The notes under the pieces: model-generated
What the model was told of the DNA's origin: nothing
The model's input: the letters and a program-made list of their open reading frames with translations, nothing else
Database searches by the model: none
Part shown: positions 1 to 64,000 of the stretch, piece after piece
Layout of the letters: each line of letters starts with the position of its first letter
Numbering within the stretch: position 1 is the stretch's first letter
Made by a program: the position numbers and the translations under genes
Origin: a virus
IMG/VR virus record: IMGVR_UViG_3300042520_001372
DNA: 64,000 bases
Reading direction: 5' to 3' (one strand)

Positions 1-495
1 GTACTGAGAATCAGATTCACCGAATTCCTTACCGTAGATTTTACAGCTTGAGAATACGTGGAGTTCAGCATTTTCCGGCTTTAGTATTTCCCATGCTTTT
101 AATAATACTTCCAATCCACGCCAGGGAGTTGAGGTGTAGCATAGTTTTATTTTTTTTCGCTCTCCATGCTCTCTTGGTTTTACTCCTAAAGATGCATTTT
201 TAAAAACGTGAGTTTTGTATCCGGGTATATTATAGAGCTGTCTAAACTTCTCTGCCTGCCAGTGACTAACGAATACAAATTGATCGATTTTATTGATCCA
301 ATCCGGTTCTTTAAGAAACTGAACTGCGTCTTGATCATAAGATAGTTGATTCCAGTAGATGGTCGGTTTATTAAAATCGGCGTAGGGTAAGTAATTAAAT
401 ATTGAAAATTCTTCCTGGTAATTCATAGGAAGTCTTCTCATTAATTCATCAAACATTAATTCCGTCCCACCTTTCGGTTTATCAAACGTATCCAT
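1..495 (-). CDS. Glycosyltransferase (GT-B/GT4-like), 3'-truncated by window edge
   Basis: Not in the ORF track. Read by hand from ATG at 495: MDTFDKPKGGTELMF...FVFVSHWQ...YTSTPWRGLEVLLKAWE..., open to position 1. The GGTE, VSxWQ and YTSxPxRGL motifs are typical of phage GT4-like enzymes. Confidence 0.8.
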   Translation of the reverse strand, partial: MDTFDKPKGGTELMFDELMRRLPMNYQEEFSIFNYLPYADFNKPTIYWNQLSYDQDAVQFLKEPDWINKIDQFVFVSHWQAEKFRQLYNIPGYKTHVFKNASLGVKPREHGERKKIKLCYTSTPWRGLEVLLKAWEILKPENAELHVFSSCKIYGKEFGESDSQY

Positions 496-1138
496 TCTTT
501 GCTATAAACTTTTTAAAGTCTCCTTTAAATTTTTTAATGCCAATGTGATTGCAGGTAATTGTAGGATCTAACCATACTTTATATCCTAATGCTTTCCATT
601 TATTACATAACACGTAATCTTCTGAGATTAGGTCTCCGTTCTCAACTTTAATATCGAATACCATTCGGTGCTTTTCTCCTTCGGAAGTATATTCATCGCT
701 TATCTCCCAAAGTTTATCAAAAGCAAACTTAGAAACTTTCATAAACCCTGTTCCTACTCCGTCTACTTCTAGTAATTTTTTATCCTCAGAGCGTTTAAGT
801 TTCTTGTCTAGAAGTTTTACTGTGTATCCTTCTTTCTCAGTCTTTTTAATCAAAGCACCGCCAACAATCGGTTCGGGTCTTTCTAGTAAATTAAAAAACC
901 ATTCTGGTTCCCATTCAGTATCTGAATCTATGAAGAATAAATCGTCATACTGTCCATCAATAGCTAGTTTGATCAAGCTGTTTCTTGCTCTTTGAACTAA
1001 GGAATCATAACTTGTATAGATGGCATGTACAAAAATACCCTTTTTTTCAGCTATTTTAACAGTCTCTATTAAACTGTTTGCAAACCAAACATCAATTCTT
1101 CCATCGTAAGAAGGGGTTCCGATTAAAACTCTACGCAT
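482..1138 (-). CDS. Glycosyltransferase (GT-A/GT2-like)
   Basis: VLIGTPSY start, ARN, DLFFIDSD (DxD), GTGFM, SEDY, terminal H.G motif. Confidence 0.75.
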   Translation of the reverse strand: MRRVLIGTPSYDGRIDVWFANSLIETVKIAEKKGIFVHAIYTSYDSLVQRARNSLIKLAIDGQYDDLFFIDSDTEWEPEWFFNLLERPEPIVGGALIKKTEKEGYTVKLLDKKLKRSEDKKLLEVDGVGTGFMKVSKFAFDKLWEISDEYTSEGEKHRMVFDIKVENGDLISEDYVLCNKWKALGYKVWLDPTITCNHIGIKKFKGDFKKFIAKNGYV

Positions 1139-1142
1139 GATG

Positions 1143-1174
1143 TTAATATAATGAATTTATTTTAAAAAACCAAA
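1143..1174 (-). promoter_or_regulatory. Bacteroidota-type host-RNAP promoter (TTTG-N20-TATATTAA), 4 nt upstream of the ATG
   Basis: Resembles the -33 TTTG / -7 TAnnTTTG architecture; the same 20-nt spacer recurs at six other sites. Confidence 0.65.
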
Positions 1175-1180
1175 TTATCC

Positions 1181-1861
1181 TTAATTGACTGTTACATCAA
1201 AATATAAACCTGTAAGTCCTAAATAAGATGCTACATCTGCTGTTCCAAATGTGGTTGAAGTAAATGTAGTTCCACCTGAACCAGCTGCTACTCCTTGTCC
1301 TGCGAAGAAAACAATTCCATTTATAGATAAATTTGCAGTACCTCCGGCAAATGAAGGAAAAGCTCCAGAAACTGTTACTTTCCAATAACCCCTAAATATA
1401 ATAGGATCATTTGTTTGACTTACAGCACTAGGTCCATAAGTACCAGGGGCCATAGCCATACCACCACCATTTAAATATTGATATGAAAATGAAGAATCCC
1501 ATAACTCAACATTCACGTTAACAGCATTATCTACTGGTGGAGGTGGAAACGGTGGTGGGTTTGTTTTATTATTTGTTACATTTAAAGTTACCTGAAACGT
1601 AGAATTATCGTAAAAATAAGTTAATCCGTCAAAATCACCTACAGCAATATTTGTAGTTTTAGCTGATGTTCCATAAATTCTGTTTGCTCCTGATACTTCG
1701 CCTTGACCCCAGTTATTGTCTGGTACGGAGTTTGAACCATTTGGACCAGCAAAATATGAAAAGAAGCTCATACTGTTTAAAGTAAGCAAACCAGAACTAT
1801 AAGCCCCATTTGCCTCACTCCAAATATCACTAAATTTTACGTTTGTGGTAGGTACGGTCAT
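1181..1861 (-). CDS. Putative fibre-tip/adhesin protein
   Basis: Directly coupled to the S74-chaperone fibre gene; N-terminal VKFSDIWSE...GDFDG segment; Gly/Ser/aromatic-rich beta composition. Confidence 0.45.
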   Translation of the reverse strand: MTVPTTNVKFSDIWSEANGAYSSGLLTLNSMSFFSYFAGPNGSNSVPDNNWGQGEVSGANRIYGTSAKTTNIAVGDFDGLTYFYDNSTFQVTLNVTNNKTNPPPFPPPPVDNAVNVNVELWDSSFSYQYLNGGGMAMAPGTYGPSAVSQTNDPIIFRGYWKVTVSGAFPSFAGGTANLSINGIVFFAGQGVAAGSGGTTFTSTTFGTADVASYLGLTGLYFDVTVN

Positions 1862-4800
1862 TATTTACTTTTTAGTTCTTGTAGTTCTTTATCTAGTTCT
1901 TTAATTGCCTCAATCAATAGAGCTACTAAGTTAGGATAAGCAACGTTTAAGGTACCGTCTGGGTTTTTAGTAATTACTTCAGGTAATACTTTTTGTATTT
2001 CTTGGGCTATAACACCTGCTCGTCTAGTAGTATCTTCAGAATCAGAACGAACATAAGTGTATCCGTTAATTTCTTTAACTTTTTCTAAAGCATTTTCTAT
2101 AACTTGTAATTCTGTTTTAACAGATTCATCTGAGAAAGCAGCTATATCATTAGTAGCATAAATTGAAATACCTCCTGATGAACCAGATACATGTAGAGGA
2201 TATATAGGGGCTGTAAATCCGGGTCCTACACCTACAAATCCTGTTGAACCGGTAACAAACATTCTTATGTTACCTGCTCCGTCTGATATAAAGATGTTTT
2301 TATTCTCTGCAGCAAATCCTGTGGCTGTGGCTGAACCTAGGATTACGTTACAAGCTCCTGAAGTAATACATATACCTGCATTAAGGCCGATAGCTGTATT
2401 ATTAGAGGCTGTGTTATTTCTTAAAGCACACCTGCCTACTGCGGTATTATTAATTCCTGTAACATTATAATCTAATGCTAAAGATCCTAAAGCCGTATTA
2501 TCACATCCTGTTGTATTAGATCTTAAAGCATTAACACCTAAAGCTGTATTATTTGTACCACCGTTATTGGCCTGTAAAGCAATATATCCAACGGCTGTAT
2601 TGTTTGAGGAAGATGTGTTAGCACATAAAGCACTAGTACCAATAGCTACGTTTCTAACAGCAAAGGTATTGTTTACTAAAGCATTATTACCTACAGCTAC
2701 GTTATTTGTACCTGTTGTATTATTTCTTAAAGCATAAAAACCTACGGCTGTGTTGCTACTTGCTGTATTAAAACGTAATGCAAGAAAACCTAATGCCGTG
2801 TTATTATTACCTGTTGTATTAGCGACTAATGAAGCATATCCTAAACTTGAATTACCTGTTCCTGTTGTATTACATCTTAATGCATTGAAGCCTACTGCTG
2901 TATTGTTTGAGGCTGTGTTGGCGAATAAAGAATAGAAACCTAATGAAGTGTTATTTGAACCTCCACCACTACATCTTTGTGAATCATATCCTACAGCTAC
3001 GTTATAATTTCCTGTTATGTTACCGTAAAGTGCCGTTCTACCTAATCCAACATTTTTTGTACCTGAGGTATTATTTCTCATTGCTAAGAAACCTACTGCT
3101 GTATTGTTTGAGGCTGTGTTAGAATAAAGAGCTGATGTACCTAATGCTATGTTATTTTCTCCTGATATGTTTAATCTAAGTGCTCCAACTCCTACAGCTG
3201 TATTGTTTCCTCCTGTTGTATTTAGACATAATGCTCTTACTCCAAAAGCTGTATTTCCATTAGCTGTTGTATTACTAGCTAAAGCTCTATAGCCAAAAGC
3301 TGAATTATTTACACCTGTTGTGTTTGAAAGTAATGCGAAGTTACCAACAGATGTGTTTTGTTCACCTGATGTGTTTGCTAGTAATGAACAAATACCAACC
3401 GATGTATTGTTGGTTCCTGTTGTATTACTTCTTAATGCACAGAAACCAACTGCTGTGTTGTTTGAGGCTGTGTTACAGCGAAGAGCTTCAGCACCTAAAG
3501 CTGTGTTATTACAGGAAGTTGAGTTTGTACATAAAGCAAGATTTCCTACTGCTGTATTATTGTTTCCTTGTCCTCCAAGGAGAGCTACTGAACCAACAGC
3601 AGTATTTCCTGTTCCTGTTATATTAAATCCTAAAGTAAAATTACCAACTGCTGTGTTACTAGCCCCAGTTGTATTATCTCTTAATGCTATTCTGCCTATA
3701 GCAACATTATATCCTCCAGTAGTATTACTTGATAAGGCACACTGTCCTAAAGCTGTATTATAACACCCTGTTGTATTGTTTTGTAAGGCACTATTACCAA
3801 CTGCTGTATTATTTGATGCTGTATTACCAAATAAAGCATTTGTACCTATACCAACATTGTTGTTACCTCCAGAATTACTAAATAAAGCATCTCTACCAAT
3901 GGCTACGTTATTTGAACCATTTATATTGCATATTAAAGCATTTGTATTTATTCCTATGTTATTTGTACCGGTAGTATTACTAAGTAAAGCAAATCTACCA
4001 AAAGCAGCATTATCACTGCTTAAATTACTTGTTAAAGCATTATATCCAACAGCTGTATTTCTAACACCTGTTATATTAGTTGATAAAGCACAGAAACCTA
4101 CCGCTGTATTACTTGCTCCTGTTGTATTATTTCTTAAGGCACAGAAGCCTACTGCTGTATTGTTTGAAGCTGTGTTTGAGCGTAAAGAATAATGACCTAC
4201 AGCAGTATTAGAAGCACCTACAGTATTACAGTACATTGAATCTCTACCAACTGATACGTTATTATTACCCGTAGTATTGTTTTTTAAAGCTTGGACACCA
4301 ACACCTACGTTACTACCACCTAGTGTATTATTTCTTAAAGACTCAAGACCTAAAGCGGTGTTTGAACTTCCTGTGGTAGTGTAACGTAAAGCAGCAAAAC
4401 CAACGGCAGTATTGTAGTTGGAGTTGATAGAACATCCTGCGTACCTACCTAGAGCTGTATTGAATCTACCTGTTGTACCTAAACGTAAAGCTTCTCTACC
4501 AACTGCCGTGTTGTTATCTCCTGTAGTATTGGCACAAAGAGCATAAAATCCAACAGCTGTGTTAGCTCCTCCTGTTGTATTATTTCTTAGAGCACTAAAG
4601 CCTACTGCTGTGTTGTTTGAGGCTGTGTTATATCCTAATGATGAACGGCCTATAGCTGTGTTATTGTTTCCGACAATATTTGAATATAGTGCACCTTGTC
4701 CTAAGGATACATTCGCACATCCTGTAGTATTGTTGGCAGATGATTTAGAACCTACAGAGGTATTATATCTCCCGGTAGTATTTAATCTCATTGAACAAAG

Positions 4801-7800
4801 TCCTAGTGAAGTATTTTCAGTTCCTGTTGTATTACATCTTAATGCATTGAAGCCTACGGCTGTATTGTTTGAGGCTGTGTTTTTATAAAGAGCTACATGT
4901 CCTATAGCAACGTTATTTATACCTACAGTATTACAGAATAAAGCCGCTGGACCAACAGCAACGTTTTGAATACCTGTAGTGTTTAACCCTAAAGAAAAAG
5001 GGCCTACAGCTATATTATCCGTACCAATTGTATTAGCACTTAATGCACTTCTACCTAAAGCAGTATTATAACTACCCGCCGTATTATTTCTTAATGTACA
5101 GAAACCGATTGCTGTATTGTTTGATGCTGTGTTTTGACGAAGTGTTTGTTCACCAATAGCTACGTTATTAGAACCAGCATTATTAGTATATAAAGCTGAA
5201 ACTCCTATCGCAACATTGTAATTACCTGAAGTATTAAATTCAAGTGCGCTATTACCCATACCAATATTTCGAATACCTATAGTATTTCTAAAAAGTGAAA
5301 AAGCACCTACACTAATATTAAGAGCACCTACGGTATTGGATTGTAAAGCACTTCTACCCACTGCTGTGTTGTATCCTCCGGTAGTGTTTGCTTGTAGAGC
5401 TAAAACACCTAAAGCTGTGTTTTGTGTTCCTGTTGTATTACTTCTTAATGCGCAGAAACCTACTGCTGTATTGTTTGATGCTGTGTTAGAAAATAAACTA
5501 TAAAAACCTAATGCAGTATTGTTAGCACCGGAAACATTTGAATACATAGATGCTCTACCAAAAGCTGAATTGTATCCACCTGTGGTGTTATTAAATAGAG
5601 TATTATCACCAAAGGCACTATTTCGTGAACCTACTGTATTTTTAGCTAGTGTAGCAAAACCTATAGAAGTATTCTGTATACCTGTTGTGTTATCTCTTAA
5701 TGATTGATTACCTACTGAAGTATTAGCAGTTCCTGTTGTATTAGCTCTTAAGGCACAAAATCCTAGTGCTGTATTATTAGTTCCTGTTGTATTATTACAT
5801 AAAGCATTAAAACCTACAGCTGTATTACCTGATACTGTATTATATCTTAAAGCATCTATACCTACAGCAGTATTAGAAGTACCTACAGTATTACTTAATA
5901 AAGAAGCCCAACCAACAGAAGTGTTACTATTTCCTGTTGTATTTACATCGAGAGCATAACTGCCAATTGCTGTATTTCTAAGACCAATTGTATTAGATTT
6001 TAGTGCTCTATATCCTAATGCGGTATTATCTATACCTGTTGTGTTTGATGTTAATGCTATATGTCCTACACCTACATTTCGAGTTCCTGTTGTATTATAT
6101 CTTAAAGCACTAGTACCTACTGCTGTATTGTTTGAGGCTTTATTGTCGCGAAGGGTAAAATGACCTACTGCTACATTATTTTCTCCAATTATGTTGCAAT
6201 ACAGTGCTGATTGACCTACAGCTACATTTCGTGCTCCAGTTGTATTATAGACAAGAGCATTAACACCTATAGCAACTAAAGACGTTCCAATTGTATTAGA
6301 AGCAGCAGCAGCATATCCTATAGCTATATTACTTGTTGCATTTGTATTACATCTTAGAGCATTAAAACCAATTGCTGTGTTGTAACTACCTACTATATTA
6401 GCCCTTAAAGCACAACTACCAATAGCTACATTTTTAGTTCCTGTTGTGTTAGTTCTTAATGCACAATAACCTACTGCTGTGTTGTTTGATGCTGAATTGC
6501 AGAATAAAGCACAAAAACCGACACCAACGTTATTACTACCACCATAGGTTAAAACACCTGTTCCAATTGCAACGTTACGATCAGCATTTGCAAATACTAA
6601 TGCTCTATAACCAAGAGCTACGTTATTAACACCGCTAATATTAGAGTACATTGCGTTATGTCCAAAAGCAACATTATTGGCACCTGAAGTGTTACATCTT
6701 ATTGTATTTACACCAATACCTACGTTTCGTGTACCCACAGTATTGGCTAATAGTGATAAAGTACCAACTGCTACGTTATATGTTCCTGTCGTATTATTTC
6801 TTAATGCACAGAAACCAACTGCTGTGTTGTTTGATGCTGTATTGTTAAATAAAGTTCTATATCCAATACCTACGTTGTTTAATCCAGCACCATTATATAC
6901 TAATGCTTGGTGACCAATAGCTACGTTTTTATTACCTGAAGAGTTGTACTGTAAAGCACCGTGTCCTACTGCTATGTTACAATCACCTACTGTACTATTT
7001 TGTAATGCTTGTGAACCAACAGCAACGTTTAAGGCTCCTGTTGTATTGCTCAATAATGCACAATTACCGACAGCTGTATTATTTGAAGATGTTGTATTAC
7101 TTCTTAATGCACAAATACCAACTGCTGTGTTATTAGTGCCTACAGTATTTAACGCTAAAGAACAATATCCAATAGATGTATTATTAACCCCTGTAGTATT
7201 TAATATTGAGGCCTTATATCCTAAAGCGGTGTTTCTTGTTCCTGTTGTATTTTGGTGTAGAGCACAAGCTCCGAGTGCGGTATTTCGTGAAGCGGTATTG
7301 TTTACAAGTGCTTGAAATCCTATACCTGTATTATATTGACCTACTGTGTTTGCGTTAAGAGCAGACACACCAACTGCTACGTTAAATGTTCCTGTTGTAT
7401 TACTTCTTAATGCATATGTTCCTAAAGCAGTGTTTTCTCCACCTGTTGTATTATATCTTAATGAAAAATATCCTACTGCTGTGTTGTTTGAAGCGGTATT
7501 AACCGCAAGTGAACTTCTACCAACAGCTGTATTGAAACTACCTACAGTATTTGTACTTAGAGCTGATGTTCCAACAGCGGTATTACCAACACCAGTAGTA
7601 TTAGATTGTAAAGTATTAGCTCCTAAAGCTGTATTTAATAAACCTGTTGTATTATTTTGTAATGCTGTTCTTCCTAAAGCGGTATTATAACTACCCGCTG
7701 TATTACTTCTTAATGCACAAAAACCTACTGCTGTGTTGTTTGATGCTGTGTTGCAGAGTAAAGCATCTCTACCTACAGCTACATTATTACTTCCTACAAC

Positions 7801-9873
7801 ATTTCCATATAAAGTCTGATATCCTATAGCAATATTATCTACACCTGTAGTATTATTACGAAGAGCGGCAACACCAAATCCAGAATTTCGTGTTCCAACT
7901 GTATTTGAACATAATGAAAATACACCTACAGATGTATTAAATGTACCTACTGTGTTATTTACTAAAGAACATGTTCCTACAGCGACATTCTGAATACCTG
8001 TTGTATTACTTCGTAATGCACAGAAACCTACTGCTGTGTTGTTTGATGCTGTGTTTTCTCGTAAAGCTTGAAATCCAACTGAGGTATTATTTGAAGCGGT
8101 GGTTTTGTAGAGAGATAGGTATCCTACAGCAACGTTATTGCTTCCTACTAAGTTATTGCCTAAAGCATTTGTACCGACGGCAGTATTAAATGTTCCTGTG
8201 GTATTACTTATTAAAGCAGCATACCCAAAAGCATCGTTGTTTGCTCCGGTTGTATTGTCTTTTAATGCTAAATCTCCTACAGCCGTGTTTCTAAAACCAG
8301 ATGTATTTGCTCGTAAAGAACAAAATCCTACTGCTGTATTTTTATCACCTACTGTATTAGTTGCTAATGCACAAAAACCTACTGCTGTAGTTCTTGTACC
8401 AGTAGTATTATTTCTTAATGCACAGAAACCAACTGCTGTGTTGTTTGATGCTGTATTTAATTGTAGGGCACAAGTACCAACTGCGGTATTGTTTGAAGCT
8501 GTATTACAAAGTAAAGCGTAAAGACCTACAGCAACGTTTTGAGCACCTACTATGTTAGCATACAAAGCTGCTCTACCTAAAGCTGTATTTAATGTACCTG
8601 TAGTATTGCTTCTTAAAGCAATATCACCTAAAGCTGTATTATTAACTCCTGTTGTATTAGCGGCTAAAGCTGTAGCACCTACTGCTGTATTTTGTTGACC
8701 AGTTGTATTAGCACATAAAGCGTTAATACCTACAGCTGTATTAAGAGTACCAATTGTATTACATGCTAAAGCACTTCTACCAATAGCTGTGTTATTTCCT
8801 CCTGTTGTATTATTTCTTAAAGCATATGTTCCTAAAGCAGTGTTTTCTCCACCTGTAGTATTACATCTTAGAGCTGAGAATCCAACTGCAACATTATTAG
8901 AAACTGCATTGACATATAAAGCTAAATGGCCTACACCTACGTTATTGTTAGCATTACCTACATTTCTTAAAGCACTTCCTCCTAAAGCAACGTTATTGCT
9001 ACCTGCTAAGACATTTCTTAATGCAGTTCTACCCATTGCTACGTTATACGTTCCTGAGGTTAGGGTATATGCTGCATGGAAACCAACTGCAGTATTGTAA
9101 CTGCCTACACTATTATAGTTAAACACCCTATTACCAACTGCTACGTTTTGGGTACCTGTTGTATTACTACATAATGCACATGAACCGACTGCTGTATTAT
9201 TTGATGCTGTATTTGAACGTAAAGCACTATCACCAATTGCAACATTACTAGAAGCACCTGTACTATTATAAGCTGCATAATAACCTACAGCTACGTTTGA
9301 ACCACCTGTTATATTAAATCTTAAAGCTGTTCTGCCTACGGCTGTATTTCTAGTACCTACTGTATTATTTAGTAAAGCTGTTCTACCTACTGCTGTATTA
9401 CTAGTTCCTGTTGTGTTACTTTCTAAAGCACTTCTTCCTATAGCTGTATTTGAAACACCAATAGTATTTGCTGCTAAAGCACTACAGCCAACTGCTGTGT
9501 TGTCTATTCCTGTTGTATTATTTAATAAAGCATTACACCCTACTCTAGTGTTACTAGCAATACTTCCTCCACCTAAACCAACACTGACACTATTTACTAA
9601 AATATCACAGCTTGCAACTTCAAATTTTGCTGAAGGTGATGATGTATTAATACCAACATTTCCTCCTGAATAGTAGATATTACCTGCCGAACCGGTCCAG
9701 ACAGAATCACCTGCATTGAGGGCATAGGAGGCCGTAGCTGCATACGATGCAGAGACTGCATTACTGATTGATCCTGAAAAAGACCCTGTAAAAGATTGTG
9801 CTGTCACTCCTCCCGATACGCGGGTAGATCCGGAGACAATAAGACCATTTTTAATTACAAATTCATTAGCCAT
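1861..9873 (-). CDS. Giant repeat fibre protein (2670 aa) with C-terminal intramolecular chaperone (peptidase S74)
   Basis: ~2400 aa of 14-aa NTAVGxxALxxNTTG repeats; C-terminal SDESVK...GVIAQEIQKVLPEVI...YPNLVALLIEAIKEL coiled coil. Confidence 0.85.
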   Translation of the reverse strand: MANEFVIKNGLIVSGSTRVSGGVTAQSFTGSFSGSISNAVSASYAATASYALNAGDSVWTGSAGNIYYSGGNVGINTSSPSAKFEVASCDILVNSVSVGLGGGSIASNTRVGCNALLNNTTGIDNTAVGCSALAANTIGVSNTAIGRSALESNTTGTSNTAVGRTALLNNTVGTRNTAVGRTALRFNITGGSNVAVGYYAAYNSTGASSNVAIGDSALRSNTASNNTAVGSCALCSNTTGTQNVAVGNRVFNYNSVGSYNTAVGFHAAYTLTSGTYNVAMGRTALRNVLAGSNNVALGGSALRNVGNANNNVGVGHLALYVNAVSNNVAVGFSALRCNTTGGENTALGTYALRNNTTGGNNTAIGRSALACNTIGTLNTAVGINALCANTTGQQNTAVGATALAANTTGVNNTALGDIALRSNTTGTLNTALGRAALYANIVGAQNVAVGLYALLCNTASNNTAVGTCALQLNTASNNTAVGFCALRNNTTGTRTTAVGFCALATNTVGDKNTAVGFCSLRANTSGFRNTAVGDLALKDNTTGANNDAFGYAALISNTTGTFNTAVGTNALGNNLVGSNNVAVGYLSLYKTTASNNTSVGFQALRENTASNNTAVGFCALRSNTTGIQNVAVGTCSLVNNTVGTFNTSVGVFSLCSNTVGTRNSGFGVAALRNNTTGVDNIAIGYQTLYGNVVGSNNVAVGRDALLCNTASNNTAVGFCALRSNTAGSYNTALGRTALQNNTTGLLNTALGANTLQSNTTGVGNTAVGTSALSTNTVGSFNTAVGRSSLAVNTASNNTAVGYFSLRYNTTGGENTALGTYALRSNTTGTFNVAVGVSALNANTVGQYNTGIGFQALVNNTASRNTALGACALHQNTTGTRNTALGYKASILNTTGVNNTSIGYCSLALNTVGTNNTAVGICALRSNTTSSNNTAVGNCALLSNTTGALNVAVGSQALQNSTVGDCNIAVGHGALQYNSSGNKNVAIGHQALVYNGAGLNNVGIGYRTLFNNTASNNTAVGFCALRNNTTGTYNVAVGTLSLLANTVGTRNVGIGVNTIRCNTSGANNVAFGHNAMYSNISGVNNVALGYRALVFANADRNVAIGTGVLTYGGSNNVGVGFCALFCNSASNNTAVGYCALRTNTTGTKNVAIGSCALRANIVGSYNTAIGFNALRCNTNATSNIAIGYAAAASNTIGTSLVAIGVNALVYNTTGARNVAVGQSALYCNIIGENNVAVGHFTLRDNKASNNTAVGTSALRYNTTGTRNVGVGHIALTSNTTGIDNTALGYRALKSNTIGLRNTAIGSYALDVNTTGNSNTSVGWASLLSNTVGTSNTAVGIDALRYNTVSGNTAVGFNALCNNTTGTNNTALGFCALRANTTGTANTSVGNQSLRDNTTGIQNTSIGFATLAKNTVGSRNSAFGDNTLFNNTTGGYNSAFGRASMYSNVSGANNTALGFYSLFSNTASNNTAVGFCALRSNTTGTQNTALGVLALQANTTGGYNTAVGRSALQSNTVGALNISVGAFSLFRNTIGIRNIGMGNSALEFNTSGNYNVAIGVSALYTNNAGSNNVAIGEQTLRQNTASNNTAIGFCTLRNNTAGSYNTALGRSALSANTIGTDNIAVGPFSLGLNTTGIQNVAVGPAALFCNTVGINNVAIGHVALYKNTASNNTAVGFNALRCNTTGTENTSLGLCSMRLNTTGRYNTSVGSKSSANNTTGCANVSLGQGALYSNIVGNNNTAIGRSSLGYNTASNNTAVGFSALRNNTTGGANTAVGFYALCANTTGDNNTAVGREALRLGTTGRFNTALGRYAGCSINSNYNTAVGFAALRYTTTGSSNTALGLESLRNNTLGGSNVGVGVQALKNNTTGNNNVSVGRDSMYCNTVGASNTAVGHYSLRSNTASNNTAVGFCALRNNTTGASNTAVGFCALSTNITGVRNTAVGYNALTSNLSSDNAAFGRFALLSNTTGTNNIGINTNALICNINGSNNVAIGRDALFSNSGGNNNVGIGTNALFGNTASNNTAVGNSALQNNTTGCYNTALGQCALSSNTTGGYNVAIGRIALRDNTTGASNTAVGNFTLGFNITGTGNTAVGSVALLGGQGNNNTAVGNLALCTNSTSCNNTALGAEALRCNTASNNTAVGFCALRSNTTGTNNTSVGICSLLANTSGEQNTSVGNFALLSNTTGVNNSAFGYRALASNTTANGNTAFGVRALCLNTTGGNNTAVGVGALRLNISGENNIALGTSALYSNTASNNTAVGFLAMRNNTSGTKNVGLGRTALYGNITGNYNVAVGYDSQRCSGGGSNNTSLGFYSLFANTASNNTAVGFNALRCNTTGTGNSSLGYASLVANTTGNNNTALGFLALRFNTASSNTAVGFYALRNNTTGTNNVAVGNNALVNNTFAVRNVAIGTSALCANTSSSNNTAVGYIALQANNGGTNNTALGVNALRSNTTGCDNTALGSLALDYNVTGINNTAVGRCALRNNTASNNTAIGLNAGICITSGACNVILGSATATGFAAENKNIFISDGAGNIRMFVTGSTGFVGVGPGFTAPIYPLHVSGSSGGISIYATNDIAAFSDESVKTELQVIENALEKVKEINGYTYVRSDSEDTTRRAGVIAQEIQKVLPEVITKNPDGTLNVAYPNLVALLIEAIKELDKELQELKSK
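2330..9570 (-). repeat. In-frame 42-nt/14-aa tandem repeat array with interspersed 12-aa NTASNNTAVG units
   Basis: Visible directly in both protein and DNA; boundaries approximate. Confidence 0.9.
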
Positions 9874-9917
9874 AAGTATACCCGTTCACTGTCCGGGGCA
9901 GGTGTTTGTTATAAATA
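9874..9917 (-). promoter_or_regulatory. TATTTATA promoter plus hairpin leader of the fibre gene
   Basis: TATTTATA at 9910-9917; leader stem CCCG/CGGG with loop GACAGUGAA. Confidence 0.55.
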
Positions 9918-9918
9918 G

Positions 9919-12900
9919 TTAGAAGTACCTAACCATGTAATTAATATCGAAAGGAGTTATCCCTGAGTTTGCAGCTGATAGCCAGGTCGGTGCTCCGTAG
10001 GTTATCGCAAAGCTTATTGCGGAAGTGTTACCGATATCTGTCGTAACTACTTCATTGATGACAGCACTTGTAGCTGCAAGAGAAACCGATACCATTATAG
10101 TTCCAACACGTTGGTTTGCACCTGTTGATGCGTCTTTTATAACGTAATCAACGAAGGCTGCATAGGTTGTACCGGGTACAAATGAAATAATATTAGTACC
10201 TGGGCCTGGACTTAGTAATGCCGGTGCTACTTCGTAGTCTATTACTGATCCGGAGATTGATAATGCTCCTCCGATATGGAGTTGCTGTTGGGGGGAGGTA
10301 GTGTTAACACCGACAAATCCTGTTGAACCGGTAACAAACATTCTTATGTTACCTGCACCGTCGGAGATGAAGATGTTACAGTTTTGAGTACCGAATCCGT
10401 TAGCTGATGCTCCACCTAAGATTACGTTACAAGCTCCTGTTGTAATACAGATACCAGATGATAGACCGATGGCTGTATTTCTGTTACCATAAGTAACATT
10501 TCTTAAAGCACTACTTCCTACAGCAGTATTATAACTGACAGCATTGTACCTTAAAGCATAGGCTCCTAAAGATGTATTATTGTTACCGACACTAGCTCTT
10601 GAGTTATTATAACCTATAGCTGTGTTATTTGATCCCCCGGTGTTGATTAATAAAGCACTTTGACCAAAAGCTGAGTTTCTTACACCGTTAACATTGTAAA
10701 ATAAAGCACCAGCACCAACAGCTGAGTTAGCGGTACCTGTTGTGTTACATCTTAAAGCACTTCCACCAACTGCTGTATTGTTATTAGCAGTATTACCTCG
10801 TAAAGCATAAAATCCAATACCTACATTACCTGAACCTATAATATTTGCTCTTAAAGCACTATGTCCTACAGCTGCGTTTTCTGCTCCAGTTGTATTAGCA
10901 ACAAGTGCTGCAAAACCCATGGCTGTGTTATTAGCGCCTGTAGTGGTAGATTCCATAGCATATGTACCAACAGCTGTATTTCCACTAACTGTATTTGCTT
11001 CTAATGCTTGATCCCCTAAAGCAGTATTTCCAGTACCTGAAATGTTTAATCTTAAAGTGCATCTACCTATAGCTGTGTTTCCGTAACCCCCAGCATTACA
11101 CCTAGCGGCACAGAAACCAACCGCTGTATTACCAGAGGCTGTATTGTCTATAAGAGCTTGAGTACCTACAGCTGTGTTTTGGGTACCTACAATATTAGAA
11201 ATCAAGGCACCACAGCCTACAGCTACGTTATTTGTTCCTGTTGTATTAGCCCTCAAAGCGGCATAACCTACTGCTGTGTTATTTGATGCTGTGTTAGCAC
11301 ATAAAGCATTTAAACCTATAGCAACGTTAGAAATACCTGTTGTATTATTTCTTAAAGAATAAACACCTAAAGCTGTGTTTGCTTGACCTGTACTGTTACA
11401 AAGTTGAGAGTACCAACCTACTGCTGTATTGTTAGATCCTGTGGTAGTAGCTTCTAAAGCACCTCTACCAATTGCTGTGTTTCCACCTGCTGTTGTATTA
11501 TTAAATAAGGCACTAGAACCTACTGCTGTATTTCTATCACCTATTGTGTTAAGTTGCAAAGCATTAGTTCCTAAGGCTGTGTTTGAACTACCAATTGTAT
11601 TTGTTGATAATGAATTAATACCTACAGCTACGTTATTTGTTCCTGTTGTATTACTTCTTAATGCACAGAAACCTACTGCTGTGTTGTTTGATGCTGTGTT
11701 ACAACGTAATGCGTTAGTTCCTAATGCTGTGTTGTTTGAACCAACAAGGTTGTAAGCTAGTGACTGGTTACCTACAGCAACGTTATTTTCTCCTGTACTA
11801 TTGTTTCTTAATGTATAATATCCAACAGCTGTATTGAGTTTTCCTGTTGTATTCAGTCTTAGTGAGAAATGTCCTATTCCCACATTTCTGGTACCAATAG
11901 TGTTAGAACATAGAGCATTAACACCAACGGCTGTGTTTGTTGTTCCGGTTGTATTACTTCTTAATGAATTGTAACCTACAGCTGTGTTGTTTGAGGCTGT
12001 GTTAGTTCTTAAAGCATAATATCCAATACCTACATTACTTGACCCTACAGTATTTGTTAATAAAGCACTTAAGCCAATAGCAATGTTTGATTTACCTGTA
12101 GTGTTGTCTCTTAAAGCATTATGACCTAGAGCTACATTATAAGTTCCTGTAGTGTTGCACCGTAAAGACTGAAAGCCTACTGCTGTGTTGTATGAGGCTG
12201 TGTTGCTTGTTAGGGCTTGGTAACCTATAGCGGTATTATTAATACCGGTTTGGTTTGCTCTTAGGGCAAATACACCAACTGCTGTGTTTTTTGTTCCTGT
12301 TGTATTACTACGTAAAGAATAGTATCCAAAAGCAGTATTGCTGTTGGCTGTATTGAACAGTAAAGAACTTCTACCCATTGCGGTATTAGAACGTCCTGTG
12401 ACATTACTGTACAAGGCTTGTCTACCTACTGCTGTGTTATTGTATCCTGTAGTGTTAAGTTGAAGGGCTCCTAAACCTACTGCTGTGTTATCAACACCTG
12501 TTGTATTATTACGTAAAGCAAAAGCACCAAGGGCAGTATTACATCCTCCTATTGTAGTATTAACTAAAGCACAAGTACCTACAGCTACGTTGTTTGTTCC
12601 TGTTGTATTTTGTCTTAGTGAACAAAAACCTACTGCTGTGTTACTTGTTCCTGTTGTATTACTTCTTAATGTATAAAAACCTACAGCAGTATTACTATTA
12701 GCTGTATTATACAACATTGATTGGAAACCAACAGCTGTATTGTTTGAACCAGCATTTCCAACCTGCATTGCACTAGTTCCTACAGCCACGTTACTAGCAC
12801 CACCTGTGTTTGCACATAAAGCAGCACCACCAAGGGCTGTGTTGTAGTTACCAGTAATGTTTCTTAATGTATTTGTACCTACACCCACGTTGTAGTTGTT

Positions 12901-15900
12901 GGCAGTAGCTGAGTTTAAAGAGTTTACACCAATACCAACATTATTGCTACCGTTTGTATTAGCTATTAAAGCATTTATACCTATAGAAACGTTATTAACT
13001 CCGGTTGTATTACATCTTAAAGTATTATATCCTAAAGCCGTATTATTAATACCGGTTGTATTACCTATTAAGGTATATTTACCAACACCGGTGTTACCTG
13101 TTCCGACTGTATTACTTTCTAACACTCTAAAACCTACGGCAGTATTATGTACACCTGTTGTATTACTAGATAACGCGCAAGTACCTACTGCTGTGTTAGA
13201 TGAAGCTGTATTAATAAGCAAAGACCTAAAACCTAACGATACGTTATTATCACCGGTAATGTTACATATAAGAGCTTGTGTTCCTATAGCAGTGTTACGG
13301 TTACCTGTAGTAATTTTACATGCTGTTTCATAACCTAAAGCTACGTTATTTATACCTCCGGTATTGTTAAATAATGATAATGTACCAACTGAAGTATTAT
13401 TAATACCTGTTGTGTTACATTTTAAAGAATTTGAACCTACTGAAACGTTATATTTACCTGTTGTATTACTTCGTAAAGCACTATATCCAACAGCTGTATT
13501 GTTTGATGCTGTGTTAGAGAATAAAGATCTAAATCCAAGAGCTGTATTATTTGTTCCGGCAACATTAGAATATAAAGCACCGCAACCCATGGCAATATTA
13601 TAACTACCGCCTTGGTTTAATCTCATTGAGAGATTACCAACAGTTACGTTTTGTACACCTGTAGTGTTTGAACATAAAGCATAGTAACCTAAACCTACGT
13701 TACCAACACCAGTAGAATTACAACGTAAGGAACTACGGCCTGCGGCTACGTTTCTACAACCTGTTAAGTTAGCAATCATAGAACTATACCCTATAGCTGT
13801 ATTTGCTACTCCGGAAGTGTTAAGAGCTAAGGCATTATAACCTACTGCTGTATTAGCACCCCCTGTTGTATTATCTCGAAGGGCTTGAAAACCTAAAGCT
13901 GTATTTTGAACACCTGTAGTATTATTTCTTAATGCACAGAAACCTACTGCTGTGTTGTTTGATGCTGTATTTGCTTGAAGTGCTCTAGAACCTAAAGCTG
14001 TATTATTATTACCACTTATATTACTATTTAAAGAATCGTTACCTACTGATGTATTACAAGAGCCTACAGTAGTGTATCTTAAGGCTGATATACCTATTGC
14101 TGTATTTAAAACACCTGTAGTATTACTTTGAAGAGATAAAGCACCTAATGAAGTATTATATGAACCAATAGTGTTGTTTGACAATGATGTAACACCAACA
14201 GCTGTATTAAGTGTTCCTGTTGTATTACTTCTTAATGCACAAAAACCAATGGTTGTGTTGTTGGATGCTGTATTGCAGTTTAGACTATAATGTCCTAAAG
14301 CTGTATTATTAACCCCTGTTGTATTATACTGTAAAGCACCTCCGCCTATTGCTGTATTTTTAATTCCTACTGTATTATACTGTAAAGCACTAGTACCTAC
14401 AGCAGTGTTCTGTGCTCCTGTTGTATTACTTCTTAACGCTAGAGACCCTAAAGCAACATTATATAATCCTGTTGTATTACTTCTCAATGCACAGAAACCT
14501 ACTGCTGTGTTGTTTGAGGCTGTGTTACAAGTTAAAGCAAAAGCACCAACAGCTGTATTTTTTCCTCCTGTTGTTGTTCCATATAATGTTCTGTGTCCAA
14601 AACCAGCATTGTACGCTCCTGTGGTGTTGCTTGATACAGAAAGATATCCAAAAGCACTATTATCAAATCCAGTTGTATTAGAATATAATGCTCCATTACC
14701 TAAAGCATTGTTTCTAAAACCAGTAGTATTAAGTATTAAAGCTACTCTACCAACAGCTACGTTATTAGCACCTGTTGTATTACATCTTAATGCACTATTA
14801 CCTAAAGCAGTATTGTTAAATCCAATAGTATTATTTTGTAAAGCTACAGCACCAACAGCAGTATTATTAAAACCTGTTGTATTGGTAAATAAAGCACTAG
14901 CACCTAATGATGTATTATATGCTCCTGTTGTATTAGTTCTTAAGGCATTAACACCAACTGCTGTATTGTTTACTCCTGTTGTATTATTTCTTAATGATAA
15001 GTATCCGACTGCTGTATTGTTAGATACTGTGTTGCAGAATAATGAAAAGAATCCTAGAGCTGTATTATTTGTTCCTACAGTATTATACTGTAAACTACCA
15101 AATCCTACTGCGGTATTATTTGCTCCGGTAGTATTGCAGAACATAGAACCTCTACCAATTGCTGTGTTAAAAGCACCTCCTGTATTAAATCTAAGAGATC
15201 CTAAACCAACAGCTGTATTTTCAGTTCCTGTTGTATTTACACATAAAGATTGAAAACCTATTGCTGTATTACATACACCTACAGTATTATTTTGTAAAGA
15301 ATATGTACCTACGGCTGTATTTAAAATACCTGTAGTGTTAAACTTTAAGGCTTGTGTACCTACAGCGGTATTACTTACTCCAGAAGTGTTATAAGCTAGA
15401 GCTAATTGACCTATACCAACATTATTAGCACCTGTATTATTTCTTAAAGCGTCAGTACCTATACCTATAGTATTTCCAATACCTGGACTGGCATACATTG
15501 CTGCTTCTCCAATAGCAATAACAGTATTTCCTGTAACTGAGCCTGCTGCTCTATAACCAATAGCAATATTGTTTGTACCGGCGGTATTTGCTGTTAAAGA
15601 ATTAGTACCAATTGCTATGTTTTGATTACCGGTTGTGTTACATCTTAGTGCTTTATAACCTAGAGCTACGTTTCTGCATCCTGCTGTATTATTTCTTAAT
15701 GCACAGAAACCTACTGCTGTGTTATTAGAGGCTGTGTTAGAAAGAAGTGTATAAAATCCAACTGCTGTATTACTTTTACCTATAGTGTTACTATATAAAC
15801 TACCATCACCAACAGCAGTATTATAATTACCAGTAGTATTATTTCTTAATGATACCCTACCTACAGCTGTATTTTGACTACCTAGAGTATTATTATATAA

Positions 15901-18600
15901 AGTAGATCTACCTAAAGCGGTATTATTGGAACCTACAGTATTATTTCTTAAAGCACTATTTCCTACAGCAATGTTATTAGTACCTGTTGTATTAACATTA
16001 AGAGCACCATGACCTACTGCCATGTTTTCAGAGGCAGTACTTACACGTAAAGCACTATTACCTATAGCAATGTTTTGTGAGGCTGTTGTTATACAATATA
16101 AAGCACAGTTACCAATAGATAAGTTAAAAGTACCTGTTGTTGTTCTTAATTGAGATAATATACCAACTCCTATGTTATTATTACCGGTTGTATTGCTTGA
16201 TAATGCTCCTCCACCTAAAGCAGTATTATATTGTCCTATTGTGTTGCTAGAAAGTGCACCTGAACCAACTGCTGTATTTGAACCTCCTGTGGTATTAGCT
16301 AACAAAGCATTAGCACCTACTGCAGTATTACCACTACCTATAGTATTTAAAGCTAAACTACTAGCTCCTAATGCTGTATTGTATGTTCCTGTGGTGTTAT
16401 TTCTTAAAGAAAGAGTTCCTAATGCAGTATTACAAAAACCTACAGTGTTACACTGTAATGATAAAGCGCCAACAGCAGTATTTCTTTTTCCTGTAGTGTT
16501 GTTTTGTAAAGCTGATGATCCTAAAGCTGCATTATAGTATCCTACTGTATTACTTCTTAATGAACAAAATCCTACGGCTGTATTATTTGATGCTGTATTG
16601 CAAAATAAAGCTAATTTACCAATAGCAACATTATTACTACCGACTGTATTGTTAGTTAATGATTGGTCTCCTACTGCTGTATTACAATTACCTGTGGTAT
16701 TGTAAAAACCAGAATCCATCCCTACTGATACATTATTTGAACCTATTGTATTAAATCTTAAAGATTCAGTACCAATCGCTACATTTCTAAGACCGGTTGT
16801 ATTACTTCTTAAACTATAGAAACCTACTGCTGTATTGTTTGAAGCTGTGTTAGATAATAATGATTGAACACCAACTGCTGTATTACTATTACCTGTTGTA
16901 TTAGAAGTTAAAGATTGGTGACCTAGAGCAGTATTAGAAGCACCTACTGTATTAGAAAATAAAGTATTAAAACCAACGGCCGTATTATTTACACCTGTTG
17001 TAGTACCTCCTAAAGCATTAATACCTATTGCTACGTTTGAGCCTGCTGTGCTATTCCTTAAGGCATAGTCTCCAATTGCAGTACTATAACACCCAGTTAC
17101 ATTTAATGCTAAAGCACAAAATCCAAATGCATTATTTCTTCTACCAACTGTATTAGAAACAAGCGCACTTCTACCTACTGCTGTGTTTACATCTCCTGTT
17201 GTATTACTTCTTAATGCACAGAAGCCGACTGCTGTGTTGTTTGATGCTGTGTTAGCACGTAAAGCGCTATCACCAACAGCAACATTACTAGAGGCCCCTG
17301 TACTACTATAAGCTGCGTAATAACCTAATGCTACGTTTGAACCACCGGTTGTATTAGCGTATAATGCTGTTCTACCTACAGCTGTATTTCTAGTACCTAT
17401 TGTGTTGTTGCGTAGTGTAATTACACCTACCGCTACGTTATTTGTTCCTGTGGTATTACTTCTTAATGCACAGAAGCCGACTGCTGTATTGTTTGATGCT
17501 GTGTTACAAAGTAATGATTGATATCCTAGCGCTGTATTATTATTACCGGCGCTATTAGAAAAAAGTGCTTGAGTACCAACAGCGGTATTTAAAGTTCCTG
17601 TAGTATTGTTAGGTAATGTTTCTTTACCAACAGCTACGTTATTTGATGCTGTATTTTGAACAAGTGCATTATAACCAAGTGCGGTGTTGTTATTACCGCC
17701 TGTATTAGCATAAAGTGCTGCCCGACCTAATGCTGTATTAAATGCACCTGTAGTATTATTTCGAAGTGATAATGCTCCTAAAGCTGTGTTACAAATACCT
17801 GTTGTATTTTGTTGGAGTGATTGTTGTCCAACTGCTACATTACTTCTACCAGTTATATTAGAGCAAAGAGCAGATACACCTATAGATACGTTATTTGTAC
17901 CTGTTGTATTATTCTGCAATGCACTAGAACCAATAGCTGTATTACTGTAACCTATTGTGTTTTGAGACATAGCCCCAAAACCTACAGAAGTATTACCTCC
18001 TCCAATTGTGTTACATATTAAACTATTAAGACCTATAGATGTGTTGTTTGTTCCTACTGTATTACATAATAAACTATTAAGACCTACAGCTGTGTTGTTT
18101 ACTCCTGTTGTATTAAATAATAAAGCATTTTGACCTAAAGCTGTGTTATTTGCTCCTGTTGTATTTGAAAAAAGAGCTTGGTTTCCAATACCTGTATTTC
18201 CAGTTCCTGTTGTGTTATTTCTTAATACACAAAAACCTATTGCAGTGTTACTAGAAACACTTCCTCCTCCTAATCCAACACTAACACTATTAAATGTTGA
18301 ATCTAAAGTAGATGTAGTATTACCGGTAATTGCTAAAGTCGAACCGTTAAAGGTAGCATTTGCTTCACCGTTAATAGCCGGAGTACCAGTTGCTGTTAAA
18401 AGGAAATTATCTGTATTGTTGGTAATGTTTACTGATCCTGATACAAATGAAGCAGTTAGTGCATAAGAAGCAGAAATGGCAAACGAGGCTGTACCGAATA
18501 AAGAGCCTGTAAATGATTGTGCTGTTACATTTTGAGTAACATTAAGTGAATTCAATGAGGCATCAGACCCCGATACAATCAGTTTTCTCCAATTTGGCAT
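9919..18600 (-). CDS. Giant repeat fibre protein (2893 aa), paralogue of 1861-9873 with a different C-terminal domain
   Basis: Same 14-aa repeats; shares CNVILG...NIFISDGAGNIRMFVTGSTGFVGV and then diverges; no S74 motif. Confidence 0.85.
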   Translation of the reverse strand: MPNWRKLIVSGSDASLNSLNVTQNVTAQSFTGSLFGTASFAISASYALTASFVSGSVNITNNTDNFLLTATGTPAINGEANATFNGSTLAITGNTTSTLDSTFNSVSVGLGGGSVSSNTAIGFCVLRNNTTGTGNTGIGNQALFSNTTGANNTALGQNALLFNTTGVNNTAVGLNSLLCNTVGTNNTSIGLNSLICNTIGGGNTSVGFGAMSQNTIGYSNTAIGSSALQNNTTGTNNVSIGVSALCSNITGRSNVAVGQQSLQQNTTGICNTALGALSLRNNTTGAFNTALGRAALYANTGGNNNTALGYNALVQNTASNNVAVGKETLPNNTTGTLNTAVGTQALFSNSAGNNNTALGYQSLLCNTASNNTAVGFCALRSNTTGTNNVAVGVITLRNNTIGTRNTAVGRTALYANTTGGSNVALGYYAAYSSTGASSNVAVGDSALRANTASNNTAVGFCALRSNTTGDVNTAVGRSALVSNTVGRRNNAFGFCALALNVTGCYSTAIGDYALRNSTAGSNVAIGINALGGTTTGVNNTAVGFNTLFSNTVGASNTALGHQSLTSNTTGNSNTAVGVQSLLSNTASNNTAVGFYSLRSNTTGLRNVAIGTESLRFNTIGSNNVSVGMDSGFYNTTGNCNTAVGDQSLTNNTVGSNNVAIGKLALFCNTASNNTAVGFCSLRSNTVGYYNAALGSSALQNNTTGKRNTAVGALSLQCNTVGFCNTALGTLSLRNNTTGTYNTALGASSLALNTIGSGNTAVGANALLANTTGGSNTAVGSGALSSNTIGQYNTALGGGALSSNTTGNNNIGVGILSQLRTTTGTFNLSIGNCALYCITTASQNIAIGNSALRVSTASENMAVGHGALNVNTTGTNNIAVGNSALRNNTVGSNNTALGRSTLYNNTLGSQNTAVGRVSLRNNTTGNYNTAVGDGSLYSNTIGKSNTAVGFYTLLSNTASNNTAVGFCALRNNTAGCRNVALGYKALRCNTTGNQNIAIGTNSLTANTAGTNNIAIGYRAAGSVTGNTVIAIGEAAMYASPGIGNTIGIGTDALRNNTGANNVGIGQLALAYNTSGVSNTAVGTQALKFNTTGILNTAVGTYSLQNNTVGVCNTAIGFQSLCVNTTGTENTAVGLGSLRFNTGGAFNTAIGRGSMFCNTTGANNTAVGFGSLQYNTVGTNNTALGFFSLFCNTVSNNTAVGYLSLRNNTTGVNNTAVGVNALRTNTTGAYNTSLGASALFTNTTGFNNTAVGAVALQNNTIGFNNTALGNSALRCNTTGANNVAVGRVALILNTTGFRNNALGNGALYSNTTGFDNSAFGYLSVSSNTTGAYNAGFGHRTLYGTTTGGKNTAVGAFALTCNTASNNTAVGFCALRSNTTGLYNVALGSLALRSNTTGAQNTAVGTSALQYNTVGIKNTAIGGGALQYNTTGVNNTALGHYSLNCNTASNNTTIGFCALRSNTTGTLNTAVGVTSLSNNTIGSYNTSLGALSLQSNTTGVLNTAIGISALRYTTVGSCNTSVGNDSLNSNISGNNNTALGSRALQANTASNNTAVGFCALRNNTTGVQNTALGFQALRDNTTGGANTAVGYNALALNTSGVANTAIGYSSMIANLTGCRNVAAGRSSLRCNSTGVGNVGLGYYALCSNTTGVQNVTVGNLSMRLNQGGSYNIAMGCGALYSNVAGTNNTALGFRSLFSNTASNNTAVGYSALRSNTTGKYNVSVGSNSLKCNTTGINNTSVGTLSLFNNTGGINNVALGYETACKITTGNRNTAIGTQALICNITGDNNVSLGFRSLLINTASSNTAVGTCALSSNTTGVHNTAVGFRVLESNTVGTGNTGVGKYTLIGNTTGINNTALGYNTLRCNTTGVNNVSIGINALIANTNGSNNVGIGVNSLNSATANNYNVGVGTNTLRNITGNYNTALGGAALCANTGGASNVAVGTSAMQVGNAGSNNTAVGFQSMLYNTANSNTAVGFYTLRSNTTGTSNTAVGFCSLRQNTTGTNNVAVGTCALVNTTIGGCNTALGAFALRNNTTGVDNTAVGLGALQLNTTGYNNTAVGRQALYSNVTGRSNTAMGRSSLLFNTANSNTAFGYYSLRSNTTGTKNTAVGVFALRANQTGINNTAIGYQALTSNTASYNTAVGFQSLRCNTTGTYNVALGHNALRDNTTGKSNIAIGLSALLTNTVGSSNVGIGYYALRTNTASNNTAVGYNSLRSNTTGTTNTAVGVNALCSNTIGTRNVGIGHFSLRLNTTGKLNTAVGYYTLRNNSTGENNVAVGNQSLAYNLVGSNNTALGTNALRCNTASNNTAVGFCALRSNTTGTNNVAVGINSLSTNTIGSSNTALGTNALQLNTIGDRNTAVGSSALFNNTTAGGNTAIGRGALEATTTGSNNTAVGWYSQLCNSTGQANTALGVYSLRNNTTGISNVAIGLNALCANTASNNTAVGYAALRANTTGTNNVAVGCGALISNIVGTQNTAVGTQALIDNTASGNTAVGFCAARCNAGGYGNTAIGRCTLRLNISGTGNTALGDQALEANTVSGNTAVGTYAMESTTTGANNTAMGFAALVANTTGAENAAVGHSALRANIIGSGNVGIGFYALRGNTANNNTAVGGSALRCNTTGTANSAVGAGALFYNVNGVRNSAFGQSALLINTGGSNNTAIGYNNSRASVGNNNTSLGAYALRYNAVSYNTAVGSSALRNVTYGNRNTAIGLSSGICITTGACNVILGGASANGFGTQNCNIFISDGAGNIRMFVTGSTGFVGVNTTSPQQQLHIGGALSISGSVIDYEVAPALLSPGPGTNIISFVPGTTYAAFVDYVIKDASTGANQRVGTIMVSVSLAATSAVINEVVTTDIGNTSAISFAITYGAPTWLSAANSGITPFDINYMVRYF
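10430..18270 (-). repeat. In-frame 14-aa tandem repeat array
   Basis: Visible directly; boundaries approximate. Confidence 0.9.
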
Positions 18601-18681
18601 ATATATACTCCTTTTGCGGTTAGAAACAGCGACGTTGCTGCCTACTTCCCTTGCGGGCCAACATTAGGTTTGTTATAAATA
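18601..18681 (-). promoter_or_regulatory. TATTTATA promoter plus structured 5' leader (three-way junction) and SD-like AAGGAG
   Basis: P1 GUUGG/CUAAC, P2 CCC-GCAA-GGG, P3 GGCAGC/GCUGUU; AAGGAG at 18608-18613. Confidence 0.6.
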
Positions 18682-18682
18682 T

Positions 18683-18910
18683 TTAAGATTTCAACTTACT
18701 TGTCGTATTCTTCTCAACAAGTTTTTGAAGCTCCTCTTGTTTTTTAGCTTCTTCAGCTTCTATAGTGAATTGAATGTTCATTATAGCTTCATCAAGTTTA
18801 TCCTGTAATCCTGCAATCACTCTTGCACTCTTTCCAGATATCTGAATAATATCTAGAGATTGTCTCATAATAGCGATTTCTTCCGGAGAAAGTCCAATTT
18901 CGTAATTCAT
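18683..18910 (-). CDS. Small helical protein, possible fibre assembly factor
   Basis: 75-aa ORF; similar to its neighbour (LSPEE...ISG...LQDKL). Confidence 0.6.
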   Translation of the reverse strand: MNYEIGLSPEEIAIMRQSLDIIQISGKSARVIAGLQDKLDEAIMNIQFTIEAEEAKKQEELQKLVEKNTTSKLKS

Positions 18911-18912
18911 AA

Positions 18913-19125
18913 TTATTTACTAATAATATAATGGTTTTGAAGCTTTATTACAAGCTTATATAACATTTCAATTGCTTCTCCTTGAAAAGTAGACTGTTTG
19001 ATCATAGAAAGTAGGAACTGAAGTTCTTCTCTTGTGAGTGAATGATCCTGAGTAACAGGAGATAGGGGTTGTGGTTGACTGATTTGTTCAGAACCAACGA
19101 CTAGATTGTCTGCTTTTAGTGCCAT
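18913..19125 (-). CDS. Small helical protein, possible fibre assembly factor
   Basis: 70-aa ORF (LTREE...FQG...LVIKL). Confidence 0.6.
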   Translation of the reverse strand: MALKADNLVVGSEQISQPQPLSPVTQDHSLTREELQFLLSMIKQSTFQGEAIEMLYKLVIKLQNHYIISK

Positions 19126-19134
19126 AAACTTTTA

Positions 19135-20406
19135 TTAACTGTACATATAAATATCCCCGTTTGACGAGTTTACGTATACGTTGCCAAAACCATTAGTAGC
19201 TCCACCCCATGTTGGATTTGCTGCAGGAGCACCGGCTGCTGTTTTAGCAGATACTACGTACTCGTCGGCAGTTAAGGCGGTAGCCGTTCCGATGACATCG
19301 TATGCCATTGCAAAACGACCGTAAGTACCTGTTGAACTAGCTTCTAAGTAGAAGGCAGAACCTGATCCGGCGGCATTATATTGAGTAACCCATCCTGAAT
19401 CTGCTAAGGTTGTTGACCCTGAGTTGATGAGAATAAACTTATCCCTTACTGTTAAGTTATCAACATTGGTAAATGAAGCAGTACCAGCAACCGTTAAGTC
19501 ACCTCCGATAACTGCGTTTCCTGTAGTGCTTAAACTACCGAAGTTTGCAGTACCTGTGAATGTTGGTGATCCTGCAAATACTAATGCACCAGTTCCTGTT
19601 TCATCGGTTACTGCTGCTGCTAAGTTAGCAGATGATGGAGTTGTTAAAAAGGTAGCAATACCTGTTCCTAGGCCGGACACACCAGTTGAGATTGGTAATC
19701 CAGTAGCGTTAGTTAAAGTACCACTAGAAGGAGTACCTAATACTCCGCCATTAATTAATATTGATCCAGCAGAACCAGCATTAAACGCTAATGCAGTTGC
19801 AACACCTGTACCTAGTCCAGATACACCGGTTGAAATTGGTAGACCAGTTGCGTTAGTTAGAGTACCTGAGGATGGTGTTCCTAATGCGCCGTTAAATGTA
19901 ACTATACCACCGGCAGTAGATGCATTGAGAGCTAAAGAGGAAGCAACACCTGTTCCTAATCCGGAAACATCAGTGCTGATTGCAACAGAGTTAGGTTGGA
20001 TCGTTGCTACACCTAAAGAACTAACTAAAATATCACCGGAAATCCCTGCAAAAGATGCAGAGGTAAACTGAGAGACTGTAGCGAACTTATTTGAACCATC
20101 GTTTACAAAAACCTGCGTTGTTGGAGCGATTGGAGTTAGCTGCGTTACTGGGAATATTGCAGTTGCGGTTACTCCGGTTAACCCTGCACCGTTACCGAAG
20201 AACGATCCTGAGAAAGAACCTGATATTGATACACCGGATGCACCAGTGGTCGCTAAGATATTACCAGTACCGTTGATTGCAGTAGTTGATAAGTTTCCAG
20301 CGGATCCACCGCCGATTACGACCTGCCCTGATGTCAGGTTGTCTACCTGTAAAGCAGCAAGTGCTGCACTACTACCGGAGACTACTACTTTTTTCCAACT
20401 TGCCAT
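19135..20406 (-). CDS. Fibre/virion structural protein
   Basis: Gly/Thr/Ser-rich; internal repeat GTPSSGTLTNATGLPISTGVSGLGTG; N-terminus MASWKKVVVSGS resembles MPNWRKLIVSGS of the giant fibre. Confidence 0.7.
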   Translation of the reverse strand: MASWKKVVVSGSSAALAALQVDNLTSGQVVIGGGSAGNLSTTAINGTGNILATTGASGVSISGSFSGSFFGNGAGLTGVTATAIFPVTQLTPIAPTTQVFVNDGSNKFATVSQFTSASFAGISGDILVSSLGVATIQPNSVAISTDVSGLGTGVASSLALNASTAGGIVTFNGALGTPSSGTLTNATGLPISTGVSGLGTGVATALAFNAGSAGSILINGGVLGTPSSGTLTNATGLPISTGVSGLGTGIATFLTTPSSANLAAAVTDETGTGALVFAGSPTFTGTANFGSLSTTGNAVIGGDLTVAGTASFTNVDNLTVRDKFILINSGSTTLADSGWVTQYNAAGSGSAFYLEASSTGTYGRFAMAYDVIGTATALTADEYVVSAKTAAGAPAANPTWGGATNGFGNVYVNSSNGDIYMYS

Positions 20407-20428
20407 AGTTTATATTATTTATAAATAG

Positions 20429-22312
20429 TTACATACCAAAGAAAAAGTCACCTGAGGCGGAGTAGTAAAGTCCACCGGTTACTGGGGTTGGGATGTCTAT
20501 TCTTGCTTCTAATACTACTACTCTTTCGGCATTAATTTTTAACATTTCTACTGATCCGGACTGTACTAAAAAGAAGTACGGTACGGCTGCCCCAGGACCT
20601 ATCTGAACAGAAGCAGATATTGATCCTGTCGCTATAAAATTTGTAATTATAGGAGATGATGGAGCAGAAGCAGTAACAAATAAAGCGTTACTGACTGCAT
20701 CGTACATTACTACCCGTACGTTTGCTGAAGGAGAATAAGGTAATCCAAAAGAAGGAACTTGTAGTAACGGTGCATTAATGTTTAAGACACTTGTATTAAA
20801 ATCAACTGAAGTTGCACTAGTTACACTAACGTTTCCTTCAACTGTTAAAGATCCGGAGATTATTGCTGAACCTGTAAAAGGAAATACCTTAGCGTTATCA
20901 GCATATGAAGCTGTTCCTAGTAGAGAACCTGTTAATGGTCCTGAAAAAGAACTAGCAGAAATAATTAATCCTGATACTGATCCTAAAGTGTTTCTTAATG
21001 GATTGTAATAAGGTCCTCCGGTATCTGCTGCTAAGGTTCTGTAGCTATCTAATGCAGCTGAATCTCCTTTAAAGATTAACGGATAATCAACGTTGGTTGT
21101 TGATTGGTTGCTAATAAAAACTACACTAGAAGAAATTGCATAAGATGCAGAGACTGCCGTATCGGCGTAAGATGCACTTAATGCATTTGTAGAATAACTA
21201 GCCGAAACTGCATTTAAAACATAAGATGCAGTAGCTGCAGTGCTTGCAAAAGAAGAGGATACCGCATAAGATGCTGTTACAGCATAAGAAGAACTTTCAG
21301 CATTTGATGCAGTTCCAAAAAAAGAACCTGTAAATGAAGTAGCGTAAACATTACCTGCTACTTGTAATTTTGCTAAAGAAGACCCTGTTAATCCTACCCC
21401 TATATTACCTGCAGAATCTTCGAACATTCCAGAGGAGGTTAAGTGATCTCCACCCTGTCCTTTTAATATAGCATTTAAAGTAGTTCCTTGTTCGTTACCT
21501 AATCCAGATGTATTTCTTGGACCGGAAATAAACATTCCTCCGTCATAATTTGATCCGGAAGGATTTGAATAAATCCATTTATTATTTAAAGAATCCCAAA
21601 ATATAGATCCTGTTGAACTATTACCGAAGGATCCTGAATCTATTACGGTTATACCGCCAAACCTTACAGCAGGAAAATCTGTATTCAACGTAATAACACT
21701 AGCTCCAACTTGAACTATTGAAGATGTTACATATGTAAATGAAGCAGTACCGGTAACATTTAAATTACCGTTAATTACTACGTTTTGGTTTAATATTCCT
21801 ACTGAAGAAGCTGTAGCTGCATAAGAGGCACTTATGGCGTAAGAAGAACTTATACTAGATCCTGCATTACTACTATAAGAAGAGCTTAAGGCATAGGAAG
21901 AGCTAGTGCTAGATTCTGCAAATAAACTATAAGATGAGCTTAAAGCATAGGAAGAACTGATGGCAAAACCTGTAGTATTGCTATGAGAAGAGCTTAGAGC
22001 ATAGGATGCACTGAGACTAGAGCTTGCATAAGAAGAACTTATTGCAAATAATGCATAAGAAGCAGTAGCTGCTGGGTTAAAGTTTTGAGCAAAAGAAGCA
22101 GTTACAGCAAAGAATGCGTATGAGGCTGTACTTGCAAAAGAAGCAGATACTGATGATCCTCCCGTTCCTAGCTCAAGGATAGTCTGATTGTTACCTATTG
22201 CTTTTTTTATGTATGCCTTACCGTCATAGGTGTTTATAGCAATATCCCCTAAAGCCAACTGATTGACTGAAGGTATACTACCTGATACTCCTATGGGTCT
22301 GATTTGTGGCAT
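20429..22312 (-). CDS. Fibre/virion structural protein with ASYA repeats
   Basis: N-terminal LALGDIAINTYDGK fibre-type motif; many S(S/A)SYA repeats. Confidence 0.7.
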   Translation of the reverse strand: MPQIRPIGVSGSIPSVNQLALGDIAINTYDGKAYIKKAIGNNQTILELGTGGSSVSASFASTASYAFFAVTASFAQNFNPAATASYALFAISSSYASSSLSASYALSSSHSNTTGFAISSSYALSSSYSLFAESSTSSSYALSSSYSSNAGSSISSSYAISASYAATASSVGILNQNVVINGNLNVTGTASFTYVTSSIVQVGASVITLNTDFPAVRFGGITVIDSGSFGNSSTGSIFWDSLNNKWIYSNPSGSNYDGGMFISGPRNTSGLGNEQGTTLNAILKGQGGDHLTSSGMFEDSAGNIGVGLTGSSLAKLQVAGNVYATSFTGSFFGTASNAESSSYAVTASYAVSSSFASTAATASYVLNAVSASYSTNALSASYADTAVSASYAISSSVVFISNQSTTNVDYPLIFKGDSAALDSYRTLAADTGGPYYNPLRNTLGSVSGLIISASSFSGPLTGSLLGTASYADNAKVFPFTGSAIISGSLTVEGNVSVTSATSVDFNTSVLNINAPLLQVPSFGLPYSPSANVRVVMYDAVSNALFVTASAPSSPIITNFIATGSISASVQIGPGAAVPYFFLVQSGSVEMLKINAERVVVLEARIDIPTPVTGGLYYSASGDFFFGM

Positions 22313-23001
22313 TAATTCCTGTATGCTGTAAAGACGTCTAAGATTGGATCAACGACTGCGTGTCTATGATTCTGTTTTAAATGTACAACTTTAACAGCAG
22401 GAACCTGCAATTCTAACTTCATAAAGAAATCAAAACCGGAATCTTTCTTATCTCTAAGGTCACATTGGGACATATCCCCGCAGAATACCATCTTAGAATT
22501 AATTCCTAATCGTCCTATCATTAATTCAGTCTGTCTCATTGTGGCATTCTGTGCCTCATCAATTAGAACAAAGCAGTTAGTGAATGTATTACCTCTTAGA
22601 AAGCCAAAGGGAGACACTGTGACAACCCCTTCGGTTATTAATTTGTCTGTCTTTTCTTTTCCAACAAGTTCATACATTATATTATAAATAGGAGAGGTAA
22701 GGTACGATAGCTTCTCATCTACGTTTCCCGGTAGGTGTCCAATATCTTCTCCGGCAGTTACGTAAGGTCGGGCAATAATGATCTTTTCAACGTCTTTGTT
22801 GAAAAGCATATCTAAAGCTACCTGAACTGCTAATAAGGTTTTTCCTGAACCGGCTTTACCTTGAATAGCTGTAACGTCGTTAAGTAGTATCTGTGCTTTT
22901 CCTTTCTTCTGTTCTTCGTTTAAATTAATTCCAAATTTAATTGGAGTTTTAGGTCTTCTCTTCTCTTTAAAAACCTCCGCGGTGTGTGGATCGCTTGACA
23001 T
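22312..23001 (-). CDS. phoH: PhoH-family ATPase
   Basis: GKAGSGKT Walker A, ARP, GHLPG, LRGNTF, DEAQN, GDMSQ, RH. Confidence 0.92.
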   Translation of the reverse strand: MSSDPHTAEVFKEKRRPKTPIKFGINLNEEQKKGKAQILLNDVTAIQGKAGSGKTLLAVQVALDMLFNKDVEKIIIARPYVTAGEDIGHLPGNVDEKLSYLTSPIYNIMYELVGKEKTDKLITEGVVTVSPFGFLRGNTFTNCFVLIDEAQNATMRQTELMIGRLGINSKMVFCGDMSQCDLRDKKDSGFDFFMKLELQVPAVKVVHLKQNHRHAVVDPILDVFTAYRN

Positions 23002-23028
23002 AAATGTATTTACTTATAAATAGAAAGT

Positions 23029-23056
23029 AAAAAAAAAGCCTGGATTTCTCCAGGCT
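23029..23056 (-). terminator. Intrinsic terminator after the major capsid gene
   Basis: AGCCTGGA-GAAA-TCCAGGCT followed by a T run. Confidence 0.85.
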
Positions 23057-23082
23057 CTTTCTTAAGTTAAAAAGGGGTTAGG

Positions 23083-24729
23083 TTACAAAGTGTTCAAACC
23101 ACTAACGTAGATCTTACCGTAGAATTCAGGACGAACCATTTTCTTAGCATATCTAGTCAATAAACCTTTTCTTGGTACGAAGGTATCAGGATCGTACACC
23201 AAAGGAGTCATGATTAATGGAATGTAAGGAGCAAATACTGCACCAGTTTCCAAGAATTGGCTACCTTTGAAGCCCATCAAGATTGTGTTTTCCTTCATGT
23301 AAGGGTTCTTGTAGATGGTATATCTGTTGTTGATTTGACCCATCTTCTGTACACCGAAAGCGTAGCTAGCTACAGAAACGTCACCGTTTGAAGTAGAAGC
23401 AAAGCCTGGGATACTTTCCAAGATAGTAGCAACTGTTGGAGATACAACGCAGAAGTTAGCACCACCACGCAAAGTTCTTTGGTGAATGATGTTAGACAAT
23501 TTCTGCATCTTAGTTCCCAAAGTTTGGAACCACTGACCTTGAGTGTTGTAGTATCCACCTGCAGCTACTGACAAGCCAGTGAAGGCAGTGTTAGAAGCGT
23601 TGATGAATTCGTTAGAAACAGCAGACCAGTACTCAGTACCAGCAGCAGCTGATTCGATCAACATATCCAAGATTTCCAAGTCAATTTCCAAAGAAATGTA
23701 CTCAGACATTACAGCAGTCAATTCAGCTTCAGCATCCAAAGAATGGTAAGCGTTCAAATCTTGAGCGAATTCAGGAGTCCACTGTGCTTTCAACTTCTTA
23801 GTTTTAGCAACGATGGCTTCAGATCTCATTTGAACGTTGATCTGTGGAATAACGATTTCAGTAGGAGACTCAGAGTTAGGAACTGCATAAGAAGCACCAG
23901 CTTCGAAATCACCTCTTGCATTGTCTTTAGTTAACTTGTTGTACTCAACTACAAAGCTACTTGAAGTTGGAATTTCAGCAGTTGAAGCAGTTACGAAGAA
24001 TACTACGTTAGGAGAAGAGAAGTAAGTAAATTCATTTAAGTTTCTAGCAGATGTGATAGAACCAGAAGTGATAAGAAAGCCTCTTACACCTAAGATATCG
24101 ATATCAGCAGAGATTGATGAAGTAGCAACAGTTAATTTCTTAATCTGACCAGCAGCAGCTGAAGCTGAGAAATCTGAGTTAAAGTTAACATCTGCGAAAG
24201 ATGCAGTAGAGAAAGTAGTAGCTTGTACTACAGCAACTCCAGAAGCAGAGAATTGGTTAGTAGAGTAGGTGAAACGACCAGCTCCGTATAAACCACCAGT
24301 TGAGGTGTTACCGAAGTTAGCAGAAGATGCACCATACGTAGAGTCGCCAGAGGTAAAAGGATTCTTGTTAGTTCCGTATTGGAAATCCAAGAAGAATACT
24401 AGACCTGAAGGTAAGTTCATAGGTTGAACTGAAACAAATTCTTTAGCAGCGATCTGACCGAACACCTTACGCACTAAAGGTAAAGCGATTCCAGCCCACT
24501 GTTCACCAGTACCGGCTGTGAAGCTAGCACCTGTTCCAGTTTGAGATTGCTCAATAACCAATTGCTTGGCTTGATTCTCAAGGATCATTGACATGTTATT
24601 TTTTTCAGTTTCGTGGCTAAAGCCTTCTAAAAGACCTGTAGCTCCCCACTTTTTTGACAATCTGGCAGCGTCAGATTGCAAACTCTGCCAGGGGTTAGCA
24701 GATTCGAGTAATGATTGTACGTTAGACAT
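23083..24729 (-). CDS. gp23: Major capsid protein (T4 gp23-like)
   Basis: PLVR, VSVQPMNLPSGLVF, KLKAQWTPEFAQDLNAYH, DAEAEL, PYIPL, TRYA. Confidence 0.95.
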   Translation of the reverse strand: MSNVQSLLESANPWQSLQSDAARLSKKWGATGLLEGFSHETEKNNMSMILENQAKQLVIEQSQTGTGASFTAGTGEQWAGIALPLVRKVFGQIAAKEFVSVQPMNLPSGLVFFLDFQYGTNKNPFTSGDSTYGASSANFGNTSTGGLYGAGRFTYSTNQFSASGVAVVQATTFSTASFADVNFNSDFSASAAAGQIKKLTVATSSISADIDILGVRGFLITSGSITSARNLNEFTYFSSPNVVFFVTASTAEIPTSSSFVVEYNKLTKDNARGDFEAGASYAVPNSESPTEIVIPQINVQMRSEAIVAKTKKLKAQWTPEFAQDLNAYHSLDAEAELTAVMSEYISLEIDLEILDMLIESAAAGTEYWSAVSNEFINASNTAFTGLSVAAGGYYNTQGQWFQTLGTKMQKLSNIIHQRTLRGGANFCVVSPTVATILESIPGFASTSNGDVSVASYAFGVQKMGQINNRYTIYKNPYMKENTILMGFKGSQFLETGAVFAPYIPLIMTPLVYDPDTFVPRKGLLTRYAKKMVRPEFYGKIYVSGLNTL

Positions 24730-24759
24730 TGTATTAATGTATAGTATTTTTTTTATTTT

Positions 24760-25707
24760 TTATAAGCCTGCAAGTTTTTTCATTCTTTCGAATGTCGGAT
24801 TAACTTCTACCACAGGCTGTTTTGGTGAAGTACCGATTGATTTAGAAGCAAATCCTTTGCTTTCTCTTACCAACTCTTTCTTAGCGACTCTTTCTAAGCC
24901 TTCTTGTAGAGTTTCGAATACCAACTTAACTTCTTTTACTGTCTCAGCTTTGTCAAAAGCAGTTAATACTTTAACTTTTTGTGATTCAGTAAGGTTTTTA
25001 GCCTTGAAAATTTTGTTGGTGTAAAGAAGTTTAGAATTCAACAAGTTAATTTCGTGTAATTCTGACTTCAATGTGTTAATAGTTTCGATAGCTTCAGTTA
25101 ATTCAGACTCCATAGCTTTCATCTTTTCAGTTTCCTTCTCTTGATGGTCTTTTTTAGCTTCTTTCATTGGATCTTCTTCGTGAGACACTTCAGCAATTTC
25201 TTCTTCATCAGATACTTCTTTTTCAGCGCCCTCTTCAGGCTCCTCTACTTCAGCACCAGCTTCATCTTCCATTCCTTCGTGACCAGCCTCTAATTCACCA
25301 GCTTCGATCATTTCATCTACCACAGATTCAATAAATTTCTTTAAGTCTTCTTCAGTCATTTCTTCAAGATCGATTTCAACATCGTCTTCATCTTCTTTAC
25401 CTTCTTCTTTTTCGCTTTCTTCTTCTTCTTTCATGTGATCATGAGCAGTTGAAGCAGTGTCAGCGTCATTGATAAGATCTTCGCCTTCTTCAAGCTCTTT
25501 TAAAAGCTCTTCAATTTCAGCGTCGGTGGTGTCTAAAGATTCAGTGATGATTTCGTCTTCTTCCATGTCCATCATTTTCTTTTCGAACATCGATTTCAAA
25601 TGTGGTGTGAAAGCCTCTTCTAATGCAGCTTTTGCATTAGTGATAGCGACTTCCTTTACAGCTTTTGCATCAGCAATAGCTTCTTTTAACAATTCTCTGT
25701 TTGTCAT
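24760..25707 (-). CDS. Prohead scaffold/core protein
   Basis: Lies between protease and capsid; very acidic coiled coil; ends FERMKKLAGL. Confidence 0.8.
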   Translation of the reverse strand: MTNRELLKEAIADAKAVKEVAITNAKAALEEAFTPHLKSMFEKKMMDMEEDEIITESLDTTDAEIEELLKELEEGEDLINDADTASTAHDHMKEEEESEKEEGKEDEDDVEIDLEEMTEEDLKKFIESVVDEMIEAGELEAGHEGMEDEAGAEVEEPEEGAEKEVSDEEEIAEVSHEEDPMKEAKKDHQEKETEKMKAMESELTEAIETINTLKSELHEINLLNSKLLYTNKIFKAKNLTESQKVKVLTAFDKAETVKEVKLVFETLQEGLERVAKKELVRESKGFASKSIGTSPKQPVVEVNPTFERMKKLAGL

Positions 25708-25817
25708 TTTCCTAATAATAGTTTTTTTTGGGAAATACGCTTATTAATAAGAGCGTAATAATTTTTTAGAGTAATAAGTGGTACCGCATTAAACCGTGGT
25801 ACATACGAATATAAATA
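25708..25817 (-). promoter_or_regulatory. TATTTATA promoter plus ~100-nt two-hairpin leader of the scaffold/capsid operon
   Basis: TATTTATA at 25810-25817; hairpins at 25781-25802 and 25736-25757. Confidence 0.55.
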
Positions 25818-25831
25818 TGCACTATTCTGGT

Positions 25832-25865
25832 AAAAATATGAAACCCTCCTTTTTTAGGGGAGGGT
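25832..25865 (-). terminator. Probable terminator after the prohead protease gene
   Basis: ACCCTCC/GGAGGGT stem followed by TTCATATTTTT. Confidence 0.6.
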
Positions 25866-25893
25866 CAGTCAAAGGATGCTATCCTAAGAGGGG

Positions 25894-26496
25894 TTAAAAT
25901 ATCGGACAGTTGCCATGAGCACATAAGATCTCTCTTATAATCTCATTAGCTTTACTGAACTGACTTACGGTCTTAGATAGACCCTCATGTAATGGGTGCA
26001 TCCAAGAACCTGGATTTGATGGAGTAGATACAAAATCCCAGCATAGTAATTCGAAATCTTCTTGAACTTCTAGTGTTTCCCCCATTTGTTTTACTGATCC
26101 CATTCCTCTAGATGATACACCAACAGTGATGCCTGAGTTCATTAGAGCTTGTAGTATATTTCCAGAAGGAGTTGGTAGGATTTCAATCTTACCCATAATG
26201 TTATTACCGTCCCACCAAATGTCTTTGATGTTATGACATACATTTTTAAGGTTAATAACAGTAGATTCAGGGTGATCTAACTCACCAACTGCTCTATTGT
26301 GTCTAACAGAGTCCATGTACTTATCAATTTCTCTTTCCCAAATCTTTTTACTGTAGTATCTACCATTGCCGTTTTTGATTTCAGCAGTCGCCAAAGGACC
26401 TTCTACTAATGGAAGACCAGAACTTCCCTTCGCTTCAGATAACTTCAAAGCACGGGGTTGAAAAGATATAGTTTCAATAAGTAAGTTCTTACTCAT
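25894..26496 (-). CDS. gp21: Prohead protease (T4 gp21-like)
   Basis: NGNGRYY, GELDHP, VGVSSRGMGSV, WDFVSTPS. Confidence 0.93.
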   Translation of the reverse strand: MSKNLLIETISFQPRALKLSEAKGSSGLPLVEGPLATAEIKNGNGRYYSKKIWEREIDKYMDSVRHNRAVGELDHPESTVINLKNVCHNIKDIWWDGNNIMGKIEILPTPSGNILQALMNSGITVGVSSRGMGSVKQMGETLEVQEDFELLCWDFVSTPSNPGSWMHPLHEGLSKTVSQFSKANEIIREILCAHGNCPIF

Positions 26497-27635
26497 TTGC
26501 CTACTTTTAAATTCTTTCTGTTAATCAACTCTCTAACCATTCCAGACCAAGATTCTGTCTTAGGTTTTGAGTGTGCTTCTATCTTCTTAGTAAGCTCTTC
26601 TTTTTCAGCAGGGCTTAGCTTCTTCATAAACTGAGTTTTAAAAGCAGGATCAGCATCCATTTGTTTAACATACTCTTTAAACTTCTTTGGATTGTTATCG
26701 GCCATCTGTAACATCATTGCAGTGGTTGGCATACCAGTAGCATCTACTTCTAATACAGGACTATTTTCGAGAACCGTATCTTCCATCATTGATTTATTGT
26801 TTACTTTCTTAGCTGCTTTAGTTTTCTGCTTTTCGTATAGAGCTTTTTTCTTTTCTAGTAGCTTAATATCTCTCTGTGTGTCTTTAACTGCTTTTTCGTT
26901 AATGTATTCTTTAACATCATCGCCTTCTGCTACAGTCATTTTTTTAGCCAACTCATCAATCTTCTCTTGAGTTTTCATAATCCTATTTTCCCAAGCAGCT
27001 ACTTCGCCCATTTTTTCAATTTGGTCGATTTCTTTTTGAATAGCTCTTTTCTTAGCTTCGTTTAGGTTAACGGGTTCCATTCCTGAAGATTTATATTTAC
27101 CTGTTACTTCTTTTGTTGGTCCTAAACCAGGAGCATCTTGAGTGTATCCAATACCTTTAACTCCGAATGCTGCATTCTTAATATAGAACAAAGGATCTTT
27201 TTCTAAGTTCTTAAATACAACTGCTTTGATTTCATCCTCTGTTTTATCAGCATTCTTAGGATCTTTCATCTCAGCATAGTATCCGTTAAGGATTTCTTGA
27301 GTTGAAATGTTGTTGTTGTTCTTCTTATCTTCGTAGTTGTATCCAGCAGTCTCTTTCTCGGTTACTGATTTATCAGTATCTTTTAAGTCTGCTTTTACAG
27401 TTTCGGTATTCTCTTGAAATATTTTAAACCAATTTGGAGTTTCAGGTCTGTTAGCAGATACTAATACCATAGCTTCGTTGATAATTCCTTTCTCGGCAAG
27501 AGAGTGAATAACTTGATCAAACGTTTGAACATTGGTAATATACTGAGGGAATTCAGCTCTAACTTCTTTTAAGAAGATTTCTTTATTGCCTTTACCTTCT
27601 TTAATAAGATTGTATCGATTTTGTAGGCTTTTCAT
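26493..27635 (-). CDS. Probable head-internal protein
   Basis: In the head module; charged; several [LI]xE sites (IKE, INE, LNE). Confidence 0.55.
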   Translation of the reverse strand: MKSLQNRYNLIKEGKGNKEIFLKEVRAEFPQYITNVQTFDQVIHSLAEKGIINEAMVLVSANRPETPNWFKIFQENTETVKADLKDTDKSVTEKETAGYNYEDKKNNNNISTQEILNGYYAEMKDPKNADKTEDEIKAVVFKNLEKDPLFYIKNAAFGVKGIGYTQDAPGLGPTKEVTGKYKSSGMEPVNLNEAKKRAIQKEIDQIEKMGEVAAWENRIMKTQEKIDELAKKMTVAEGDDVKEYINEKAVKDTQRDIKLLEKKKALYEKQKTKAAKKVNNKSMMEDTVLENSPVLEVDATGMPTTAMMLQMADNNPKKFKEYVKQMDADPAFKTQFMKKLSPAEKEELTKKIEAHSKPKTESWSGMVRELINRKNLKVGK

Positions 27636-27655
27636 ATGTTATAAATAGGTATTGT

Positions 27656-27880
27656 TTATTTCCAAAGATCTTTATACACCATCCCCTTAGCTGCTTTACG
27701 TACTTTATTTTTATTGACGAGTTTATAACCCATCTTTAAGTAGTAGTTACGTGAAGTACCGCTAGCTTTTTTATTTGGATTAAAAGCGTTGGGGGTCATA
27801 TAGCCGCCAGCTGCTCCAGAGGTTGATTCCTCTCTAAGCCACTGTTTAAGCTTTTCTTTGAGCTGTCTTCTGGTTGCCAT
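27656..27880 (-). CDS. Small basic head-module protein
   Basis: 74 aa; QLKEKLKQWLREE leader, then AGGYMTPNAF. Confidence 0.6.
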   Translation of the reverse strand: MATRRQLKEKLKQWLREESTSGAAGGYMTPNAFNPNKKASGTSRNYYLKMGYKLVNKNKVRKAAKGMVYKDLWK

Positions 27881-28713
27881 TATAGCTCATTAACAAGTTC
27901 GTAGTATTGTAACAAGTTAATGATACAGTCATTAGTTACTTTTTCAGTCTTTTCTAAAGGCTTAACGTATTTTATAATTTCTGTAATTTTAATTTTTAAG
28001 ACTTCGTCTTTAAGTACACTTGTTTTCTTACTTAGTAAGTTTTGTACTTCTGTAATTTTAGCATTGTAGTACTCCTTTAACTTGTCTGTATTATCAACTG
28101 CTGTAACAACCTCTCTTAGTACTTCTTTTTGCTGAGGTGTTAGGTGGTCATACTTCTCATTGAACTTCTCTAGTAACATTTTGTACGTTAAGATACGTAA
28201 ATCCTTACTATATCCTTTGTATTCCTCTAAGAGTTCATCTGATTGTACTACTACCGGTACTTTAGTTAAGTGTTCGAATAATGTAATTTTATTGTTAATT
28301 ACTGTTTCTGGAGCTACCTTTTCTGATGATTGATTTTCAATCAGGTTGTTTAATGCAGCAAATACTTTGTAATTGGTTACCTTTGCTTTAAAGAAGTTTT
28401 CTACGTTGTAGCTTTCTTTAATTTCTCTAACTAAGTTATACTTTTGCTTTCTAATCTCTGTCCTCTTTAACTTTGTAGATGTCTCTACTAGAGTGTTGAT
28501 AACCATCTCAGCTTTAACTTCAGTTAAGTTCTTATAAGCGCCTAACTGTTCGTACAACTTATATTCTTTTCCTAATTCAGTATTAACAAAATACTTCTTA
28601 AGTATACTAATAGCGATAGAGTTCTTTCCCTCTAAGGTGTCAGAGGTGATCTGCCTTACTAGAAGTTCAAAAAGAAGTCCCGTATTTTTAAACTTTGAAT
28701 GTTTTATTGACAT
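27880..28713 (-). CDS. Hypothetical head-module protein
   Basis: 277-aa helical ORF directly downstream of the portal gene. Confidence 0.6.
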   Translation of the reverse strand: MSIKHSKFKNTGLLFELLVRQITSDTLEGKNSIAISILKKYFVNTELGKEYKLYEQLGAYKNLTEVKAEMVINTLVETSTKLKRTEIRKQKYNLVREIKESYNVENFFKAKVTNYKVFAALNNLIENQSSEKVAPETVINNKITLFEHLTKVPVVVQSDELLEEYKGYSKDLRILTYKMLLEKFNEKYDHLTPQQKEVLREVVTAVDNTDKLKEYYNAKITEVQNLLSKKTSVLKDEVLKIKITEIIKYVKPLEKTEKVTNDCIINLLQYYELVNEL

Positions 28714-28748
28714 CTATCGATGATTTTATAATAAATATGTGTTAAATG

Positions 28749-30638
28749 TTATTCCCTAATTTGTCTCTCATCTAATAAACCTTCTGCATTATTTTGAGAT
28801 TCAAAAACCATCTTTTTACGCACTGGTATCTCATCTAATAACCTAGAGTGTTTTGATAACTGTCTCTTAGTGGTCTCCATTGTAAACGGTGAAGTATTAT
28901 CTCTTCCGTATCCTTGTTGGTCATCTGTCTTCATTGCTTTTCTACCCAATCTATCCATACCTAACGGATCGTTTGTAGTATCAATATTTGAAGCTTTTTC
29001 TTCTGGTCTACCCACTCCTGGTCGGTCTCTATCATATCCAGCAGGTACTGCATCCGGTCTATCGTAGACTCTACCTTTACCGTAAGATGATGCAATATCG
29101 TGCGGAGTACCGTATGATTCTCCAGTCTCCAAAGGATCATTTCCTTCGTTTTCAATCTGAGACATTCTAAATTTACGCTTAGCATCTTGTAGGATTAACT
29201 CTCTCATCTCATCGTACTGATCTGTACTTAAGTGGAAGATATTATCGTAGATCCAATCAGAAGAAATCAATTGAGAATCCATCATTGTTTGAGCTAACTC
29301 AATCTTTTCTTTCATCAACATCACTCTTTCCTGATCATAAATGATAGAAGGTGTTGTTAACGATAATTCAAAGTTAGTTAATGATTCATCTCTGTATCCC
29401 TGAATGTATAAGTGCACAAATGCAATCTTATATAGTTCAGAAACCATAATTCTTTGTAGTTTCTCTACTGTTCTACCGAAGCGAATATCTTCTGCAGCAA
29501 GTGTTGCTTTACCTTGTAACTTTTCATCATACCCTAAGAATGCTTTTGGAATTCTTAAAGCAGCGAATAGCTTATCTCTTAAGTAATTTACGTCTGTAAT
29601 ACCATCGTACTGTAGACCACCTAATGTTTCGATCTTAGTTGATGAATCATTACCTCTCATGGGGATATAAAAATCCTCCATTAAGTTCTGCATGTTGTAC
29701 TTTAAGTTATATTCACCTGTTTGTTGGTCGATATAAGGAGTACGCTTCATTTTAGAGATAGCCTTCTGCATAAAGTTTTCTACCTCTGCAGGAGGAATAC
29801 CACCTACGTTCATATAGAATACTCTCTTCTCAGGAGCTCTTACAATCCTGTGAATTAACATAGCATCTTCCATCAAAGTATACTGCTTAAATAATTTACG
29901 AGCAGGTTCAATGTAAGAACGGCCGTATGGTAGGTAGTTTACATCTGTTAATAAACGGAAGTGAGCTATTTCATAGTTATCAAAGTAGATTGACTTAGCA
30001 TCACTCTGGTTTGGAGTTTTAAAATACCCGTAAGTATCTGCTGCTAATCCATCAGGGTCATATCTGTACCTTACTGCTGTTGGATTTTCTGGATCGTAGT
30101 TTTCCTGCCTCTCTATGTTAAAAGCAGAGAAAGGAATAACATTATAAACACCGTACTTTTCTGAAGCTTCTAATTTTAAAAAGAAATCCCCGTACTTACA
30201 CATGTTTCTGATCCACCAACTTAAATTAAATTCAATATTTAATACATCGTAGAATAAGTTGTAAAGGATTTTCTGAATGTTCTCATCAGAAGACCTAATA
30301 TGTAGAACCTCTCCCATATCATTCTTAAGGGTAGATTCTTCAGAGAGAATATCAAGAGCAGAAGCAATGATTGCATCTGTATCCATTGCATCGTACTCAG
30401 AATATAATTGAGTTCTTAATGTTTGATAGTTAAATGAAGACTGGTATCCGTAGAGAGATGTAGGTGATGTAGTGTATATTCTATTGTACCTAGCCATTAA
30501 AGAGTTATTTTCTAACTCTCCTGACATTTGAATTTGGTTTGTATCTGCTACAGATAACTGATTACCTCCGACGTTCCGAATAATAACATCTGTAGAAAAA
30601 AGTCTACGTAATCTTGAAAATATACTAGTATCAGCCAT
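28749..30638 (-). CDS. gp20: Portal protein (T4 gp20-like)
   Basis: LMEDAMLIHRIVRAPEKRVFY, EDFYIP, IETLGG, KLFAALRIPK. Confidence 0.93.
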   Translation of the reverse strand: MADTSIFSRLRRLFSTDVIIRNVGGNQLSVADTNQIQMSGELENNSLMARYNRIYTTSPTSLYGYQSSFNYQTLRTQLYSEYDAMDTDAIIASALDILSEESTLKNDMGEVLHIRSSDENIQKILYNLFYDVLNIEFNLSWWIRNMCKYGDFFLKLEASEKYGVYNVIPFSAFNIERQENYDPENPTAVRYRYDPDGLAADTYGYFKTPNQSDAKSIYFDNYEIAHFRLLTDVNYLPYGRSYIEPARKLFKQYTLMEDAMLIHRIVRAPEKRVFYMNVGGIPPAEVENFMQKAISKMKRTPYIDQQTGEYNLKYNMQNLMEDFYIPMRGNDSSTKIETLGGLQYDGITDVNYLRDKLFAALRIPKAFLGYDEKLQGKATLAAEDIRFGRTVEKLQRIMVSELYKIAFVHLYIQGYRDESLTNFELSLTTPSIIYDQERVMLMKEKIELAQTMMDSQLISSDWIYDNIFHLSTDQYDEMRELILQDAKRKFRMSQIENEGNDPLETGESYGTPHDIASSYGKGRVYDRPDAVPAGYDRDRPGVGRPEEKASNIDTTNDPLGMDRLGRKAMKTDDQQGYGRDNTSPFTMETTKRQLSKHSRLLDEIPVRKKMVFESQNNAEGLLDERQIRE

Positions 30639-30666
30639 TGTGTAGTGTTAATATAAGTATAAATAG

Positions 30667-32241
30667 TTAATAAATCCAGCTTATATCTTCTTTTCCTCCT
30701 TTACCATTGTCGATCTCATAGGGATTAGCTACGTGAGAGGGTAGGTAAACACCTTGGTAAGTAGGTCTTGTAACTGATATGTTGTTTAATGCATTACGGG
30801 TTAGGTCCAATCCCTGCTGTCTGAATTTTAATGCAGTATCCCTAATGTACATAGCAATACCAAAAGCCATAACTAAGTCGTCATTATAACCGTGCTGTGC
30901 TTCTGCTTTACCATTCTTCCATATAAACACTTTCATCTCTTCGATTAAACGTTTAGAACGTATGGTAACTGCTTTCTCATTAACGTACTCTTGAAACTTA
31001 CCAACAACTAGCGGTCTAGTTCTTGAATTCATAGAGAATCCAGCAACCATATTTGAGTTATAATCGTATTGGTCGAAGTAAGAATCGGCAGTCATGTTAC
31101 CTCCTTTTGGTGAGTAGTATAGGTTAAGATATCCTCTATCAATGACAGTCTGAATTGTTGACCATCCAATGGATGCGTTTTCAATTACTAATAATGCTTC
31201 ATTATACTCACTGGCTATGCCTACTAGTAGGTATCCAAATTCTTTAGTTCCTAGTTGTCCTTTGTATTCTCCAACTTGAGAATTGTTTTCAATATCAATA
31301 ACATGGAAGCTTGAAAAGTCTTTTCCATCACCTCTAGCTACGTCAGCAACTACCATGTAACTTCTTGAGTAATCAACAGGTTCCCAGATCCATAAGTTGT
31401 GGTCTACACCACGTCTTTCCATTGGGTCAGCCATGTAGGTCTGCTGGTAAAACTCTAAATACTCGCCATAGAATACAGTATCCCCTGATGTTGAGAAGTC
31501 ACAGTCACATTCTTGTGCTGCAAGTCTTGGGTCACCCAGTAAATTATCTTGAGCATCTCTCCAAGTCTGATCTCTTTCAGGATGAACGTACCAAGGTAAC
31601 TTAATTGGTAAAAATTCATTCTCTTTTGCTTCCCCCCTAACCCAGGTTTGGTGAAACCAGTTACCAGTTCCGTTAGGAGTTGATAGTACAATAGCACCAC
31701 CACCCGTTGCTAAGGTCTGTTGAGCTGATGCCCATGTCTCTCCGATGTTATCGATGAAGGCCGCCTCGTCAATTAACAGTAGTGATACAGCTTCTGAACG
31801 AGCAGCATCTGAATTTGATGATTTAGCTGTGATTTTAGATCCGTTTGAGAGTCGTAAACTTAATTTGTTCTTTTCTTCTGCATCAATTCTCAGCCAAGAA
31901 GGTAAATTTTCGTACATAAACTGTACTTTTGACACCAAGTTACGTGCAGTTGCCTGCGTAGTCGCTAAGGTTAAAACGTTCTTGTCTTTGTGAAAAAGCA
32001 TTAACCATAGTGCATATCCTGCACCTAAAGTCGAAATACCTAACTGTCTTGACTTTAAAATAATAGAATATGGGTTATCTTGAAAGTGTTTTAGTACTGT
32101 TTCCTGAAAAGGGTATAAATGAAATAGAATCCTCCCTCTTAGTGGGTGCTGAATGTAGCAGTATTTCTTCATAAAGTGTACGGGATCAACCACGCACTTA
32201 ACGTACTCCTGTCTAATAATTTGTTTTAAATCTTGACTCAT
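30667..32241 (-). CDS. terL: Terminase large subunit (T4 gp17-like)
   Basis: LYPFQ, KSRQLGIST, LLIDEAAFI, STPNG, DVARG, DDLVMA. Confidence 0.95.
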   Translation of the reverse strand: MSQDLKQIIRQEYVKCVVDPVHFMKKYCYIQHPLRGRILFHLYPFQETVLKHFQDNPYSIILKSRQLGISTLGAGYALWLMLFHKDKNVLTLATTQATARNLVSKVQFMYENLPSWLRIDAEEKNKLSLRLSNGSKITAKSSNSDAARSEAVSLLLIDEAAFIDNIGETWASAQQTLATGGGAIVLSTPNGTGNWFHQTWVRGEAKENEFLPIKLPWYVHPERDQTWRDAQDNLLGDPRLAAQECDCDFSTSGDTVFYGEYLEFYQQTYMADPMERRGVDHNLWIWEPVDYSRSYMVVADVARGDGKDFSSFHVIDIENNSQVGEYKGQLGTKEFGYLLVGIASEYNEALLVIENASIGWSTIQTVIDRGYLNLYYSPKGGNMTADSYFDQYDYNSNMVAGFSMNSRTRPLVVGKFQEYVNEKAVTIRSKRLIEEMKVFIWKNGKAEAQHGYNDDLVMAFGIAMYIRDTALKFRQQGLDLTRNALNNISVTRPTYQGVYLPSHVANPYEIDNGKGGKEDISWIY

Positions 32242-32642
32242 ATTCCTAATAGTAAACCTGAGATCATCGAAGCAATACTGACAGCGTAGGCTACTATTTT
32301 AGCTGCATTCAAACGTTTATTTTCTTTCTTATACGTTTCAATGATAGAGTCTTTTTCTTTAATAACCTGCTTATAGTTTATTTCGTTTGCTTTATATTCA
32401 GCAATAGAGCTATCTCTATGAAGAATAATAGTATCTTTTGCAAAGATAATTTCCTTCATTGTTGTGATAGAATCACGGGCAAAACCTAATTGCTTCCCGC
32501 AGTACACTCTTTCCTCTTTTACAATAATTGCTTTTCTTAAAGCATTACAAGGTACACAGCAAGTATCACTTGAAACTTTCTGTGAATAGAGATGCGACAT
32601 CGCTATTAGACATAGCACTAATACGCTTAAGATCTTCTTCAT
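32238..32642 (-). CDS. Secreted/membrane coiled-coil protein (possible spanin component)
   Basis: N-terminal signal-like segment, coiled coil, C-terminal hydrophobic helix; overlaps the upstream gene. Confidence 0.45.
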   Translation of the reverse strand: MKKILSVLVLCLIAMSHLYSQKVSSDTCCVPCNALRKAIIVKEERVYCGKQLGFARDSITTMKEIIFAKDTIILHRDSSIAEYKANEINYKQVIKEKDSIIETYKKENKRLNAAKIVAYAVSIASMISGLLLGI

Positions 32643-32904
32643 GTTGTTTATGTTCTTTAGCAGCTTCAGCTGCGGTTTTACCTAGTTTATTTTCAAGTTT
32701 TAAAACCCTAGCTTTTTGTACGTCAACTAAAGAATCTAGCTCCATTATTTTTTGATTGTGTAATTCGATTTCGTTATTTAACGAATCAATCCTTTTTTCA
32801 AAAATAGAGGTATCTGGTAGTTTTTGTTGAGGCTTAATAAAGCGAGTGTAAGCAATACCTCCTGCAAATAGTAGGACGATAATCCAAATTATGATTTGTT
32901 TCAT
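32566..32904 (-). CDS. Membrane-anchored coiled-coil protein (possible i-spanin)
   Basis: N-terminal TM helix followed by a long coiled coil. Confidence 0.45.
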   Translation of the reverse strand: MKQIIIWIIVLLFAGGIAYTRFIKPQQKLPDTSIFEKRIDSLNNEIELHNQKIMELDSLVDVQKARVLKLENKLGKTAAEAAKEHKQHEEDLKRISAMSNSDVASLFTESFK

Positions 32905-33164
32905 GACTTATGTATTTTTAACTTCAGTGTGCCGGTTCCTTTTATTACCCGGTGCCACTCATGTCTCTTTATAAATATAGACTCATTTAAAGAAGTTGGC
33001 AACTGGTTATCTAGCTGTAACTTCCAATCTGTTTCTCCAAGTATCTCCACGGTTCTATCTTCATCATCTCTATGCCATAGTAATTCTATGGGGTCTATGT
33101 TTTCGTTAAACTCACGAATGGTATACTCGTTAGTAACTTCTAGGTCAATGTAAGGTTTCTCCAT
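32901..33164 (-). CDS. Small cupin-like protein
   Basis: LWHRD.E...WHRVIKG cupin-like His motifs. Confidence 0.6.
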   Translation of the reverse strand: MEKPYIDLEVTNEYTIREFNENIDPIELLWHRDDEDRTVEILGETDWKLQLDNQLPTSLNESIFIKRHEWHRVIKGTGTLKLKIHKS

Positions 33165-33622
33165 GTTACAACTTCGTCTAATTGTTCTTTAGTCCAATAA
33201 CTATAATAATCAGTAAATTTAAGACTATTTGACTTAGAAGTCAAGTCTGCTAGGTCCTGAACTATCCAAATATAACAATCTGGAAAGGTTGTTGTTACTC
33301 CGTTAATTACAAAAGGGTTTCTAGGATCGCTATCTAAAACTACTTTATTGTTATGTTTAAAGTTACGATTAAGCATTTTAGTTTTAGCTTCTAATGCTTC
33401 TACTTCGTAGAGTTCGTAATTAGGTAGGTAGTAAATACAAACTTTATAAACTTGAACGTTTGCATTACTAATTTGAAATGCAATATCATCGAGGTTTGTT
33501 TCTTCTACAGTGTATTCTTGGTTTGCCACTGCTGATTTAGCAAATGGACAGATCGGCATATTACTTAATTCCGGTCTTGGTATAATTAAATGGTTAAACC
33601 ATTCTTTAAGCTTGCTTATCAT
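33140..33622 (-). CDS. Hypothetical protein (DUF1415-like CPFA motif)
   Basis: NMPICPFAK near the N-terminus. Confidence 0.45.
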   Translation of the reverse strand: MISKLKEWFNHLIIPRPELSNMPICPFAKSAVANQEYTVEETNLDDIAFQISNANVQVYKVCIYYLPNYELYEVEALEAKTKMLNRNFKHNNKVVLDSDPRNPFVINGVTTTFPDCYIWIVQDLADLTSKSNSLKFTDYYSYWTKEQLDEVVTWRNLTLT

Positions 33623-34040
33623 TCTTTTCGTCTGTTATTGGCCCACCAACAACCCAAGCATCACAAGTTCTAGCAGCTGCACATTTGAACTTTAAGAACC
33701 TACAGTAACCTAAATCACCAGCTTCAATAACATCAAAAGGATCTTCAGAACCTTCATCGTCACCTATTCCTTTTGCAATACAGTCTAGAGTCTTTTTTGT
33801 TATATCAAATGCTGCACAATTACCGCAGAGTGACTTTTTAGCTTCTCCTGCTGAATCAAGCTTCCACATATCAACTTTAGCTTGCCAAAACTTCTTATTA
33901 GGTTCATTAGGATTTAATGGTCCGTATCCATACTCATTAATTGCCTTCTGCCTATTTTCAAGGTTAAGTTCAATATTTTGAGTAGGTGCAGGGCATTTTG
34001 CTATCTCTGCTTCACTTAATATGTCTAATAAGTTTATCAT
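33606..34040 (-). CDS. Cys-rich protein with MINLLDILSE tag
   Basis: CGNC...C...GYC...C...CDAW; N-terminal tag shared with neighbours. Confidence 0.65.
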   Translation of the reverse strand: MINLLDILSEAEIAKCPAPTQNIELNLENRQKAINEYGYGPLNPNEPNKKFWQAKVDMWKLDSAGEAKKSLCGNCAAFDITKKTLDCIAKGIGDDEGSEDPFDVIEAGDLGYCRFLKFKCAAARTCDAWVVGGPITDEKNDKQA

Positions 34041-34046
34041 TTTCTT

Positions 34047-34100
34047 TTATTCACGTTAGATGTATTTGTCTGTAACTTCTATGTCTGTGTATGGGGTCAT
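34047..34100 (-). pseudogene. 5' remnant of the cupin-like gene
   Basis: Reads MTPYTDIEVTDKYI*RE*, aligning with MEKPYIDLEVTNEYTIRE of 32901-33164. Confidence 0.75.
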
Positions 34101-34107
34101 TATGTAA

Positions 34108-34560
34108 TTATTTAATTTTAACTATTATTTCATCTCCATTAGTTTCAACTTTAGCACCAGGATAACTATGCTTAACATAACGTAAATATAAATTTGCTCT
34201 AGAACTATTATCAACTGCCCCTTCTTTTTTAACAGGAGTAAATACTAATGTATCAACATCTGGGTGTGTTTTTAAATCTTGTTTTACTATAGCAATTACA
34301 GTTGCCATAATTTTAAATAAATCACCTCTATTAGTTTCTATATCGTAACGTTCTTGGTCAGGATCTTCTTCATTAGGTACAAAAAATGAAATTTCTATTT
34401 CATTATCTTCATAATTGGTAATATGTACTGAGTATGGGTAATGGGATGTTTCGAAACCATAGTATCTTTCTTCATCATAAGGACTTCCGTAAAATTCAAA
34501 TTTATACGGTTGTGAACTTGCATCACCTATTTCTTTTATTATATCTAATAAGTTTATCAT
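34108..34560 (-). CDS. Hypothetical protein with MINLLDIIKE tag
   Basis: 150-aa ORF; shared tag. Confidence 0.65.
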   Translation of the reverse strand: MINLLDIIKEIGDASSQPYKFEFYGSPYDEERYYGFETSHYPYSVHITNYEDNEIEISFFVPNEEDPDQERYDIETNRGDLFKIMATVIAIVKQDLKTHPDVDTLVFTPVKKEGAVDNSSRANLYLRYVKHSYPGAKVETNGDEIIVKIK

Positions 34561-34874
34561 TTTTTATTTCTAATAATAAGTTCACCTAAAACTTCTAAAC
34601 GTCCCATTTCTCTTTGAAACTCAATTTGAGTCATATCTAAAGAGATTTTTTTATATGTTTCGTCAAACTCTTTTTTAGTTGCTTCCATATCTAATTTACC
34701 TGCAGCTGCTTTTGTGTAGTATGGTAATTTAACTTTAAAGTGATGCCAAGTTAAAAGAGATAACCCTCCTTTTTCATGAGCAGAGTTAGAAATTTTAGCA
34801 GCACCTTTTCCTCGGGTTTCTGCAAATTCTTGAAAAGATTCTTTAACTTCTTTTAATATGTCTAATAAGTTCAT
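34557..34874 (-). CDS. Hypothetical protein with MNLLDILKE tag
   Basis: Start reassigned to the ATG at 34874 (ATGA overlap with the upstream stop); shared tag. Confidence 0.65.
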   Translation of the reverse strand: MNLLDILKEVKESFQEFAETRGKGAAKISNSAHEKGGLSLLTWHHFKVKLPYYTKAAAGKLDMEATKKEFDETYKKISLDMTQIEFQREMGRLEVLGELIIRNKK

Positions 34875-35317
34875 TTCTTTTTCTTTTTCTTTTTTTTCCA
34901 ACTTCCGCCTCTTTTTTTATACCATTTAGAGGCCCATAAATTAGCGTAAGCTGATGGATATGTATCAAATTTAGCTCTAGCAGCTGCTGTAGCTCTAGAC
35001 CATAACTCCTTGTTTATTGGTGTATAATCTGATTCTAAGATTTGTAGTATTTCTGTAACTCTTGCTTTTTTAGTGTTTGCAACAACTTGTGCAGATGTTT
35101 TTTTCTTTTTCTGTGCAGTTGCTGCTCTTTCAGATTTAGATAGTGACTGTGCTTTGGCTTGAGGTAAGCATCGATCAGGCCTTTGTTTATTTTTTGAAGT
35201 CCCACAAGCACCTGCAATATCACCGTCGGAATCTATACGTACCCACTTCTCTTTAACCCAGTCTCTAAGACTGCGCTCTTCTAGTACTTTTCTTATAAGT
35301 AGCTCTAAGTTTTCCAT
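34871..35317 (-). CDS. Basic hypothetical protein (probable head-internal)
   Basis: LIRKVLEE leader; EKWV...CG...CLP and YPSAYAN...YKKRGG modules; poly-Lys C-terminus. Confidence 0.6.
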   Translation of the reverse strand: MENLELLIRKVLEERSLRDWVKEKWVRIDSDGDIAGACGTSKNKQRPDRCLPQAKAQSLSKSERAATAQKKKKTSAQVVANTKKARVTEILQILESDYTPINKELWSRATAAARAKFDTYPSAYANLWASKWYKKRGGSWKKKKKKKK

Positions 35318-35318
35318 A

Positions 35319-36335
35319 TTACCAGAATCCTGAATAAGATCCTTTCAAGCCTAATAGAGAAGCATATCTTGGTAGTCTACAAGACCAGTAACCTGGTTTT
35401 GTTTTATCTTTCTTTTCAGCACAGTTATGTCTTTTTGCAAAGTTTGTTCTGGCTTCTGAATCGTTTATTTTTGCTTTTAACCCTGTTGTACCTCCGAAAG
35501 AAACTTTCTGTACTTTCTTAGTTTTAGGATTCATTACGTAAACGTAGAACTTTTTAGCTCCACCTCTCTTAGGTTTTCCTAAAGCTACTTCTTCTCCTTG
35601 GTATTTAGCTTCAGTTAGTGAAGTTTCGTATGTACTAACATCATTCATTAAATCATACCATTCCTCTAAAGATGCATTTTTAATAAATCTTAAAGCATTC
35701 CTAAAGTCTTTAAACTCTAAAAAATTTACTAGCTTAGAATCGTTGTAAAGTCTTCTTAGTAAATCTTTAACGTTACTTGACTTGATATTAACTTCCTTAA
35801 GGTTTACTTCCTCTAGTCTACCGCTAATGTGGTGGATAAAGCCATAACCCTTAAGTTTTTCTTGAAGGTCATGTAGGTTAGTTGCATCAAAATCATACTC
35901 GTTAGTATTGACGTAGAAGTCTTTTCCGTTGTAGTTTTTGTAAACATCTGCCATATTACCTTCATCATCTCCATAAGTTGCAATATGCTCTTTAGAGTAG
36001 AAGGTGCCTTCGTCAAGCATTGGCAAATCTAAAGCAACTCTATCTCCTTCGAACATTCCATATTCTCCTAAATTTGACTCAAGAAGAATGTGTTCATCTT
36101 CATCTCCTACACTCAGAATATTTCTAGAATATAAAGTTCTAGCCTCTCTCCACAAATCTAAAAAAGCTGTTGACCCATATCTAAAAGTATTCTCTGTTAA
36201 AGGCTTTTCATTATTGATATGGTATAAAAGGTTTTCTGAAATTCGTTGTGAAAAAATTATCCCTTCCGTAAGCAGAGGTGCTTTGTTTCCGCAAGAATTG
36301 CATCCACAAGAACAGGATTTAGTCTCGGTACTCAT
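35319..36335 (-). CDS. Multi-module hypothetical protein (probable head-internal)
   Basis: CSCGCNSC N-terminus; C-terminal KKFYVYV...VSFG...FAKRHNC...YWSC module; several LxE sites. Confidence 0.6.
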   Translation of the reverse strand: MSTETKSCSCGCNSCGNKAPLLTEGIIFSQRISENLLYHINNEKPLTENTFRYGSTAFLDLWREARTLYSRNILSVGDEDEHILLESNLGEYGMFEGDRVALDLPMLDEGTFYSKEHIATYGDDEGNMADVYKNYNGKDFYVNTNEYDFDATNLHDLQEKLKGYGFIHHISGRLEEVNLKEVNIKSSNVKDLLRRLYNDSKLVNFLEFKDFRNALRFIKNASLEEWYDLMNDVSTYETSLTEAKYQGEEVALGKPKRGGAKKFYVYVMNPKTKKVQKVSFGGTTGLKAKINDSEARTNFAKRHNCAEKKDKTKPGYWSCRLPRYASLLGLKGSYSGFW

Positions 36336-36348
36336 ATGGTATAAATAG

Positions 36349-36924
36349 TTACCTCTTCCGGTTAAACCAATTTACTAATACTTGATACTGTCTAGGGGTG
36401 GCAAAGTAGCTCTGCTTTTTAATGGTATCTAAGACTTTATAGATATAGTTATCTCTTCTATTAAGGTCAGCCCATCTTTTCCATTTATTCCAAGCAGCTT
36501 CTCCGGTTAAATTTATACCCCCGCTTTTAAAAGATAGCGGTATTTTATCCAAAGCTTCTTTTATGGCATATACTTTTCCACCGCCTTTTAGTGCAGTTAC
36601 TGTGTTTAAATTAACTGTTCTGTAAGCTTGTTTTCCTAAATCCCATAAAATAACATAACCATGTTCATCTGGATTGTATTTTAATCCTGCTCCGGTAATG
36701 TTTTTCTGAACTCCGGTACGCGTGTTAATGGTTCTAATGCTTCCGTCTTTTTTTCTATATACGACGGTCATAATTTTACCTTTACTATTTTTTAGAATAT
36801 AACGCAACTGCTCCTTACTTAAGGTATCAATTCCAGGCAAAGGTTCTGGCTCTTCTGGATTTTCTTCTTCCAGAAGTGCATACATTTTATTGATTAAATC
36901 TTCAAAAAGGATATCCTCCATCAA
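36349..36924 (-). CDS. SH3/WYL-like beta-barrel protein
   Basis: TVVYRKKDGSIRT...WDLGKQAYRTVNL pattern. Confidence 0.55.
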   Translation of the reverse strand: MMEDILFEDLINKMYALLEEENPEEPEPLPGIDTLSKEQLRYILKNSKGKIMTVVYRKKDGSIRTINTRTGVQKNITGAGLKYNPDEHGYVILWDLGKQAYRTVNLNTVTALKGGGKVYAIKEALDKIPLSFKSGGINLTGEAAWNKWKRWADLNRRDNYIYKVLDTIKKQSYFATPRQYQVLVNWFNRKR

Positions 36925-36926
36925 TA

Positions 36927-38021
36927 TTAAATATTGAAGTAAGTCTGGTTTTGTAATCCTTTTTCGCTATCCCATAGGAAAGCTTCTGCAGATTTTCTAG
37001 CTCCGATGTATCCTTTCTTATGATGCCAGCTATCAGTCCCTGATAATGAGTTCATAAATCTTACGATTACTCCTTGGTATTCGTTGGTAGATTTAAGCTG
37101 AGTTTCTTTCTTGTGGTGTAAATGACCTAAGTGAAATTCACGGTAGAAAGTCTTAGCCCACTGTACAGGATTCTCTTGAGCCATAATCATCGGTAAGTCT
37201 GTAATTTTTTCATTGTTACCGTGTGTATATCCAATTAAACATTTACCAAACATATAGTACTTACGTGGGTTTGCACTGTTATCTACCACTACATTCTGAT
37301 TGTTTGAAAACCAACCCTCTAAAGAATCTCCTAAGTAGAAAGTTCTTTCGTAGTCGTGGTTACCTGGTATAATTTTAATTTCAACAGGGGCAAGCTGTGT
37401 TAGCTTCTGTACGTTGCTAATAATTAATTCTCTTCCTTTTCTGAATGTATTCTGCCAACGAGCATCTTCTTCTTGAGGAGTACCGCTTGTTGTAGAATTG
37501 AATGGATGAGATCTATCTGAGTTAAAGAAGTCGTTTCCAATTGGTAGAAGAATCTTTTCAATATTGTGGTTTCTGTAAGTATTGATAAAATATTCAATAC
37601 AGTCGTTAAAACGCTTGGTCGCAATATCGATGCTGTAGTTTTCACCCACTTCTTCATCCCAAGCTACTTTCCCAAAGTGTAAATCGAAAACGTTGATCTC
37701 TAATAACTTAGGAGTTTCTAAAGATAAAGTTCTTTTGTATTCTTTAACTGATGGTGATAGTTTTTTAAGGTCTTCTAAGAATTGTGTTCTTAGTACATTT
37801 AAATCATAAGCAACTTGCTTTTTCTTTAACCAAAGCTTTACTTGGAATAACGGTGTAGTTACAATTGCTCCGTTAGGGTCTTTAGCCCCTACTTCCCATG
37901 TATTAACTACTTTTTTCTCAATCTCCCAAATTTCTAAGTCGATGTTGTAGATTTCTAATAACTTCTCAATAGTGACAACACGGTTGGTCACCTCAGAGGT
38001 TATAACTTTTTCAGTATTCAT
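36927..38021 (-). CDS. Calcineurin-like metallophosphoesterase
   Basis: DLHFG, GND, GNHD, HG, GHLHH. Confidence 0.8.
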   Translation of the reverse strand: MNTEKVITSEVTNRVVTIEKLLEIYNIDLEIWEIEKKVVNTWEVGAKDPNGAIVTTPLFQVKLWLKKKQVAYDLNVLRTQFLEDLKKLSPSVKEYKRTLSLETPKLLEINVFDLHFGKVAWDEEVGENYSIDIATKRFNDCIEYFINTYRNHNIEKILLPIGNDFFNSDRSHPFNSTTSGTPQEEDARWQNTFRKGRELIISNVQKLTQLAPVEIKIIPGNHDYERTFYLGDSLEGWFSNNQNVVVDNSANPRKYYMFGKCLIGYTHGNNEKITDLPMIMAQENPVQWAKTFYREFHLGHLHHKKETQLKSTNEYQGVIVRFMNSLSGTDSWHHKKGYIGARKSAEAFLWDSEKGLQNQTYFNI

Positions 38022-38027
38022 GTGTTC

Positions 38028-38059
38028 TAAATATAACGATTTTATTTTGTGTTTGCAAC
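38028..38059 (-). promoter_or_regulatory. Bacteroidota-type promoter (GTTG-N20-TATATTTA)
   Basis: 6 nt upstream of the ATG at 38021. Confidence 0.65.
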
Positions 38060-38749
38060 TAATTTTGCAGAACCTGGTTTATAAGTAAATAGTACTGAAC
38101 CTACTCCAAAGTGGTCTAGGTTAGTATCTCTATTGTCGATACCTTCGTATCCTAATGTTTTTAGTAGTCTATTACTAAGCATCTCTCCGTTCACTTTCTC
38201 TCTAACATCCTTTATGAATTTAGAAACAATTCCTACGACAGTACCTTCTTCTATAGGAAGTCCTAACTCCTTAGTAATTACGTCCACTATTTCTTTCATA
38301 GCCTCTTTAATTTCCGGAGATTGTAAGTCTTCTTCTTGAATGTTAGGAGCTACTTGACCTACCTGCTTGGTTACTTCCGACATTGTATCGTAGAAGTTAG
38401 TGGGATTTGAGCTGCGGTAAAGTTTGTATTTTGATAAATCTATTTCGTAAATTTCTCCCTTCCCGATTCCCTTCAGATAATCACTGTCCTGCTTTGCATT
38501 CTCTAGATCTCCATAAAAGTAAAATCCGGTACCTAAGTAACCTGTTTTATTCTTAAAGTTCCAGTTTCTATCAGAAAGGCTTTCTGCGGGGTTCTTAAAG
38601 TCTCCTATGTGATACCCTACATCCATACCGTCTATTGCTTCCCTTACGAGAGCGAATAGCAGATCCTTGTCTTCTTTAAGATTAATGTCTGGGTATCCTT
38701 TCGGAAACCTATAACTGTTAAGTTCTATAAAGCGCTGTAATGCGTCCAT
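38042..38749 (-). CDS. Possible ADP-ribosyltransferase-fold protein
   Basis: GYH...GYLGTGFYF...A...GYEGI pattern following an N-terminal SYRFPKGYPD...LVRE module. Confidence 0.4.
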   Translation of the reverse strand: MDALQRFIELNSYRFPKGYPDINLKEDKDLLFALVREAIDGMDVGYHIGDFKNPAESLSDRNWNFKNKTGYLGTGFYFYGDLENAKQDSDYLKGIGKGEIYEIDLSKYKLYRSSNPTNFYDTMSEVTKQVGQVAPNIQEEDLQSPEIKEAMKEIVDVITKELGLPIEEGTVVGIVSKFIKDVREKVNGEMLSNRLLKTLGYEGIDNRDTNLDHFGVGSVLFTYKPGSAKLVANTK

Positions 38750-39261
38750 TAGTATAATAGTTCGTCAGGAATTCCTTCTGGTCTTTCTTCTGTACCTGTT
38801 TCTGCTGCTCCCCCTTCGGGTGCTTGGTCAAGCTGTGCTTCCATTCCACCGCCCCCTCCTGCACTGTTAGCTGTTTCAGCAAAGCCCATATCGGGGTTAA
38901 CTGGCTTACCGTAGCGAAGTAGTCTTGAAATAGCAGAGACTGCCATTTCTTCCTCTCCTAAGTTTAGTAGGTAGAATTTTTTACCCTGTACTTCTGCAAC
39001 CCAAGACCTAGTAAGGTCTGATAGGTAGTAATACTGATCGTTTTCAAGTACGACTCTAAACGTAGGCGGCTTTGGTGATACCCATTCAATATCCTTAACG
39101 AACAAATCAAACTTTGGAGACATTAAGTCTGTTAAAATTGAAATCAAATCAGGTATGTGATTTAAAACCTTATATTCTTTGTATTTGTTGATACCTTGCC
39201 TTTGTAGTTTTCCTACAATGGTTTTTTTAATTAATGACCTAAGTTGATGTTTGTTCAGCAT
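38749..39261 (-). CDS. Hypothetical protein
   Basis: 170-aa ORF; QLRSLIKK leader; acidic tail. Confidence 0.6.
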   Translation of the reverse strand: MLNKHQLRSLIKKTIVGKLQRQGINKYKEYKVLNHIPDLISILTDLMSPKFDLFVKDIEWVSPKPPTFRVVLENDQYYYLSDLTRSWVAEVQGKKFYLLNLGEEEMAVSAISRLLRYGKPVNPDMGFAETANSAGGGGGMEAQLDQAPEGGAAETGTEERPEGIPDELLY

Positions 39262-39270
39262 TGACTGTGG

Positions 39271-40452
39271 TTATTTCGTAAAACCACCCTTAGTGGCTGA
39301 ATGTGACATTACTTTGTGGAGTTTTTTAGGTATCATTGAATCACTATCAAAAGCGATTTTAGTTCGTAAATTACCGATTCTTTTCTTCTTTAAATCAAAA
39401 GGTACTAAAAAAGGTTTAGACATTGAATGAGAGTAAATAATCTGGTAGATGCCACCGTCACCAGCCTTAACCACATCTCCTACACTCAGGCTGCTACCTT
39501 CTTCATCTTTAATAGCTTCTTCAGCTACCATTACTGGAGTGGTTGAAGTAATGCTTTGTCCTTCTAGGTAGCTCGTAACTGCTGAAAGGTAGTCCTCTGC
39601 TTTTGTTAATTTGGATTGTACCCAACCTTCAAGCTGTGTACTGTTATCTATCATATCAAAAAGTTCCTTGGCATTTTTTACAATAGAGAATAATTGAGAT
39701 TTAGCCATTTCACCTTCGTAATCTCTCTCCAATCCTTCAGCTAGATTTTCCCTACGTACTAGTACTTTGCCTTTATCATTTTTAACTGTTCCTTTAAAGC
39801 TAGGGCTAGTCTTAAATGTATTGGCTGCTGCTGTTGTATCGGCTGCTGTGCTTATATTTAAAATATCGTCTGTTTGTGTCGGATTATCATAGTTAATGGT
39901 AAGTGCTGCTTCTTTAATTTTACCAACTACTTTATCGACGATTGCCTTTTGCAACATGTCAGGAAGTCTTTTTTGACCTCCTTTTAGTTCTGGAGCATCA
40001 TCATACATATCGGTCATTGCAGCTTCTTCTTTAAGGCATGCAGTTCCTTTAACGTGAGTGTGTTTACATGCGTAACAGTAAGTAGCTTTCTTTTCAGTGA
40101 GTTCGGTCTTTGGTTTTAAAGAGGCTATATACGCATCTACTTGTTTTCTGTGATTAGGAAGTAGCTTGTAGATATCCATAAATTTATTATTCTTCCTAAC
40201 TTTATCCATCAGGTCGAATTCATTATGTACTTCTAAAGTATTTAAAGTATCTTTATACTTTGTATATAGATCATTAAAAAGAGGTTGGTATTTATTAGTG
40301 CCTTCTTCCATCATTTTATCCATAGCTTGTAATTTTGCAGCTATAGCCATTTCATCTCTTTTATCTTCAGACTTACCTTGAAATTGAGGAGCATCAGACT
40401 TCCTAAAATCGTTAATGTAAGTGCTCATTGGTGCATTCTTTCTGATTGGCAT
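39271..40452 (-). CDS. Multi-module protein (probable head-internal polyprotein)
   Basis: Short modules (SDAPQFQGKS, CYACKHTH..C, YEGEMAKSQL...WVQSKLTKAEDYL) separated by LTE/LKE/IKE/LAE. Confidence 0.6.
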   Translation of the reverse strand: MPIRKNAPMSTYINDFRKSDAPQFQGKSEDKRDEMAIAAKLQAMDKMMEEGTNKYQPLFNDLYTKYKDTLNTLEVHNEFDLMDKVRKNNKFMDIYKLLPNHRKQVDAYIASLKPKTELTEKKATYCYACKHTHVKGTACLKEEAAMTDMYDDAPELKGGQKRLPDMLQKAIVDKVVGKIKEAALTINYDNPTQTDDILNISTAADTTAAANTFKTSPSFKGTVKNDKGKVLVRRENLAEGLERDYEGEMAKSQLFSIVKNAKELFDMIDNSTQLEGWVQSKLTKAEDYLSAVTSYLEGQSITSTTPVMVAEEAIKDEEGSSLSVGDVVKAGDGGIYQIIYSHSMSKPFLVPFDLKKKRIGNLRTKIAFDSDSMIPKKLHKVMSHSATKGGFTK

Positions 40453-40456
40453 ATTG

Positions 40457-41083
40457 TTAAGCGTTAAAGTATTTTTCGTATAAGCTCATTGCATCAGTTA
40501 CAGGAGCTTCTTTACTGGTTAATTCATCGTAATGTATCATAGTTAATGGCTCACCTTTGCTACTCATTTTAATTGCTTTTTGAGCTAAGTCATGTAGGTC
40601 CATATCTGTAGAAGCATCTTCTCTTGCAAATTCAAGCATTCTAATGAATAAAGGTACATCCACGCTGATAATATCAATAGGATTTTCTTCTTGTGAAGGT
40701 TCTTCTGCTTCTTGCATTTGAGCTCTTAAAGACTTTTTACCTTCGTCGGTTAAGTAGTTGGAGTAGTACTCTTCAAAATACTTTTTACCAGCATCTCTAC
40801 TTATATTTTCATCTTCAAGATCAAAACCCTCTTCGTTAGCCCATTTTGCAAATTTTTCAAAAGGTACTGTAATGTCTTTTGCATTTTCTGTATCCTTTTC
40901 TGTAGCTACGCTAAAGATAATATTTGTAGGAGCTTCTTCTGGTTCGAAGAGCACATCCTCAAAACTAGTTATTTTACCGTGGATAGCTTGATCATATTCT
41001 CGAGCAGCTTTAGGATCACTATCGTTTTCAGCCATTAAAATATGCTTACGTCTCCAATTAGACATGTTAAATGAGTTCGTCAT
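40457..41083 (-). CDS. Acidic hypothetical protein (probable head-internal)
   Basis: 208-aa ORF; DVPLFIRMLEFARED module. Confidence 0.6.
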   Translation of the reverse strand: MTNSFNMSNWRRKHILMAENDSDPKAAREYDQAIHGKITSFEDVLFEPEEAPTNIIFSVATEKDTENAKDITVPFEKFAKWANEEGFDLEDENISRDAGKKYFEEYYSNYLTDEGKKSLRAQMQEAEEPSQEENPIDIISVDVPLFIRMLEFAREDASTDMDLHDLAQKAIKMSSKGEPLTMIHYDELTSKEAPVTDAMSLYEKYFNA

Positions 41084-41097
41084 ATTAATAAATAGCT

Positions 41098-41667
41098 TTA
41101 TTTCTTTAACTTTTTCAAGTACTCAATAGCTTCTTCCTTCTGCTTTATAATTTTATCTCTGTTAACTTTGGACCAGCTTTCGACTTCTCCAAGTTCAGTT
41201 ACAAACCCATCGTTAGTTTCATTTAGTAAATCGTCAACCCAAATCTCATAATTGTTAATCATTCCATCAATTTCAGAGTTTTCAACTTGTTTTTGGTATT
41301 CGTCCCACTTACCTGTTCTTTTTAATTCTGTTTCAAATTTAACATGGCAGTCAAAGCAGTGACGGTGGATCTTGTAGAACTGATTATCGTATCGATGTTT
41401 CATTAAGGCTTTACAGTCCGGGCAGAATAAAGGTGTTAGAGCAACATCTCTTACTGCTTGTAGTTTTGAGATAGTTTGTTTAACTCCGTTCTTAATAGTC
41501 CATTGACGGCTATCCTCTTCCCAAATCTCTCCTTCTTTGCGGTCAACATGATCTTTAACGTATCCAGAAGAAACAGAAGTTTTATCCCCCATCTTTCCTT
41601 GTACTAAATTACGTAGCCTTTGAAGATCTGCTCCTCTAAATTCTTTCTTTAAAACCGATTCAGACAT
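41098..41667 (-). CDS. Zn-ribbon-containing hypothetical protein
   Basis: CPDC...CFDC. Confidence 0.6.
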   Translation of the reverse strand: MSESVLKKEFRGADLQRLRNLVQGKMGDKTSVSSGYVKDHVDRKEGEIWEEDSRQWTIKNGVKQTISKLQAVRDVALTPLFCPDCKALMKHRYDNQFYKIHRHCFDCHVKFETELKRTGKWDEYQKQVENSEIDGMINNYEIWVDDLLNETNDGFVTELGEVESWSKVNRDKIIKQKEEAIEYLKKLKK

Positions 41668-41670
41668 AAA

Positions 41671-42273
41671 TTATTTTTTGTATGTTTTAAGAATTTCTTC
41701 TTTTAAGAATGCTTTTAGCTTTGATTCTGTTACGTCTGTTTTAAAAGTAAAAGACTTTTCGTCAAAGCCAGCATTTTTTAAAACCGTAGTAACGATTGAT
41801 TTAATTTCGTTTCTACCCGGATTAGCATCCTTAGGGAAGATTAAAGTATTATCTTGAATACCCCAGTGTAGTAAGTTTGGTTTAGATATAGATGGATTTA
41901 TAAAAGCATCGTAGTTATCTTTTGTTCTAACTGGATAAGGTCCCATATCGGTTCCCACAGGTCCTTTTGTTAGCCATTCATTATACTCCATTTTTGATTC
42001 TGGATTTGCTTCTTTAAATTTTTCATAGCGAGCTTGTAACTTCAAATTCTTAACGTTAGTACTTCGAGGTCCAAAATAGTCTTCCACATCTTTATCAGAA
42101 ACTTTAGAGTTTCTCATAGTGCTGGTATACCTTCCGTAGTTATCCTTATTGTTTAAAGCTTTATCTGCATCTTCAACAGTATGTGGTTTCTTAATCGTTA
42201 CTACTAAATCCCTATCTTGCAGTAGGTAAAAGTCCTGATCGTCATCCTCGTGTAAATTATTGTATGTTCTCAT
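41671..42273 (-). CDS. Hypothetical protein
   Basis: 200-aa ORF; ends ESKLKAFLKEEILK. Confidence 0.6.
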   Translation of the reverse strand: MRTYNNLHEDDDQDFYLLQDRDLVVTIKKPHTVEDADKALNNKDNYGRYTSTMRNSKVSDKDVEDYFGPRSTNVKNLKLQARYEKFKEANPESKMEYNEWLTKGPVGTDMGPYPVRTKDNYDAFINPSISKPNLLHWGIQDNTLIFPKDANPGRNEIKSIVTTVLKNAGFDEKSFTFKTDVTESKLKAFLKEEILKTYKK

Positions 42274-42279
42274 TCTTGC

Positions 42280-42311
42280 TAAAGATACGAATTTTTATTC
42301 TTATTATCAAA
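42280..42311 (-). promoter_or_regulatory. Bacteroidota-type promoter (TTTG-N20-TATCTTTA)
   Basis: 6 nt upstream of the ATG at 42273. Confidence 0.7.
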
Positions 42312-42996
42312 CTTTACTTCTTTTTGAATTTTCCCAACCCCTAAAGTACATGTTTCCTTCTGTGTAAGCCTCTCTCTCAATCTCTTTTAGGTTATCATCT
42401 TCGTTAATGTCAGTTGTTTCAATCTTACCTAACCTGTCTTCTAGGTTTTGGTTATGGTGAATCATTTCATGAGCAAACGATCTTAAAATGTCTTTTAAGT
42501 GCCTTCCGGTAATGTATAATACGATTACTTTGTTATTTGGATCGTAATATGCAGTTTTACCTAGAGGATCTTTTGCATTCTCTGCATCATCTTCCATCTT
42601 TACAGCAGGTGCAGGTTCAATATTTAAACCCTCTTCCTTCATGTAGTTTGATAGTTCCTGAATGTATCCTACTAATACCTCTTGCACTGGAGTATATTCA
42701 GATCCGTAAGGTGCTGATTTTCTATTATTTTTTAAATCAGACGGTTCTAGATTCTCATTCTTAGAATGAAAATTAATAAACCAGTTTGCTTGTTGTTTAT
42801 CTAACGGAGTAGCATTCTCCCTACTTTTAAACTTTCTGGCTTTCTCGATAGTAACATCTCCGCCATATGCTTTTGTAATCTTTGCTTTAAAAGTTCCAGG
42901 AGCACCGTTGTCAGTCCTCTTACCCTTATAGGTTTCCTCCATACCTTCCGGTAGGAGATCTTTTATCATGTCGTATACTAGACCGTTCAACTCCAT
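42307..42996 (-). CDS. Zincin-like metallopeptidase domain protein
   Basis: AHEMIHH (HExxH) with downstream EREAY. Confidence 0.65.
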   Translation of the reverse strand: MELNGLVYDMIKDLLPEGMEETYKGKRTDNGAPGTFKAKITKAYGGDVTIEKARKFKSRENATPLDKQQANWFINFHSKNENLEPSDLKNNRKSAPYGSEYTPVQEVLVGYIQELSNYMKEEGLNIEPAPAVKMEDDAENAKDPLGKTAYYDPNNKVIVLYITGRHLKDILRSFAHEMIHHNQNLEDRLGKIETTDINEDDNLKEIEREAYTEGNMYFRGWENSKRSKV

Positions 42997-43009
42997 ATAC
43001 TATAAATAG

Positions 43010-43804
43010 TTACGCTTGTAACTTAATAGATGTTGGCAATAATTGTGAGTATGGTTTAAGCTCTGGGTTTTTAAACTTAAAAATTTCGTAAAGGTGTTTA
43101 AATGTCTCTATATTCTCTTCGTAGTCCGATTCTGTCTCCTTTAACTGCCACCCTTTACCTTGGATCTTCTTACCTGTTTTATCAGCACTCCTGGTTGATG
43201 CTTTTAGCCATAAAATCCCGGTTCGTTGTACGGGAGTATCAAATAATTCAGACCAAGCTTTTCTATAACAAGCAAGCTGTAAGTCATAGGTATCGTGAAG
43301 AGCGTTGGAGGTTTTAATATCAATTAACCATAATTCATCTGCAATTTTTAAAATTAAGTCACCTGTCCCTGCAATCTGTAATTCGTCTGAAAATAAATGT
43401 ACTTCTGATTCAATTAATTCAGGTTTATGTGTTTCCCAAAAGTCAGCAAACTTTAAAATCATTTTCCAAACCTCTAAGTTATACTTTACGTTTCCGTTAT
43501 CGTCAATCCAGATAATCTCTTCTCCTTTTAGGTAATCCTCAATAGCATTGTGTACTTGAGTACCTTCATCTCCAGCTCTACGCATAATGATGTCGGAGTT
43601 ATGACCTACGTCTTTAATCCAGCTTTCAAAGAACCTATCTTTGGGGAAATAAGAGAGTACGTAAGTTACTGACGGGTAGTAAGTATCTTCGTTTCTCTGG
43701 TAGTATCTAGAGTCTAGAATAGTAATCTGCCTTGATGTTGGGTCGGTTTGAACAATACGATTAATTCGTTTATCCTTCTTTACGTTGTTGTTTTTTTCTA
43801 TCAT
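43010..43804 (-). CDS. PD-(D/E)XK exonuclease
   Basis: PSVT, GTQVH, AGTGD, IDIKTS, QLACY. Confidence 0.8.
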   Translation of the reverse strand: MIEKNNNVKKDKRINRIVQTDPTSRQITILDSRYYQRNEDTYYPSVTYVLSYFPKDRFFESWIKDVGHNSDIIMRRAGDEGTQVHNAIEDYLKGEEIIWIDDNGNVKYNLEVWKMILKFADFWETHKPELIESEVHLFSDELQIAGTGDLILKIADELWLIDIKTSNALHDTYDLQLACYRKAWSELFDTPVQRTGILWLKASTRSADKTGKKIQGKGWQLKETESDYEENIETFKHLYEIFKFKNPELKPYSQLLPTSIKLQA

Positions 43805-44727
43805 AATTCAAATTTTTTCTCCATCAACGTTCTAAGCGTTAAGGGAGTGCTTTTATGTAATAACTTTGCAAAATTAACAAACCCTAACTCGGACGGATCC
43901 TTTTCGTTAAGATCTACTAAAAATACTTCTTTTCCATGGTTTAGCAAGGTCTCACAGTACTGTATTGCTTGCTTTAATGCATCATTATCTAATGCAATGA
44001 ATATTTGTTTAACACTAGAAGATACAATCTTCTTCATAAGTTTCTCCGGCAATGTCTTCCCTAGTAGCGGAATTGCATTACGCTTAATTGCCATTGCATC
44101 AAATGTACCTTCACATAGTATAATTGGACTATCCCAGTTTATAAGTAAATCAAATCCAATAATATTTTTAGATGCTTGTGGATTCTTGTATTTTATATCG
44201 CCAGGTCCGAAGTTACGTCCTACAAAGTAGTTTAGTACTCCATTTTCATCGTAGCTTGGGATAATAATCATATCCTTGTAGCGACCTGATTCACAGTACC
44301 CTAAGCTGTATCTTTTTATATCCGTCGGTGTTATTCCTCTCTCCTTTAAGTACCTTAATGCCTGACGTACAGTAACTTCGGAACTACTGGCATCGTGGAG
44401 GGTTTTATATTCTTTAGGTAAAGCTAAAGCTTCAACTTTAACTCCATGCTCTTCCTGGTAGGAAATCTTAACGTAATTCTTAAGTTCTTGAATCTTATGA
44501 TCAGGAGCTGATACTGCTTTGAAAAGACTAACTAGCTTTTTTCCTTTCTTATTACAAACCCAGCAATGCCAGTGATTAACACCTTCTTCGTTTTCTTGAA
44601 AGTTAATCTCTAATTTTGGCTTGTAGTGATTGCAGAATGGACAGTTGTACGAGTAGTTTGTACCCGATGTAGGTTTACCCGTTCCTAAAACACTACTTAC
44701 TAGGTTTACTAGTAGATGATTGACCAT
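43801..44727 (-). CDS. DNA primase (Zn finger + TOPRIM)
   Basis: CPFC...HCWVC; CEGTFD; LDND; KDP. Confidence 0.85.
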   Translation of the reverse strand: MVNHLLVNLVSSVLGTGKPTSGTNYSYNCPFCNHYKPKLEINFQENEEGVNHWHCWVCNKKGKKLVSLFKAVSAPDHKIQELKNYVKISYQEEHGVKVEALALPKEYKTLHDASSSEVTVRQALRYLKERGITPTDIKRYSLGYCESGRYKDMIIIPSYDENGVLNYFVGRNFGPGDIKYKNPQASKNIIGFDLLINWDSPIILCEGTFDAMAIKRNAIPLLGKTLPEKLMKKIVSSSVKQIFIALDNDALKQAIQYCETLLNHGKEVFLVDLNEKDPSELGFVNFAKLLHKSTPLTLRTLMEKKFEL

Positions 44728-44731
44728 TAAC

Positions 44732-44763
44732 CGAATATATAAACTTAATCGGGTAAGAGCAAG
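44732..44763 (-). promoter_or_regulatory. Bacteroidota-type promoter (CTTG-N20-TATATTCG)
   Basis: 4 nt upstream of the primase ATG. Confidence 0.6.
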
Positions 44764-45194
44764 TCTTTTCGGAAAAATCTGGAATTAACGTTGTCGTTGT
44801 ATGAGTTTGTTTCAAGTACATCATATTTACATTGGTAAGCAATTTCATAATAAGTTAATTGTTTTTTAGAGAAACACAACTTTAAAATCTCTCTTTTAAA
44901 TTTATCTTCGCCAATCTCCTTAACTTCGGCAAGTAGAGGCTTACATGAACCCCAATATTCTCTCCAATTAGATTCCTTACTAACTTTCTTTTTAGTAGGC
45001 TTTCTCCCTGGGCCGGACTGTTCAGAAATTTCTTTCTTTGTGAGTCTTTTAGTCAGTGTATTAGTAAATACTTTTCTACCAATATAAAACTTATCAGTCT
45101 CGATGTTTGTTATTCTGTAAACAAATCCGACTGCTTTTTCGTTAAATTGATATTCGTCTGTAACTTCTTTATTTTCATAAAACCAATTGGGCAT
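44745..45194 (-). CDS. GIY-YIG-family endonuclease
   Basis: GFVYRIT...FYIGRK, YWGS, REIL, YN. Confidence 0.7.
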   Translation of the reverse strand: MPNWFYENKEVTDEYQFNEKAVGFVYRITNIETDKFYIGRKVFTNTLTKRLTKKEISEQSGPGRKPTKKKVSKESNWREYWGSCKPLLAEVKEIGEDKFKREILKLCFSKKQLTYYEIAYQCKYDVLETNSYNDNVNSRFFRKDLLLPD

Positions 45195-45198
45195 ATTT

Positions 45199-46170
45199 TT
45201 ATCTATCGATGTTAATTAATATTGTTGTATCTGTTACATTATTACTTGGCAGCGGTTTCGCTAACTTACCGACTGCAATTAGATCTTGATTTTCATTATA
45301 AAGTCCAACCGTTGTAACGTATGGGTTAAAATAAGATCCTGTTGCAAAGCCATAAACGTTTCCAGAGGATCCTGAAATTAGTGATGGGTTTAGTGAGAAG
45401 TTAAACTCTGAGGGATCAAAAGTACATTTAAATTGAGTTTCGTAAAGTGTGTATGAACTGCTAAATGAACAGGTTACATTGTTGGATAGTATTATATTCT
45501 GAATGAATGGATTCGCATCTCCTCCATAAACATCGACTCCGTAAATAGCGCTTCCGTAATAGGGACCTCCTCCCTGGTTATCTTTCGTTAGTATAGCTAA
45601 TCCATGTTGGTAAATAATATTACCGCAATACTCTCCATCGAGTGAAAAATACAGGTTTCCATTACTATCATCAGTAATACTTCCAGAATCTGAGGTTATT
45701 ATAAAAGATCCGGGTTGAATTGTGTCTCCAAATAATTTAGAAGGTATTGAGATTACCCCTATAACAGCACTGGAAGAGGTTGGATAGTATCTTTCATATG
45801 TTAAAGTTGTTTCTAAATAGTTTTCGTATCTTCCTGCAGAACTAGCAGAACCAATTAACACGTTTCCTTCTGGGGTTGAACCTGGAAAGTTAAAAGGAAC
45901 TGATACTGGGTCACCATAAATAGAGCTTAGGTAGTTTGAATAGTAAAGCTCTTTAATTGAGTTGTAGATTAATCGCTTATACTCTACTCCTACATTACCT
46001 GTAGTGTTTTCGCTTAAGTTAAATAACCCTTGAATATTTTGTCCTAACAACCTGTCAATACCAACATCAGAACCAGTGAGTTCAGCCGCTCCAACGAATC
46101 GGAAAGACTTGTTTACCTCAAAGGGCGTGACTATAATGTCGGATGCTAGTAGTTGTTTGAACGCAGTCAT
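45199..46170 (-). CDS. Virion (baseplate/fibre-attachment) protein
   Basis: C-terminal YVTTVGLYNENQDLIAVGKLAKPL; paralogous to its neighbour. Confidence 0.55.
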   Translation of the reverse strand: MTAFKQLLASDIIVTPFEVNKSFRFVGAAELTGSDVGIDRLLGQNIQGLFNLSENTTGNVGVEYKRLIYNSIKELYYSNYLSSIYGDPVSVPFNFPGSTPEGNVLIGSASSAGRYENYLETTLTYERYYPTSSSAVIGVISIPSKLFGDTIQPGSFIITSDSGSITDDSNGNLYFSLDGEYCGNIIYQHGLAILTKDNQGGGPYYGSAIYGVDVYGGDANPFIQNIILSNNVTCSFSSSYTLYETQFKCTFDPSEFNFSLNPSLISGSSGNVYGFATGSYFNPYVTTVGLYNENQDLIAVGKLAKPLPSNNVTDTTILINIDR

Positions 46171-46175
46171 TCATT

Positions 46176-47171
46176 TTAGAAGTCAAGCTTAACTCTTACT
46201 AAAGACTCTTTTGTGAAGTCTTTAACTAGAGGTTTAGATAGTTTAGCTACAGCAAGTAATTCGTTAGTGTCGTTGTAGAATCCTACAGTGGTCATGTAGG
46301 TCTGAGGAGAATTAATAAATACGCTGTAAATAACATCCCCTGTTGATCCTGAAATAAATGAAGGATTTTCTGAGTAGTTAAACTCAGCATTTCTAGCTCT
46401 TACAAATACGTAATCAGATGATACTGTTTCTTCACTATTTACTTGGAAAGAGGCAGCTACTGATCCGGAGATTGCTCTGAATAGGGTCCCTGTATTGTCG
46501 CCATCAATGTCTGATGATCTTGAAGGGTTTAAATTAATTGATTGTGAGAGGGCTAACGGGTTTAAAATGATTGTAGCAATATCAGGTAAGAATAATCCAT
46601 AAGATCCAGAAGAAGCAGAATAACCTGTTCCTCCGTTATAAGAAGTTCCGTTTGAACCAGAAATGATTTGGTAAACTCTTCCGCAATCTAAATAAGTATC
46701 TGTAGATACCATTGCAGAGTTATCTGTAAGTTGTAATACAGTAGAACCTGATAGTTTAATGTTAAATGTACCTTTTAATAAATGCTCTTTGTACCTTGCT
46801 CTATCAATAGAGATTGCCCAGAAATCAGAAGCAGTTACTGTTCCAAAAATAAATTGAGCATTTTCATCTCCGTAAACCAAGTTTCTATACTGCCCGTAAA
46901 CAGTTCTAGTTGGAGATACACCGGGTACTAAATCATTAAAGTTAGCACTTCCGGAACCTTTACTATTACCGTAGGCGATTGCAAATTGTACTGTAGAACC
47001 TGATGCTGTTGATCCGGTTTGGTATACGTTTTTATAATAGCTATCGTTTGTAGTAGCGGTTGATGAGGTGAAAAATGTAGTAAGTGTGGGGTTGTTAGTA
47101 GACCATGCAGTAGCGGTTACCGAATCGATACTAACTAGGAAATCTTCTGGATCTAATCTTTTAAATGACAT
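46176..47171 (-). CDS. Virion (baseplate/fibre-attachment) protein
   Basis: C-terminal YMTTVGFYNDTNELLAVAKLSKPL. Confidence 0.55.
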   Translation of the reverse strand: MSFKRLDPEDFLVSIDSVTATAWSTNNPTLTTFFTSSTATTNDSYYKNVYQTGSTASGSTVQFAIAYGNSKGSGSANFNDLVPGVSPTRTVYGQYRNLVYGDENAQFIFGTVTASDFWAISIDRARYKEHLLKGTFNIKLSGSTVLQLTDNSAMVSTDTYLDCGRVYQIISGSNGTSYNGGTGYSASSGSYGLFLPDIATIILNPLALSQSINLNPSRSSDIDGDNTGTLFRAISGSVAASFQVNSEETVSSDYVFVRARNAEFNYSENPSFISGSTGDVIYSVFINSPQTYMTTVGFYNDTNELLAVAKLSKPLVKDFTKESLVRVKLDF

Positions 47172-47181
47172 AGTTTATATC

Positions 47182-47838
47182 TTAGCTTGTTTTGGTAACA
47201 GTTACGGGGATTTGAAGTCTTGCACCAGAATCTCTACCAATCACCTGCAAGGTAGCTGATAATGAAGTATTTGATCCGAACAATGTATTAATTGTAGTTG
47301 CACTTAAGTTTAATGTGGTTCCGATCACTGTCTTGGATACTGTGGTACCGATTGTAGTAGTTTGGTTTAAAGCTTGAACGTCTGGGGTATTGATACCTAC
47401 ACCGTTGAAAGTATTAAACAATCTAACATCAGAAATCGTGAACGTGTATCCAGAAGACTCGTAAAGAGCAGTCTGAGATAGGTAATTTAAAGTCTGAGGA
47501 GTAATTGCTAAACCTGCACCTTGTTTAATAGTAATTGCAGAGTATCCGATATCTAGAACAGGCATCTTAGCAGTACCTCTTGGTAGAGTTACCAACTTAT
47601 ATTTCATAATTTGAGTCTCGTCGGGAAATGCTTCAAGCAGAGGCATATTTTCAATAGCTTCTCCGTAAAAAGCAGACCCAGAGGGTTGTGTTGGATTGTA
47701 CAGTGTGTAGTCAATTTCGTCGTCAGATAATGCAAATTGTGTGATTCTAAAAGAACCATCTCCTCTTGCAAGAAGCTCTCTTCCCTTTTTAGTTAAGATT
47801 GCATCAACTGTAACTACGGTATTAGATAAGTATCCCAT
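47182..47838 (-). CDS. Virion (baseplate) protein
   Basis: LTKKGRELLA...ITQFALSDD, resembling the start of tail-collar/fibre-anchor domains. Confidence 0.5.
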   Translation of the reverse strand: MGYLSNTVVTVDAILTKKGRELLARGDGSFRITQFALSDDEIDYTLYNPTQPSGSAFYGEAIENMPLLEAFPDETQIMKYKLVTLPRGTAKMPVLDIGYSAITIKQGAGLAITPQTLNYLSQTALYESSGYTFTISDVRLFNTFNGVGINTPDVQALNQTTTIGTTVSKTVIGTTLNLSATTINTLFGSNTSLSATLQVIGRDSGARLQIPVTVTKTS

Positions 47839-47876
47839 TTAGTATTTTTATTATAAATATGTAATTTAATGAACTT

Positions 47877-50800
47877 TTATAATGTTATGCCAGCTTTGCT
47901 AGCAACATCTAGTGGATTATAGTTTGGATTGAAGTTTGCAGGTATTAGTAAACCGCCTCCTGCATAAATAGGTTTGTTCTTTACTAATACGAAAGTTTCG
48001 TTTGGTATCTTCCTGAATACTCTGTAGTTCTGATTTAGATTACTAGTTGCTCCAAATAGCATGCTACCTCCAACTACTGTCGGTGTTATTTCAAGACTGC
48101 TTGTAGCACTGGAGGTTGTGTAGGTTAAAGTTCTAATAGCAGTTAAGGCAAGACCTGTGAAACTACCGTCAAGAGATCCGCTATCATCTTGTATAGATCC
48201 AGTTGTGCCAAATCTAATATAATCTCCATACTTTAACGGTAGCAATGTATCTTTATATAATGTTGCACCTCGGTTAGTATCGGTTGTTACTGGATATGTA
48301 CCTGTGGTCTTATTAAAGAAAAAGAAGTTTTGGTCTGCAGAATCTGGTTTAAGGTATTCTACTTCTCCTAGATTTACATCACTACTAGTAAGGAATGGAT
48401 ATAGCCAATTCTGATTATTGTCGGTTAACGTAGTTGCGGTTGTAGATCCGGTAAAGAAGTAGACTGGTGTTTTAGTAGTTGCAAGAAGATCGTTTTTCCA
48501 CTTTATAGTATATTGGGCGGTGTTTGATCCTGAATTATAGAATATCGTCTGGTAAAGACCTCCTCCTATTTCAATCTCAACAGTACCTACAGACTGGTTA
48601 GAGCTATAAGATGAAATGTAAGCTGTTGCTAGATCACCTTGCTTAAAGATCTGCTCTACTGTATTTAGGTTACTGTTACTTCCATCTAATCCAATTACGG
48701 TTCCGTCTATGTTAATTAAATTAATAATATGAACGTTACCCCCTCCTGGGTATTGTGGATCTGACCCTCCTATCCAGTCAAACTGTGCAATGTAGTTGCA
48801 GTAGTTATCAATAACAGCTGTTTGTCCGTAAGAAACATCTCCGGGTGTGTATTTGTTGTATAGTTTACTATTTAACTTAACCCCTGCGTATCTAGTGTTA
48901 CTCCATGCACTTCCAGAAGAGTAGTTCGAATCTTGAACAGAAGCAGGGTATGCGCTTCCAGAGAGAATAAGAGCTTGGTTAACTGGATTTGATCCATCTG
49001 TTCCATAATCTACGTCTTCATAAACGGTCGACAATCTACTACCACTAACGTTATTTAGTAACGGTGTCGTGTTTAATTGGTAATGTAATTGTGGGTATAA
49101 AGTTGAACCGGAATACTGTCCGTTAAAGAATTCATATTGTGATGAATTTATTCCGGATACAATCCCTGCTTTGGTTAGAATAGAAGAGCTCCATGCTTGT
49201 GCTGTAGTTGTTAAGCTGTTAACTGATCCACCGGCACCGCCTGTGAAAACCCCTATAGACCCTGTTTGATAGTCTCTTGCTACAGATGTAACTGAGGCTG
49301 TATATTCAGGTTGAGTATATTCTACTTGAGCAGGTCTTTGTCTGTTCCTTTCAAGTAAATGCTGTTTAACAATTGCACCGGTCGCAGCTCCTGTTCTAGC
49401 AGGAATAAAGTCTTTTATTAATTTAAATAACGAATTATCAAAAAACTTAATTAATCTAAGGTAATCATTGTAGTTATATGAAGCTGTATACTTTTTAAAG
49501 TACTCTGTGCTTAGCTCATCTAATGCTGGGTATTTGTAATTATCATCTGAGAATCTTCTTGGATCTCCAATGTACTCTCCGATGTTAAAGTATCCAATCT
49601 GCGAATTAATATCTTCGTTAATTTCATTTTGAGGAGAAAAACCTACCTCTAAGTAATTTACATCCCTGGTGTAGCTTTGACTTACTACGTAGTTCTGCTG
49701 TATGGTATTTAGTCCTGATAAGACTGTTCCGTATACGTCTGTAGTACCAACTTTGATTTTATTAGAGACTGCATTTTTAATTCCAACTGCTGGTTGGTCG
49801 TAAAATGTAATTTCTCTATTCGGTACAAATACTGGGGTGTTTATATAGTAATAATTGCTTGTCCCTGAAAATGAGGATGTTGTTGCTTGACTTCCTGTAA
49901 CTTTAGGATGTATTGAGATTGAACTAGTATAAAGCTCTCCTCCTAGGGTTGCTCTAAAGACTAGTTGATCTGGTGCTGAGTTTATACTATTACCTTCTAT
50001 TGAAGAAGCGTTCATTACGTAATCGTTAAATGAACTTTCACTTAAGGCTCCTTTATAGTATCTTACCTCTTGTAGAGATCCTGAGAATACTTTAGCACTG
50101 AATGATGCTGATCCGAAGTAGGATCTTGTGCTTATATTCCAGTTGTTTGATAAGCTTATTGAAGAACTGCCTTGGAATCCTAAAGTATTTCCATCTTGAC
50201 CTTGGTAAAGGTTATTTTTTGCATATACCGTAAATCCACTACTCCCCGATTTGTTTATCAATACAGACCACCAACCTTCGTTAAAGTATGGTAAGTATAT
50301 ACTTGCTGTTGCAGTAGTGTTGGTAGTGTCTGGGTAGAATTCTAATGTTCCGTACTGACTGTAAGGACTAACTACTGAACCGGTATATGACCCTGATGTA
50401 TTATTAGACCCACTGTACTTAAGTATTAAGGCAGATCCAGAATCGGTAGACCATAAGCTTTGAGAATAATACCCAGTATCAATTGAAATACCTCTGGTTT
50501 GAAATCGAAGCTCTACAGCTTGAGGTCTGTTATTGTCTGCATTCCAGTTAGAATTTATAACAAAAGAAGATGTTACGTAATTTGTACCTTTTGTATCAAA
50601 AGCATAATCGTACTCATTCTGCCACTGGTCCCAAGTATTTAACGCTTTATCTTTTCCTCCGTACTCATAAACCCTTAGTATAGTATCTGGAATACCGAAC
50701 GTTGTAATTAATGTATTTAATCCCTCAACTGTTCCTTTTTTCTTTAAAAGGTAGGGTAAGTTGTGGTAAAGTCTCTTATAAACCTCTGATGAAAGATTAT

Positions 50801-52340
50801 CTAATGGAATTAAAGATCCGGTTGCAGAAGCTGTTACATAGGTTGTTATAAGTTCTTGTCCGGTATAAGGTAATAGACTTCCTGAAGGTGTATACCCTAA
50901 GTAAGTATTGTATAAATTATCAGATGTAAAGTTGTTCTGATATAGCTTAATACCGAAATCTTTTAAAGCTGTTCCTACTAAATCTTTTGATAATCCTGAG
51001 TCTACTCGGTTATCAGAGCTGTACTTCTGAGTAACTGCTTGAGTATAAACCCAAATACTATCAAAATGTTGCCCGACCATTTCAACAAAAAGTTCAAAGC
51101 TAGTATTAGCAGGGTCTTCTCTAATATAAAGTGGTATAGAGCTTACGAGACCGTCTTTATTGTTTTCGTCAAAATCTTGCGCAATTGTTGATTGTGCTGT
51201 AAACCAATTTAGCCCCAATACTGATGTTGTTCCAGTATTTGTATAAGGGGGTACACTGTTTGTTTTAGGCCATGCTGTACTTCCAGATTCGTAGTAGAGG
51301 TAGTATTCGTAACCGTCGAAATTAGTTATAACTTCTTTTATTTTTGAATCCCAGTGACTAACACTTGCAGAATTGTAATAGGCGTTAGAGGTACTTCCGT
51401 AGCTACCGCTAACAGTATATTCTTCAATTAGACCTAACTTATAATAAAAGTTTTCTAATCTAGTTTGTGCACTAGAGAAAAATACAAAATTACCGTAACT
51501 ACTGTAGTCAATGTTAAGTTCTATACCGGATTCAGCGAGTAGACTGTTTAATTGATACGTTAAAGCAGAGTTATCTGAATCATTTAATCCTTGTGTGTTT
51601 TGATATTCTGTTGTCTTGTTTAATTCAGAACTTACTTGTAAACTGACATTAGGACCTCTTAATTTAATTGTATTATCTTCAGGATTATAAGTTGTCTTAA
51701 TGTTTATTAGGTATGCTTTTGATTCTGCAATTTTTTCTACACCCCAACATTTTGATTGAATATCAAACTGAGAGGGAAGTGGTTCGTAAAGTTTAACTAG
51801 AACAGTGACGTTGTTTGGATCAGTATCATCAAGTAAAACGTTGTTTGCTATGATTAAGTTGTTCGCTCCAAAATTTAAATTAAAATCTCTCTGGTATGGA
51901 GTTGTTTCTATTGAAGTTTTTAACGCTACAGTTGAATCAACTATATCGCCAGCTATTACATCTGTGCTAGCAAGTCTAATTTCAGTTCTGTCTGTTGATA
52001 TTTCAGAAATATAGTATGCTTCTAATATGCTTGAAGATAGTAGCGGTCTTAAAAAGTTGTAAACTGTGTAGTATTGTCCTTCTTGGTATGCCCTACTCTC
52101 TAAATCTTTTTCTGGGCTAATACTTAAATCTTCTCCGTAGATTGCAAAGCTTGGTAATTTCTCTACAGTGTCAATTATTTGCTTATTGGCATTGTAAACA
52201 TAATACTCAATATAGTCTGTAGAGCTATTAAATGTTATGTCTGCATTAAAGGAAGCAATAAGCGAATCATCAGACGGAGTATAAGTCTGCCCACCAAGTT
52301 CAATTAAGGGTACATCCTGTATGTATATCTGCTTATCCAT
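47877..52340 (-). CDS. Large baseplate wedge-like protein
   Basis: 1487 aa in the baseplate block; LPYLLKKKGTVEGL motif like P2 gpI/wedge proteins. Confidence 0.55.
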   Translation of the reverse strand: MDKQIYIQDVPLIELGGQTYTPSDDSLIASFNADITFNSSTDYIEYYVYNANKQIIDTVEKLPSFAIYGEDLSISPEKDLESRAYQEGQYYTVYNFLRPLLSSSILEAYYISEISTDRTEIRLASTDVIAGDIVDSTVALKTSIETTPYQRDFNLNFGANNLIIANNVLLDDTDPNNVTVLVKLYEPLPSQFDIQSKCWGVEKIAESKAYLINIKTTYNPEDNTIKLRGPNVSLQVSSELNKTTEYQNTQGLNDSDNSALTYQLNSLLAESGIELNIDYSSYGNFVFFSSAQTRLENFYYKLGLIEEYTVSGSYGSTSNAYYNSASVSHWDSKIKEVITNFDGYEYYLYYESGSTAWPKTNSVPPYTNTGTTSVLGLNWFTAQSTIAQDFDENNKDGLVSSIPLYIREDPANTSFELFVEMVGQHFDSIWVYTQAVTQKYSSDNRVDSGLSKDLVGTALKDFGIKLYQNNFTSDNLYNTYLGYTPSGSLLPYTGQELITTYVTASATGSLIPLDNLSSEVYKRLYHNLPYLLKKKGTVEGLNTLITTFGIPDTILRVYEYGGKDKALNTWDQWQNEYDYAFDTKGTNYVTSSFVINSNWNADNNRPQAVELRFQTRGISIDTGYYSQSLWSTDSGSALILKYSGSNNTSGSYTGSVVSPYSQYGTLEFYPDTTNTTATASIYLPYFNEGWWSVLINKSGSSGFTVYAKNNLYQGQDGNTLGFQGSSSISLSNNWNISTRSYFGSASFSAKVFSGSLQEVRYYKGALSESSFNDYVMNASSIEGNSINSAPDQLVFRATLGGELYTSSISIHPKVTGSQATTSSFSGTSNYYYINTPVFVPNREITFYDQPAVGIKNAVSNKIKVGTTDVYGTVLSGLNTIQQNYVVSQSYTRDVNYLEVGFSPQNEINEDINSQIGYFNIGEYIGDPRRFSDDNYKYPALDELSTEYFKKYTASYNYNDYLRLIKFFDNSLFKLIKDFIPARTGAATGAIVKQHLLERNRQRPAQVEYTQPEYTASVTSVARDYQTGSIGVFTGGAGGSVNSLTTTAQAWSSSILTKAGIVSGINSSQYEFFNGQYSGSTLYPQLHYQLNTTPLLNNVSGSRLSTVYEDVDYGTDGSNPVNQALILSGSAYPASVQDSNYSSGSAWSNTRYAGVKLNSKLYNKYTPGDVSYGQTAVIDNYCNYIAQFDWIGGSDPQYPGGGNVHIINLINIDGTVIGLDGSNSNLNTVEQIFKQGDLATAYISSYSSNQSVGTVEIEIGGGLYQTIFYNSGSNTAQYTIKWKNDLLATTKTPVYFFTGSTTATTLTDNNQNWLYPFLTSSDVNLGEVEYLKPDSADQNFFFFNKTTGTYPVTTDTNRGATLYKDTLLPLKYGDYIRFGTTGSIQDDSGSLDGSFTGLALTAIRTLTYTTSSATSSLEITPTVVGGSMLFGATSNLNQNYRVFRKIPNETFVLVKNKPIYAGGGLLIPANFNPNYNPLDVASKAGITL

Positions 52341-52689
52341 TAATCGGCTTTATATCTACTAGTTGTTGTTGCAATTGTAAGTTTTCTTCTCTTAAAGCTG
52401 TAACTTCTACAAGTAATGCGGTTACCTCTTCATTAGTACCTTCCCCACCTATGTATGCACTACTCTGATTTACTAAATATTGATGAGAGTTTGTCTCACC
52501 TGTTTTCGGTATTTGGTAGAATAGCTGTGCGTAGTTATCAAAAAATTCTTGAACAGTAGGTATGGGTGTAGCAGTAGTGGCTGTTGGTGAGATACCTCCT
52601 AGCGTAAGCTGTGTAAATGAAGTATCAATAACTTGCTGGTATTGCTGTTTTTCAAATACCTGTTTGCTTAAATCAACTACCGAACTCAT
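52333..52689 (-). CDS. Hypothetical virion protein
   Basis: 118-aa ORF; C-terminal coiled coil. Confidence 0.55.
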   Translation of the reverse strand: MSSVVDLSKQVFEKQQYQQVIDTSFTQLTLGGISPTATTATPIPTVQEFFDNYAQLFYQIPKTGETNSHQYLVNQSSAYIGGEGTNEEVTALLVEVTALREENLQLQQQLVDIKPING

Positions 52690-53801
52690 TATCCATTTAC
52701 AACTTTAAAGTAATACTTTTCATCTAATATCTTCGTAGCACCGTCAATACGTGTTTTAAGCAGTATTTGATAATACCTTTCAGGTTCTAAACCAGTCATG
52801 TACACATCAAAGTAATTACTGTTAGAGTCAGCACTAATCTTAGTATAGGTACTATCGAAGTCAATTACAACTTCATTTGTATCTAAATCTTTTATAGACC
52901 AGAAAGAAGCTGTTGGCAGATAGTAGTTTACTGTATAAAAAGAACCTGTTGTAAATGTTCTAGGTGGGAATTGTGGTCTTGCGTTAACTCTAAATCTCTG
53001 TATAGATCCCGAATAGTATGTTCCTGTATTATTGGGAAGGGTTGTAACTATATCTGGATCTGTTAAGATTGTCTGTGTAGAGGATCCAGTATTAAAGTAG
53101 TAATCATCCCATCTAATCTCTAATTGTGGTGGGTATATTGTATTTGTATCTACTGAGAAGTATTTAAATTCAACCTTCTTAGTAGGGTCTGTTGAGAATT
53201 CTGCAGAATCAGCTTGCTTAATAATAAATCCATCGTTAGTGAGTGAACCTGTATACCAAGCTACTACTGTGTTCGTTGTGTTTAGTAGGATATCAAAATC
53301 ACTTCTATATTGGTAAGAAGCACTTTGTGCATATACTGAACTTGTATACCAGTTGCCGCCTCCGGGATTTGATGCTGAGAATGAAGCTGTAGCTCCAGAT
53401 GTTCCAAAGCCTGCTGTCAGCCAGTTTCCAGAACCTGACGTTATTCTAGAATTCCAACTTACTCCGTTAGTTGTAGCTGGACTGTCTTGGTATTTACCTG
53501 TTCCATTCTGCCATGACCCAGATATTGGGTGACAAAATAAAGTTGTTTCTTGACCCAGTCCTTCGACTTTTGCCATGGAAACTCTTAAATATGCTGCAAT
53601 TGACCCGGTTGCTTTATTAGCAATTACATCTTGAAGTTCAGATTGATTGTACTTAACTACAAAACGGCTTACTGTTGCTGTACTTCCATCTACTGCAGTA
53701 CCGGTGGTTGCTTCAATGATTTCATCGATACCAGAATTCATATTCGGGTATTCACTATACAGGGTAGCGTCTTTCTCCGGGAAGATTTTATATACTGCCA
53801 T
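52689..53801 (-). CDS. Virion structural protein
   Basis: KDATLYS start, YPPQLEIRWDD; beta-rich; located in the baseplate block. Confidence 0.55.
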   Translation of the reverse strand: MAVYKIFPEKDATLYSEYPNMNSGIDEIIEATTGTAVDGSTATVSRFVVKYNQSELQDVIANKATGSIAAYLRVSMAKVEGLGQETTLFCHPISGSWQNGTGKYQDSPATTNGVSWNSRITSGSGNWLTAGFGTSGATASFSASNPGGGNWYTSSVYAQSASYQYRSDFDILLNTTNTVVAWYTGSLTNDGFIIKQADSAEFSTDPTKKVEFKYFSVDTNTIYPPQLEIRWDDYYFNTGSSTQTILTDPDIVTTLPNNTGTYYSGSIQRFRVNARPQFPPRTFTTGSFYTVNYYLPTASFWSIKDLDTNEVVIDFDSTYTKISADSNSNYFDVYMTGLEPERYYQILLKTRIDGATKILDEKYYFKVVNG

Positions 53802-53817
53802 TTGTTATAAATAGGAA

Positions 53818-55674
53818 TTAAAGAGAAACTACTCTTCCTTTAATGTCTACATTCGGATACTTAACTTCAAAGATCATAGGATCAATAGAAGGGTATACCA
53901 CGTTGTCAATAGTTGCTCCTTTTGTATCGTATGAATAGTTTGAATATCCTAGCGCTTCTCCAGTTAAATTAACAACCTCAACATTTTTAACCGTCTGTAC
54001 TCCGTCAATGTTATCAATTAGAAGACTTAAGTTTTTAAGTAAAATAGGTTGGTTAATTTGCCAGTTATTTATATTAAAATACTCTCTAACTGCTGTAATA
54101 GCATTAAAAATTACTTCATTACTATTGTAGTTTGCAGCAACAGTAATATCAAAATTAACTCCTATGTTAATCACAAAAGCGTCTTTAACTCTAACCGAAT
54201 CTCCTATAACTCTATATTGTGCTAGATAGGTGTTTAGGTTTTGCTTAAGTGCATTCGAAGCTATTACTAGGTTTTTACTGCTGTTATATGTAAGTACATA
54301 TAGATCTAATGTAGTAGGTGTTTCTCCTATTCCTAAGTTAGCAATCTTAGTTTGTTCAATATATGCTTTAGCGATCACTCCGTATTTAGCAGGCATTGAC
54401 AATGATCTTACTAGGTAATCATCTTGGGTTACGTTACGTAGTTGAGTTTGATAATTAGATAGTGTATTTTGTCTAAGCTCTTCAATACTATCACCATCTT
54501 GACCTCCAACTGCTGCATCTGGGTTATTTACTGCTAAAGACGCTCTGTAAGTATTAGCTGTAGCTGCATTAAGGTTTGAGTTTAAGAAGCTAATATCTCC
54601 TGTAATTACTGTTAGGTCGTTTGAAGGAACGTTTGCAGCTACTCCGCCTCCTGTTAAATACCTGACGTTAATAGTTGTATTTGAAGGAGCGATACCGTAC
54701 GTCTTTGTAAAGATAAAGTTTGTAGGTGAGTAGGCAGTTGTTAGTTTAGATTGTTGGAAGGGTAATCCTAGGCCTACATTGTTTGGATTCGGTACAATTG
54801 TTTCGTCTGTATCTGTTGCAGTACCTGCTCCAAATTGTAGTTGTAGAGATCCTGAGTCAAGAAATCTAGTTGCAAACCTTCTCTGTACTTGTTCTAACTG
54901 TAGAATATATGGTGTATCTGCATTATCAATTGACCGGTTAGGGTCATTGGGGTTTGTATTTTTAATACCAGAGTAAATCGCATCTTGTGCTAAATAATCT
55001 ACTTCGTACCAATTATTACCATCACTATCTGTAGCATCTAAAATTCCAACAATCTTATCTACGTTAATTAACCGTGTATCAAATTGTACTGGGCTAGTGA
55101 AGGTTAGGGCGCTGGAATTGATTGTGGCAGAAATTGCTTGTCTGCTTTTTTTCAAAAGGTAGCTAACTGGATTTACTCCTGCTGTTTGGAAGATTGTAAC
55201 CTCAGTTGGATCCTGTGATGAAGATACTGAAAAGTCTACGCTGTCTTGAATTAAAAATTTAACTTCGCTGTTAGAGGTTGAAGATACAACTGCGTTTTCA
55301 GCAATTAATAAGGTATAGTCAAAATCAGGTATGTAGACACTTGCAGATGATTTAGATGGTATTTGTTGGTAGAAATCAATGGTTGTAGTAGCAACACCTG
55401 TTACATTTGGTTTGTACCCGAACATGTATGCTAATTCAAATAGGTTATCTGTCTGACGAGCATACTGTAAGTATGTTTCTTGAATTTGGTTATCTAAGTA
55501 AAATGACATAACGTCCCCTACGTATGCTGCCATTTCCATAAACATCATCCCAGGAGATGACGGACTGAAATCGTTATAGGTTGTAGGGAAATAAGTTTTA
55601 GCATAGTCAATTAAGGAAGCCCTTAGTGTGCTAAAATCTTTATTTAAATATTTTATGTCTCTTTTAATTGCCAT
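53818..55674 (-). CDS. Baseplate wedge protein (T4 gp6/baseplate-J-like)
   Basis: DFSTLRASL, LAYMFGY, FGAG, Y..GGG...N, GG.D..SIEELR, RNVTQDDY. Confidence 0.8.
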   Translation of the reverse strand: MAIKRDIKYLNKDFSTLRASLIDYAKTYFPTTYNDFSPSSPGMMFMEMAAYVGDVMSFYLDNQIQETYLQYARQTDNLFELAYMFGYKPNVTGVATTTIDFYQQIPSKSSASVYIPDFDYTLLIAENAVVSSTSNSEVKFLIQDSVDFSVSSSQDPTEVTIFQTAGVNPVSYLLKKSRQAISATINSSALTFTSPVQFDTRLINVDKIVGILDATDSDGNNWYEVDYLAQDAIYSGIKNTNPNDPNRSIDNADTPYILQLEQVQRRFATRFLDSGSLQLQFGAGTATDTDETIVPNPNNVGLGLPFQQSKLTTAYSPTNFIFTKTYGIAPSNTTINVRYLTGGGVAANVPSNDLTVITGDISFLNSNLNAATANTYRASLAVNNPDAAVGGQDGDSIEELRQNTLSNYQTQLRNVTQDDYLVRSLSMPAKYGVIAKAYIEQTKIANLGIGETPTTLDLYVLTYNSSKNLVIASNALKQNLNTYLAQYRVIGDSVRVKDAFVINIGVNFDITVAANYNSNEVIFNAITAVREYFNINNWQINQPILLKNLSLLIDNIDGVQTVKNVEVVNLTGEALGYSNYSYDTKGATIDNVVYPSIDPMIFEVKYPNVDIKGRVVSL

Positions 55675-55675
55675 T

Positions 55676-56083
55676 TTAGTTGAATGATATTTGTAAGCTA
55701 TCTATTGTACCTGTATCTTTAATTGAATATTTTAATGCGACTGTAATTTGATTTGTATCAGGGTTGCCGGTTATCGTTAAATTTTCAACAATAACACTCG
55801 GAAAAAACTCGCTTATAATACTTTGGATGTCTTGCTCTAAAGCTGCATCTGTATTATTGTTTAATTGCTCAAAAATATAAACTTGTAACCCTGCTCCGAA
55901 TGTTGGATTTAAATACCTCTGCCCGGTCCCGGTTAAAAAGAAGTTAATCAGGTTGTTTTTAATAGCTTGTTGAGTAGTATAGGTGGAGGTAAAAACAGCG
56001 GGTGCAGCAAAGGGTATTCCGACTCCTACAGCGACTGAAGGTTTCTTATCTATTGGGAATATCTTCTTTGCATCAAATGCCAT
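55676..56083 (-). CDS. gp25: Baseplate gp25-like (sheath initiator)
   Basis: IKNNLINFFLT..GQR..NPTFG..L...IFE. Confidence 0.8.
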   Translation of the reverse strand: MAFDAKKIFPIDKKPSVAVGVGIPFAAPAVFTSTYTTQQAIKNNLINFFLTGTGQRYLNPTFGAGLQVYIFEQLNNNTDAALEQDIQSIISEFFPSVIVENLTITGNPDTNQITVALKYSIKDTGTIDSLQISFN

Positions 56084-56460
56084 TACTTCTTCTTAATAAG
56101 ACCCATAATTTGGTCTAGGTTAACTTCTCCTGCAGGTAGTGCTGATCCTTCACCGGCAGTATTTATTGTTGCAGGTGGTCTGTATCCAGGCTGTGCTCCG
56201 AAAGACATGGCGTCGTTTGAGGTCATTGAAATGTTTCCATTTTTTGATTCCATCATTTCACCTAGTAGTTCTTTGTATTTATCTCTTGCATTAATACTGG
56301 CTACTATTGGTTGAGTAGAAACTGGTACAGGGGCTGAGTAGCTCTCCTGAATGATTGTTTTAGGGGCACGTACTGCTTCTAGTAGAATTTCCTTTAATTC
56401 TTCTTGAATAGCTTCTCTTACGGCTTCTTTGATGAGTTTTTTAAATACTTTGGTATCCAT
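56083..56460 (-). CDS. Hypothetical protein
   Basis: 125-aa ORF; FKKLIKEAVREAIQEE leader. Confidence 0.6.
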   Translation of the reverse strand: MDTKVFKKLIKEAVREAIQEELKEILLEAVRAPKTIIQESYSAPVPVSTQPIVASINARDKYKELLGEMMESKNGNISMTSNDAMSFGAQPGYRPPATINTAGEGSALPAGEVNLDQIMGLIKKK

Positions 56461-56476
56461 CTTTTATAAATATTTC

Positions 56477-57700
56477 TTAATTGGCTTTTAGGTTATCCCT
56501 ATCTATAATGAGTTTTAATTCATTAACAAGGACTTGAGGGTCTGTTGTGAAGGATGGTTCTGTTTGTAGTAAAACGATTCCTTGACTATTCTTAGCTTGA
56601 CCTATTTTTTGCTTTAGAGTTGGGCTAAACGGTTTCTCTACGATCTCAAAAGTAAAACCTTTATAGGTCAAATCGATAATAGAGGTAGCTGCTAATTTTA
56701 TGGTATCTAGAAGTTTACTAGTGTTTGCTCCTAGTGCGTTAGGTTTCTTACCACACTTCACTAATACAAGGTCAACTACGTCTAACACTATTAAAATTGT
56801 TTGAAGTATTTTTGCTGCATCAGAGGTGTATTCACTACCCAGTGCTAAAGCTCTTTTTAATTCCGGGAGTTTAGGTGTTCCGTCTGATTTGAATGTAATT
56901 GATGTTTTAATGTCATCTAAATCACTTATTAAAGCTGTAACTGCTCCGGGTAATGTTGGAGCTAGCTTAGCAGCTACTGATGTAGCAGTCTTTAGTAAAG
57001 TTAAAGCGTCTAAAGATGTAACTGTTCCATTTACAATTGGAGTTAGTATTGTTAAAGATGCATTTATAGTATCAACATATTTTGCAGTATTTTCAATATC
57101 TGTTCCTAAAGAATTACGTATCTGTAATGCCCTATCTAGGATACTCTGTGGAGGGCATATATTTGGCAGGGTCGGGTTAGCAGTATCTAATCCTTCTATT
57201 CCTAGTTGGGACGCTAAAGATAGTAAAGTTGATATTGCTTTATCTTGTAAATCTGCAACCTTACTATTGATTGTTTGGTTAATCCTATCCAGAGGTGCTA
57301 ATTGTGTTGCAGTTGCAACGACGGTTGCTGCAGTCAGAGTTCTTTGAAGCTTTAATTTTTTGTTAACAGTATCTCTTTTAGCTGCTTCTTGTTCTCTCTG
57401 TTTTTCTAATTCAGGGGGAGCAATGGGGGGAGTGGTGGGAGGTGCAGGGGGTGGGGAGGGGGGTGGTGTTGTTGAGGAGGGTAATAATACTTCTTCAATA
57501 ATTGTTGGGGGTGGGGCAGGATAACTTAAGATAATAGTATCAGCTAGTTGTCTCTCTGTTGCACCTATTAAATAACTACCTTGTCTCAACCTAATGCTTT
57601 GAGAGTTTAATAAAACCGCTCTTTTTTGAGGTCCTAATTTTTCAAAGATAATAACATCACCGTTTGATAATTTAATGTATGGTGGGGAGGGGTTTGCCAT
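56477..57700 (-). CDS. Hypothetical helical protein with Pro-rich linker
   Basis: 407-aa ORF. Confidence 0.6.
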   Translation of the reverse strand: MANPSPPYIKLSNGDVIIFEKLGPQKRAVLLNSQSIRLRQGSYLIGATERQLADTIILSYPAPPPTIIEEVLLPSSTTPPPSPPPAPPTTPPIAPPELEKQREQEAAKRDTVNKKLKLQRTLTAATVVATATQLAPLDRINQTINSKVADLQDKAISTLLSLASQLGIEGLDTANPTLPNICPPQSILDRALQIRNSLGTDIENTAKYVDTINASLTILTPIVNGTVTSLDALTLLKTATSVAAKLAPTLPGAVTALISDLDDIKTSITFKSDGTPKLPELKRALALGSEYTSDAAKILQTILIVLDVVDLVLVKCGKKPNALGANTSKLLDTIKLAATSIIDLTYKGFTFEIVEKPFSPTLKQKIGQAKNSQGIVLLQTEPSFTTDPQVLVNELKLIIDRDNLKAN

Positions 57701-58938
57701 TATACTGTAAAGTTAGAGTTAGATTTAAGAAGGTCGGGATTTAATGTTAAAAGTTTCTTTAATAATGCAGGTGCTTTTTTATTTAGACTTGGTATTGGGC
57801 CGCCTGAATTAGATGCTTTTAAAGAGGCTGTTACTAGTTCTTTAAGCACGTCAATCATTGTCTTTAGTAACTCTACTGTTGTATCTCCAAGTAGTAAAGG
57901 TTCTTTTGCAGATTTAGATCCTAAGTATATTTTACTAGTTTGAATTATCATTTCAGAAGCATCTATGTTAACTGTTCCTGCAGAACTTAAACTGATACTT
58001 TTTGCTGAACTTAATAATAGGTGATCTTCTGTTGTATTAAAGACTAGCCTTCCAGAGTTTATAATTACCTGCTTGCCCGTGTATTCATCAGGTAGGGTAG
58101 GGGGATTCGATTTATAACTAAAGTAATTTGTATTTGCTAGTAGCGGTACTTTTTGAGTTGTTGTTAAGTAGATAGAAGATGCATCTGTGTTGATATCTTC
58201 TACTGTAAAATCCCATCCATTCTTAGTAGGGTTATCTGTTTGACCGTTCCTAATAATTGTTATAGCGTCTCCTTGGGTGCCCACAGTGGACCAGGGGTTT
58301 TTATCAGGAGCTGTACCGCTCAACCTAATACTATTGCCCCACCTTCCTTCGTAAATTAAATCTCCTTCGAAAGGCTGTAGTGGATAGATATCTGAACGTT
58401 CTTTAAAGTATTTGCCAAACCTAATTGTACCTGAAGTATCTGTTAATTTATTTGTACTTCCTAAAGCAGAGTCCTGGTAATTTTTAGAATTCTCAGGGGT
58501 TAAAGATCCTGCAGAATATGGGATAGCGTTATGATGTGGGTGATTCCAAAGATTAACTACACTAATGTAGTATAGTGCTTTTGCAGAATTCCTCTGCATT
58601 ATTTTCTTTGTCGGCTGTGATACTAAGTAGACAACCTCATTTACGAGCGGATAGTTCTTAATACCGGGCTGTAAAGGGTAAGCAACTTTATAGTTTTGAT
58701 TTTCAGATACTGTAGAGTAGTCTCCTGTACCTCCAGAGAGGTCAATTATCTCAACTGCACCGATAGCTTTTGGCCCACCTAATTCTTTATACTTTGGGTG
58801 AGAGTCGTCAAGTACGACGCTAAGTACTCTCCCGGTCGAATTTAAGTTTGCTAACTTTAATGCATCAAGGGTTTTACTAGTACCGGAGGTGCTATTATTA
58901 AAACTACCATCTAGAGCTCCAAAGCCAAATTTTGCCAT
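57700..58938 (-). CDS. Baseplate hub/central spike-like protein
   Basis: YPLVNEVV, GDLIYEGRWGNSIRL, beta-repeat C-terminal half, EPLLLGD; lies upstream of gp25. Confidence 0.55.
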   Translation of the reverse strand: MAKFGFGALDGSFNNSTSGTSKTLDALKLANLNSTGRVLSVVLDDSHPKYKELGGPKAIGAVEIIDLSGGTGDYSTVSENQNYKVAYPLQPGIKNYPLVNEVVYLVSQPTKKIMQRNSAKALYYISVVNLWNHPHHNAIPYSAGSLTPENSKNYQDSALGSTNKLTDTSGTIRFGKYFKERSDIYPLQPFEGDLIYEGRWGNSIRLSGTAPDKNPWSTVGTQGDAITIIRNGQTDNPTKNGWDFTVEDINTDASSIYLTTTQKVPLLANTNYFSYKSNPPTLPDEYTGKQVIINSGRLVFNTTEDHLLLSSAKSISLSSAGTVNIDASEMIIQTSKIYLGSKSAKEPLLLGDTTVELLKTMIDVLKELVTASLKASNSGGPIPSLNKKAPALLKKLLTLNPDLLKSNSNFTV

Positions 58939-59273
58939 TACTTATCTTCTTTTATATTGTTAATCTCTTTTAGTAACTGCTCCCTTTCTTCATCGGTAAT
59001 CCCGAACGAGTCAGTAGCGGAGTCTTGATTCTGGAATATACGTTGGATGATTGTTGCAACCTTTACAAGTTGGTCATCATTCTTAACTCCGATCTCTAAG
59101 TACTCTTTAATAAGAGGTACTATCAAAGTTGCATCTCCGGTATCTTCAATTAAAGGACGTAACTCAGAGATAAGAGTTGAAATCTGCTTTTCTTTCTTCT
59201 TCTGATTGTCGTAAATCTCCTCTAGAAGGTCTGCGAATTTCTTATTTTTAAAAATTAATTTATCTAAACTCAT
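58938..59273 (-). CDS. Hypothetical helical protein
   Basis: 111-aa ORF. Confidence 0.6.
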   Translation of the reverse strand: MSLDKLIFKNKKFADLLEEIYDNQKKKEKQISTLISELRPLIEDTGDATLIVPLIKEYLEIGVKNDDQLVKVATIIQRIFQNQDSATDSFGITDEEREQLLKEINNIKEDK

Positions 59274-59310
59274 GGTTAATCTATTTTTTATAAATAGAAA
59301 GTAGTACAGT

Positions 59311-60045
59311 TTAGAAGTCTGCGTACCCGTTCTCTACATAGAATGCATACTGTTTCTTATAGAGATCCCCTAGTTCGTTAGCTACTTTTGTGATTCTAGG
59401 CGTCTTAACGTCGATAATCTCCCTTATGTAAATGTAAAGAGCTTTCTTATTAAAGATTGTTATATGTTCTCTTTTTCTGAATAATTCGAGAATAGCATCT
59501 GCAATCTGTGCATCTTCATCTTTAGGGAATAACTCGTAGATGTTATCTGTACAATGCTCCACGTAGATATCTAAGAACTCAGACACTTCATCTACCGGAT
59601 GGTACACTTGAGTGTCAGCCTGTACCCCATTTACATCTAATACGTCTCCATAAACAACCTCACCGTCTTCCTGTTCCGTATTTAAGGTATCTAAGGAGAG
59701 TAACTCTAACCTCTTCTTATAATTCTTTTGATTAGAAGCAATTAGGTATCTTTTAGCTACTGTTCCGAAATAAGAATACGCTTTAGCTCCATTCTCAGGG
59801 TTGAAGCGATCTAGTTTAGTTAGTAGGAAGGTAATTACTTCGTGCTGAAGGTCTTCTAAGTTTGTTTCCTCTGTGTAGTAGAATTTAAAAGTATGAATTA
59901 AGTTCTGTGTTAACTTATATAATGCATAGTGAATCTCTTCTCTATAAATCTTATTACGTTCTGCATAATCCTCAGTGTGCACATATTTAACTATTGCAAG
60001 TTGAGTATCGTGGGTAAAGTAATTTTTATTTTTCTTCTCGGTCAT
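59311..60045 (-). CDS. Phage sigma factor (T4 gp55/sigma70 region-2-like)
   Basis: KNYF start; DLQHE...KLDRFNPENGAKAYSYFGTVAKRYL. Confidence 0.65.
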   Translation of the reverse strand: MTEKKNKNYFTHDTQLAIVKYVHTEDYAERNKIYREEIHYALYKLTQNLIHTFKFYYTEETNLEDLQHEVITFLLTKLDRFNPENGAKAYSYFGTVAKRYLIASNQKNYKKRLELLSLDTLNTEQEDGEVVYGDVLDVNGVQADTQVYHPVDEVSEFLDIYVEHCTDNIYELFPKDEDAQIADAILELFRKREHITIFNKKALYIYIREIIDVKTPRITKVANELGDLYKKQYAFYVENGYADF

Positions 60046-60313
60046 CGGTCAATTTAAAGTTATTTAATCTACTTTGAATAACCTTTATTTGCTCGAAGAA
60101 CCAACCGATCTCATCATCACTTTGGAATGTGCCTTTGCTATCAATTTTTTGAAGTTGTTGTTCACTGTGTTCGATAATCTTAGATAAATTATCCATGTAC
60201 AGTAAATAAGCAGTTAAAACATCTTCCTGCTTTTCATTTTTACGAAGTAAGTTGTAAGTCGTATAACCTAATACACATACTGCTAGACTCAATATAGTAA
60301 TTAATATCGTCAT
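60026..60313 (-). CDS. Small membrane protein
   Basis: N-terminal TM helix. Confidence 0.6.
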   Translation of the reverse strand: MTILITILSLAVCVLGYTTYNLLRKNEKQEDVLTAYLLYMDNLSKIIEHSEQQLQKIDSKGTFQSDDEIGWFFEQIKVIQSRLNNFKLTDDREEK

Positions 60314-61101
60314 TAGTCTGTGAAAAAGTTAGACATTGCATTCTTCAAACCATCACTCTGAATATTAGATAATGCTTTGTTTTTTGCCTGTTGTTGGTGA
60401 GTTACTGGATTCTTCTGAGTAGTCTCTTTTGAAATTGAGAACTGTTTTGACTTGGGTTGTTCTGTAGGATTGACTGTCATCTCAACTACTGAAGCCATTA
60501 GATCTGCTTGATGTAAAATATAGATAATCACTGATTTAGGTCTACTCTCTGGCATTCTGGAAATTAGATAAGCTTTGTTAGCTTCTTCATATAGTCCATC
60601 GTGAGTTTTAATAGCAAGCATCTCATTCATAGAATATTTAATATTAGCTTCCTGAAGTAAGAATAAGGACCTATCCGGGATAGTCATAAAAGCAACCTCA
60701 TTGTTGTAGGAGTAAACCTCACCTAGGTTTTTCTTTCTCCATTCATCTCTTCCGGGTAAATACAAATCGTTTTGGCTATCTCCCACTTTCCCTAAATCAT
60801 GATTCATAGCAGAAAAGACTAACTCTTCAATTGTAAAGGTAGACATATCACAGCCGAACTTCTCCCAAAGTTTTGCAAAGTGTAAGGAAGCTTTAATAAC
60901 ACGATTAACATGTTCAATGTATCCTCCGGGGAAACAGTTGTGATACTTAGTAGTATGAGCTGCTGGCATTAAGATAAACCTATCTACACGGTCTTCATAA
61001 AACTTACGCAAGTCTTCTTTTCTTGGAGAAGAAATATAGGTGTCAATATACCCTAGAAATTCTTCCCAATTAGATTGGATCTGTTCTGCTGTTAAATTCA
61101 T
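60313..61101 (-). CDS. HD-domain hydrolase (YhaM-like)
   Basis: H..FPGGYIEH, HDLGK, HDG, HQAD. Confidence 0.8.
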   Translation of the reverse strand: MNLTAEQIQSNWEEFLGYIDTYISSPRKEDLRKFYEDRVDRFILMPAAHTTKYHNCFPGGYIEHVNRVIKASLHFAKLWEKFGCDMSTFTIEELVFSAMNHDLGKVGDSQNDLYLPGRDEWRKKNLGEVYSYNNEVAFMTIPDRSLFLLQEANIKYSMNEMLAIKTHDGLYEEANKAYLISRMPESRPKSVIIYILHQADLMASVVEMTVNPTEQPKSKQFSISKETTQKNPVTHQQQAKNKALSNIQSDGLKNAMSNFFTD

Positions 61102-61105
61102 ACTC

Positions 61106-61137
61106 TAAAGATAATTACCTTTGTCCGGAAAAGCCAC
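61106..61137 (-). promoter_or_regulatory. Bacteroidota-type promoter (GTGG-N20-TATCTTTA)
   Basis: 4 nt upstream of the ATG at 61101. Confidence 0.55.
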
Positions 61138-61324
61138 CTACTTCATTAGTAGTTGTCGGCTCCATTTCAACATACTGTCTAACTTGGTTAAGCTGTTCTT
61201 CCGCTCTTTCAATAGTTTCTAAGTATGTTTTAATTGGCTCTTGTCTTTGAACAATCTGCCTCAACACCTTTAAGGTACTTTCTAATACCTCTACTTTGTT
61301 AATTACTTGATCTCTATATCTCAT
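61115..61324 (-). CDS. Hypothetical protein
   Basis: 69-aa helical ORF. Confidence 0.6.
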   Translation of the reverse strand: MRYRDQVINKVEVLESTLKVLRQIVQRQEPIKTYLETIERAEEQLNQVRQYVEMEPTTTNEVGGFSGQR

Positions 61325-61392
61325 ATTATTATATCCCTTTTAACTTTTCCCCCCTGTCTCAAACCCCATGTATAGATGATAAGAACTAAAAA

Positions 61393-61830
61393 CTACAAAG
61401 GCAACTTATTTTGTGAAAACTCTATAAATTCTATAATATTTTTTATAAAACTACATTTTTCATATTCCTCCAACTCTAGAAAATGGTCTAGAGCTAAAGT
61501 ACAAGCCTGTAAAAAGTTATCATCTACCTTCTCTAAGAGTGTATCTATGTGAAATGAATCTTCTAAATTTAATTGAGAAAGATATGAATAAGCTCTATTA
61601 AAAATCAAGCTCTTATTGAGCTGTTCTAAATTTACTTTATCTAAATCTTTATTAATCTCGGTAAAAAACCTAATCACCTGATCATTAAGTACATCTCCCC
61701 TGAAAATAATCCGGGTAAACATTCCCATAAAGACATACGGGTGGTCTGAAAAATCTAAAATCTCTTTAACTTTCTTACCTGACTTATCTTCAGGATCTTG
61801 AAATAATCCAAATACTAAACTAGGATCCAT
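61393..61830 (-). CDS. Hypothetical protein with UVR-like C-terminal helix pair
   Basis: Start reassigned to MDPSLVF (TATTTATA at 61837-61844, terminator further upstream); LEEYEKC. Confidence 0.55.
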   Translation of the reverse strand: MDPSLVFGLFQDPEDKSGKKVKEILDFSDHPYVFMGMFTRIIFRGDVLNDQVIRFFTEINKDLDKVNLEQLNKSLIFNRAYSYLSQLNLEDSFHIDTLLEKVDDNFLQACTLALDHFLELEEYEKCSFIKNIIEFIEFSQNKLPL

Positions 61831-61844
61831 ATATATTATAAATA

Positions 61845-61873
61845 GGAAAAGGACACTATAAGGCATCCTTTCC
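61845..61873 (-). terminator. Probable terminator hairpin
   Basis: GGAAAGGATGC-CTTATA-GTGTCCTTTTCC. Confidence 0.5.
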
Positions 61874-61890
61874 AAATATTTTAAGTTTAA

Positions 61891-62709
61891 TTATGCTTGT
61901 GGTTGACCTGGTTTAAGTATCATATTTTTATTAAAATAAGTTACAGCATTAGCAAGCATTTGAGTGTATTTAGGATCACCTATTTCTTTAGCAGCATTGT
62001 AAGCATCAATCAGAGTTGTAAATGCCTTTTTAAACTCCGGTGAACCAGTATCGAGATCAGGAGTTCCATCCATATTAATATCAACAGTAGTATCAGCAGT
62101 ATCTTCTACAGGAGCCTCAACATCAATATTAACCTCTTCAGGAACCTCTTCTTCTTCTTTCTTAGCCTCAAAAAGAGCTTCATCTACAGACAAAGTCTTA
62201 ACCTTATCCATAATATAGTCATAGATATCCTCCTGCTCAAATCCACCATCCTTTAATGCACCAATAATTCTTTTTGCAGCTGCAACCAAAACCTCAACAG
62301 AAGACTTAGAAACAGAGTTAGAGATATCCGAAGCATCCTCATTCATACCATCCATCTCACCAGAGAATTGCTTTAGATGATCCATCATATCGTAACCAAG
62401 GTTATTATCAAATCCTGAACCTATAGATCCAGCATCATAAGCCATCTTTAAATAATGATCAACAACACTAGCTGCATTAGTAAGACCTTGAGTATCATAC
62501 TCATCCATGCTACCCATCTCAGCATAAGCTTCTTGACCAATAGTCTCTTCAGGGAGCATCATCTCCTTAATCTTTGCCTTCAATTTCTCCTTAGTCATCT
62601 TTTTCATAGGAGCTTCCATTACAGGCTCTTCAGAAGTCATCTGATTAGTATACAAGCCTTCAGTCATAAGACCAGCAAGTTTCAACATTCTATTAAATTC
62701 TTTATTCAT
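61891..62709 (-). CDS. Acidic probable head-internal protein with scaffold-like RMLKLAGL motif
   Basis: N-terminal FNRMLKLAGL matches the scaffold C-terminus FERMKKLAGL. Confidence 0.65.
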   Translation of the reverse strand: MNKEFNRMLKLAGLMTEGLYTNQMTSEEPVMEAPMKKMTKEKLKAKIKEMMLPEETIGQEAYAEMGSMDEYDTQGLTNAASVVDHYLKMAYDAGSIGSGFDNNLGYDMMDHLKQFSGEMDGMNEDASDISNSVSKSSVEVLVAAAKRIIGALKDGGFEQEDIYDYIMDKVKTLSVDEALFEAKKEEEEVPEEVNIDVEAPVEDTADTTVDINMDGTPDLDTGSPEFKKAFTTLIDAYNAAKEIGDPKYTQMLANAVTYFNKNMILKPGQPQA

Positions 62710-62756
62710 TTTAAAAAGCGCTTTTATATAAATAGCGTCAAATTATAGAAAAGAAC

Positions 62757-62987
62757 TTAAGGTAACTCTTCCAAATACTTGAGGGTTGCTCGATGAATCT
62801 CCTTAATACCATGAACACTGCTAAGACCTAACTCTACTTGAATAGACCCCTGGTAAACACTGAAGCTATTTATAGGACCGTGTGGTGTTATATCACCGAG
62901 AAAGAATTTCTTACCATCCTTTAATCTTAATACACCTGTAATATACTCATCAGGTTGGATTGCAATAATTCTCCATGAACTGTTCAT
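62757..62987 (-). CDS. Hypothetical protein
   Basis: Start reassigned to MNSSWR; promoter TTTG-N20-TATATTAA at 62993-63024. Confidence 0.55.
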   Translation of the reverse strand: MNSSWRIIAIQPDEYITGVLRLKDGKKFFLGDITPHGPINSFSVYQGSIQVELGLSSVHGIKEIHRATLKYLEELP

Positions 62988-63024
62988 AACAGTTAATATA
63001 AGTAATAAAAGTAAAAGAAGCAAA

Positions 63025-63177
63025 TTAACCTTGTCCTCTAGAAACTTTTACGTAATTTTTAGAGGTTTTAATTTTAGACATTTTAGTCTTAGCATGAATG
63101 CCTTTTCTCTTTACCTGCTTCTTCGCAACCTTAAGTATAACAGAGGTAGATTTTGATTTTCCTTTAGTCGGTGCCAT
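63025..63177 (-). CDS. 50-aa highly basic protein
   Basis: Below the ORF-track cutoff: MAPTKGKSKSTSVILKVAKKQVKRKGIHAKTKMSKIKTSKNYVKVSRGQG; TATTTATC box upstream. Confidence 0.7.
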   Translation of the reverse strand: MAPTKGKSKSTSVILKVAKKQVKRKGIHAKTKMSKIKTSKNYVKVSRGQG

Positions 63178-63197
63178 ATTCCCTGATAAATAGACAT

Positions 63198-63230
63198 AAA
63201 AAAAAGACCTACCGAGTTAACGATAGGTCT
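63198..63230 (-). terminator. Intrinsic terminator
   Basis: AGACCTATCG/CGGTAGGTCT stem plus T run. Confidence 0.8.
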
Positions 63231-63272
63231 ATAATAGTAAATTAGAAATCCCTCGACGGGTTAGACATTTGA

Positions 63273-63575
63273 TTAATAATCCTGAGCAGATTTGCTCTTA
63301 ATGTAATTTAATTGATCTGTAATTCGAAAATCTAATTTATCGATCCGAGAGTCGATCTTTCGATCTAATTCTTGATTCCGATAAGCGATCTCACGCTCTA
63401 CAGTTTCTATCTGTCGATAGACATCCTGTATAGATGTTTGATGGTCACGCATTGAATTTTCAATCACCTGTTCGAGTTCGGTAACATTTTTGTCTGCCCT
63501 AAGAACCACCCTCATTAGTATTAAAATACCAACACTGACAACTCCTAGACCATAAGCTAAAATAATTTCATTCAT
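63273..63575 (-). CDS. Membrane-anchored coiled-coil protein
   Basis: N-terminal TM helix, then coiled coil. Confidence 0.6.
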   Translation of the reverse strand: MNEIILAYGLGVVSVGILILMRVVLRADKNVTELEQVIENSMRDHQTSIQDVYRQIETVEREIAYRNQELDRKIDSRIDKLDFRITDQLNYIKSKSAQDY

Positions 63576-63615
63576 AATTTGTTTCTTTTTTTTAAGTCAA
63601 AGAACTTCTAATTTG

Positions 63616-63687
63616 TACTCGGTAGGGGAGTCGAACCCCTCTTACCAGGATGAAAACCTGGTGTCCTAACCGATAGACGAACCGAGC
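63616..63687 (-). tRNA. tRNA-Glu(TTC)
   Basis: Cloverleaf; CCAGG-TT-TTC-AT-CCTGG anticodon arm; GGTTCGACTCC T-arm. Confidence 0.93.
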
Positions 63688-63692
63688 GATTG

Positions 63693-63763
63693 TTACCCCT
63701 GATAGATTCGAACTACCATTAACTGGACCAAAACCAGTTGTCCTGCCGTTAGACGAAAGGGTA
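63693..63763 (-). tRNA. tRNA-Gln(TTG)
   Basis: Cloverleaf; ACTGG-TT-TTG-GT-CCAGT; U1-A72; GTTCGAATC. Confidence 0.92.
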
Positions 63764-63767
63764 ATTT

Positions 63768-63866
63768 TGTTAGGTCACCAACTCCACCTAACATGAGGAG
63801 ATTTAACGTGATTTCTTTCTTGCACGAGAAGAACAGGCCTCCTTTGTTCACGAACCTGAACTGGTA
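63768..63866 (-). ncRNA. Candidate structured RNA in the tRNA spacer
   Basis: Multiple helices and two possible pseudoknot pairings (see findings). Confidence 0.4.
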
Positions 63867-63874
63867 TTAAGGTG

Positions 63875-63961
63875 CGGAAGATGTAGGATTCGAACCTACG
63901 GATGCTTTTCAACATCTTTAGTTTTCAAGACTAACGCAATCGGCCACTCTGCCAATCTTCC
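63875..63961 (-). tRNA. tRNA-Ser(TGA)
   Basis: GGAAGAT/ATCTTCC acceptor stem; TTAGT-CT-TGA-AA-ACTAA; long variable arm. Confidence 0.93.
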
Positions 63962-64000
63962 AATTTGTGTAAGGTTCCGTTACTTACACGTGCAACATAT

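Follow-up and report, generated by a model that had tools for sequence, protein, structure and literature searches.

A covarying three-way-junction RNA upstream of fibre-like genes in Immutovirus-related phages, a candidate translational operator

A leader RNA element located immediately upstream of a large fibre-like gene in a phage genome was found to belong to a real RNA family that is not represented in Rfam. At least 145 distinct copies of this RNA were parsed, all of which are positioned 12–33 nt upstream of the AUG of fibre-like genes commencing with MP(N/S)W(K/R)K, and covariation among these copies shows a shared fold, a compact three-way junction. It looks as though several phage lineages have separately wired this RNA to hide the start of the fibre gene, in which case it would represent an off-switch for fibre production. 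By analogy with known phage leaders, and with modest confidence, we favour a translational operator in which the folded junction would hide the start and a protein repressor would be the ligand.

The element was identified in a 64-kb stretch of viral DNA (64,000 nt in total; referred to here as the window), which is part of a complete phage genome of 166,276 bp (G000). In its major capsid protein, this phage shares 56% identity with Flavobacterium phage vB_FspM_immuto, suggestive of a Bacteroidota host. The element occupies an 82-nt gap on the minus strand, between a 75-aa ORF and a gene (9919..18600, minus strand) encoding a repeat-rich, fibre-like virion protein of 2893 aa with matches to PHROG virion structural and tail spike families. 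The sequence reported for the element in a first-pass annotation of this DNA (minus strand, 18601–18673) is exact. N-terminal alignment of the fibre-like proteins revealed a conserved N-terminus, MP(N/S)W(K/R)KxIxSGS, the first 12 residues being conserved while the remainder is variable; structure prediction of this N-terminus yielded models of low confidence. The first-pass annotation had linked the RNA to the most costly virion protein, a link that is not supported across the family: the RNA also stands before shorter forms of the gene, such as the 587-aa form of immuto, and at many RNA-bearing loci the downstream gene encodes ~120–400 aa.

Upstream of the element, the same strand carries small ORF B (75 aa, 18683..18910), its paralogue small ORF A (70 aa, 18913..19125), which belongs to no known family and is predicted to form a two-helix hairpin, and a paralogous fibre-like gene, MA(S/T)WKK (19135..20406), which has the N-terminal motif in common and none of the RNA ahead of it. 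ORFs A and B constitute one helical-hairpin family with conserved E, G and K residues, in which just one basic residue is conserved, and no credible Pfam, PHROG, Atlas or PDB fold match was obtained for either; a homologue is present in Mel-JY01, a phage without the RNA. Such ORFs flank 133 of the 145 RNA copies and are thus usual, not obligatory, ORF B being an optional member of the arrangement. The suggestion that these small proteins act as the ligand of the RNA gained no positive support and is disfavoured, since they are missing from four RNA-bearing contigs and are encoded, without the RNA, by two others. At a guess, they are possibly fibre chaperones.

The element is directly preceded by TATTTATA (18674..18681, minus strand), a late-promoter-like sequence that was observed upstream of 94 of the 145 RNA copies with a modal gap of 5–6 nt. 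Genome-wide, 45 copies of TATTTATA are located on the coding strand and six on the opposite strand, often 4–5 nt before an AUG. Based on this strand bias and spacing to start codons, TATTTATA is probably a late promoter and the RNA probably constitutes the entire 5′ leader; transcription would start ~5 nt downstream of TATTTATA, at or near the 5′ end of P1, the closing helix of the junction. The motif, which we take to be the reverse complement of the T4 late promoter, is present ahead of many late genes, and its frequent placement merely 4–5 nt from the AUG suggests that late mRNAs are near-leaderless.

Carriers of the RNA are Immutovirus-related myoviruses, including the cultured Flavobacterium phage immuto_2-6A, and the capsids of carrier contigs are 53–68% identical to the G000 capsid. 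An RNA-anchored scan of viral contigs yielded at least 108 distinct matches; among the matches listed, 105 of 108 precede a gene starting with MP(N/S/A)W(K/R)K, one is a chance match, and in the remaining two an inserted endonuclease-like ORF separates the RNA from such a gene. A protein-anchored scan, blind to the RNA, retrieved 52 starts without the strict RNA pattern, corresponding to 40 RNA variants, three RNAs behind a long insert, eight upstream paralogues and one truncated sequence. In both complete genomes that carry the RNA, the covariance model located a single copy, in G000 at the window's fibre gene and in immuto_2-6A ahead of gp052 (NC_055915.1:137892-137946); in Microcystis phage Mel-JY01 it located none. 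Searches of Rfam 15 with the window, 14 loci and the immuto copy returned nothing near threshold on the element, which is thus not a known Rfam family, in agreement with its proposed novelty. No description of this RNA was found in the literature, a comparison outside which stands the viral candidate-RNA catalogue of Fremin 2023 (PMC10690425). A 15-mer scan for homologues produced mostly chance matches, as did nearly all of a pattern scan of prokaryote genomes, the single real copy of which is located on a phage-like contig (L294:4306-4371). This contig is binned as Candidatus Pelagibacter, contains a full RNA copy together with the fibre gene and is probably a mis-binned phage. At three loci (L009:1391-2008, L010:1391-2008 and L016:1415-2017), ORFs judged by eye to be homing-endonuclease-like are situated between the RNA and the fibre gene and overlap the fibre start codon, the ORF of L016 commencing with Met-Pro like the fibre. 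A further locus (L005:1965-2003) has a fibre gene with a UUG start and without the RNA element, the small ORF and the paralogue being in place.

Alignment of 92 sequences (alignment A4) supports a fold in which helix P1 is stacked on P2 without a linker, an AAG linker (J2/3) leads to P3, which contains a 2-nt bulge, and a single A (J3/1) returns to P1. In total, 95% of cells are paired, compared with 30–49% in slid controls, 12 of the 18 pairs show two-sided changes and the same 18 pairs were recovered unaided by RNAalifold. P1 is formed by 18663–18661 with 18617–18615 and by 18659–18658 with 18619–18618, separated by a bulge at 18660; its 5′ strand (18658..18663) reads UGU, bulged U and GG, and its 3′ strand (18615..18619), which is supported by covariation, reads CCGCA. 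Pair 6–79 of the alignment, in P1, is A-U in 54 sequences and G-C in 34, the pair at the junction changes from G-C to A-U in five copies, and the bulged base is U in 116, A in 25 and C in four. The P2 hairpin (18648..18657) has a GCAA loop in this copy and a variable arm, with 98% of cells paired and compensatory changes. P3 (18621..18644; 97% of cells paired) comprises a URG/CYA helix, P3a (18644–18642 with 18623–18621), followed by the 2-nt bulge on the 3′ side, G.U and C-G pairs and a variable hairpin, P3b; the R-Y pair of P3a is G-C in 108 copies and A-U in 37, with no mismatches among 145 copies. The AAG linker (18645..18647) is a near-invariant junction core and the single A (18620) is invariant in the alignment; the search patterns fixed part of this core, so that its invariance is somewhat overstated. 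All positions refer to the minus strand, as does a CCU (18666..18668) that is predicted to pair, in the constrained fold of this copy, with the AGG of a Shine–Dalgarno (SD)-like sequence as a distal extension of P1.

Two pairs alternate between G-C and A-U without mismatch and all four combinations were observed, a pattern that is incompatible with one ancestral split. Parsimony suggests ~10 and ~15 changes for the two pairs, on a weak tree with too few supported branches to give an independent-pair test power. Single-sequence folding was rejected as evidence, as the element folds no better than its shuffles (z −0.08 to −0.76), and it is thus solely through its homologues that the element stands out from chance. 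Covariation across homologues is strong and confirms the proposed three-way junction, together with P2 and the core of P3, but not the proposed GUUGG/CUAAC version of P1. The proposed UAG/CUA alternative to P1 was shown to be part of the main conserved fold, where it corresponds to P3a, and the GCAA tetraloop and repeated CCGCAA are incidental features, since P2 is variable.

In a considerable part of the family, the initiation region of the fibre gene is matched by a complementary hairpin loop. Such a loop is present in 61 of the 145 copies (60 when one mis-parse is subtracted), compared with 2.3 when paralogue start regions were used instead and 7.1 when the loops were shuffled; the other 85 copies, including the one in the window, are without a loop-to-start complement. 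The P3 loop matches AUGCC in 26 copies and the P2 loop matches UGCCA in 32, never both together, these being counts of sequences and not of events on a poorly resolved tree. Long arms nearly always carry such a loop (28/28 for P3 and 32/36 for P2), the spacer is class-specific (mode of 21 nt in the P3 class versus 17 nt in the P2 class), and the stems are variable around a constant GGC apex, with 58/58 copies having the target at the AUG. In L058 and L070, the P3 loop and its target have both changed, and the loop matches a hexamer upstream of the AUG that is located 21 nt from P1, i.e. at the modal AUG distance of the P3 class. Similarly, the endonuclease-like gene inserted in L016 begins with AUGCC and the P2 loop of this copy contains GGCA. 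The loop classes may derive from as few as two or three origins.

A different arrangement was observed in a long-leader lineage (L346, L347, L348 (about 1500–1670) and L466–L480), in which ~115 nt separate the junction from the AUG. The insert contains an internal hairpin that covaries, as well as a 9-nt strand with complementarity to P1 on its 5′ side. In models with an enforced junction, this strand was computed to pair across the AUG, and opening the start is predicted to cost 6.8–10.8 instead of 3.6–4.6 kcal/mol. The layout is kept in 10 distinct metagenome copies, two of which break an anti-P1 pair, and the members are closely related (90% identical for three aligned). According to these folding models, the insert looks like a separate expression platform. 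In ordinary leaders, by contrast, opening the start is predicted to become only slightly more costly (median of 4.0 versus 3.7 kcal/mol), no shared anti-P1 pairing with the coding start exceeded 10% on average and no covariation was detected between the P1 bulge and the Pro codon. Folding models also showed that the median P1 probability decreases from 0.85 to 0.22 once the coding start is included. In total, the computed start-site pairings perhaps stem from three or four origins, and not from 60 events. For each type of coupling, the computed pairings hide the start when the junction is folded, and since several separately arranged couplings all do so, the folded state most likely, and with fair confidence, corresponds to translation being OFF.

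In the proposed operator, the element would be the 5′ leader of a late transcript or, in lineages without a local promoter, an intercistronic leader, and its folded junction would conceal the initiation region of the fibre gene by one of several routes: P1 over the SD, a pseudoknot from the P2 or P3 loop to AUGCC or to a hexamer close by, or the anti-P1 insert. In folding models, inclusion of the coding start leaves the fold barely stable, and something would therefore have to keep it shut. The drop in P1 probability with the coding start, together with junction bases that are conserved beyond the needs of pairing, leads us to suspect a ligand, which might tentatively be supposed to stabilise the fold. 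The invariant junction would then be the putative binding site of a protein repressor, candidates for which are late phage products such as unassembled fibre, whose conserved N-terminus would make the contact, or a different virion or assembly protein, and the operator would serve to limit or time fibre synthesis. Counting against this reading are the copies without a loop-to-start complement, the small extra opening cost in ordinary leaders, the possibly few origins of the loop classes and, in the long-leader lineage, close relatedness and broken anti-P1 pairs. Autoregulation by the fibre N-terminus is conceivable, given that 12 N-terminal residues are conserved while the rest of the protein varies. 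With AA facing it, the AGU is reminiscent of a portion of a bulged-G module, a frequent protein-binding feature. Each copy of the RNA combines a conserved structure with a position near the initiation region of one gene, and by analogy the element would work most like a phage translational operator, with a protein-binding role as candidate. The T4 gene 32 pseudoknot and gene 43 hairpin are translational operators (PMC3014915), and the present RNA shares with them a structured phage leader by the initiation region, the dedication of each element to one gene and a proposed block of initiation. It differs from these operators in being a three-way junction instead of an H-type pseudoknot or single hairpin, and in preceding a virion fibre gene instead of genes for nucleic-acid-binding proteins.

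Start-hiding structures may also act without any ligand, either as a constitutive damper of initiation or by being opened by temperature or by ribosomes that complete translation of the upstream small ORF. Translational coupling is consistent with the P2-loop class, in which just one of 32 copies has a local promoter and an upstream stop codon is located 5–10 nt before the junction GG in 28 of 30, such that a terminating ribosome would melt P1, and the locus that has lost the RNA uses a UUG start. Pairing alone, however, leaves the invariant junction bases, fixed bulges and G.U pair unexplained across capsids that are 53–68% identical, and the promoter-like element just upstream of 94 copies likewise argues against this explanation, which we consider unlikely. 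Slightly less probable still is a translational OFF riboswitch, whose junction would bind a small molecule or ion and whose lineage-specific couplings would be expression platforms; if true, this would be a phage-specific riboswitch class through which the metabolite or ion state of the host sets the amount of fibre per virion. In its favour, the compact core is conserved while the arms vary, and one lineage has an anti-P1 fold that is mutually exclusive with the junction, which together represent the usual riboswitch layout; the sequence around GGAAGURG also resembles that of glutamine riboswitches. Folds that would alter access to the start were predicted computationally in the long-leader lineage and as loop–start pairings. 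Conversely, the RNA is restricted to one virion gene without metabolic gene context, model R1 gave a single high score among 80 prokaryote-genome loci, at a phage-like locus with the same fibre gene, and the junction offers just four unpaired bases and two small bulges. As set out below, the glutamine-contacting bases are also absent.

Another reading is that the RNA cleaves itself or is processed by a nuclease, and that the fibre mRNA is thereby matured or protected at its 5′ end. This would agree with a small invariant three-way junction at a transcript 5′ end or between cistrons; no Rfam ribozyme family match or known catalytic core was found and cleavage would not explain start-codon-complementary loops, which makes this reading very improbable. 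The model of the first-pass annotation, in which GUUGG/CUAAC and UAG/CUA alternate to expose or hide a functional SD in an SD-ignoring host, is scarcely credible. In its favour, the SD-like hexamer (18608..18613, minus strand), located 7 nt before the AUG, is indeed unique in the window (one of 52 ORFs with AGGAG or GGAGG 4–12 nt before the start), four of the five proposed pairs are possible in 114 of 145 copies, and in the window's copy both folds lie within ~1 kcal/mol while differing in SD exposure. All five pairs, however, hold in just 38 of 145 copies, the outer pair is broken in 53 and the middle pair in 25 of the 92 aligned sequences, no covariation specific to this helix was detected and its median ensemble probability is 0.02. 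The SD, presented as a key feature, is missing at canonical spacing in 109 of 145 copies, including that of the cultured Flavobacterium phage, the complete G000 genome encodes no bS21, and ordinary SDs are not recognised or used by ribosomes of Bacteroidia (PMC9976891). Of the proposed translational switch, a cis-regulatory function, most likely acting on initiation, is thus retained, but not the proposed switching of P1 against UAG/CUA.

Where an SD is present, it appears to follow the lineage and not the element. Genome-wide, 10 of 185 ORFs in G000 have AGGAG or GGAGG 4–12 nt before the start. Among RNA copies, an SD at canonical spacing was observed in 36 of 145, and 36% of neighbouring genes have an SD where the leader has one, compared with 5% where it does not; SD presence thus tracks lineage-wide SD use. 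In the constrained fold, the AGG of the SD is 1–5% unpaired and would provide the 3′ strand for the P1 extension, and the CCU pairing is kept in the SD-bearing near relatives L032 and L130. On these grounds (presence in a minority of copies, lineage-wide use and pairing of the AGG into P1), the SD, which is not conserved in the family, is not regarded as the defining part of the element. Seven of 19 RNA-bearing contigs, many of them incomplete, encode bS21 (L067, L070, L072, L075, L088, L106 and L115), and an SD-like stretch at the fibre gene seems commoner with bS21 (at least four of seven contigs versus one of 12 others). In Flavobacterium, rpsU is autoregulated through an extended SD (PMC9976891), and bS21-encoding phages have been described (PMC9723584); the presumed host group is alike, but G000 lacks bS21 and its SD is short and located outside the conserved element.

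The glutamine-I riboswitch (glnA RNA, RF01739) is similar to the element in its length of ~55–60 nt, three-way junction, GGAAGURG-like stretch and position near a start codon. A characteristic of glutamine-I is a loop E (AGUA opposite GAA) at the base of P3 (PMC6698751). In the present RNA, the 3′ strand reads CYAA and lacks the GAA needed for a complete loop E, the base that follows AGU is part of the R-Y Watson–Crick pair that covaries between G-C and A-U, and the GG before AAG is paired in P2. Mapped onto the element from what we take to be the glnA sequence, the ligand-binding bases C1 and G2 correspond to U (143/145) and mostly A (95/145), with C in two and G in 46 of 145 copies, so that the C1:G59 and G22/G2:C58 combination is absent. 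The 5′ end forms part of a nested P1, unlike glutamine-II (RF01704), in which it forms a pseudoknot, and neither the RF01739 nor the RF01704 model matches the element. Identity with a glutamine riboswitch was consequently rejected, there being no loop E, ligand-contacting bases or model match.

A k-junction or kink-turn was also rejected. A kink-turn requires tandem G.A and A.G pairs beside a bulge; a G.A pair could form here, but the next pair is U-A in 143 of 145 copies. Pairing of a loop with the ribosome-binding region closes the preQ1, SAM-II, cobalamin class II and rpsO pseudoknot leaders. The present RNA is comparable in that a hairpin loop pairs with the initiation region when folded; its target, however, is the start codon and Pro codon instead of the SD, and the pairing originates from P2 in some lineages and from P3 in others, fewer than half of the copies having it at all.

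To our knowledge, few phage translational operators are known beyond those of T4 and RNA phages, and no description of a translational operator for a fibre gene was found in the literature. The present family is large, its fold covaries cleanly and a single core is connected to the start codon by several routes, which provide ready-made compensatory tests. It suggests that phages of SD-ignoring hosts control initiation through RNA that pairs directly with the AUG region, which may also explain why these genes all begin with Met-Pro. As phage immuto_2-6A and Flavobacterium sp. LMO8 are a cultured pair and the phage carries the RNA, both ligand and mechanism are directly testable.

A second conserved leader hairpin was observed in the window (9874–9917, minus strand); it precedes MANEF-type fibre genes in these same phages, which favours the operator reading of the junction RNA. 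It has a GGANAGKGAA loop and a strongly covarying stem, is unrelated to the junction RNA and returned no Rfam match. The hairpin was scored in 49 of 87 distinct leaders, and more often where the stem abuts the AUG, and it probably represents another fibre-gene operator family.
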